Shown piece after piece: positions 1 to 64,000 of a stretch of DNA of 64,000 nt. Location of the stretch: NCBI RefSeq assembly GCF_009914755.1, contig NC_060927.1, one strand, 5' to 3'. Made by a program: the position numbers and the translations under genes. The notes below the pieces were generated by a model. That model saw only the letters and a list, made by a program, of their open reading frames with translations, made no database searches and was not told the origin of the DNA. Each line of letters opens with the position of its first letter. The first letter of the stretch is position 1. This DNA comes from the human T2T-CHM13v2.0 reference genome, Homo sapiens.

Positions 1-634
1 TTTCTGTCTGGGTTAATCTTCCTTGGAATGTGTGAAGCAAAGAAAGAGTAACTGAACACAGTATGTAAAGAAGAAGGAGGGTGTCTGTGTGGGCTTGCAA
101 TCAGTGAGGGCTCCCTGGACGGGGTGAGGCTCTAGCTGGAGCTTGAGGACAGCCAGGATCAGAGAGATGAGGAGGAGGAAGGATAGTCCAGGTGACCAAG
201 GAGACAGGTGAGCAATGGAGTGCCAGAGTGCCAAAGCAACGGCCAACTTGTAAATGACTGAGAGAAAGAGATGTCAGTATACTCAGGCACCTCTAATGGG
301 GTTCGCTTTATTCAATAGCTTTAAAGAAGAGCAGCAGAGATCTACAACCAATTCTTGGGGGCTCAAATTGCTCCCAAGGCCACAAAGAAGAGCCAGACCA
401 GTGGGAAACCACCCTGGCCTGTGTATAGAGTGAGTTAGACAGGCACAAAGAACAATTTTATGTTGGGGAGGAGAGGAGACAGCCAAGGATCTCCAGCGTG
501 AGCTCCTGAGTGAGGGAAGCTCAGGGACACTGCAGGCCCTTCCTGTGAGGATAGGAAGGAAATATGCCTTTTCATTTTTCAGCTGATCAGTCAACTCCAC
601 AGGAACAAACCAGAGCTCAGAAAAATATGTCCAT

Positions 635-942
635 GGGCCGGGCATGGTGGGTCACCCCTGTAATCCCAGCACTTTGGGAGGCCGAGGTGGGCAGATCACT
701 TGAGTTCAGGAGTTTGAGACCAGCCTGGCCAATATGATGAAACCCCGTCTTTACTAAAAATACAAAAATTAGGCAGGTGTGGTGGCACACACCTGTAGTT
801 CCAGCTACTTGGGAGGCTGGACAGGATAATTGCTTGAACCTGGGAAGCCGAGATTGTGGTGAGCCGAGATTGTGCCATTGCACTCCAGCCTGGGTATCAC
901 AGTGAAACTCCATCTCAAAAAAGAAAAAGAAAAAAGAAAAAT
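635..942 (+). mobile_element. Alu (AluS-like)
   Basis: GGCCGGGCATGGTGG...TGTAATCCCAGC dimer with an A-tail. Confidence 0.93.
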
Positions 943-2039
943 AGGTCCATGAAATGATGCCTCAATCGCCTGCCTTGTGAGGCGGGCAGTACTATGCCTG
1001 TATCACTGCAGATCAAGCAGCTTGCCAGGGTCCCCAGTTGTTGGGGTGGCAGAGCTTCCCAAAGGCAATGGGGTTGGAGGACAGCCCTGAAACAGACCCT
1101 GAGGTTCTGTCCCCAGCCCCCAGAAGATATTTCTCTCAAGATCCTGGGGTAGGGGGTGACTTGCAGTCTCATCCCACCCTGTCTGCCAGGTCTGCCCCAT
1201 GCCAAGAGATTCACTCCTAGCAGGGGAAAGGTGGCCTGATACTTCTACAACTTATAAGAAAATATTTCTCATCTGGCTTCCCTGTCTCTCAGACCATGTC
1301 CCTGCTTTTCTTCTCAAGGGCTCATTGTTATCTTGGAGACTTCTAAAATCTTCCTTTTTCCTGTGTTCAAATATGTCTCCGGAGTTATGCGATGGAGAAT
1401 GACCCTGCTCAAATCTCCGAGCCATTACCATGCCATCTATGAGGTTAATGTCTGAAAGGATGAGAGTGGCCCAACAAAGCTGCCTTCCTGTGTAGGGGAG
1501 TGAGAGAGCTTGTCAAGAGGCCACAGAGGCTAAGGGGCATTGAGGTCTACTGAGGACACTCCTCTTTGATGAGTTCATGAATATTCAAACATGCAAATGA
1601 CATACCATGTCTACAGGCCCCACAGTCTTCAACCCACTTTCAAGGGTGGCTGGTGGATTTATTTCTGTGTAGAAAATGGTTCTGCAGTGTGGGTCAGCTA
1701 CTTTCTATCTGACCCTCTTCATACAATCACATATTTGTTTCTCAGATTATGACATACAGTACAAGAGATGGGTTTCTTTCTCTCCTTTTTTTGTTCTCTC
1801 TCTTTCTTATTTTATTATAGGAAATTTTGAACGTATGTAAACTTAAAGAGAATAGTATATTGAGCCACCATGGATTCATTTCCTAGCTTCACCAATTATT
1901 AACCCATAGCCAATCTCATTTCATCTATATCACCACCTACTCCCCAACTTTCAAAATTATTTTGAGGCAAATACTGGATATCATATCATCTGGGGACATT
2001 TCAAAAAGTATCTCTCAAAGATAAGAACTCATTTTTTAA

Positions 2040-2443
2040 AAGCTTAAAACAACAAGAACTTTTACAGTTCTGAAGGTCAGAAGTCTGAAATGGGTCTCAT
2101 GGACTGAAATCAAGGTGTTGGCAGAATTGCATTCCCTCTGGAGGCTCTAGGGAAATATCTCTTCCTTACCTTCTCTAGCTTTTAGATGCTGCCTGCATTT
2201 CCTTGCTTGTGGCCACTTCATTCGGACTGTTGCTTCCTTCCTTACATTTTCTTCTCTGACTCCCTTGCCTTTTGTATAGATACCTATGTGATTGCATTAT
2301 GCCCACCCAGATAATCCAGGATAACCTCTCCATCTTAGATCTTTAATCACATCTCCAGAGTCACTTTTGCCATTAAAAAGGTAGCCAGCCTATTTGAGAT
2401 TAAGATATGGACACTTTGGGAAAGCCATTATTCTGCCTACCAT
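2040..2443. mobile_element. MaLR LTR (MLT1-like)
   Basis: Typical motifs cttaaaacaaca...acagttctg...aaatcaaggtgttggcag...attctgcctacca. Confidence 0.7.
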
Positions 2444-3140
2444 ATCAAGGAAAAAAAAATCTCATTCCAGTAATAAAAATGTCAGTCAATATAATAAGCA
2501 AGGCCTTAATGTGATCTCAACATTCTTTCTGTCCCAATTTATGACTTTGGGCTAGAAAGCTATAGGAAATTATTTTTCTGCATTTTGCTTCTCTTATGTT
2601 ACCCAGATAGCTGGGCTTTTTAAATTTAAATTTTTATTTTTTTTTCCTCCTGTACTAAACAAGGAAAGGGGGTAGTGATATTGGACTGTGAAGTTCTTAC
2701 TTCCACTGTAATAATCTGCTTCTGTCTGTCTGGGTTGGTGGGTATTCAAAGGCAGTTCCTTCTCAAGGCGCACTTTTGTGGGTCCCTCTGAGATTATCTT
2801 GCTGAAAACATATAATTGCATAGCAGTGCATGGACAATGCAACTTCTTTGGATGACTGCTTCTAAGAAGGAGTCACTTTTTGGAAATATAACCACAACAT
2901 CATCATGACTAGAAAAAAATATTAATTCCTAATGTCATCAAATATTCAGCAGGTATTCAATTACCTCTTTTTTTTTCAGTGTATTTGTTTGAATTGGGAT
3001 CCAAAAAAGTTTTATATAATACCATTGGTTATCTCTTTTATTTTATGGTTTATTCTTTCATTATAAGATATAAATTTAAATATATATATACAGCTCTGCT
3101 TTTTTGGATAAATAGTAGCATAACATACACTTTTCTTTAA

Positions 3141-3503
<363 letters not shown>

Positions 3504-6500
3504 CTTCCTCCTCTTTTACAGCTGCATGGCGCTCCCTTATGTGGATATACTATAGGTTCTGGAACCAGTATCGTACTCATGGATACATAGGTAATTTCCA
3601 GTCTTTTCCTGTAAAAAACAGTGCTGCAGTGAGTGGGTTAAATCTTTTTATATTTTTGCCAGTGTATTTTTGGAATAGATTCCTGGAAATGGAATTGCTA
3701 TGTCAAAGGGCAAATACCTAACGCAATTTTGCTAGATATTGCTGAATTTCCTTCCATAGGATTATATTATTTTGCCTTTCCACCAGCAATGTATGAACAC
3801 ATCTGTTTCCTCACAGCCTTCCCATCAGATGATGTTTTCAAACTCTTGGATTTTTGCAAGTGAAAAAGGGTATCTTGGGGTAATTTGCATTTGCACTGGG
3901 GGAGGGTTTTGATACCAAGAAGTGAGTAGTCATTTTCTTATTTAGCTAGCTTTATAAAAGCCTCAATTAATCCCCTCTGTACATGTGAATAATTATCAGA
4001 GTGGGATGCAACTACTCAACACAAATATGACTTCCGGGTTTGTTTTATTAAATTGTATTTATAAATTCTACTTGCAGTTCTTATTCCTGGATGTACGTCA
4101 TGTGAATGGCTGCTCAGTGTAACATGCTACCAGAAATGCCATATGTACCAGGCTCTGAGTACAGCTGGGTTTCCAAGGATCTGGGAAGATGGGAGGTGGC
4201 CCCATAAGCAGCTATATTTATCCACCATCTTGGTAGGCTCCCCAGTAAGTTATGTCAGGGTCCAGTTTTAGGGAGGGAGGGTCATCTTTCACATGCCTTC
4301 CTGTTCTTCAACCACAGGCTCATGTGGCAGACTCTTCTGTGTTGCCACTAGATGGCTAGGGCACCTTGGAAAGGGTGGTTTAGCAGGTGGAACTTGGCAA
4401 GGATCCTGCCCACAGTGATGACAACGTGGTTCAGTGGGCAGATCCAGGCACTCAATGAGGCAACTGCTATTAGTTGTGGCAGTTTTGTGAAAAACAGAAC
4501 ACCTACTTTTTCTATCCCAGCCTACTCGCCCAGACTAACATCCTTCTGCAAATATACCTCAGTCTCGACTCTCCAGTCCTGCAGCCCTGTAGACATCGAT
4601 CCATTTGCAAGAGAAGTGCCTCCTGGAAGAGGGAACATGGGTCCTGTGGAAGCTTGTGGTATCAGTGGGGCAAGCATAGATGTGGACTGGGGATAGGGGT
4701 TACCCATCGGCTGGTAGAAGCCCACACATGAGTTCCAAGGTTGTGCCAGGGAGAACTTGCCTTGTGTCCTGACAGCCCTATCTTGGGGGTGAAGACCTTA
4801 TGCGTCTCAGAGGCCCATCAACCCGGATAGTGGGACTAAGGGGACTTTGGTGGAGTTATGGATGCCTAACAGGTTGGTTGCTCAGGGCTTGGATCAGCTG
4901 AGAAACAGCATCTCAGGTAGTGGCATAGCTGATAGGAAATCAGAAACAGTCAGCCTTTGAATTTCAGTCTGATTTTAGTCTTTAAGTGGCCATTTCAACC
5001 TATGAGAGACATGATAGATGAAACGACTGAGAATGTCATGATTCTGTCCCTTATGATGCCATGACAGTGATCTAAGAATGTTTTTTAGTCAGAAGCAATT
5101 ACTAAAGGAATTTTCAAGTGAGATGTCAATGACAATTTGGTTTTATTAGAGTCACTGAAAGTTGGGGTAAGGGTCAGTATAATTTATCTGCCTACTGGTG
5201 GCCAGTCAGCCTCTCTATGCCATGACATGCCCATAAAAGGACTGAAGTGGGAGGTAGAGCAGGCTATCTGAGAAGCTTGGCAACTAGGAGCAGCCATTGC
5301 CAAGTTAGTTTTAGACAGAAGAGAGGTGTAAGCAGATTATTCATCCACATGGGTGCTTGTTTTGCTTTCCATAGGGCCATTGAGCCAGTGGTGAGGTATG
5401 AGGGAGGATTGTTTTTTTAATCTCTTACCTTGAGCAGTCTTTCTCAAGTACTTGGTGTACTTGGGCCTTGAGGACTTAAGACTTATCAGAAAATTTATTC
5501 GATTTGGTGTTTTCACTTTGGTTTAACTCTTAAAATGTATTTTTGGCCAGTAGTAAATTTGAAAAAGGTATGAATTATATACATTTACAGCCTTCCCCAC
5601 CTCCTGCCTTTTAAGGAAGATGGTAGTTTTGTGTATTTCACCCCGCACCCCCTTATTGAGCTAATCAGGAGCAATGGGTGATGGTGAGAATTGCAGGTGG
5701 TCCTATAAGGTGAATAGAGGAAGAGCAGGTAGTTAGCCTTGGAAGAAAAGGGGAGATGGGAAAGGGTGAGGGATGGGAGGGTGAGATGAGATGGGAGTTC
5801 TTGCACAGAGTTAGACTTTGCAAAAGTAATTGTTATGACTATTTATGGGTTTTGTGCTGATTGTAGAATCCTGGGTAAGATAAAACTCCATTGGGTCTTC
5901 ATTTTCAGAAGAGCATGAGGTTTAGAGAGGTTTTATAACTAGCTCAAGGACACATGGGTAGAGTGGCAGGGCCGGGGACTCAGTTTGTCCCTGGCTTTGT
6001 CTGATCCTAAAGCCCAATGTCTTAACTACCTATTGCTTCTGGAATGAAGCAGAGATCCATGGGATCCTGGCCTGCTGGACCTGATAAATGAGCCTGCAGA
6101 AGGAAATCCCAGAGAGAAAATAAGTCTCCCAAGTCATCATCAATATGGGAGTAGAACTTGAATCCCCAAGTGAAATGAAAGCACAGGGCATACATTCTAA
6201 ACAGAAAAATCTATAAACAGTTAAAGATTAATGCACCTTAGTGAGGCTCTGGCCAGATTTAAAAAGAACAAATCTTGCCATAGCAATGTTTTTACGTTCT
6301 TGGGGCAGAATTATACAATGAAGAGATGAAAGGGGAGCAGCTGGTCAAACACGCATTGATTTCCAGGAAGCCTGGGATCAAGTCCTCTAAGGCCCTCCCT
6401 GTGAGTGAATCCAGATCAGGGCTCATGCTGACCCATGACTAAGAGGGGCGGCCTCGAGCAGTGTGCCAAAGTCACCCCTTCAGGGTTAGCCTCAAGGCCT

Positions 6501-8232
6501 CAGTATCTGTCTTGTCTCCTCAGAAGCAGCAGAGGATAAACACGATGTTTAGGCAGCTTGTGGAGAGTCTGTACTTCCAAAAAGATAAGAAATAGGCCAG
6601 GAGCACATTGATTCAAGAACAGAGAACACATTCCCAGTAGCATTATAATAATATTTATGAAGCCCCAGTGCCTCTGGAGAGATAGAGTCCAGTGCAATGA
6701 ACAGAGCTGGGTTTTAGAGTCAGCCTGGTGTTGAGTCCCAGGCCCACCATTCTCTAGTTGAGTGGTCTTGGGTCAGTCAGTCACATAATGTCTCTGAGCC
6801 ATCATCCTCACAGGGTTGTTTTGAGGAGTCAGTTTCCTTCTCTTCCTTGTCCCTGCAGGTCCTCCACTATCCAGCCCCAACATCTTTTCCCAGCCATATG
6901 CCCACTTCCCTTTTCATTACCATCTTGTGCTGGTGGCTTTGTCTTCTGTGCCCTCACAGTCCAGTCTTAGATTCCCTTCCTGTAGATCCCCTGGCCCAAA
7001 TATTCTCCATCTTCTCTTTATCCTCCACTCACCAAGGTCCTTGTGTTCCAACTCCACCATGATCTCCACTCTGAATCTGGAGAACCCTGGGCTCTCCCAG
7101 AGGTGCTGCTTATACTGCCTTGGGTGGACAGAGATTTTTCTCATGCATGAGTGCTTGTTCACACCTGCTTCAGCTCCTTCACCCAGACTGTCAATTCTTT
7201 GTGGCTAGTGACTGTCTTAAATTCCTTCTGTATTCCTTGAAGCACCTGGTTAAGAGCTGGACACACAGTAACATGAACTTAAAAGAACTAGAGGAAGGTG
7301 CCAAAGCTGTGGGCTTATGAATCCTTTCAGCAAACACTTCTGGGCACCTTCTGGGTGCCTGAAACTGGGCTAGATGCTGAGGGCAGTGCCATGAGTGAGA
7401 CACAATCCTGAGGAAGTCAAAGTCCAGTGGGAGACAGAAATGTAACAAGTAGAGGATTGTAAAATGTGCTTCAAGGTTAAGATGGTGGTTGATGGCATAG
7501 GAAAGCTGGCATCTTCAGGGAAAGTAGAATAACCAAATGTGGCTCAGCATGGCAAATGGGGAACAGTGGGGGGCAGGAGGGATGAGATGGTCCAATACAC
7601 TGGGAGAAAATATTGGAGAGACAGGCGGGGCCAGGCCATGGAGAGCCTTACAGGTGATATCGAGCTACTTGGGTTCCATCCTGTAGAAAACAGGGAGCCA
7701 CTGAAAAGGTTTAAGCACAGGAGTGTCACTACAAGAGAAAGAAGAAGAGGAGAGAAATGTGGTTATGGAAACAAAGTTATATACGTGAGCTTCTGTGGCA
7801 AGCCAGCCAGCACAACAGGAATGGAGCATACTGTAGGGGTGCAGTGGGTGGGGAGGGGAGGGTTCTGCCTTCCAGGAGATGGCCAGGGCTAATACAATGA
7901 CAGGCACAGCTGTCTTGTTCTTGTGCCGCCATGCTCCAGGGCTATAGGGATGAGAGTGGGGTGTGAAGATCACCTTCCCACCCAGCCACAAATCCATCTT
8001 CTATCACAACAACCTCCTTCTATCTACCCACATAATACACCTCCACAGGAATTGTCCCACCGCCTACCTATTCATCTATCTACACACTCACTCGTTCATA
8101 TACAGCATTGCACGTATAACTATCCTTCTGTCCTTCCTTCCAACTGTCCATCCGTCTTTATTTTAAAACAGATATTTTCACTTTAGTGCACGATTGAGAA
8201 TCACAAGGGATGCAGAGAAATGCTCGAGGCCT

Positions 8233-8686
8233 GCGTAGATTACAGAAGTGGCCATAAATCACAATGCTTTGCAGCTCCTCTCATCAAGAGATGGGGTATA
8301 TTTTCCCAACCCTTGAATTTAGGCTGGCCTCATGACTTGCTTTGATCAGTAGAATTTGTGGTGGAAGCAATTAGTTGTTATCGGTTCTGGGCATAACCTC
8401 CAGAGGCCTTGCAGCTTCTGTTCTCAGACACTTGGGACACTACTACCTGCTTCCAGGTGAACACATCTGGCTGGTCTGATGGGTGACAGACACATGGCTC
8501 AGCCACCCACATTATCTCAGACAACCACCAGTCACCACTGTACATGTAAGTGAGCCCAGGCAAGATCAGCTGATCTTTGCCCAGAGGTACCAGCTAACTG
8601 TTAGACTCATGAAAAATAATAAGTGGTTCTGATTTTAGATCACTTAATTTTGGAGTGGTTCATTACACAGCAAAAGGTAATGACTC
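8233..8686. mobile_element. MaLR LTR (MLT1-like)
   Basis: gacttgctttgatcagtagaat...ttttggagtggttcattacacagcaa motifs. Confidence 0.6.
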
Positions 8687-11600
8687 AAGGGAGTAGCATA
8701 TTCAAAATCCTGCCCATCTTAAAATAATTGTATCTGCACATAGGCTCCCGGGGCCCTTGACAAAGTACTTGCCTTTATTTTCCTTGACAGACCAAATAGT
8801 GGATGTGGAGGGGCCCCAGGCAAGACACAGGAGCACTGGGATACATTGTGATGAGCATAAAAGAAAGGTTCAGAAATTTTTTTTCATAAAGCCTGATGAA
8901 GACCATGACGAGGATGATCCCAGCCACTGTTTGCGTGGTCACCATGTAGCAAATATGTTGCGTATATTATCTAATTTAATCCTTGAACCACAGCATGGGA
9001 TAGGTGTTCTTATCACTCTTTTACAGATGCAAATAATGAAATTTGGAGAGAGTAAGTAATTGGCTGAATACCGCATACATAGTTTCAAGTCAAAAAATCT
9101 TAATTCTAACCCAGTTCTGTGTGATTCCAAAGCCCACACTGTTTTCTGTTATTGCCACACTGTGGAGTCATTATTTGGGTAGCCTCCTTGGAGGTGTGGG
9201 ATAGGGTGTGATTTTTGTTGAATTCACACCTTTCAGTTGGTTATTTCTCAGTCTAGGGTCCACCTGAGGAACTAAGAAAACCATTTTGTTTGGGCCTCTG
9301 GATGTCTGGGCAACCACAGTGTACCTAAGGGCAGGAGAAGCACAGAAAGGGGCTCAGGGAGGACCGGGGTGATGAAGCAAGAACACAGTTGGTTAACTTA
9401 GAGCTTAGGGTTGGGTCAAGATGCCCGGTGTGCTACTGAGAATTGATGCAGTGGTCTGGAGACCTGAGAGTCCAACTCAGACTTGCTCTGGAAATCTGCC
9501 TGCACCCCATTTCATTCCAATCTTTCCAGGTCAGGCAATGTAAATGGATTTCTCCTCATGGACTCTCTGACATTCCCTGATTCAGAGGCAGAGAACCCCC
9601 ATATCGCCTCAGTTATCTAATACAGAGTGACACCAACATAAGCCGTGAGGTCAGAGGAGGGGGACCAGAGTTAGGAGGGGGAGCTTTCTGGAAGACACGG
9701 GGCTCAAGGGGGTCCCAAAGACAGAATAGTACTAAGAGGGGATAGGAGGAGAGGGGAGTGCATTCTGGATCAGAGAAATGGTATGGGCAAATATTGTGAG
9801 GTGGGAAGCCAGTGATTTATTACAGCAACAGAGAAGATCTCAAGATGTTCAGGGGAGAGGGTTCATGGATAAACAACTAGAGAACAGACAGGAGCAAAAG
9901 GAAGTGATGAGATTCAGAGGCTCAAAGGTCGACCGAGAAGCCAGGCGTTTTTCTCGAGATGATGAGAAGCTATTGAATGCTTTTGACACCCGAGTGACTG
10001 CAGCACAATTTGAAGATATTTTGGGAGGAATTATCTTGGGAGGGGGTGAAGGGCAGATGCGCTCCATCCCCTAGGAGCTCTGCAGAGGTTCATCAGAGGC
10101 CAAGCTGTCTGCTGCTGCCAGGGCACGCCTACCTGCATTTCTTCCTTCTCTCAATTCTCAGTGTCTCCTAAACAGAGACCATTTGCCTCAGAGTCCTGGG
10201 GTGTTGTTAAAGCCCAGATTCCTGGGCCTACTCCAGGTTACTGAATCAGAGTCTGGATGCGCCCAGCAGATGGCATCTTTACCAAGCTCTGTAGGTGAGT
10301 CTTATGCTCTCTGCATGTTGGGAACCTGAGCCCAGATATCTTTATAGCTCAGTTGCCCTGGCCACTTCCCTGTGCTCTGACCCTGGCAATCTGGGGCAAT
10401 CTGAGGCCCAGGGCCTTGGCCTTCCTGTCTCTATTAGCTGGAGCTCAGTAGATGTCCATTAGTCATAACTGAGATGGCAGAGGACACCGTGGGCCTGATA
10501 ACATTTGTGAAGGCTGGGGAGAATTTTCTGAAATAATCTCCATGGCTGGCACAGTGTTGACATAGATGTGAATGTCTGGGCTTGGTCTGGCTGTTCCAGA
10601 AAAACAGTATTGCTCATCACAGCAACCATCACCATTGTCCACTTCTGGCCTGCTGATGGCAGGCTTTCCAGCCAGGCTGTGGTCTTATTTCACCCATTCA
10701 TTCACTCAGGGTTTGAGTTACTTTCCCTCCTCCCTCCCTCCCTCCCTCCCTCACTTCCTTTCTTCCATCATCCCCCTACCCTTCTTTCTATTTAAGATGC
10801 AAGGAGCAGAAACAGATTCTGGAGAACTTAAGAAATAAGAAAATTTATTAGATGGATTATCAAGCAGTAAACAACATTTTTGGGAGGGAAATAAGAAAAA
10901 CAAGTGTGACCTCATACTGGGTTCTGGTTAGAACACAGCCACTAGAACAAACTCCAGTCTTTTTCAGTCTGTTGCTGTACTTCAGATTTAAAATCTGGGA
11001 ATGAGCATGCAGCAATGCTCCACCAGATGAGGAAGAAAAGCTGTTAAAAGGAACTCAGGATGTTGTTAGGAAGGGGGAGTGGATGCCAGGCCTTCACCAG
11101 ACTATCCAGAAGCCATTCCATGGGGTATTTGGTCTGCATACTGTGAGACACTGAGCTGGTTCCAACACAGCCCCTGCTGTCACCAGGTACACAGTCAGGC
11201 CAAGGAGACAGCCACGGAAATGGGAAAACCAGGATGAGTGGAGATGTGACTGGGGATGTACAGGGGCTCGGGAGCACAGAGGAGAGACTCTCCTCCAGCT
11301 TTGATGGGAATGAGGTGCAGGGTACTGGTTAGGGAAGACAGGTCTCTGGAAGAGATGACACCTTGAGATGAGATGAAAATCCACACAATCCTCACAAGCA
11401 TCCATTTGTACAAATTTGCCATCCTTTTTCCAAGAAGCCAGTTGAATTTTGGAGACAAGGTTCTGGGGCTGCAGAGGATTGGGCCCTCATGCCTGGCTCG
11501 ATGCTCCCAGTTCTGAGCTCAGTGCGCCTCTTGGGCAGAAGTTTCCTGGTTCCTCTGCAGAATCGGCCTGAAGGTGGTGGCTCACCAGCCAGCTTCAGTC

Positions 11601-12120
11601 CCTTTCCTCTGCCCTCCCCTGTGGAAGTCAGGCTCATCCAGGCCCAGCTTCTGCCCAACCAGCCAGGCTCAGGTGCTGGATGCCCACAGTGGAAGGAGAA
11701 CAGTGAAGAGGGGCTGACATGTAGGTGCCATCCCCGCCAGCTTTCCTTTCTCCCTCCAGTGGTGTGGTTTGGCCACCAGCATGCCACCCTAGTCTACTGC
11801 CTCTAGCAAAACAGGAGTAAGAGGATATATGCACAAAATGCCAGGTTACTTGGGTTACTTTGTGATTTAAGGGGCACTTACTCAACTGTTTGGGGTGCCT
11901 ATCATTTCCTTCTTCCTACTTACTCTTCCCCTTTACAGAAATGTCACTGCCACAGTTTGAAGAAGAAACATATGGCCCCGACCTGCCAGTCATGGCCACA
12001 TGGGCAAGGATGAACAAGTCCATTCAGGGACAGCGCATGTCTCTGGGAATTTGGAATCATGACACTGAGATGAGGGGTGAAGGGGGAGGGTCATCTGGCC
12101 ATAGATGTTAAGGCTGCTGG

Positions 12121-12374
12121 ATAGGGAGAGAGAAGGAGAGAGAAGAAGAGAAAGAGAGAAGATAGGGAAGAGAGAGAAGGAGGGAGAGAGAGGGAGAGAA
12201 AAGGAGAGAGAAAGGAGAGAGAGGAGGAAGGAGAGAGAGAGGAAGAAAGAGATGGACAGAGGGAAGAAGAGGGAGAAAGAGGGGAAGAGGAGGGAGAGAG
12301 GGAAGGACAGGGAGAGAGAAGGGAGAGAGAAAGGAAGAGGAGGAGGAGGGAGAGAGAGAGGGGAGAGGAGGGAA
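12121..12374. repeat. GA-rich polypurine low-complexity tract
   Basis: About 250 bp composed almost entirely of G and A. Confidence 0.9.
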
Positions 12375-13034
12375 CTTCAATTTCTTCTTTTTTTCCCAGT
12401 TCTCCTGAAACCTATCATATGTCCTGTCATTGGGTCCTTCCATTCTTGACATTCTTATGATACCTGATGCTCCCACCTCCTTTATTTAGGCAGTTTGAAG
12501 AGTTCCTTTTTGCCAATAATTAAAAATAATCCTTGACTTAGGCACCCAGCAAATGCTAGGAACAATGTTTGCCCGTGAATTGCTATCTCTTTGTGGCAAA
12601 TAAATTCCTGAAATTCTTCATCATAGATTATCTGTTGAAATAAATAAATGGATTTTGCTTATGTTTGTCTCAAAGATAATGAAGGAGATTCTCTGGAAAG
12701 GAATAAGGAAATGAGAATTTTAGCAGCTCTATGGGATTCTGCTTTTTATTTTTTTAAAAATCAACTTACTTAAAATCTACTGTCTACAATCTGGTAAGAT
12801 CTATTAGAATAAAATGTACACATACCATTTAACATAGCAATAAACACTCCTGGGAATCTATCCAACAAAAGCACTGGCTTCTAAGGGTTTATGCATAAGA
12901 GTGTTTGTTGCAGCATTGTTTGTAGCAGGAAAAAAAAAACTAGAAAAAAACTTTAGACAGTAACTTACTAAACTGTTCTTCTAAATATTGTGTTGCACAT
13001 ACTATCAAGTATATGTGTATAAAAAGGGGTTCTT

Positions 13035-13123
13035 CCCAGGAGGCAGAGGTTGCAGTGAGCCAAGATCGCGCCACTGCACTCCAGCCTGGGTGACAGAGTG
13101 AGACTCCATTTAAAAAAAAAAAA
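13035..13123 (+). mobile_element. 5'-truncated Alu (3' end of right arm)
   Basis: cccaggaggcagaggttgcagtgagcc...actcca followed by an A-tail. Confidence 0.85.
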
Positions 13124-13639
13124 GGTGGGGGTTCTTTGTGAAAACATGCCTCAGAAACACTGGTTTACACAAAGTTAAACAGGTTTGTTTATCATGGGCT
13201 TCTCAGAACAATTCAGATGATTATTCAGACATTATTTTATGAAATATTTATTGAGCACCCACTATGAGCCAGAAGCTGTACTTAGGAGAAGAGTCAACAG
13301 TTTCAGGAGTGATGAGTGTCCCCAAGGAGAAGGGCAGGGAGGTAGGACTGCAGTGGGCAGAGCCAGAGAGGCTTCCTGCGAGACGTGACTTGAGGTAGAG
13401 AGTTGAAGAAGACTCTGAGTTACTCCAAGGAAGTGGAGAAGCAAGAAAGCGTGCCAGGCAGAGGGAACAGCACCTGCTGGAGCACTCATGGGAAGGAGGG
13501 TGGGGTGAGAAACTGGAGAAAGCCCCATGGATGAAGCAGAGACAGAAAGAGCTGCCGGGGGGAGGCGGCCACCCCATGAGGAGCTGGGTTTTCACTTCAA
13601 ATGCAAGCAGGAGAAACTCAGGGGAATTTTTCTTTTAAA

Positions 13640-15005
13640 CACCTTAATTAAGGTGTCATTTAAATAACACAATATCTACCCATTTTATGGGCACAGTTTG
13701 ATGAGCCTTAGTAAATGTACACAGTTGTGCAACTATCATCACAATCTAGTTTTAGAACATTTTTATCACCCCCAAAATTTTCTTGTGCCCACTTGCTGTC
13801 AATGCCATTCCCAGGCACTGACCTGCTTTTGCTTCTATAGTTTTGCCTTTTCTAGAAATTTCATGTGAATGGAATCATTTAATATGTATCTTCTGTGTCT
13901 GGTTTCTTTCACTTAGCTCATTTTGAGGTTCATCCATGTTGTTGCAGGCATCACTAGTCCTTTGTAAAATTGCTGAACAGTATCCCATTGCATGGATATA
14001 ATACATTTGTTTATATATTTGTCAGTTGAGGGGCACCTGAATTGCTTCCTGTGTTTACTATAGTGAATTATGGTGCTACAGATGTTTGCCTATAAGTCTG
14101 AGTGGACATATGTTTTTACCTCCTTTTAATAGATATCTAAGAGTGGATGCTAGATTGATTTGAACTATTTTAGTGGGCATAAAATGGTATCTCAGTGTGG
14201 TTCTGGTTTGTATTTCTCTAATGACTAATGGTGTTGAGCACCTTTTCATGTGCTAATTATATTCATCTATGTTATCTTCTTTGGTGAAACATCTTGTTTG
14301 GGGACTTGCTTGAGGGACTCACAGACCTCAGAGGCAGTTGCATCCATGCAATGGTTACCATAGTGAAACACCACACAACAGGAGGAAAGGCACATAAGGT
14401 AGAGTCTGGAGGTGTCCACGTGCAGGCTTTTAAAGTTCTGTCTTCTAGGGTGGGGTTTGCACTGAACATGCTTCTCTCCCCAGCAGTGAAATGCAGCAAC
14501 AGTGCATGCTGTTTCTGCCTGGGGGCCTTGCTTGAGACTCGACATCCAGAGTTTTTTGTGGCCTAGTGATGTAGGCACTCTTCTGCCACACAACCAATGG
14601 TGATTACTGAAATTCCAAACTCCTAGGAGAAAAGCAGGTGTGCACCATTAATCATACTGTTTGTACAAACAGTTTAGGCAAGCTGGTACTGTAGGATTCA
14701 GTGCCCTGGGAAGGCAAAACAGCCTTATCAGCTGGAAACATAGGTAACATTCCAAAAGCCAGGTTCTCAGATGCCAGGCAAAGGCCAGCTCCACAGGCAG
14801 ACCCTTCTACAGAGCAACATCAGGCCTGCTGTGTTCCCGTCTCCCGCACATGTCTAGTCAAATCTTTTGGTCATTTTTTAATTGAGTTGTTAGTCTTCTT
14901 ATTTTTGTCATCAGAGTTCTTTAGATATCCTGAATTTAAATTGTTTATTAGATATACATTTTGCAATTTTTTCCCCAGTCTGTGGCTTATCTTTTCATTT
15001 TCTTA
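13640..15005 (-). mobile_element. Old L1M 3' fragment (interrupted by the LTR)
   Basis: L1 3'-end-like text (ctttcacttagc, ggttcatccatgttgttgca, atgactaatggtgttgagcacctt). Confidence 0.7.
14295..14849. mobile_element. ERV LTR (MER21/MER68/MER77-like) inserted in an old L1M fragment
   Basis: TG...CA termini with aagcaggtgtgcacc...aaacagtttaggc...cagatgccag motifs; L1M sequence resumes on both sides. Confidence 0.55.
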
Positions 15006-17609
15006 ATGTCCCTCAGAAGGAGTTTGGGAAGGGAAGTAATATGACCAGATTTGCACACACATACAGCTGCCCTACCTGCTATGTGGAGAATGGACTGGAG
15101 GGGTCAGGACTGGATTGGGGCATCCTGTTAGGAGGCTGTTGGGTGATCCAAGTGAGAGATGATGGCAGTTTGGATGGAGAAGCAACAGAAGGGATGGAGA
15201 AAAGCAGCTCCATACAGGGGGTGTATAGAAGGTAGGACTGAGAGGGCACGCACTCCACACATTATAGATTTTCAACAGGGGAACAGAAAGGAGGCCTCCC
15301 CAAACTCATGCACAGAACACATTATTATTATTCTTTCTAGTAGTGAAACTCCATTCATTTGTGGGATTTACATATTTGATAATTTGGAAATGTAGGACAA
15401 GATGAATTTGAAGATTCCCTCTAGTCCTCACAGTCTGTGGTGCCATGAACAATCCTCTATGAGGTTATTTCAACAATACTAAAATACTCTGAGGCGTGTG
15501 CCTAGATGCATTATTACAGATTGTTTATTAGTCACACATGTATATCTATAATGCCAATTTTTGATCCAGGAAAATAACTTCATGACTGAAACTGAACACA
15601 ATCTGTGCATGAAGATCCTTGCAGAAAGGGAGGGCAGAAATACTGTTAGCCTAGAAAGTGTGAGGATGGGGATAAGGAAATTCATATTCATGTATTAACC
15701 CAATTACCAAATGTACCTTGCAAATCTGGAGCGCTGTTGGTTTAACATGGGATTTCACATCATTCCGTCCCAAGTGACACAGACAGTATTATAAATGAAA
15801 AATCCTTTCCTCAGGCTAGGATACAGAGCTCCTCTCATTTGGGCACTACATGCTATCACAGGAGAACCTTTATTTAAGGCTGGAAATTCTATTTACTCAG
15901 GAGCCCAAACCACTGTTTTTCTGTTCTTGCAAAATAAACAAAACACCCTGGCAAAGCAGATGCAGAAAAGACCCGAGGGAACGGAAAGGAATGTGGAATC
16001 AGGTATGCAGGTCAGTGTTAACACAATAAGTCAGGAGCACAGCAGTGATACATATTTCTCTTCTGATGCTAAAAAAAGGAGGCTACATGAATCAATGAGA
16101 TAAAGTGAGAGTACAGAAATTAAGACATATAATGTTTTATTTATATATGTATTTAATGAAGTAGGTTTTGTTGTTTTATTTTAGAAAGAGACAACATAAA
16201 GGCTCAGAAATGGATGTTTTGCCTGGTAGGGGCTGCATGATGCACACATGGATCAGGGAGATGATGACATCACCTCCAGACTGGTTGGACTTGGTGCCCT
16301 GAGCCTATGGAAAGCCTGGACAGGGGCATGGGGGCTTCAGACACCTGCTGTCAGGTGCATGATGCAATAAGGTACCCCTTCTCCAGGAAGTGATGATGAA
16401 TCCAGCTCAGCATGCTGCACATTTTGGCCTCTTCTTCCTCAAGGCCTTTGCATGTGATGTTCCCTCTTCCTGAAAGCCAGCTGCCTCCACCCATCCCCAG
16501 ATCTTGTGAACTCACCCTTCAGGTCTCAAATACATTGTCACTTCCCTTCTGTCTACACTGTCATCAGGGCAAATGGCAAATCCATTTTGTAGAGTCAAAA
16601 CCTTGTATAATTTTGAAGGCCCTTTTCCAGAAATAAGAATAAAAATTATTGATTTGAAATTAGAGATCCATATAATTAGGGCCCTTTCTGGGACCCTGGA
16701 AACAAAGATTCTCTGCCCCTGGGGAGCTTCCAGTCTGGCTAGACATGCACTGGATCCAAAGAAGGCTGGGTAGGCTGAAGTCAGAGGCACTCAGAGTCTT
16801 AGAAAACCAGAACTAGAAGATAATTTAGAGGTGTCTGATTAAACCTCCCATTTTAGAGGCAGGGAAATGGAGGCTCACAGTGGGGGAAGGGAGTTAGTCA
16901 AAGTCACACAGCTTGCTGTGGCAGCTTTTGGACAAGGCTGTCTGATTCCTATCCCCCTGGATTCTCAGGGTCCTTAGGGACCTCTTGGAGTGCAGAGTTC
17001 ATTTAGGGTGAGGAATGGCTGGCAGCTTCAGTGGTTGCAGGGATCAAAATCTGCTCCCCACCCTGACCTTGCTGGATCCAGAAAATCCTGATTTCCTACT
17101 TCACTTCATGACACATATGCAAACACTGAGATGTTTTGCGGCGGGGGAGAAAATAGATTCTTCCTAAGGGGCCCTTTGTTTTTCTGCATGACTAAACCTG
17201 TAGCAAGGATGAACCAGAGTAAAACCATGGAGACGTAAATTCTGAATGCATTCAGTCATGTGGTCAGCAAGTATAATGAGTAAACCCAAACATAATTAGG
17301 CCAATCAAAACCTTTCCCTAATTTGGTAACGGAATGACAAATCCTACATGCACATGAGGCCCCTGTTCTAATATTTCAGAGACCTACCTGAAAAGAGCTA
17401 TCGGCCCAGTGGTTTCTTTTAGAAGGCCGTTTGTGTGGCACCAAAAAGCAATTGCTTCCTCCATTCCTACTACCTGGAAACACAAACTTTTAAATTCATG
17501 CCAGTTCAATTGGAACAGTAGCAAATTTCATGAAGCAGCTAAAAAGAAGAGCAACAGCTGGTACATCAGGCATTAATAATATAACAAAGGAAGAAAAAAG
17601 AGAAATTTT

Positions 17610-18435
17610 TCATTAGTACTTTTTGATGTCAATTTATTATTTATCCCTTTGCCAGTATTCAAACAGACAGGCAGTCATAAAACATTAAAAAAGATCCTTT
17701 AAAACGGTCAGGCATCTGTTTTACCTCAGTTCCTTTTTAGAAACCTGGAAATCAGGAGCCCCGGCTTTTATGCTATAGCAAGTTTGACACTTGCTGTATC
17801 AAAAATATTGCTTGAGGATCACTACGTAGAAAGAGTTTTGTTTAAATTTTATGAAAGGCTGGTTAGGCAGGCAGACAATGGTTTCTAAGGCAAGATCCAG
17901 TGTAAATCAGCAATGTGCTGTTTCCAACTGTTTGACTCCTCAGTTCATATTCTGAAACCAGGGCGTTGACAAAACCCACTGTTCAGTAATTAGCATCCTG
18001 TCAAATCTTTCCAATCAAGACTAGCATGCTGCACCTGGTCCTAGTTAAAAAACACATTGTGGGCAATTCTGATCTGACCCTCAGGGGCCGCTGCCATGCT
18101 CAGAACTGCATTCAGCGTGCATGCCATAATTACCATCCACACAAAATAAGTAGACCTCCTTGTCCAGCAGCTCTGAGAGATTCTGCCTAATCCTAATGAC
18201 CTGCCACACCATTTTAACTTCTTTGATAAATGTCTATCCTTGTGATTTAGACCTTTCCTCTCCTGTAAAGAAGGTATCTCTTCCTGGGACAGAAGACTCC
18301 TCAGAAGTAGAATCACTGTAGAAATAAAGCAAATGAAAAATGGAGAAGCAAAAACCAAAGTAAAACAGAAACCTTAACAGCCCTCTCCCCAGCAGGAGCT
18401 TGTTGGAGGAGGTGTGGGTGCTGAGTCCCCCCTCC
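17610..18435 (-). other. NMNAT3: NMNAT3 3' UTR (3' end approximate)
   Basis: Follows the stop codon and ends at an AATAAA followed by a U-rich tract. Confidence 0.7.
17633..17638 (-). terminator. Poly(A) signal AATAAA of NMNAT3
   Basis: tttatt on the + strand, with a U-rich downstream element on the minus strand (TTTCTCTTTTTTCTTCCTTTGTT, ~17583-17605). Confidence 0.7.
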
Positions 18436-18858
<423 letters not shown>

Positions 18859-21800
18859 TCACTGCCAGGAAAGACAACATCATTGGAAAGTCTCACAAAA
18901 TGCTTTTCTTGGATGTATCGAGAACTCAGTGTCTCCATGTTCATGACTTGAAAAGAAAAAGCATGTAAATGAATCTGCAGCCATTTCAGGGAATACAGTT
19001 GTAAGTAATGATTTAATCAATACACCTTTTGTTTAATATTGGAAAAGTGCCAAGGAATACGATTTTTTTTCTTTTCAGTGTTCTAACAGAAGTCTGTCTG
19101 TGGTTGCTTTGGACCAAGGCAGAGTGCTCTAAAGGTGGCTGTGCTGTACCCAGTACTGTGTCTTCTGATAGAAGGTAAGGTTCTGAAAGCTCTGAGACCA
19201 ACAAGCCATGGGCCTTGGACAAGTCACTGCCTTATTTGAAATCCATTTCAGCCCTTGTGTTACTAGGAACTAGTACCTGGCACTTTTATATAACAATCTC
19301 ACTATAAAGATTAATTATAAAGGCTCTTTGGATAAACAAAAGGTCTCTAAGACTCCAGCTGGTGGCCTTTTCATTGCAGTTTCCAATAAAACAAAGCTCT
19401 AGAACAATGCTTAATGTGGATAATCCTTTGGAATGTGTTCTAACAGAATGCTAATTGTGATAATGAAATAATACATAACATTTATTGGGAGATTACTGTG
19501 GGCACTACTACTAAGCTCTTTATGTGTATAATACCATATGCACCCCAGAACAATTTATGAGGTGAGTATTGTGCCCATTTTATGGAGGGGGCAACTGAGG
19601 CAGAGAGAGATAAGTGACTTGCCTGAGGTCACTCAGTTAGGCAGATAAGTCAGGTGTCAAACCCAGGCAGCCATCCTCCAGGTGTGGCATTTGTAACTGC
19701 TGGGTTCTGCTGCTGCCTGCTGGTGGAAATCTGTACCTGCATTATACTGGAGAAGCCCTTCCTAGAGTTCCAGACTGATTTTCCTGGCACTATCCGTGTC
19801 CCTCTTGGTGAGCTAATCAGCAAAGGAAATCCAAGTCTATGCTAGAAACAAGCTGCAGGGTCTCTGATTCTTCCAGAAGCTGATCCCAGCTTCAGTAAAT
19901 GGCAAAGACTGGGGTCCCAGAGTACTGGCCCCTGTCAGTCACCACAAAGTCTGAGTAAAGAGAGGCTCCAGGGCTACCATACTGGAGAAAAACTTGTGTA
20001 AATGGTCAGTTTAGGATCCTCTAAGGTGGAACCTTTAAAGGAATCCAAATGTGGACCAGAGAGATGAGTTCACACAAAAGCACTGGAGCAACTGTGGAAT
20101 GGAAAGTGAGAGACTGGAGGTGTCATGGAGAAGTCTGAGTCCTGGCCTCAACTGGGCACAGGCTGCTGTGCGGCCAGAGCCAAGACCTTTCTCTGGGTAT
20201 CAGTTTCCCCATCCATGAGATGATGAGCTCTAGACTCATTTAAAGCAACATATGCAATCACAGAAACACACTTTTCAAATGCTCTAGCGGCATAATACTG
20301 GTCTAGTAAACGATATTCAAACATTCCTTCATTCATGCATGTATGAACTCTTAGTGGTTACAAACTAAGACTCTAGAGCCAGACACCTTACACCCAAATT
20401 CTGGTTCTGACGTTCAATACCTCATGTGATCTCAACTTTAAAATGAGGATATTACCCTTCATTTATTCATTCATTCACTTATCCATTTACTCATTTATCT
20501 ACCACTCTATTCATAGAAACACCCACTCAACATTTATGAATTGTCTCCCAGTGTCTGGCCTTTTTAAACCAATAAAACAGCATTTAACAATTATTCAGTA
20601 ACTCACACTTTTCACTAATTTGGGCTGGTCCCATTGCTCACAACACATATGTATATTTGAACGGTTCTGCATCTGTGAAGTTTTACTCCAATTTCTTATC
20701 TATCCAACCAGTGTAGTATAAAGGAGAACAGTGTTTGGTCTTTCAAACAATTAGGTAGTTTTATGTGGTCTTCCTATGGGGGAGGTACTATGATGTGCAT
20801 TTCATTCCAGGATTTGCTGGGACCTGGGACACACCCCCTCTCTTCCTACAGGTCAGAGAACAGAGAAGATACCACCTCCTTTTTCCAATAGATTTTTTTG
20901 TGGGGACAATTTCTGCATGTCAGTTTCAACATTGGGTACCGTTTGATTCATTAACAATGACAGCAAGGAATACTATTCACTTTGAGCCTTGCCTAGAAGG
21001 AACAAGGGCCCACACCTCCCCTGCCCCCCAAATCAAAGGCATGTCTGTGAGGCTGGTGGTGCCTGTTATTTCATGACGACAATACCATGTGATAGATCAC
21101 TTCTCGGGCAACATGGGCCTCAGACTTCTAATTCCTGGCAGTCCTGTCTTCAGGGCTCACAAACGCATTCACACATCTCTTCCAAATCCATTTACAACAC
21201 TGTTACAAAATTTTTAGACCGAGTGACTCTATCCAAGTCCTAAGTATGTAACTCCAGGGTGTAGTATAAAGAAATCAATACGATTTCTCCTAACAGTGAT
21301 ACAGATACATAAACAAATGGGATGTCCATAGGCATTCTGGGGGCAGTGTGCTCTACCTTTGAGTAGCTAAGGGCTTTGAAAGGTAGATAAAACTGAAATT
21401 TACATAGACTGTGAGGGAAGTGCCACTAGGATCTTTGAAAGTTTGGTTGTCCTAAGTCTGTGAGATCAAAGAACACCAATCTTGAGGTCAGTCAGCTCTG
21501 GGTTCAACTTTAAATCTGCTGGTACCCTCAGGAAAATTACTTAGCCTATGGGCCTGTTTCTTCAGCCATAAAATGGGGATAGTAAAGCTTTCTTTGGAAG
21601 TTATGGGAATTGAGTGATGGAGAGAATGCAATGTAAATTTCCTGTCTGGCGCAGCATGTGAACACTGCCACCAACAGTGATGTCTGTCATGGTTACCTCA
21701 CAGACACACTCAGAAATGTGGGACTTCTGGGTCTAAACAGGACATGAGAGATGAAGCATCTGACAGGCAGCACCTAAATTTACCATACAAGGCCACCTTG

Positions 21801-22779
21801 GAACATTCAGTATAAAACGGAAACAGATAAAGGGCCTGCTCTGTTGGGAGAGGGAATCCTCTGAATGTGGCTGAGCTGTGCTTGGTTCCATCAGCCATGG
21901 GTGGGCGCCACCTTCACAAAAGACAGACAGAGTCAGCTGTTAAAGAACTGAAGGCATCATCCATCCCAAAGTGTCACACCCAAGCAGCCCAGAATGTAGC
22001 AATCCATATGACTCTGGGTGAGCCCAAGGAGGCCTGCAAATCATAGAAGTGATGGGCAAAGCAAGGCTCTGGCAGCCAGAAATTGCCGAGCTCATCACGT
22101 AATTTGCAACCCCAGAGTATAACAGCACACCAATAAAATACGCAGCACACAAAATGGTCCTTTAGAAATATGTCACTAGTAACACACATGCCATCTCATC
22201 AAAAGCCAAACTTATGCTGAGAAAAATTCCACCTTCCTGTTTTTAATTGCTCTACATTTTACCCCAATTACAAACATCAAACTGTGTTCATTATGGAATG
22301 TATGGAAAATATGTAAGTATTTAAAGCAGAAATAACAACAACAATATTAATTCTGCTTTCTACAAAACACCATCAGTTTTTAGTGTATTTCCTTAGTCTT
22401 TTCTATTTAGACATGCTAACAGATGGGAAGTATAGTCATATTTTTATATACTTAAGATTATATGCAGTATTGTATCCTGATTTTTTTCCACTTCCTTCAT
22501 AAGTGTTTCTCCACATCATCAAAACCTTTTATGTAGTTTCTTTATGCTATGTATACAGTATAATTTAGGTATACTTTCCTTTATATTTGAACATTGATAT
22601 TGCTTTTACTTCCTGCCATTGTAAAAACTGTTGTGATAAACATCTTTCTGCATAAATCTTTGTCCCAATCTCTAATTATTTCCTTAGCCAGATTCCTAGA
22701 ATGGGAATTTATCAAGCAAAGAGTGCAAAGATTTTTAAAGTCCCTGATATATTTTGGTAAACTGAAAAACATAGTTTTC

Positions 22780-28913
<6,134 letters not shown>

Positions 28914-31016
28914 AAAACATAGTTTTCATTTCATGTAAACTTCCTTTTTTTTTAAATAGTTACTTTAGAATAGAACAAGTGAGTGGGATTTAGGGTCTGA
29001 ACAGAGAGAAAGAGGCCCTCAACAATATAGGGCCAAGCAGATTAAGTTGGTAGCCCCTAGAAAAATGATTCTGGAAAGAACCTGGAGTGGGCTTTGGCAG
29101 AGGGAGAGAGTTCATATTAATGAGAGCAGCTGGGGCTGGTTCCACAGGGAAGGTGAATTCTGAACTGGGCCTCACAGACAGATAGGTTTTCAATAGGGGA
29201 ACCAAGAATTAAGAGGAAGGAGGGGAGGCCAGGCAAAAAGCTGAGACAGGGATTCTGGAAGCATATGCAGAGAGGTGAAGTGTGCGAGGATGGTGGCCTC
29301 AGTGTGTTGTCCCTCCTGAGTCACTCTGGCTGCCCCTGCCTCTCACTGGAGGCTCCAGTCTGCCCTAGTGGCATGGAGTGCCTCACACTTATGCTATCTC
29401 CTGCCCTTGTGCTTTCCTTAGTCTGCCCCTTGGCCCAGAAATGTCTCCAACCTCAATAATCCAGTCATCCTGCAAGTCTCAGTGCAGGTGCCCCCTCCTC
29501 CATGCAGCCTTCCTAATTCATGCCTGGACTCACCTCCATTCATACCCTGTCTCCAGCTTGAGGTGGGGGCTGGGGCTGGCTGTCTCTGTTCTCAGCCTGA
29601 GCCCAGAGTCTGTTCCAGTGAGGTGCTCAAAAAGTGTCTGTAGAATCCTTTTAAGAATACCTGCTGAGCCAGAGATGATGCAGAAAGAAGGGAGAGGCTG
29701 ATAATGAATACTGGGCACTGTGCTTATCGGGGATGGGTGGGAAGGAGCCCATGCAGGTAACGGAGAGGACAGGCAGACAGAAAGACCAGAGGAATACAAT
29801 AAACATTATATAAGATGATTATATAGGAGGTATTGTAACTCCTTCTTAGATTCTTACTCTCATGCACAGCCCCCCAGACTGGCTGTAAAGCAAATCCTCA
29901 GAGTGCTTATTAAATATCCAGATTCCTGGGCTCTACTCCCACTCAGAAGGGAAGACACCTGGGAATTAGTGCTTTTAACAAGCCGCACAGGGGATACTGC
30001 TGTGAGGGATCCTCTGGCCAGTATTTGGGGACTGTTGCATGGCACCTTTAGGGCCTGGTAGCATTTCCAAGTCTTTTTAGAAGAGTGTTTCCCAATCTTG
30101 CTCTAGGAAGCACTAGTTCTGAAAAATACTAACAGATATTAAACAAAGAGTTCCATACTTAAAAAAATGGTAAGAATGACTGCAAGGTATTTCTCTTTCT
30201 TGTAGAATCACAATGCACATGGACATAGTAAAGGCTCTAAAAAGTCCTTCAGTAGAGAAACCACATTAGGTGTGCTAAACCCCAGCATTCCTAAACTCTT
30301 CTATTCTGGAAGCAGTGTTCCACCAACCAAAGTCGGGAGACCCTGCCGTAGGAAATTCTGCAGATGACCTGCTGGAATCTGCACGCCCACCGCTGCATGG
30401 TGCTTCTGCTTATTTGCATGAGAGCATTATGCATTTTGCCCTTGACACCAGGGCAGCTCATACTGTGAAATCACAGCCAACAAGGTTTTCTCGAACACCA
30501 GGAAATTACAACACTTCCTGGCTTACACATCTAGGCTTACAAATTAAGAGGATAATCCAAACCAACTTTAAATTCCCTTAAAAATAGGTTTCCTCTTTTG
30601 AGTGAACCATTGAGTAATTCTGCTATAAATAAAGTCTTAGTCTCTTTGTTCAAGTTTTATAATGGCATATTTTACATTCAAAAAGGCTAAGGCTTTTAAA
30701 AGAAACCCAGCAGCACTCATCAGTTTATCCCTGTGTGACCCTGACTATAATCCATGTCATTAGAACAAGTCACAAGGGTAGGTAAACTTCTTTGGGGCAA
30801 AAAATCCCAAATTAGCAGAGCAATTTACAGGGGGTGGTGGCAGATTGTCTAATCTGAACTTCAACCTCAGAAGTGTCATCCCAACCAGGCAGGCCTTAAA
30901 TTCCTTATCTGTGCCCAGAGGGTTGGACTCAAGTCCTCTGCAGCTGTGACCACCCCTACCCCCTTCAGTTCTCACAGAATCCCTGACATCTCATTCTCCT
31001 ACAGACAAGAGGATCA

Positions 31017-31196
<180 letters not shown>

Positions 31197-34185
31197 TTAT
31201 CTACTTTAGTTCACTCATTCCACAAATATCTGTTGAGGGCCTACTCTGTGGCAGGCATTGCCAGGAGCTGGGACAGAAAGCCATGTGGGTCTTCATGGAG
31301 AGTCCTGTCCAAGACAGTCCACTACTTTCCATGTGACATGGGTGAAGGCAGGGAAATTAGTACATTTCTATTCTTTTAACATTTTCTTCAATATTTCTCA
31401 AAAAAAAAAGGAGGCACTGCTGAGTAGGGGTTAAGGACATGGGCTATTAGAATCAGACAGACTTGAATTCAAGACACATTTTCATTTGAGAAGCAGGGAT
31501 AACAACACCTACTTTTAGGCTCTTGTGAAGGTGAATGAGCCATGCACATGAAGCACTGGCACAGTGCATGGCCCACAGCTAGCTCCCAGAAAAGCTGCCT
31601 GCTCTCATTAGAAACTAGTACTTTAGAAGGCAATAGGGTGATGGCCAAGAGCCAGGGCTTGCAGCCAGATGGCCTGGGTTGAATCTCAGCTCCTCCACCA
31701 GCTGGCTGTGTGACCCTGGGTGGGTGATTTCAAGTCTCTATGTGGATGGTGCTGCATCTGCCAGTGAGGAATTATGACAGTGCCCACCTCTGATGGGTGG
31801 TTATGAAGATTAAAGGGGTTAATACACACAAAGTGCACTGGGCATTTCAAATATGATTAGACTTTCACAAATTTGGCATGCCTGCCTTCTTTAGCAATCT
31901 ATCTTCTGCAAATCATGAGATACTTATATATGCTTTTGTCAAACACAGGCAACCATTATACACCCCTTCTTGTATCAATTTGATCTTCCAACTTCCACTT
32001 CCTGTATTATGCATTTACTAGAACTGTATTTAGGGGGCAGTAGTGCCTGGTGGGAAAAGCATATGCTTTTCAGCCAGAGTGGGTGGGTTTAAGTTCAGGC
32101 TTTTTTGCTGAATGACCCTGACACCCTGTAGCATTGATACTCTCAGAGCCACGTGGACCTCATCTGTAAATTGGTCATGAAAGTTAATGCTGGGCTTATC
32201 TACACTGAGTATCAAAAGATCATGAATGAAAAATTGCTTCCACCTTGCCAAATGCTGGGGAAGTGGCCTGCTGCTGATTATAATTGGGAGGCAGCTCAGT
32301 GTTAAGTTCTAGAATTAGACTGGGTTGGAATTCTGGCTCTAACTGGTAGCTCTGGAGTCTTGGTGTCTCTAGTTTCCTCATCTAGAGAATGAGGGATAAC
32401 GGCAGAACCTGCCCCAGAGAGCTGGTGTGAGGATTAATTGAAACGCTTAGCACCAGCCCATATACAGAAAGAGCCCAATAAGTGTTAGCTGTTATTATCA
32501 TTACTCTTAGTCTATCTTCCCACCAGATTGTGAAAAGGGACCCCACGGAATTCATCTTTATATTCCTAGCACCCATGAAAATGCTCCTTAAGTCTGCTGA
32601 ATTCAGGAATGTTGGAAGGAGTGGATGAATGAATACATTTAACCTGGTTCAAAGCCCTTCTAGATCATCTCAGAGACTCAGCAGAGTCTTCTTAGAGCCT
32701 GGCTGGACTCAGTGTTTTCATTATCGTTTTACTGCTTTGATTTTGGTAAACTTTATTTCTGAGGATTCACCCTTGGATTGGCATGGGCTCTCACATCAGA
32801 CTGAAGTAGATTGAGTCTCACCTCCACTTTCTAACTGTAGGACTTGAAGTATTTTACAACCCTTTCTGAATCTCCATGTCCTTATATATAAAATAGGGCT
32901 AAACCCACCTACCTCTTGGAGTTGCTGAGCTTACTAGATATACATGAAAGAGCTTGGCACACATAGAGGGTGATTAGTAAAAGGTGGTGGTGATTCTCAT
33001 TTTACTTACCTTGAAGGTCCTAGTTCAGGTTGACCCTACTTTGAATATTAGCTGGATCTCTGAACTTTGTTGTGGAAATAATTACTTCCAATACAACATG
33101 CATTTGCCAGGGACTTCCACTGCGCCTCTATGGGGCATGACCATTAACTGCTTCTTGCTGCCTGCCTGAGTGGTACCTTGGGCCTGTGGATTGACCCTGG
33201 GGGCATGTTCTTGGTGTCCTCAGCAGTCCCACTGGTCTTCAGGAAAGATTGGAGGGCAACTGTGGGAGGTGTAAAGCCAGCCACATCATGTTCCCAGCCT
33301 GCAGATCCCTGTTTTGAAGATGGCCATAAGCATGGCTTCAGAGCTCCACAGATGGGAGCTCCACGTCCTATTTGTGTGTGACCGTGATTAACGTAGCCTC
33401 TCTGAGCCTCAGTTTCTTTATCTGTAAAATGAGGACAACACAAGATCATGTCTGCAAAGAACAAACTATCTTATAGGGAAAGAAGGAATCCTCAGTAAGC
33501 TCTACAGTGAATTTACATCATAGAGATGTTTGTTACTATGTCACTATGATGCAGATTCACTACGGACTTTATCAAGAGGACACTAAATGGAGCAAAAGAT
33601 GGGGTGGATTTCTACCATGCTTCTAAAACCACCTGACTTTACAATTATAACTGGATTTTCAGTCTTAAAAAACTTTGATTTTGATAATTTTCGGAAAGTG
33701 TTAGTAATCAAACACAAATGCAGTTGGTACATTTTGGAGATGAAACTTACTCCAAATAATAATTTTAAAAATCTTAATCAGCATTTGATAAAACTGTGTT
33801 GACTGTAACAGTGATTCTCAATTTTGGTTGCACAAAATACATATGGGAACCTTTATGAAAATAGCAATGTTTAGAGCCCACCCCTGACAAATCAAAATCT
33901 CTGGGGTGGGTGGGAGGAGGTGAGCATTTAAAAAAGCTTATTAAGTGATTTCTGCAGCCAGAGTTGAGACCACTGGTTTGGATGCATCTTGGTACTGATC
34001 ATAAGCTTAATTCATATACTTGGCAGCTGAAGCTGTGAGCTAGCCATATATTAGAATCACCAGGTAGCTTTTAAAAATCCTGATGCCCCAACCCAGACCA
34101 ATGACATGGGTACTTTTAAAAGCTCCCTGGGTGATTCCCGTGTGCAAACTAACACTGAGCAACACAAGAATAAAGGAGTTATTTA

Positions 34186-34575
<390 letters not shown>

Positions 34576-36296
34576 ATGAATGCGTTCAGTACAATCTTAG
34601 CTCACTCCTGTATTTTGCAGCAGAAGCACAAGTAATCGTAAATAGTACTATGGTCAACTCCTATTTATCCATGAATGGCTTATCTGTTTTGAGGACAAAT
34701 TATGGGCCAGCATTAGGGATTCAGGGAAGGTAGCTAACATTATTAAGTACCTACCATAAACCAGGTGTTTTGCCTACATCATCTCATTTAATTCACACGG
34801 AATCCTAGTGAAGTGGGTGATGTCATTTCCATTTTATTAGGTGAGAAATTGAGACTCAGGGAGGCTAAATCACTTATATCAAGTAATTCAGCTAGTAAAT
34901 TTTGCTCTAAAACCTGTGTCCTAGGCTACAGTGCTTCTCACTGGGTGGAGGAGCAAGCGTCTGTTTCTGCCTACATATTAAAGCTAAATTACTTGTTGGA
35001 TGATCTATTCTCTTGCTTCTATTCCCCCTCTCTTAGCCTAGATAAATGAGAAATGACTGCATGACTCATTCTAAAAGGATGATCTAGGTGTCAATTTATT
35101 CCTTATATAATTTTCAATATAAGGGTCTTTGTTTATACTAATGGGTCATTAAAAAATAAAGAAGAGCATGTGTCATAACAATTATTTTATAATGGCTTTC
35201 CTTTTAATTTGGCAACAGGTTCTGAAGCAACACTGTAACTGCTGAATGCTTCTGGCTGCTTCTTTCCACAGTAAAAGGTAAGTAATAAGAACCAGGATAT
35301 AAAAACTAAATGATTACCTCTACTAAAAAGGTAAATCTTTTTCTCCCAAGTGATTTTGAAGATAAGTTAAAAATGAAAACTAAAACACATTATGAACAGG
35401 CCTGTCAGTCATTCCACCTTGTCCCTTTGCCTCCCATTTCCTGCCAATCCTAGTGGTTCTAAATAGACAAAAGACACAGCAATTTGCAATCCCTTCCAGC
35501 AGAGCTGGTTGTCATTAGTGATGAGGCAGGCCATACTCACAATCCCAACAGCCAGGAGAGGTGGGACTTCCTGCTTCTCTGGCAATTCCCCCTTAAAGTC
35601 TGCAGACACAAGCTAGTGACCCACTGCCCTAACATGCAGGGCTGGCTTGGGGTTTTAAACAGTTTTATTACTTATGCTGAATACAAATAGAAATTCCAGA
35701 AGAAAAAATAATCCAGAGTAACTGTTTCTAGATTTATAGTCTTTTTTTTCTATTTCACATAAAAGTCTGGGTTTACAGAACCCAGGAATTGTACAATTAA
35801 AAAAGACAGCTTATTCTATAGATGTAGTTTTCAACTTAGACAATGATAAAAATAACAAAAGGTCCCACCTACTGAATATTATTATGTAGTTCTGGGTCAG
35901 GAAAGTTATTTACATATAAAAAATCCTCATTCGGTTTTGTTGTCTCCATTTTGCAAGTGAGAAATATGTCTCAGAGGCTTCAGATCACTTGCTCAAAGTC
36001 ACACAGCTACTAAGTGGTGGCACTAGACCCCAGTGCTACCGTCATCTGAAATAAGGTTGGGTGTTTCCACAAAGTGCATTTGAAAGTACAGTGTTTTGTA
36101 ATTTTTCTGCTCAGGGACCTCTCTGAGAATGTGAATCTGTTGATCTCTCCCTGCTAAGTAGAAACTGCTTCTTGGATATTTGCTGAGAAGGTCTGGCAGA
36201 AACCCAGCCCCACAATCTGCCCTACCTTTTACCCTGTAAGCTCTGCAGACATCTCCCGTGGCCCCTGGTCATCACACAGGAGAGTGACTACCATTA

Positions 36297-36524
<228 letters not shown>

Positions 36525-37605
36525 TCACCACCTGGCAGCCTGAATTCAGGCAGGTGCTAAATGTCTCCAGTGCCTCATCCTGAGTGGTAGTAGACTCTGG
36601 CATTCTCTCATGGGGGAGAAAGGGTAGCTCCCTTAGGCAAGGGTAAAGGCACTACCTTAGTGAACATGTGCTTCTCCTCTAGAGCCTTCTACAACCCGGG
36701 TAGCACTGAGAGAAAGGCTTCTCTGCTGAGACAAAGGCTGTGAGGGTGGCGCTCAGGCAAGGGTCCCATACAGCAGTGAGGACAGTTAGGATCAGGATAT
36801 AGTTGAGGAACAGCATGACTTCCCCTTCTATAGGAATTAACAGGGGCACTATTTTTGCCCTCTATGTGAGGATGAAAATTATATATAGTTTCTTAGCCCA
36901 AATGGGGATTTTGAGGATGAAGGACAAAGGGATGGGATTTTAGCGTGAACCAGGGTTGGTGGGTATTGGCTGTAGATGGACTAGTCGCACAGGCCACCAC
37001 TGACCTGGGAGGAATGTGCTGCTGATGGAGTGGGAAAGCGTACTTTGAAATAGCCATGGACTGTGCTCACTAACCATGATAACTGCCCTGTAGATCGTCT
37101 AAACCACATGGGATTCATCTGGGGAGAGAGAAATTTTTGTGTGTTAAGCTTCTAAAACTGGAGGATTTATTATTGCAGCTAGCCTAGTCTATCTTGACAA
37201 ATATGTTATTTTGAGACATTCCCTGTTATTCCTAGTTTAAGAGTGCCTGCCATAAATGAACGTTGAATTTTATTAAATGATTTTTCTGCAACTCTTGATT
37301 GTGTGATTTTTTTTCTCCTTTACTTAGTTAATAGGGTAAATTGCATTGATTAATTTTCTAATCCTAAACTAACACTGCATTCCTGAGATAAGCCCTATTT
37401 GGCCAAGATATATTACCTTTCTTGTGTACTGGTGGGTTCACTTTGCTAATTTGTTTTTTAGGTAGTAAGACAGGTCTATAATTTTCCTTTCTCTCACTGT
37501 CCTAATCAGATTTTGGTATCAAGGTTGTGCTAGCCTCATAAAAAGCGTTGGAGAGTTCTCTCTTTCTATGCTGTAAGAGATCTTGTGTGTTAGGACTGAA
37601 ATAAC

Positions 37606-37848
37606 TTTCTTTTTGAGACAGAGTCTTGCTCTGTCACCCAGGCTGGAGTGCAGTGGTGCAATCTCAGCCTCCCGAGTAGCTGAGACTACAGGCATGCACC
37701 ACCATGCCCGACCAATTTTTAAATTTTTAGTAGAGACAGGGTTTTGCCATGTTGGCTAGGCTGGTCTCCAACCCCTGACCTCAAGTGATCCACCCATCTC
37801 GGCCTCCCAAAGTGCTGGGATTACAGCCATGAGCCACCGTGCCCAGCC
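37606..37848 (-). mobile_element. Alu with an internal deletion
   Basis: Reverse Alu lacking about 40 bp after gcaatctcag; TSD ctgaaataac. Confidence 0.88.
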
Positions 37849-37923
37849 TGAAATAACATTTTTTTCTGAGTGTTTTGTAGAACTCACCAGTGAAGTTTTG
37901 TGAGGCTAGAGTTTAATTTGTGT

Positions 37924-38084
37924 TGTCACTGACAGGAGAGATGATACCCTGGATGACCTGGTACATTCCTACATAAGAGAGAGCAGTGGTGTTGCACATA
38001 CAGACAGACGCTCGCCACCTGGCAGCCCGAATTCAGGCAGGTGCTAAATATCTCCAGTGCCTCATCCTGAGTGGGAGTAGACTC
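37924..38084 (-). repeat. 161-bp duplicate of the NMNAT3 intron/exon junction 36437-36597
   Basis: Direct alignment at offset 1487; about 9 mismatches counted by eye. Confidence 0.93.
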
Positions 38085-39301
38085 AGTAGTCAAATTTTTG
38101 ACTACTGATTTAATTTCCTTAATGATTATAATTCAGAATTTCACTTCTTCATTATGATTTTGGCAACTTACATTTTCCAGGATTTTATTCATCATATCTA
38201 AAATTTGAAATTTACTGGCATAAAGTTAGTTGTGATATTCTTTTTTTTTTGGCAATCACCGCTTTAATCAAGCAATGAAAGTTATCACAAATAATAGAAC
38301 AATTTGCATTGTGTGCATCCTAATTTGATACAACAATAAAGTATGAATTCACCTATGAATTGGTTAACCATACAATTTATCAGCTAAAAGGTTCATTTCT
38401 GAGAGTGAAATTACATGTTATTAATAATTATACCCAAACAATAGATATAAACTAGACATAGACAACTCTGGATTTATCCTTACCTGTAAGTATCCTAGCC
38501 AACATATTTAGACTGGAACTAATCACAATGAAACATTCAGACAATTGACCTGTCCTCTTCACAAAAGTCTAAGTCATGAAAAACAAAAACAGGACTACTC
38601 TAGATTAAAAGAGACTAAAGATACAGAATAACCAAATTGTGATGAGTTTAAATGCTATATGGGGGGAAGCTACAAGAGGTATTTTTGGGTCAATTAGGGA
38701 AATTTGAATATGGACAGTATATTAGATGATATTATGTAATTTTCATTAATTTTCTTAGGAGTGATAATGGTACTGTATTTATTATACAGGAGAACATCTT
38801 TTTTTTTTTTTTACACAAGTGTCATAGCAACTTTATTTGAAATAGTAGAAAATGGGAAACAAGTAGTGTAAATGTCCATCAACAGATAAACAGATAACAC
38901 TAATTGTAGCATATCCATACAACGAAATACTACTTGGCAATAAATGTATGACCTATGGATACATGCTACAACAAAAATGAGTGTCAAGTTATTTATTTTG
39001 TGTGAGAAAGCCAAACCAAAAAAAGGAAAAGAGTACATACTATATGATTCAATTTATATAATATTCCAGAAAATGTACCTAATCTATAATAAGTAGATAT
39101 AGATCATTGATTAGAGATGGGGTTGGAGAGCGTGGAAGTGTGCTGTGGGGAAAGCTGGATGAGAAAGATGATAAAAGTCAGGCAGAAACTTTGGCAGGGG
39201 TTGGATATGTTCATTTTCTAACTTGTAGTGATGGTCTCACGGCTGTACACATATGAGACAACTTTAATACTCTTGAAACATACGTAGTTTATTATATGTT
39301 A

Positions 39302-39653
<352 letters not shown>

Positions 39654-39748
39654 CCACATGTAAGGCAAAAAACAAAAGAGAAGATCTAACTTCTTAGTAA
39701 ATGTGTTCACCATTGGGGTGTTTATAAAAGAGATGTCATTCTTTATTA

Positions 39749-40098
<350 letters not shown>

Positions 40099-40356
40099 AG
40101 AAAATGTACACTTAATATTTAAGGGTGAAGTGTTACAAAGCCTGAAACTTACTTTCAATTGGTCAACAAAAAATATATATAATATATAAATACAAGCTCA
40201 CATATATAATAAAGAGAAATAGAGAAATAAAGTAAATGTGGCAAAATATATAGGTATTCAATGCAACTCTTCTTTCAAATTATCTGTAAGTTTGAAGTTT
40301 TTTCAAAATAAGTTGGAGGGAGGAGCAGTCCAAAAAAATATATATATATTTTTTAC

Positions 40357-40638
40357 CTTGAAGTCGCTCATCAGTGAATATTTTGTTTGTTTGGTTCCAG
40401 GTGCTATCTATAAATATAATTTTTTTCAGTGTTGTGCCTTTGCACTTGCTGTCATTCAAATCACAGAACGCTTGTTCTTCAGTTCTTTTGCGTTTAAAAG
40501 ATGACTTGTCAGGGTCATCATTTTTGCTGCTAACATTATTTTGAATCCTTTTTTGCAGATGAAAAGAAATATCTTTTATTGAGATAGACTGAGGTCCAGG
40601 AAAAACAAGTGCAACTTCATGGTCCTTTTCTTCATATT
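40357..40638 (-). CDS. Candidate retrocopy-derived NMNAT3 cassette exon, 282 nt (94 aa of DTWD1-like sequence)
   Basis: Acceptor TTTTCTTGTATTCCAG|AA and donor CAAG|GTAAAA. Phase 1 to phase 1 with no stop codon. Confidence 0.6.
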
Positions 40639-40925
40639 CTGGAATACAAGAAAACGTGTAAATGTTTGCAAATTCAGGTGCTAAGAGTTTTGCATGTATA
40701 GCAGTACTTTTACCATCTGTTTCATTTGGATGTTTAATGATGTCAATCTTCAATGGAAGTTTCACAAGTGGAATCTGTTCAATAGGTACATTTTCAACTG
40801 GAATGTAACATGTAGAGCAGTAGAACATTCTGGAACCACCACATTTGAGACATTTTGATCTCCCACTTTGCTGAGCTTTTTGAAGAACTTCTTGAGATGC
40901 TAAACATAAGTTTTGAAGGGGATCT

Positions 40926-41215
40926 TCTGAAGCTATGGAAGTAGTTTGTGACTGTTTTGTTTCCACAAAGTTTGAATTATTTTCTTCACTTCATTTGAGA
41001 AATATAGGTGGATTGAGAGACATTCTTCATTCAAACAAAAGTTTAACAGCTATTTCTAAAACACATATCATCTGAAGCTATGGAAGTAGTTTGTGACTGT
41101 TTTGTTTCCACAAAGTTTGAATTATTTTCTTCACTTCATTTGAGAAATATAGGTGGATTGAGAGACATTCTTCATTCAAACAAAAGTTTAACAGCTATTT
41201 CTAAAACACATATCA
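40926..41215. repeat. 145-bp tandem duplication (2 copies) in the DTWD1 retrocopy
   Basis: 40926-41070 and 41071-41215 appear identical by eye. Confidence 0.92.
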
Positions 41216-41635
41216 TATGTGCACTGCGAGTCCTCGAACAGCTCCACGCGTCTCCAGCTCTGCCCAAGCCCGAGCCACGCGACGGGCTGTGATCGCGCAC
41301 GGACCAGACGGTATGATATTCTTTTATCTGTTTAATGTCTTTTATCTGCACCATCTGCAGTGATGCCCATTTTCATTCCTAATGTTGGTTGTGACTTCTT
41401 TCTTTTTCCTTGGGCAATATTGCTAGAGGCTTGTCATTTCATTAGTTGGTTCTTTTCAAAGAACCAACTTCTGGCATATTAGTTTTCTCTACTGAAGCTT
41501 TGCTTTCTGTTTCACTAATTTCTGGTCTTATTTTAAATAATTCTATCCTTCTACTCTATTGGTGTTATTTTGCTATTCTTTTTCTAACTTCTTGTGATGT
41601 ATGCCTAACTAATTAATTTGCAGTCTGCCTTCTTT

Positions 41636-41875
41636 CCTTGAGAACTTGTTTGGAGGTTCTAGCAGAGGAGTGCAGCTACTTGTATACCCTTGACTGAAGA
41701 CCGGTCCTCCTCTATCGGGGATGGTCATCCTCTTCAGCCGAGCACGCAGCTTTGGGAGGGATGCACATGGAGCGGTGAGGGAGGAAGGGGAACCCGTCTA
41801 GGCAGCCAGATCAGCCGAATCAACTCTGGCAATCAATGGGGTGACAGATGTCTCAGCCAGATCACCCTCACATCC
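41636..41875 (-). pseudogene. 7SK snRNA pseudogene (RN7SKP-type), 3'-truncated at about nt 240
   Basis: Minus strand reads GGATGTGAGGGTGATCTGGCTGAGACATCTGTCACCCCATTGAT...CTAGAACCTCCAAACAAGTTCTCAAGG, matching the 5' three quarters of 7SK. Confidence 0.92.
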
Positions 41876-43552
41876 TTATTTCCTACTATATACAGTTCAG
41901 GCTATAAAATTGCCCTCTAAACAATCCCACAAATTTTGATATGTAGTGTTTTCATGATCATTCAGTTCAAAGCATTTTCTAATTTCCATTATGATGTCTG
42001 TTTTGATCCATGACTTATTTAGAAGTATTTTTCTTAATTACCAAACATATTGTGATTTTTGGTTATCTTTTGTTATTGATTTCTAGCTTAGTTGCACTGC
42101 AGTCAGAGAATATACTCTATATTGATTCAATCTTGTGAAATGTGTTGATATTTGATGTCCTAGTATATGGTGAGTTTTGGTAAATGTCCTACGTGTGCTT
42201 AAAAAGAATGCATATTCTATGGTTGTCAAATGTAATGTTCTGTCCATTCAGTCAAGATTACTAATTGTTTTGCTTAAATCTATGTTCTGATTTTTTTGTC
42301 TGCCTCTTTTATTAGTTATAAACAGAGGCATGTTAAAATCTCTCACTATGATTGTGGATTTTCCGTTTTTCTTTTTAGTACTTTCAACTTTTGTTTCATA
42401 CATTTTCAGGATTGTTTTATAGCTCAGAATATGACCTATCTTAGTGAATATTCCATAGGTGCTTGAAAAAAATATATATTCTGCTGTTGTTGGATGATGG
42501 AGAGTTCTGTTACACATCAATTTGATGCTGTTGTTGAGTGTCTTTATTTCTATATCCTTGCTGATTTTCTGTCCAGTAGTTCTGTCTAGCAGTAGTAATT
42601 GGCAATTGTGGGGTGTTGAAATCTCTACCTATAATTGCGAATTTGTCTATTTTGCCTTTCAGCTCTATCAGTTTCTACTCCATGTATTTTGGGATCCTGT
42701 TTTTGGTGTGCACACATTTAATGAGCTTTCAATGAACTTTTAATTTTGTTTATTTTGGTCATAATTTCTAGAAATTCTGATGAGTTTTTCATCAAATCTG
42801 GTGACTTTCTATAGTTTCTTTTTTCTTTAGATATAAATACTACTTTTAAAATCTGTATCATACAATGCCAGTTTCAAAGTCTGTACAGGTTATTTCTGTT
42901 GTCTGTTTTTTCTGATAGTTCTTAGTCATATTGTTTTCTTTTGTGCCTAGTTATTTTTCAATGTTTTCTGGTGAATGCTCCTGAGCAGTTATTTGTGAAA
43001 GATCCTCCAGATCTAAGATAGATATTCCAGAGACACTTCATATTTGCTTTTGCCAGGCACCTAAAACTCATGAATAACCTGAAATCAAATTCCTGGCTTG
43101 AGTTTTTTTGGCTAATCCAGGATGGGAGTTTCAAATCTGAGCAAGGACTCATGTGTGGCTGCTTCTTCCTAGGGATATTTTATTCTTTCACTTTTCCTCT
43201 TTTGCCTCAGCACTAAAGCACTAAGGCTTCTCAGAAGTTCTCTAGGATTAGGGGGAAAAGGTGAATTAAGATCTAGTTTACCTTACCCCGGAGGGTATAG
43301 CTCCTTGTGGGTTCAGCTGAATGTAGGGGAAGTCAACTCTGAGGCTTCTCAGCTTGGAAGGGATCCAGTCTCTGAATTCTGTTCTTCCCGACTTGCATGG
43401 CTGCTGATTCAAAGCTTAAGTGAGCCGTTCTGGCAAGTGCTCAACAGGGCACCAGTGGCTCTGGTGCTCCCATAGCCTGCTAACCTCTCTGGTTCCAGGT
43501 GTTTATCTCTCAGCTTTTTAGCTTTAATAGTGAAGTTTGCTAAAGAGAAGCA

Positions 43553-43818
43553 GAACAGAAAACCAATACCGCATGTTCTCACTTCTAAGTGGAAGCTAAT
43601 GATGAGAACTCATGATCACAAAGAAGGGACCAATACACACTGGGGTCTACTTGAGGGTGGAGGGTGGAGAGTGAGAGAAGCAGAGAAAATAACTAATGGG
43701 CACCAAGCTTAATACCTGGGTGATGAAATAATCTGTGCAATAGACCCCTGAGACATGAGTTTATCTACATAACAAACCTTCACATGTACCCTCGAACCCA
43801 AAATAAAAGTTTAAAAAA
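43553..43818 (+). mobile_element. L1 3' end fragment (older L1PA/L1PB)
   Basis: accgcatgttctcact...acctgggtgatgaaataatctgt...cacatgtaccc...aaataaaagtt. Confidence 0.8.
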
Positions 43819-46800
43819 GGTGAAGTGTGGAAAACGTGCTACCCACCACTTTTTGTTGTTTTAATGGAAAAGTTGATCCTAAGAGTGTAGGCTGCCCCCC
43901 TGGAAACTGGAAGCATTTTCCTTCCATGGTAATCCTGGCAGGCCCAGGCTCTCCTTCCTGAGGGCTGAGGTACCCCCTCCTTCAAGGGGATGGCAGAACC
44001 CAGCTGAGAGCAAGGAGGTCATATTCAGTTTTTGACTCCCACAACTGGCTCTTGAAACTCATTTCAGAGGTAATGCTTGTGAAGGTTAAAGCTTTCATTT
44101 AAAAGAGCCAGGCTATATTGAGAGAGAAAAGGTTTATTTAAGTTCCAAAAGTTACTCTTAAAATAATCAAGAACCAGAAAACCCGGGGAATCAGAGTGCA
44201 CAGTTTCACTAAAGCCCACAGAGCAGTAAAAAGAAAAGAAAGTGAAAATGAAAACAAAAGGCCCTTTTTGGCCTGAGGGTGAGGTGAGGTGGAAGAATGG
44301 GCAGAAGGGCAGAGAAAAGCCTGATAGACAATGTCTGTGGTGACAGTTTAGACAGGTATTAGGCCTGCTCCCTATACTCTCATACCCTGCAGAGATAAAC
44401 CTAATTTGTATTGGGGTTTGGGAGGGCATAGTTAAGATGCCCAGTTAAATCTGACAATGTTAGAGCAGTGGAGTTTATATTTTGCTTCCCATCTGGAATT
44501 CTGGAAGACCACCTTGCATTGCCCTGTGCCAATACACAACGGCACTGACAGAATAGAAATGGCATGTGGCGTGTATAGCAGAGAGAGCTTCAGAACAGCC
44601 TCCTTCAGCTTTGGCAAGGTATGGCACAGATCCACAGCAATTCTAAGTCTCCTTGAGAGGAATAGTGAAGGAGGCTGAGAATTAGCAGTCAGCAGGTGCC
44701 TGGGCTACTAGCGGGTAGATACAGGGTATAGGGAGTACAGTCCAAAGCCAGGGACTATGGCATTGACAGTACCATGGGGAGCCAAGGCACAGGTCCAGAC
44801 AACAGGGATATAATGCCTGAGACAAGAGAAGCTGAGGAGGCTTCAATAGTGGAGCGAGAGTGGATAGATGCCAGTGCCTAAGATTAAGGACAGATCCCTC
44901 GGCTAGAAAGTAGTGAGGGCAGCTGCCCTGTTTTGGAAGCCAGGATGCTAAGCCATCCAGGATGCTTAATGCACTCTTGGGGAGGTAGGCAGGAAAAAAT
45001 GCACTTGATTAATAACTAACCTGTAAAAGACTAAGCTGAAAATTAAAAAGTTTACCACTTCAGGAATCCCTTGAAGTGACATATTTTTTCACAATTCATG
45101 GAAATGGTGGCTTAAGATCAAGTTGAATGTTATAGAAAGCAAAGTAAGTTATCTTTCTGCGCATCTGAGCTCATGTTATACATGGGACATACATGCTCCT
45201 TCTTTTTCTCTTCCTGTTTAAAAGAAATGGGGGTTGGGAGGACTAACTCCTGCTGGGTGCTGACTTTCTTGAGCAATTTACATACATTTAACCTTCACAT
45301 TAATTTCTGTTTTATAGAAGAAAATGGTGGAAGGACAGGGCTCTCTCCAGGCAGCTCTGCTGGGCATGTTGGATACCCAGGTGTCACCTGTGATGGTTTA
45401 GCTCATCTTGATAGGGCAGGCCCTGCATTGAGAAATCAATGCTTTTTTATAGCACCCAGGAGAGGAGAGTCAATAAAAATAACAATTTGATCTAAAACTC
45501 CTTCTTGCCCTCCAAATGGTCATAAGTCCAAGCCTTTTCCCTTCCCCACTGCTCTAGGTCACAATCCCAGTGACCCTCTCAGGCCCTCCCCCACTAGATG
45601 CAGATACTTCTCCTGTGACCCTCTGCTGCTCAGACACATCTCCATTACAGCACCTGTATGAAAATGATTCATCTGCCTGTGCCTTTCCCATGACACTGAG
45701 CGCTCCTTAAGGACGTGAACTTGTCTTTTCGTTCTGGGTAACACGACGAGCACATTAGTTAGAATGAAGATATACCATCCCTACAGACAGAATTCCTTGT
45801 TTATCTCTACCCTCTCTGAAAACTAAGAAAATGATAATAAAGGAATAAATAAAGTATGAAATCATAAGGGCAAAGAGAGTGCAAAAGGAGACAATAGTTG
45901 GGAAAATGCAAAACATTTTGGACACTGGAGAGCTGATAAAAATTGATAATAAACCAAGCAGAGTCTTCTGCATGCAGGGAAGGCAGTAAGAGGCAAGCTG
46001 TGCAGTAGCAGAGGCCCAGAGTGGCTCAGGAATCGGAGGAGCCAAGAACCTCTCCAGGTGGGGGTGCCAGAGGGCCTGAAAACAGGAGGGCCAGTTGAGA
46101 GTTTGTATGAAGAGTCCTTGGATCCACCCCAGCCTCTAATCGCCTACGTTATCCTCCCATTGTGGCAGAAGGGCGCATATCTACTTTCTGCCTGGGTTGG
46201 ACCAGAGAGAACCTTTATTCTCAAATATAGGCACAGCTGAGGGAGGGGAAGTAACATCTTTAAGACAGAAGGATTAAGTATGTTTCCCAGAATGTCTCTC
46301 TGGGGAACAGACCTACCTAGGAAAAGACACCAACACCTACACACATTTGGGGGTCTTGAACCTAGGGCCTGACCATATAACCATGAGGTCTATCAGCTTT
46401 ACATTCACATCCAGAGCTTCTAGCCTGCATTTAGGGCCTGATCTGCAAACATGAGTGGACAGTCTAGGAAGAGACAAATTTTGGAAAGGTGCTCACCATG
46501 AAAGACAGAGACTAAAACAGCCACCAGGAGCAAAGGAACTTGGAGGATACAAAGGCAATGCAGAAATTGTATGCAGGATTTGCAGGAATTGTATGCAGGA
46601 ATTGTAAAATAGAAGAAAAGACTAGAGGTTTAATATAGGAGGTACACAGTGAACTAATAGAAATTTCTGAAAGAGAACAGGAAAACAGAAGAAATTATCA
46701 AATAAATAAGACATTCTATTTTCCCAGACTAGAAGGACATACATTTTCAGAATCAATGGTCCTCTGAGAATCAACATTTGGCATAAAAGAAGATTCACAC

Positions 46801-47032
46801 AATGGCAAAACATTATAAGATTTTAGATGAGTAGGTTTAAAGAGAAGGTCCTGAAAGTTTCAAAAGAGAAAACCAGAGGTTTAACATACAGAACTGGAAA
46901 GCAGGATAGCATTGGATTTCTCAACAGCAAGTCTTGAATCCAGGAGACAGTGGAGTGAAGTCTTCAAAATGTTAAAGGAAAATCATTTCCAACCTTAATT
47001 CTACATTTGGCCAAACTACCAATCAATTAGAA

Positions 47033-47245
47033 CAGGTGTCAGCAGGCTTTTTCCATTATTGGACAGATAGTAAATAGTTTAGGCTTTGCAGGCCACATAC
47101 AGTTTTTATGGGCCACATACAAGCTTTGTTGCATAATTTTAAAAGCCATTTAAAAAATGTAAGCAAACCATCCCATAGCTCACAACATGAATGAAAATAG
47201 GCTATGGATCAGATTTGGCCCATGGGCTGTAGTTTACTGCCCTCT
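47033..47245. mobile_element. MER58-like hAT DNA transposon
   Basis: cagatagtaaatagtttaggctttgcaggccac...gatttggcccatgggctgtagttt. Confidence 0.6.
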
Positions 47246-48389
47246 GAAGTATGGCATGAAGTTGTGTTCATACATGCTAGGTCTCAGAAAATTTACCTCC
47301 TCTATACCCTTTCTCACAAAGATGCCAGAAGACGAACTCCACCACCCAAATAAGAGAGTAAACCCAAAAGCAGAAGGCATGGGATCCAAGAAACAGGGGT
47401 TTTGAATCAGGAAACAGGCACAGAGAATCCCCAGGGAGACAGTGAAAGGCAATCCCAGGATGACAGTATAGTGGGTACAGAGAGCTGGATGTCCAGCTAG
47501 GACCTGGAGGGCTTCAGGAGGGATATGGGCAGACACAAAACGGAACAGACAGATCATCTGATGAATTTGTCTGTACTAAGAAGAGTTTTAGAGATCTTTT
47601 GGTAAAATTGGGACTGAATTAATGATAGGCATAGGAAACTAAGGCAACAAATACATGAACAATTACTAACTCTAGGAAAAAACCCAAAGTTTATATGGGA
47701 GGCAGTGGAATCATAGTGCACTGCATGGTTTTCTTGACACTATTTACATAGACATAAATGTGAACAATAATATGAATCAAACCCAAAGTTATGAGCTAAT
47801 CAATTTGGGAGCATGTGGTGGAGGCGAGGTGTGAATGGGAGGGTGGAGGTGTGAGAGAGTGAAATCTTCATTTTTCCTGAAGGAAGCCAAGATATATTAT
47901 CTAAATCTGAAAAAACAAGATATAACAGTATAAGCTTGTTATTTAGAAATGGGGAGTCAAGTACCAGAGAAAACATCTGAAAGAGTCATAAGTGATTGCT
48001 CTGGGAACCAGGAATCAGAAATGAGGATGGAACAAATAACACTATAAGCCTTAGAGTAACAACTTTTATTATCTAATAAATTTATAAATATGATATATAA
48101 AATAAGCTTAAAAATTAATGCGTGCTGTAGAAATATTACAGTCTACTGAAAAGTGTGAAGGATAAAAAGTTAATAAAACGTATCTAAGATGTTAATATGG
48201 TTTATATTATAGTTCATTTTGTATTTTTTTATACTTTTCTTCAAACCACGTAAATTCACTTTTAATTCTTCTTTATTTAGATTATATCATAAGGGTTTTT
48301 CTTGGTCATTAGCACTCTTGAAAACATCACTTTTAATAGCTGCATAATGATATAGATTAAAAATATATAAAAAAAGAATTTACTCAGAG

Positions 48390-48900
48390 GAGGAGCCAAG
48401 ATGGCCGAATAGGAACAGCTCCGGTCTACAGCTCCCAGTGAGAGCGACGCAGAAGACGGGTGATTTCTGCATTTCCATCTGAGGTACCAGGTTCATCTCA
48501 CTAGGGAGTGCCAGACAGTGGGCGCAGGCCAGTGTGTGTGCGCACCGTGCGCGAGCCGAAGCAGGGCGAGGCATTGCCTCACCTGGGAAGCGCAAGGGGT
48601 CAGGGAGTTCCCTTTCCGAGTCAAAGAAAGGGGTGACGGACGCACCTGGAAAATCGGGTCACTCCCACCCGAATATTGCGCTTTTCAGACCGGCTTAAGA
48701 AACGGCGCACGACGAGACTATATCCCACACCTGGCTCAGAGGGTCCTACGCCCACGGAATCGCGCTGATTGCTAGCACAGCAGTCTGAGATCAAACTGCA
48801 AGGCGGCAACGAGGCTCGGGAAGGGGCGCCCGCCATTGCCCAGGCTTGCTTAGGTAAACAAAGCAGCCGGGAAGCTCGAACTGGGTGGAGCCCACCACAG
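48390..48900. promoter_or_regulatory. CpG-rich L1 5' UTR (sense and antisense promoter region, YY1 site CAAGATGGCCG)
   Basis: Dense CpGs visible; YY1 motif at about 48397-48407; established L1 promoter architecture. Confidence 0.7.
48621..48836 (-). CDS. L1 ORF0 (71 aa, antisense 5' UTR ORF), intact
   Basis: MAGAPSRASLPPCSLISDCCASNQRDSVGVGPSEPGVGYSLVVRRFLSRSEKRNIRVGVTRFSRCVRHPFL* matches the primate ORF0 as I recall it, with two substitutions. Confidence 0.8.
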   Translation of the reverse strand: MAGAPSRASLPPCSLISDCCASNQRDSVGVGPSEPGVGYSLVVRRFLSRSEKRNIRVGVTRFSRCVRHPFL

Positions 48901-50356
48901 CTCAAGGAGGCCTGCCTGCCTCTGTAGGCTCCACCTCTGGGGGCAGGGTACAGACAAACAAAAAGACAGCAGTAACCTCTGCAGACTTAAATGTCCCTGT
49001 CTGACAGCTTTGAAGAGAGCAGTGGTTCTCCCAGCACGCAGCTGGAGATCTGAGAACGGGCAGACTGCCTCCTTAAGTGGGTCCCTGACCCCTGACCCCC
49101 GAGCAGCCTAACTGGGAGGCACCCCCCAGCAGGGGCAGACTGACACCTCACAAGGCCGGGTACTCCAACAGACCTGCAGCTGAGGGTCCTGTCTGTTAGA
49201 AGGAAAACTAACAAACAGAAAGGACATCCACACCAAAAACCCATCTGTACTTCACCATCATCAAAGACCAAAAGTAGATAAAACCACAAAGATGGGGAAA
49301 AAACAGAGCAGAAAAACTGGAAACTCTAAAAATCAGAGCGCCTCTCCTCCTCCAAAGGAACGCAGTTCCTCACCAGCAATGGAACAAAGCTGGATGGAGA
49401 ATGACTTTGACGAGCTGAGAGAAGAAGGCTTCAGACAATCAAATTACTCCAAGCTACGGGAGGAAATTCAAACCAAAGGCAAAGAAGCTGAAAACTTTGA
49501 AAAAAATTTAGAAGAATGTATAACTAGACTAACCAATACAGAGAAGTGCTTAAAGGAGCTGATGGAGCTGAAAACCAAGGCACGAGAACTATGTGAAGAA
49601 TGCAGAAGCCTCAGGAGCCGATGCGATCAAGTGGAAGAAAGGGTATCAGCGATGGAAGATGAAATGAATGAAATGAAGTGAGAAGGGAAGTTTAGAGAAA
49701 AAAGAATAAAAAGAAATGAGCAAAGTGTCCAAGAAATATGGGACTATGTGAAAAGACCAAATCTACGTCTGATTGGTGTACCTGAAAGTGACGGGGAGAA
49801 TGGAACCAAGTTGGAAAACACTCTGCAGGATATTATCCAGGAGAACTTCCCCAATCTAGCAAGGCAGGCCAACATTCAAATTCAGGAAATACAGAGAACT
49901 CCACAAAGATACTCCTCGAGAAGAGCAACTCCAAGACACATAATTGTCAGATTCACCAAAGTTGAAATGAAGGAAAAAATGTTAAGGGCAGCCAGAGAGA
50001 AAGGTTGGGTTACCCTCAAAGGGAAGCCCATCAGACTAACAGCAGATCTCTCAGCAGAAACTCTACAAGCCAGAAGAGAGTGGGGGCCAATATTCAACAT
50101 TCTTAAAGAAAAGAATTTTCAACCCAGAATTTCATATCCAGCCAAACTAAGCTTCATAAGTGAAGGAGAAATAAAATCCTTTACAGACAAGCAAATGCTG
50201 AGAGATTTTGTCACTACCAGGCCTGCCCTAAAAGAGCTCCTGAAGGAAGCACTAAACATGGAAAGGAACAACGGGTACCAGCCACTGCAAAATCATGCCA
50301 AAATATAAAGACCATTGAGACTAGGAGGAAACTGCATCAACTAACGAGCAAAATAA

Positions 50357-53734
<3,378 letters not shown>

Positions 53735-54339
53735 TAGTTCCAGGAGGTAGGTGCAGGTCAAAGGAAACAGCCATTGACAGGGAATTCTCCACATTTAGGT
53801 TTTATGTTTAGTATTTTACTAAGTGAAATATATGTGGTAGGAAATCAAACTGCTTTTTTTTCCCTTCCAAATACTTAAGTGACTATGTTGTTTTCTTTTA
53901 CTAAATAACCTCCCTGACTCCCACTTATTTTTTGTTTTTACCTTATATTATCTTTTTATATAGAGTCATGTTCCATTATGCTGTCTGGAGTCAGTATCAC
54001 ACTCATTTAATCACTTTCAAAAACAATTGCCTTTTGATATCTCTGAAAGCTTTCTGAGCACCTGGTTAGTCTTCTGGGAGAGCCTCTGGATACTTTTCTC
54101 AAGTTAACAAATAAAGAAAAATATCCACCCATTGGCATTTTCACCGGAAAGCCAATCAATAAATGACTGTTTTTGTGAGGAGCTGGTCATGTTTCCATTT
54201 AGTCCAGCCTCAGAGCAGGCCGAGCTGCTGCCTGCTGCCCTTGGTGCCCTTCATGTATATGGTTCAGGTTAGTCCTAGTAACAAATGTCCTTGGCTGTTC
54301 ATCTTGTGAATGGGATCTTTTTTCCACTATATTTTTGTC

Positions 54340-54340
<1 letters not shown>

Positions 54341-54374
<34 letters not shown>
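54341..54374. repeat. (TG)n(TA)n microsatellite
   Basis: Seen directly. Confidence 0.9.
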
Positions 54375-54378
<4 letters not shown>

Positions 54379-55017
54379 TATTACATTGCATTACAACCAT
54401 TATATAGGAAATCCCATACTTTGATTGGTTTATTTTGAATCTGGGCTACCTTACTGAACTTATTAGTTCTAATAGTTTTTCAAATGCTTCTCCTGGACTT
54501 TCTAAGGACACAGTAACACCACCTGCAAGTAATGAAAACTGAATCTCCTTTCTATAACTATATTTCTTATTTTTGACTGATACCATTGGAAAATAATGGT
54601 GGTGAGTAGGCATTCTTTTCTATTCCCTTGCTTCTGTGGGGATGCTTTTGAAGTGTTATGCCATTATGCATCATGCTAAGGAAGGATCCTTACAGTTCTA
54701 ATTTACTGAGAGCATAAAAAAAATCCCCAAGTAGGTGCTGGATTTTATTGAATGACTCAAGTGTGTATTGAGATGATGATTTAAGTTTCATAAAAATATA
54801 TTGTCTTAGTAATGTGGTATATTAATAGATATCTTTATGGTATATTGTCCTTGAATACCTAGGATAAATGCTACCTGGTCTTGTTGAATTATTCTTTTAT
54901 TAGCAATTTGATAACCTACTACTTTATATGGGTATTTTGCACCTAAGATTATATTGTTAAACACTAGCTGTAACGCCACAATATCCTTATTCAATTTTCT
55001 TTGTGCTAGAAAATAGC

Positions 55018-56162
55018 TATGGTAGATTGAATTATTGCTCCCAATTCCTCACTCTGCCATTATAGTATTATACACCCACATCTCTGCCACAGCCTCACAA
55101 AGGCCAGAATGTATTTCCCTGCCCCTTGACTTTGGAATTGGCTATGAGACTTGCTTTGACCAATGGGATAGTAGCAGATGGGACATAAACAGAAACTTAA
55201 AGCTTGCTTGCTTGGTGGGGCTTGCAATCCTCTGCCTGTGCTATCTACATGAGAAGAATACATAAGGCAGCCACTTCCTCTGCTAACTCTCTTAAACCTC
55301 AGAATAGGAGAGGAGGAACACATCTGTCTCAGCTGACTCAAGATCTGTGATCAAGAAATAAACTGCTTATTCTTGTATGCCGTTGATAATTTGTAGTTTT
55401 TATGCAGCTGAAGCTGACCAATATAATGTCTTATCTGAAAACAAACAAAAAAGTGTGGATACTATTTTAAGACTTAAATAAATAGAATTAGATAACAGAT
55501 GAACAGCTCATGGCACTTAGCTTGTGCTTGGCAATCATCACTCCCTCCATTCTCTGGCCTGGTAGGCTCACTAGAGGAGAGAATTGTGACAGATGGTCTT
55601 TTCAAAACATGGCCACAGGATCATCTCATCTCCTGGTTTACATGCTCTTCTAGAACCTGGCCACTCTTCCATTGAGAGGTGAAGTCTGTGTTCCTCCTAG
55701 GGGGCTGGGGTAGGTATTTGTGACTGCTTTACTCAATGGCAGAAGTGATACTTTGTGACTTCTGAGGTTAGGTCATAAAAATGCCATGCACTTACATCTT
55801 ATGGTCTTGGGGCACTTGGTTTTAGAACCCAGCTGCCATGAATGGGTTCTAAAAAACGCCCAAACTAGCCTACTCAGAAAGACCCCACAGTGTGGCCACA
55901 TGCATGTGCTGTAGTCAATGTCCAACACCCAGCACCAACTGCCAGACACATGAATGAAGAGTCCCTGGATGACTGCAGGGACTCCACTCGGTCACAGTCT
56001 TCAAGACTTCTCAGCTGAGTCCCCAGGTATCATGGAGCAGGGACAAGCCACCCAGTTGTGCTCTGGTGAAATTCCTGACCCACTGAATCTATGAGCATAA
56101 CAGAATGGTCAATTTACACCAGTAAGTTTGGGGTGGTTTGTTATATACTGATAACTGGAACA
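55018..56162. mobile_element. Two adjacent MaLR LTRs (MLT1-like)
   Basis: gacttgctttgaccaatggg and gtgacttctgaggttaggtcataaa...aagtttggggtggtttgttat motifs. Confidence 0.6.
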
Positions 56163-57715
56163 GGAATGGAGATTCAAAAAGTTTATGTGATTTTTCCCAT
56201 GGTTATACTACCTGAAAATGGTAGGCTTGAGATTCAAACCCAGGTTTGCCCATATTTTTTTTTCTACTGCACTGTACTGATGATGGACAGTGAATTTTGG
56301 AGAGGTAGTAGCTAAGCCAGGCAGGGCTAAGAAGGGTACCACTAAGTAGCTCCACCTCCATCTATGTGTAGCCCCAAACCAGGTCACTCTAAGGTGTGAT
56401 GGAAAAACTGCCCCTTCTAGAGCTGACCATCCCCCTCAGCAAGACTGGGCCTCAATAAAATGTTATTGCTGCTTAAAATGCTAGCAGCCTCACAAACCGT
56501 GAAGCAAAGACTTAATAGCATTCCAAACTGTAAAGACTTCATTATTTCCACAGAGAATGGCTTGGCACACTTATCAGCATTTTATTAAAAATTACCATAC
56601 ATATTTAAAACAAAACTACATGTGTCAAAACAATTGAGAAAAGCATTAGGTAATGCTCAGACGTGGCTGCTCTGTAGCACAGAATGATTACTAATTTGCC
56701 TCTTCCCTTTTGCAGACTTCAGTTCTGGGGCTTTTGCTGGGAGAAGCTTGGTGTTTCTGTGGGCACAAGCACAGTCTGGCCCCTACCACCTCATGCACAC
56801 TTTTGCCCATTTTCTTCTTCCCTTGGTTGTGTTGGCTGAAGTGCACCCTGGGAAACAAAGGCCTTGAAAGACAAAAATCTAAGAGATCAGGAGCAACTGT
56901 CACAAGTGGTGTTAAGAATCAAGTAACAAAGAAGCTTGGGGTAATGTAGCATGTTAAGAAAAAACATAAAAAAGACCAGAATCTCAACTAAATGGTTATG
57001 CATGCCTTTACAAACAGACTGTTGTGATTAAACCTCGCCTCTAAGTGAAGCTTGGAAAATATGATCTGGCTGTGGCTACTGAGACTTTGAGGCCATTTTA
57101 GCACCATTGTCTTTATTTTCCTTATCAGTCTTCAAGCTTATTTAATGTTTTGCATCTTTTTTTGTTTCTCCAGAGAGCTCTTCAACTGTGTGATCCAAAT
57201 GAATTTGAGAACACCTATTTACTGCTCCGCCCTGTGTCCTGCTGGCCAGAAGTGCCCATCAATTTCAAAGGCCTCTGTGTGACTGGATTGAGGAAGCCAA
57301 GAGCAGGGAGAAGAATAGATCCAGGTCTTCCCATTACTCCAAAATGGAGCCTAGCCCTCTGGCAGCACAGTCGGCCAGCTGGGACCACGGTGGCCATTAC
57401 TGGAAGTGTGATCATCTGCCCTCTCTCCTCAGTGCCCTTGGAATATGTGCTCTTCTGTCTGGCTTCAATTTCTCTTACTTCTTTGTGTGTGAAGAGTCTT
57501 CCTTTCAATCAGCAAACTCTTCCTGCACACTATAAAGCCCACTTTGGTCTTCAGAATCTTTCAGTGCCTGAGCTTGTCAGTATGAGGTTTCTCTTTCTTT
57601 ATTTCCAAATGTCCTGCTTTCTTTGTGTGCAACTTCTTAAGAATTTGGCAAAGTAAACAACAAAGCAGCAATATTTCATAGGGTTTAAACTTCCCTTTGG
57701 TCCTGGATAGAAAGG

Positions 57716-58090
<375 letters not shown>

Positions 58091-60919
58091 AGAAAGGATG
58101 TTTTTGTTTCTTCTTTTTCCTGTTCCTTTCTCTGCAATCATCTCTCTGAGTCTCAGACATGTGGCACTGGTTGGCTGGCAGCACCTTCTGTGTGTCTGAG
58201 CCCTTACATAGCTTCCAGAGGAAGGGGTGCTCCGTTGGGGTCCTGCCTGCTTTTGGAGCATTAGAATCTCCTTTTTTGCAAGCCTCTGTCTCCCATCATT
58301 TAACACCCAGCTGTGTCTCTCTGCCCACTGACCAGAATCTTTTCGCAGTAGGTGGGTTTTAAAAAGCACTCACCAGAACTCCCAAATGCTAGGGTCTCAT
58401 GGCCCCTCAAAAACTCATTACCTTCTCTTTGGGATCCTCAGACCTGGCAGGAACCTCACATAGGAAGAAAGGCAGCCAGGGAGCAGGCAGTGAGGACAGG
58501 TTGTAATCAGGCAGTTCTGGCTGGGCATAAAGTCTGCTCCTGCTGAAGGCAAGCTGCTCAACACTGCACTGGACATCCTCCATGTGTGGAATCTAGGCAA
58601 AGCAGCTCTGTCCTCTATTAACAAATAACTGAGCCTGGGCAATCTGTTACTTCAACTGTCCTTTCAAGCCAGGCTTTGCAGTAACAGGAATTTGAGGTCC
58701 AGCATGCAGAGACAGACCTAAGTGTGAGCCTCTGCTACTTATGAGCTGTGTGACCTGGGGCAAATTACTTAACCTCTCTATACCCTATTCCCTTCACTTG
58801 TGCAATAAGAATAAATAATACCACACACTTCGGAGGCATGGCGTAAGACTCAAATGACTAATATAGGGATAGTTCAGGGGCAGATACACGGTTGGAAAGC
58901 ACACTAGAAATATCAGTAGAATCTGAATTTTCCCCTACCTGCCTCCTTGTTTTCACTACAAATAACATTTCCTTTCCTGCTTTTAAGTCAAGAGGGGAAC
59001 ACACTGATTCTTTAGCAGACAGTTTAGCACACACTTCAAGCCAGAGAGTGTACCAGCAATGTGGATTCAGAAATAAATATGATGGGAGCCCTGCTCTCAC
59101 AGGATGGGGTTGGGGGTGGGGGATAAAGTCCCAAGGGAGTTGGACAGTCTCCAGATGGGTAGTCACTGCTGGGCAGAAACACATGAGGGAAGTGTCAGGA
59201 GCCCGAAAGAAGCTCTGAACAGGTTGGAACACGTTTTCTGGAGGATGGGACATTGAAACTGAATCACCTACAATGTTGAAGGCAGATGGTAACCTAAGAA
59301 AGGTAAAGCCTTGTTAATCAAATCAATTCTTTTCACTTTAACTGTATTGGAAAGATACTTTAAAAAATCTTCATAACAACTGAAGCTCGATGATGCCTTG
59401 ATTCTGCATTAACATCCTTGCCCATTTCTTGATACATTTTCAATTTACCTTCATGGTAATTTACACTCAAGGAAGCTGTCCAAGATATGCGGGGGATTCA
59501 ATAAAATAGGTCATGGAGTTAAATGCTGTGGTGAAACACAGGGCTTAATTTTATGGATAAAATTTAAACTGCTTAGCTGCCTTTTTTGCATTATTCATGT
59601 TAAGACTAATGATTACTCACTAAATGGGAAGGAATCACTGTAGAAATCAGGAAGCCATTTTCTTAATTCTTTAAGCACATCTGATGGAGCTGTGGACTCT
59701 GCCCTTGAGGTTAACAGCATTGTATTAGGGAAGAGACCTGCTTGGCCCACCAGTCAACCTCCCTTGCCTGGGCTGCTCCTGAAACTGCTACAGGAACAGG
59801 AAACTTGAAACAAGATTTTTTCCTAAAATTGACATTGGGTAGAATGAACAGGATAGAAGACAATATATTAATGTCAGTTCCTTCTGGTATTTTTCAAAGT
59901 GAAGTCTGCATTGATGTCATTGACAAAAATGCAAATTCCAGATTGTAACCAAATCTGCTTACTGGCAGTGAGGTTTAGGCACTTTAATTATTCACAAGCA
60001 TCCCAGGCAATTCTTATGTGCTAGTGGAGAACCACAGATTGGCATTGGCTATAGAGAGACCACTTCCTTTCAGTCATCCAAGGTTATTTTATTAACTTAG
60101 CACTGGGCTCCAACGTAAACAAGGGCTACTTTTCTATAATGATCAAATTACTAATTTTATAAGTATAGAATAAAAGGATATGGGTTTCTTAGATTGTAAA
60201 TGTTTGATGTAGTTAATGCAATTTCATTTTTGAGGTTTGTTTCTAATAATACTCTTAATTTACATGTCTAATGGATTCCTTGTACACAATTCTGATTATG
60301 TAAATTTAAGATGATCTTTTCCACTTTGCAATACAAGACATTTAAAATAACCTAAAGTTGCCCATTCTCACTAAGCACCTGAAAATTAGTCCCTGTGGGG
60401 AAACTTTTTTCAAGTTTTATTTTTCTTTTTATTTCAAGTGTTGTTTATATTGTTTCTCTAACTGTTCTACCTAATGATTGATAGGCACCTACCTTCCCCA
60501 AAGAAAAAGGGTTAAGTGATCAAATATGTTTGGGAAACACGAGGGCAAACAAAGTGAAACAGACTTTTACTGCAGATTGCGGATCCTTTGAGAGCCCTTA
60601 ATGTGCACAGTAATTCTCCAAGAAGGGGACAGAAGTCCCTGGGCTTCCCATGCTTGTTTAGTTTTTATGGATCCCTCTGCTGGATGAGTGTTCACAGGAC
60701 CACACTTTGTGAAATACTCAGTCAGCTCTATCAGCAAATTATATCACGGGAATTGGTTACTTTCATTTGGATGCTTTGCCCATGTTACCCAGACTTAGGA
60801 AAATATTTTACAATTTGGGGTGTATATGAGATATTTGGGGGCATTTTCTCCAATATCAACTTCCTGCTTCTGAAATTCAGGTTAAAACACTGACCTAAAT
60901 TACGGAAATCACAATCTCC

Positions 60920-61270
60920 TTCACCATCACCAACGTGCCACCATCATCAAATCATGATCAGCATCGACCAACACGATGATTCCCACTACCACTATCACAT
61001 TAATAGCACCACTACCATCCTACCATGCCCAGCAAGACAACTGCCATCACGGTCACTATGACCAACACCATATTACCACCGCTGCCACTAATATGCCTCA
61101 TTGCTATGCCAATAATCACTAACAGCATTACCACCACACTCCAACTAACCACTGCTGCTGCCATCATTACTGCCATGATCTGTACTACCACCACTGCCAC
61201 TAGTGCAAACATCACCACTACTGCTGTTAAAGCAGCCACCACCACTGCACCCACTGTCGCCACTGTCCTT
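60920..61270. repeat. Degenerate (CAC/CAT/CAA)n trinucleotide low-complexity tract
   Basis: Period-3 ccacca/ccatca pattern giving Thr-rich and Val-rich spurious ORFs. Confidence 0.8.
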
Positions 61271-63404
61271 TCCACATCCAGATGAAGAAAGAAGAAGAGA
61301 TAGAAAGCATAGTTTCATTATTCTAGGTCATATTCAAAGGTTGGTCACTAGATATAATTGCACATATGTTCCCCTAGTTACTATGGCATCCCAATAGCCA
61401 TCAAGTGGAACCAGACATGGTATCATAGCAGAATCCTGAGGTCTAAGGTCTAGTTTAAATAAGACTTCTGATCCAAGGTAGGGGTCCCTCAATTACCTCT
61501 ATGACAGGAGGCAAAGATGTCACACACGACTGCATGTCAGCTAAACTCATTGGAAGATTCATTTCTGCCTTCATAAATGTAGACACTGGGCTTCAGCTAG
61601 TTGTAAGGGAGCAGCCCCTGGTGCAAGCCACGTAGCAACTAGAGGGGCTTTAAAATCAGCACAAAATTAAGTTTTATTGCTGCTTTGAGGAATGTTCAGG
61701 TTGGTGGGAGGGGATTACAGCAGACAAGTGTTTAATTTACTCAACTATATGCTCAAGTTTATGTAACTGAGCTATTTTAAAATTACATTTTATGTATGCA
61801 TTGCTGTATATATTGCACATATATAAATGTACAATAATAATAAAGAGTGGCATATATGAGTCTCAGGAATTGTGCCAAAGGCTTTACATATACTCTCTTT
61901 AATCCTTTTAACTCCTGTATGAAAGGAGTGTGACTGTCATTCTCATTTTCCTAATGAACAAACTGTGGCATGAAGAGGTTAAATAATTAGCCTAAGCTTA
62001 CAAAGCTAATTAATTGTAAGACTAAGATCTAAACCCAGGTAGTCTGGTTCCAGGGCCCATGATCTTAACCAACACTCTACATTTTAACACACTGTCTGCA
62101 CATTGTCTACACACAGATGCAGTGTGTGTACATCAGTTGTATAAATATATCATCTTGCATGAAGTAATTTAAGGGATGTTCAAGGATATTGTTGATTATA
62201 TGCAATTTATCTCATGTGCTGATTTTTAAGCCTAGTCCCAGAGGAAATGCAAGTTCACTGAAATCTAAGGGGGGAAAAAAGACACGAAAAACCAACAAGT
62301 GCAAAGCAGTGTGGTGCAGAATGTGGTGGCAGAGCAACAACCACTCTCAGCAAAATCCTCATTAATTCATGCCAGTAAGTATGCAATGAGGAACTGCAGT
62401 ATGCAGGGCACTGGGTGGGGCGATGCCAGCCCTCCTGATCCTTATCCCATAACTTATCAGGTGTGTTCAAGTTCTTAGTGCGTCTCAAGAAAAAATATCT
62501 CAGGTTCGAATTGCTGCAAAGTTTTTCAAGCACATCCACCGATAGCAAGACCCACTGGAGGCAGATCAGCGATGAGTCTGAGGGCGGCACAAAGGGTGCT
62601 ACCAGGTGATCACCAGTCCTTCCTCCTCATCCTTATTCATTCCTTAGACATCTTGATATTAGAAATTATTGGTTTGTGAATGCACCTATTGTTAACTCTT
62701 TCAATATACAAATACATGCAAACATATGTATATTCTACATATATGGACAGGCACAGATTTTTTTTTATGTTGGGCTCCCTCAAACAGAATTAATCTGTGA
62801 GGGTATAAACCCACTTCACAATGTCCACAGTGGGGCCAAAACCGCTTTTGAGGTGATCAACTCTATGCTGGGAGCAGGGGAGTTCTGGGCTGAACTCAAA
62901 GATGCTTTTCAGCTCTAAAGTACCATCATCATCTTCATCCTCATCTTCCTTTTCTCTTAAGTGCCCAGAATGTGCCAGGCTCTGTGCTGTTTACAGGGTT
63001 TATATTCTCACAAAAATCTCAAAAGCCAATTGCCAGAATTTCTCTAAAGTTTCTTAATTGGTTTGGCACAAGCTGGAAATGGTAGTGCTTGGATTTGAAA
63101 GCAGGCCCATTTGCCTGGCTTTGAAGTTTTTTTTTTATGTTTTTGGTGCTTGTTTTTACCATACTACGCATCTCTTAAATTCTTTGTCCCTAAAATGGGG
63201 GAGGGGGCAATAATGCCAACCTCATGGGATTGTTTTGGCAATTAAATAACAATGTAAAATTCTTTTTGTAAAATTTAAAGAGCCATGCACATATAACATT
63301 ACTATTATTTTGGCTTCATGTGATTTTTTTTTTTCTGTAACAAATTTACTTAAATATCTAGATAATGACTTCAAGAAAATTGTCTTCCTTTGTAATTCTA
63401 CATA

Positions 63405-64000
63405 TTTTATTTTTAAATAATTTTAGACTTATGAGTGTTTTAAAGATAGTACAAAGAGTTCCCATATATCCTTTATTCAGCTTCTACTAATGTTAATAAC
63501 TTAAATAACCATGGTACAGTGATCTGAACCAGGAAACTAACATTAATTCAACACTGATCTAGAGACATCATTTCTATTTCCCTATTGTTCCACAGTTCAA
63601 TCGAGGATCTCACATTGCACATAGTTGTCCTGTATCTACAGTCTCTGCTAATCAAGGACAGCTCCTCAGTCTTCAGCACCTGGGCTTTTACAAAGAGCAC
63701 TGGTCAGTTATTTTGTAGAACATCCCTCAGTTTGGTTGGTGTTTTCTCATGATTAGATTAAGCTTATTCACCTTAGGCAAGAATACCTCAGAACTGATGC
63801 TGTGCTCTTCTCAATACATCCTACATCAGAGGGTACATGATGTTGATTTGTCTTCATTTTGGTCATATTAACTTTGATACTTGGTTGAGTGGTATATTCT
63901 AGATTTCTCCACATAAGTTAGTATTTCCCCCTGCGTATCTGTAAATAATATGTGTCCTGTAAGAAAACACTTTGAGATTATGTAAATATCCTGATTCCCA
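63405..64000 (-). mobile_element. Old L1MC-like 3' fragment
   Basis: aagatagtacaaagagttcccatata...gagcactggtcagttattttgtagaa motifs. Confidence 0.6.

What the first reader, a model, noticed from the sequence alone, without database searches (positions are those of the whole stretch)
37888..38084. Duplicated splice acceptor creates an 81-nt candidate poison exon just upstream of the real exon
Seen: 37924-38084 copies 36437-36597 (about 152/161 identical), i.e. 116 nt of intron end plus the first 45 nt of the exon. The acceptor is kept (CTCTCTTATGTAG|GAATGTAC at 37968). The flanking old L1 supplies a near-consensus donor CTG|GTGAGT at 37888/37887. The resulting 81-nt exon keeps phase but reads [21 protein letters not shown]. 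Inference: inclusion would trigger NMD in the long isoform, or place a decoy uORF with the same ATG context before the MYQ start of the short isoform. It could also cause short-read mis-mapping.
Basis: partly seen in the sequence, partly recalled or inferred. Interest (0 to 1): 0.8.

Follow-up and report, generated by a model that had tools for sequence, protein, structure and literature searches.

The report
Duplicated NMNAT3 acceptor forms unannotated pseudoexon
A 161-base piece of the human NMNAT3 gene, carrying a working splice acceptor and the start of an exon, was copied into an old L1 repeat 1.5 kb upstream, making a complete-looking 81-base exon with a stop codon that no annotated transcript uses.

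Summary
Window 37924-38084 is a gap-free 152/161 (94.4%) direct copy of 36437-36597, and the genome holds only these two copies.

- **Acceptor:** the copy keeps it. Positions -40 to -6 are identical, and only -5 and -4 differ.
- **Target:** the piece was cleanly inserted, with no poly-A or target-site duplication, into a sense-oriented ancient L1 ORF2.
- **Donor:** the L1 supplies CTG|GTGAGT 81 nt downstream. It matches 8/9 consensus positions and ranks 23rd of 2314 GT sites by U1 pairing, better than the real exon's own donor.
- **Reading frame:** phase and stop ([18 protein letters not shown]) hold for the long isoform, the short MYQ-start isoform and a DTWD1P1-derived isoform.

The functional inference is untested. 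None of the RefSeq exons listed for 23 transcripts matches the exon, and no paper found mentions it. Crude paired splice signals are common here: 12 of 23 strong donors have a plausible upstream acceptor.

New context: 145 nt upstream lies the full 3.06-kb DTWD1P1 retrocopy, published as a great-ape-specific insertion. Its non-CpG divergence is the same as the duplication's (3.65% vs 3.27%).

Most likely this is a neutral, roughly hominoid-age templated insertion giving at most low-level unproductive splicing.

The parts
37924..38084 (-). 161-nt copy: 116 nt of intron end (branch-point region, pyrimidine tract, AG) plus the first 45 nt of the NMNAT3 exon, inserted into L1
   Evidence: 152/161 identical to 36437-36597 with no gaps. 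Only two copies in the genome. An L1 copy (L011) is colinear across the insertion point.
36437..36597 (-). Source of the duplication: the real intron/exon junction of NMNAT3 exon 36298-36481
   Evidence: Annotated coding exon (hub table). It encodes [20 protein letters not shown]... in frame with the upstream coding exon.
37888..37968 (-). 81-nt candidate pseudoexon (unannotated)
   Evidence: Bounded by the copied AG acceptor and the L1 GT donor. Reads [22 protein letters not shown]. Not among the RefSeq exons listed by the hub.
37964..37966 (-). Copied ATG (the MYQ start codon of the short isoform), in the same GGAATGT context as the real one
   Evidence: Felici 2013 primer 4 shows the v1 start at this motif.
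37913..37915 (-). In-frame TAA stop, in the L1-derived half of the pseudoexon
   Evidence: Translation. The stop occupies exon nt 54-56, 25 nt before the donor.
37879..37890 (-). 5' splice site CTG|GTGAGTTCT from the L1 ORF2 codons T-G-E-F
   Evidence: 8 of 9 consensus positions; U1 duplex -9.2 kcal/mol; rank 23 of 2314 minus-strand GT sites in 17606-64000. The +5 G is derived: 94 of the 100 listed genome copies of the 18-mer have GTGAAT and 6 have GTGAGT (422 matches in all).
38085..38240 (-). Ancient L1 ORF2 fragment (about aa 410-466) between the DTWD1P1 poly-A and the insert
   Evidence: tblastn with the window's own L1 ORF2 fragment, aa 410-471 to 38240-38064. Matches at 64-84% identity to dispersed genome copies.
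37848..37923 (-). Continuation of the same L1 ORF2 after the insert; supplies the stop codon and the donor
   Evidence: L011 colinearity. The 18-mer TTCACTGGTGARTTCTAC occurs 422 times in the genome against 0 for the reversed control.
37613..37847 (-). Alu, sense to NMNAT3, 40 nt downstream of the donor, flanked by the direct repeat GTTATTTCAG
   Evidence: Rfam Metazoa_SRP sub-threshold matches on the minus strand. Sequence. Inverted-repeat partner of the Alus at 39343-40070 and 34174-34473 (I1-I10).
37291..37595 (-). Same L1 ORF2 continuing into the reverse-transcriptase start (aa 502-595)
   Evidence: tblastn, 61% and 47% identity, E = 3e-13.
38241..41301 (-). DTWD1P1 processed retrocopy, full extent (annotated only as 40357-41071). 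Poly-A at 38241-38250, target-site duplication AAAAGAATATCA, two later Alus inside
   Evidence: 94-97% identity to chr15 exons and 3'UTR. TSD and poly-A read. Equals ASSV03066 of He et al. 2019 after coordinate conversion.
36298..36481 (-). Real NMNAT3 exon whose acceptor was copied; its own donor is weaker than the pseudoexon's
   Evidence: Donor GAG|GTAATG: 6 of 9 consensus positions, -6.7 kcal/mol, top 4.7%.

Best explanation
A 161-nt stretch spanning the 3' end of the 48.6-kb NMNAT3 intron and the first 45 nt of the following coding exon was copied once, in direct orientation. It was inserted 1,487 nt upstream into a sense-oriented, decayed L1 ORF2.

Origin (inferred). The insertion has no poly-A and no target-site duplication, and it did not measurably delete or add L1 sequence. 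It therefore looks like a locally templated insertion made during break repair or a replication template switch, not L1-mediated retrotransposition. Its divergence puts it at about the same age as the neighbouring great-ape-specific DTWD1P1 retrocopy, roughly 15-30 million years.

Structure (shown). By accident, the L1 carries a strong 5' splice site 81 nt downstream of the copied acceptor. That site was improved by a derived A-to-G change at +5. An in-frame TAA lies between acceptor and donor. The result is a structurally complete pseudoexon.

Consequence if spliced in (follows from the sequence):
- It truncates the long isoform after [21 protein letters not shown].
- It truncates the DTWD1P1-NMNAT3 chimeric frame in the same way. 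Both products would be NMD-eligible.
- It places an 18-codon uORF ahead of the MYQ start of the short isoform.

Usage (inferred). My reading is that this is a neutral by-product. It is skipped in nearly all transcripts and contributes at most low-level unproductive splicing. It is not an evolved regulator.
For: Shown:
- Duplication and its uniqueness.
- Clean insertion into L1 ORF2. L011 aligns to the left flank up to 9 nt before the junction and to the right flank from its 3rd nt, colinear at target position about 198. ORF2 colinearity runs from 42355 to 37291, interrupted only by identifiable insertions.
- No A-tail or direct repeat at the junctions.
- Same -40..-6 acceptor region as the functional exon.
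- Donor in the top 1% of GT sites (23 of 2314). The +5 G is derived (6 of 100 listed copies).
- Phase 1 confirmed at the upstream coding exon, which ends ...CAA ACA G|gtcagt.
- Stop codon.
- Same outcome for the exon 40357-40638 isoform.

Age:
- Non-CpG divergence is 5/153 = 3.27% for the pair, against 38/1042 = 3.65% for the DTWD1 3'UTR and its retrocopy.
- The retrocopy is present in human, chimpanzee, gorilla and orangutan and absent in macaque (He et al. 2019, Supplementary Data 4 row 410).

For 'mostly unused':
- The hub's list of NMNAT3 exons from 23 RefSeq transcripts does not include the exon.
- No paper was found.
- In-silico pseudoexons are common in this gene (12 of 23 strong donors).
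- The element is evolutionarily young, unlike conserved regulatory poison exons.
Against: - The acceptor is not a generic look-alike. It is a copy of a proven acceptor with the same branch-point and pyrimidine-tract region and 39 identical exonic bases.
- It is transcribed before the real one, and its donor is stronger than the real exon's donor. On signals alone one would expect noticeable inclusion.
- NMD and ambiguous short junction anchors would both hide such transcripts from annotation, so their absence from RefSeq is weak evidence.
- NMNAT3 transcripts are present in human cells while the protein is undetectable (Felici 2013, abstract and passages). That is compatible with an extra layer of unproductive processing.
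- The local RNA fold offers no explanation for repression (z = 0.15).
- The dating rests on 9 differences, so its confidence interval is wide.
- I could not establish whether macaque has the duplication.
Confidence: 0.65

Rival explanations
1. The pseudoexon is a working poison exon and decoy uORF. It is included in an appreciable, possibly regulated fraction of NMNAT3 pre-mRNAs and lowers NMNAT3 output through NMD (long and chimeric isoforms) or through translational interference (MYQ-start isoform).
For: - Copied functional acceptor with identical -40..-6 and 39 exonic nt.
- Donor in the top 1% and stronger than the real exon's.
- Phase-preserving 81 nt with a PTC that satisfies the NMD rule.
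- Identical ATG context for the uORF.
- Human NMNAT3 mRNAs are present but the proteins are undetectable (Felici 2013).
- Inclusion would be under-detected, because anchors up to 39 nt are ambiguous and NMD removes the product.
Against: - Not among the exons the hub lists for 23 RefSeq transcripts.
- No mention in the papers searched.
- Young and lineage-restricted, with the same neutral-looking divergence as a neighbouring pseudogene.
- Comparable paired signals are frequent and unused in the same gene.
- Felici et al. already account for poor translation by a different, shared uORF.
Confidence: 0.15
2. Decoy-exon reading. The pseudoexon is recognised by U2 and U1 but rarely ligated. It would act as a non-productive exon-definition unit that slows removal of the 48.6-kb intron, or competes with the real acceptor 1.4 kb downstream, favouring intron retention or use of alternative exons.
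For: - Complete core signals.
- Position close to the 3' end of a very long intron (47.1 kb upstream and 1.4 kb downstream of the pseudoexon).
- The decoy-exon mechanism is known from other genes (recalled, not checked here).
Against: - No data here on intron retention.
- No conservation.
- Nothing distinguishes it from the neutral reading.
Confidence: 0.05
3. Fully silenced pseudoexon. The site is actively kept out of mRNA, for example by proteins that coat sense-strand A-rich L1 RNA, or by pairing between the sense Alu 40 nt downstream and the antisense Alus 1.4-1.9 kb upstream, which would loop it out. This would be a special case of the best explanation with zero inclusion.
For: - The donor and half the exon are sense L1.
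- Inverted Alu arms 37663-37862/39775-39974 (80% complementary) and 37740-37863/39327-39450 (84%) bracket the pseudoexon.
- Suppression of intronic transposon splice signals is described in PMC10901741 (search listing and start of abstract only; the proteins involved are recalled).
Against: - Purely circumstantial.
- The local fold shows no sequestration of either splice site.
- Alu pairing could equally promote back-splicing.
Confidence: 0.12
4. Origin rival. The 161-nt insertion and the DTWD1P1 retrocopy 145 nt away arose in one complex L1-endonuclease-triggered event, with repair synthesis copying nearby sequence, rather than in two independent events.
For: - Same L1 target.
- 145 nt apart, same orientation.
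- Statistically indistinguishable non-CpG divergence (3.27% against 3.65%).
Against: - DTWD1P1 has a textbook 12-nt target-site duplication and poly-A that close the event on their own.
- The published insertion length (3,076 bp) matches the retrocopy alone.
- No separate 161-bp ape-specific insertion appears between table rows 410 and 411. That hints the duplication may already exist in macaque, although IDs 03067-03077 are missing from the table.
Confidence: 0.12

Closest known systems
Unannotated tandem exon duplications in introns (Letunic et al. 2002 as cited in, and Ivanov & Pervouchine 2022, PMC9013439; passages seen)
   Same: An intronic segment homologous to a neighbouring annotated exon of the same gene, in the same orientation, with its acceptor retained.
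   Different: Only 45 of the exon's 184 nt are copied. The 3' half and the donor come from an L1. The copy carries a stop codon and cannot act as a mutually exclusive coding alternative.
Poison (NMD-coupled) cassette exons and intronic pseudoexons
   Same: A short exon between real exons with an in-frame premature stop more than 50 nt upstream of a later junction, and good splice-site signals.
   Different: No evidence of inclusion, no conservation, and no regulator known. Classical regulatory poison exons are usually deeply conserved (recalled). Pathogenic pseudoexons are usually activated by a point mutation, not built from a copied acceptor.
Templated sequence insertions, class 2 (PMC5110952; search listing and start of abstract only)
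   Same: A short stretch templated from elsewhere in the genome, inserted without the poly-A or target-site-duplication hallmarks of L1 retrotransposition.
   Different: The template here lies only 1.3 kb away in the same transcription unit and orientation. The insertion is apparently fixed and old, not a polymorphism. Whether the intermediate was DNA or unspliced pre-mRNA cannot be told.
Exonisation of sense L1 sequence through cryptic L1 splice sites
   Same: The 5' splice site, the stop codon and 36 of the 81 exon bases derive from the sense strand of L1 ORF2.
   Different: The L1 provides only the donor. The acceptor is imported from the host gene itself, which is unusual. No transcript evidence.
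ASSV03066, the ape-specific 3,076-bp insertion in NMNAT3 (He et al. 2019, PMC6749001; passages and Supplementary Data 4 and 6)
   Same: Same intron, same old L1, 145 nt away, same apparent age. It also changes NMNAT3 splicing potential, through exon 40357-40638.
   Different: That insertion is the DTWD1 processed retrocopy, made by L1 machinery, and it is annotated as exonised. The 161-nt duplication is outside its coordinates and is not described in the passages or table rows I saw.

Membership tests
Poison exon (alternative splicing coupled to NMD) | Flanked by a usable 3' splice site and 5' splice site | tested here: met
   The acceptor is identical to a used one apart from -5 and -4. The donor matches 8/9 consensus positions and ranks in the top 1% by U1 pairing. 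These are signal-level tests only.
Poison exon (alternative splicing coupled to NMD) | In-frame premature stop more than about 50 nt upstream of a downstream exon junction | tested here: met
   TAA at exon nt 54-56. Phase 1 confirmed at the upstream exon. Two further junctions lie downstream, the nearest 184 nt beyond the pseudoexon's own junction (hub exon table).
Poison exon (alternative splicing coupled to NMD) | Observed inclusion in transcripts, stabilised when NMD is blocked | not testable with these tools
   No RNA-seq or EST resource was available. The hub's RefSeq exon list (23 transcripts) lacks the exon. No paper was found.
Poison exon (alternative splicing coupled to NMD) | Evolutionary conservation or regulated inclusion | tested here: inconclusive
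   Pair divergence of 5.6% (non-CpG 3.3%) matches that of a neighbouring neutral retrocopy, which suggests no special constraint. No other primate sequence was available.
Tandem exon duplication | Homology between an annotated exon and a nearby intronic segment, same strand | tested here: met
   152/161 identity, direct orientation, 1,487 nt apart.
Tandem exon duplication | The duplicate covers the whole exon with both splice sites | tested here: not met
   Only the first 45 of 184 exon nt are copied, and homology stops at 37924/36437. The donor is L1-derived.
L1-mediated retrocopy (target-primed reverse transcription) | 3' poly-A and flanking target-site duplication | tested here: not met
   Neither is present at the junctions of the 161-nt insert. 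Both are present for DTWD1P1.
Templated sequence insertion (end-joining type) | Insert templated from another genomic site, no poly-A or TSD, little or no loss of target sequence | tested here: met
   Unique source 1.3 kb away. The L1 is colinear across the site within a few nt (1 of 8 L1 copies examined gave a clear two-sided alignment). Junction microhomology could not be resolved.
Recursive-splicing exon | Splicing to the acceptor regenerates a GT 5' splice site at the junction | tested here: not met
   The upstream exon ends ...ACAG and the pseudoexon starts GAATGT. The junction ACAG|GAATGT has no GT.

The most novel reading that the evidence does not exclude
A hominoid-age remodelling of the last 5 kb of the long NMNAT3 intron (DTWD1 retrocopy plus a copied acceptor) created a lineage-specific poison exon and decoy start. 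This would divert a large share of human NMNAT3 pre-mRNA into NMD or into a dead-end uORF. It would help explain why human cells carry NMNAT3 transcripts but no detectable NMNAT3 protein and rely on NAD import into mitochondria. The exon would have escaped annotation because NMD removes it and because junction reads with anchors up to 39 nt are assigned to the annotated acceptor.
Probability: 0.07. Interest if true: 0.6.

Novelty: new member of a known kind. Interest (0 to 1): 0.3.

Why it matters
If the pseudoexon is used, it would be a lineage-specific brake on a human NAD-synthesis gene whose protein is puzzlingly hard to detect.

It would also be a clean natural experiment in splice-site competition. 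The branch point, pyrimidine tract, AG and first 39 exon bases are the same in both copies, the donors differ, and the two sites lie 1.5 kb apart.

Practically, the copy is a trap for junction quantification and for junction-spanning primers at the NMNAT3 MYQ exon. If it is not used, it shows that even a copied functional acceptor paired with a strong donor does not suffice for exon recognition. Either way the biology is an instance of known kinds: pseudoexon, partial exon duplication, templated insertion.

Tried and rejected
- **Trained splice predictors:** maxentpy, maxentscan, spliceai and pangolin are not installed. I used consensus matches, U1 duplex energy and pyrimidine fraction instead.
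- **Pfam on the decayed L1 next to the site:** Reading the stops as X gave 0 families in 3 of 3 frames. L1 identity was shown instead with the window's younger L1 ORF2 used in tblastn.
- **L1 empty-site alignment:** only 1 of 8 L1 copies (L011) aligned clearly on both sides. The other 7 were truncated, interrupted by Alus or too diverged on the right flank, with right-flank scores of 9-11.
- **RNA structure sequestering the splice sites:** none (MFE -37.8 kcal/mol, z = 0.15, 103 of 200 shuffles fold as well).
- **Recursive splicing:** rejected, because no GT is regenerated at the junction.
- **Retrotransposition origin of the 161-nt piece:** rejected, because there is no poly-A or TSD.
- **Junction microhomology:** not resolvable from the diverged L1.
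- **Literature:**
  - 'NMNAT3' with 'splice variant'.
  - The five-term search: none of the 25 papers listed contains NMNAT3.
  - 'NMNAT3' with 'nonsense-mediated': 5 papers hold both terms, 4 listed; only He et al. is relevant.
  - 'NMNAT3' with 'DTWD1': 1 unrelated paper.
  - 'NMNAT3' with 'ape-specific': the same work only.
  - None describes the duplication or the pseudoexon.
- **He et al. Supplementary Data:** searched for hg38 prefixes 1395804, 1395805 and 1395806, with 0 hits. No row lies between 139,580,804 and 139,459,650. IDs ASSV03067-03077 are absent from that table and two files are stored cut, so this does not show that macaque has the copy.
- **Papers tool:** Paper reading closed. 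The supplements of PMC9013439 and anything further in He et al. (Supplementary Fig. 15 is a PDF, not held) could not be seen and may bear on whether the duplicate was catalogued.

Full report
**1. The observation**

Read on the minus strand (the sense strand of NMNAT3), window 38084-37924 repeats 36597-36437 without gaps. There are 9 mismatches in 161 positions, 94.4% identity (family D3).

A search of the whole assembly with window 37900-38100 found two places only: the query itself, and the source at E = 1.7e-64 (2 of 2 candidates scored). This is a unique duplication and not a dispersed repeat.

The nine differences, numbered from the acceptor, are at:
- -107, -82, -60, -46 and -41 in the upstream intron part;
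- -5 (C>T) and -4 (C>G) next to the acceptor;
- +40 and +41 in the exon part.

Four of the nine are in CpG context. Positions -40 to -6 are identical. The AG-exclusion zone (44 nt), the pyrimidine tract (0.76 against 0.82 pyrimidine in -20..-3) and any branch point within it are therefore shared with the real exon.

**2. Which copy is the original, and where the copy sits**

The lower copy belongs to the annotated coding exon 36298-36481.

The upper copy interrupts an ancient L1.
- A 610-aa L1 ORF2 fragment from elsewhere in the window (50372-52201; Pfam Exo_endo_phos 1.8e-19, RVT_1 3.1e-15) aligns by tblastn colinearly along the minus strand. The segments are aa 137-305 at 42355-41879, aa 332-386 at 41555-41385, aa 410-471 at 38240-38064, aa 502-532 at 37555-37463 and aa 544-595 at 37449-37291.
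- The gaps between these segments are identifiable later insertions:
  - a 7SK pseudogene (41586-41875, 232 bits);
  - the DTWD1 retrocopy;
  - the 161-nt piece;
  - an Alu (37613-37847).
- Of 8 dispersed L1 copies examined, 1 (L011) aligned well on both sides of the insert. The left flank projects to target position about 198 and the right flank starts at about 198. The insertion therefore neither removed nor added more than a few L1 bases. The other 7 copies were uninformative on the right flank.
- There is no A-tail and no direct repeat at the junctions.

**3. The pseudoexon**

- *Acceptor:* cactgctctctcttatgtag|GAATGTAC, first exon base 37968.
- *Donor:* CTG|GTGAGT, with the G of GT at 37887. 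It matches 8 of 9 consensus positions.
- *Donor strength:* its duplex energy with the U1 5' end is -9.2 kcal/mol. It ranks 23rd of 2314 minus-strand GT sites between 17606 and 64000. The real exon's own donor, GAG|GTAATG, matches 6 of 9, scores -6.7 kcal/mol and falls in the top 4.7%.
- *Donor origin:* it lies in the L1 codons for T-G-E-F. The 18-mer TTCACTGGTGARTTCTAC occurs 422 times in the genome (reversed control 0). Of the 100 places listed, 94 read GTGAAT and 6 read GTGAGT. The +5 G of this copy is therefore a derived change that improves the site.
- *Reading:* the exon is 81 nt and reads [21 protein letters not shown].

**4. Frame in the actual isoforms**

- *Long isoform.* Using primer 1 of Felici et al. 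I located the first coding exon at window 85141-85033. It ends ...CAC CAA ACA G|gtcagt, which is 109 coding nt and phase 1. Its last G joins GA of the next exon to give Gly, followed by MYQ. The intron is 48,551 nt, and the pseudoexon splits it into 47,064 nt and 1,406 nt.
- *Short isoform (NMNAT3v1).* Its 5'UTR exon ends ...CCCAATTAATAAG|gtaaat at window 95380 and joins GAATGTACC. The pseudoexon would offer the same ATG context, followed by an 18-codon uORF.
- *Isoforms with exon 40357-40638.* That exon is open in one frame and continues in frame into G-MYQ. The pseudoexon would stop that frame as well.

**5. Surroundings**

Window 38251-39310 matches chr15:47444224-47445287 at 95% identity, and 40113-41071 matches two further chr15 segments at 94-97%.

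With a poly-A at 38241-38250 and the target-site duplication AAAAGAATATCA on both sides, this is the complete DTWD1 processed retrocopy. It spans about 38241-41301 and is much longer than the annotated DTWD1P1 (40357-41071).

He et al. 2019 (PMC6749001) report ASSV03066.
- It is an insertion in NMNAT3 at hg38 chr3:139,580,804-139,583,880.
- Its length is 3,076 bp in GRCh38, 3,084 in a second human assembly, 2,935 in chimpanzee, 2,948 in gorilla and 2,905 in orangutan.
- It is absent in macaque.
- Their table gives the gene as 139,560,180-139,678,017. Equating its low end with the hub's 17606 gives an offset of 2,747,426, which places the insertion at window 38230-41306. That is the retrocopy.

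The 161-nt piece lies 145 nt beyond the retrocopy's target-site duplication and outside those coordinates.

**6. Age**

| Pair | Non-CpG divergence | All-site divergence |
|---|---|---|
| 161-nt copy vs source | 5/153 = 3.27% | 5.59% |
| DTWD1 3'UTR vs retrocopy | 38/1042 = 3.65% | 4.16% |

The two events are of indistinguishable age. Given the species distribution of the retrocopy, that points to the hominoid stem, give or take, roughly 15-30 million years. The divergence times are recalled, and the interval is wide with only 9 differences.

He et al.'s Supplementary Data 4 lists no other ape-specific variant between hg38 139,580,804 and 139,459,650. IDs 03067-03077 are missing from that table, so whether macaque has the copy remains open.

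**7. Is it used?**

I could not test this directly.

Against use:
- The hub's exon list for 23 RefSeq transcripts lacks the exon.
- No paper was found.
- By a crude rule, paired signals are common. The rule asks for a donor at least as good as this one and an upstream AG at 50-250 nt with at least 0.75 pyrimidines and no nearby AG. It is met by 12 of 23 strong donors in the gene span, including another unannotated pair at 38483-38568.

For use:
- The acceptor is a copy of a proven one.
- It is met first by the polymerase.
- It is paired with a better donor than the real exon has.
- Annotation would be blind to an NMD target whose upstream junction reads, with anchors up to 39 nt, fit the annotated acceptor equally well.

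The local fold is unremarkable (z = 0.15).

Inverted Alus bracket the pseudoexon: arms 37663-37862/39775-39974 at 80% and 37740-37863/39327-39450 at 84%. The donor is sense L1 RNA, a class reported to be kept out of mRNAs (PMC10901741, abstract start only). Either could favour skipping, but this is inference.

**8. Verdict**

The sequence observation is right in every detail. The mechanism proposed is possible, but no evidence available here shows it happens. The best-supported reading is a neutral, locally templated insertion of hominoid age that built a complete but unannotated pseudoexon, with at most low-level unproductive splicing (0.65). A working poison exon or decoy uORF remains possible (0.15). 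It is a new instance of known kinds, and interest is modest.

Noticed in passing
window 38241-41301 (-): DTWD1P1 is a complete processed retrocopy of about 3.06 kb, with poly-A (38241-38250) and target-site duplication AAAAGAATATCA. That is far longer than the annotated 40357-41071. After coordinate conversion it equals the published great-ape-specific insertion ASSV03066 (He et al. 2019).
   Followed up: yes
window 40357-40638 (-): The alternative NMNAT3 exon derived from the DTWD1 retrocopy is open in one frame (YEEKDHEV...TDERLQ) and runs in frame into G-MYQVIQ of the next NMNAT3 exon. This gives a DTWD1-NMNAT3 chimeric reading frame, probably the 'lineage-specific protein' of He et al. Its donor AAG|GTAAAA is weak (7/9, -6.8 kcal/mol). 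The last exon of COPB2-DT overlaps it on the other strand.
   Followed up: partly
window 41586-41875 (-): The Rfam 7SK match (232 bits, model 1-331) is 50 nt longer than the annotated RN7SKP124 (41636-41875). It is inserted into the same old L1 ORF2 as the retrocopy and the 161-nt piece.
   Followed up: no
window 34174-34473, 37613-37847, 39343-39621, 39790-40070: Alus in opposite orientations bracket both the pseudoexon and the real exon 36298-36481, with arms 73-87% complementary. Such pairs could promote looping-out, back-splicing or RNA editing.
   Followed up: no
window 36471-36481 and 37958-37968 (-): The junction-spanning reverse primer 4 of Felici et al. 2013, used to prove the NMNAT3v1 transcript, matches the start of both the real exon and the pseudoexon. 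That assay cannot tell which acceptor was used.
   Followed up: partly
window 49748-52623 (+): A much younger L1, antisense to NMNAT3, still has an intact-looking ORF1 C-terminal part (Transposase_22, 5.9e-64) and a 610-aa open ORF2 stretch with endonuclease and the start of the reverse transcriptase.
   Followed up: partly
window 38483-38568 (-): Another unannotated in-silico pseudoexon lies inside the DTWD1 3'UTR copy: ...tcatgacttag|ACT, 85 nt, donor CAG|GTAAGG at -11.5 kcal/mol.
   Followed up: no
L031 1560-1575 (-), i.e. window about 95,4xx, outside the window: The uORF that Felici et al. describe (gccATGaagcggactgctgctccctggctcccactctga) is visible in the v1 5'UTR exon. It ends 40 nt before the exon's donor.
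   Followed up: no
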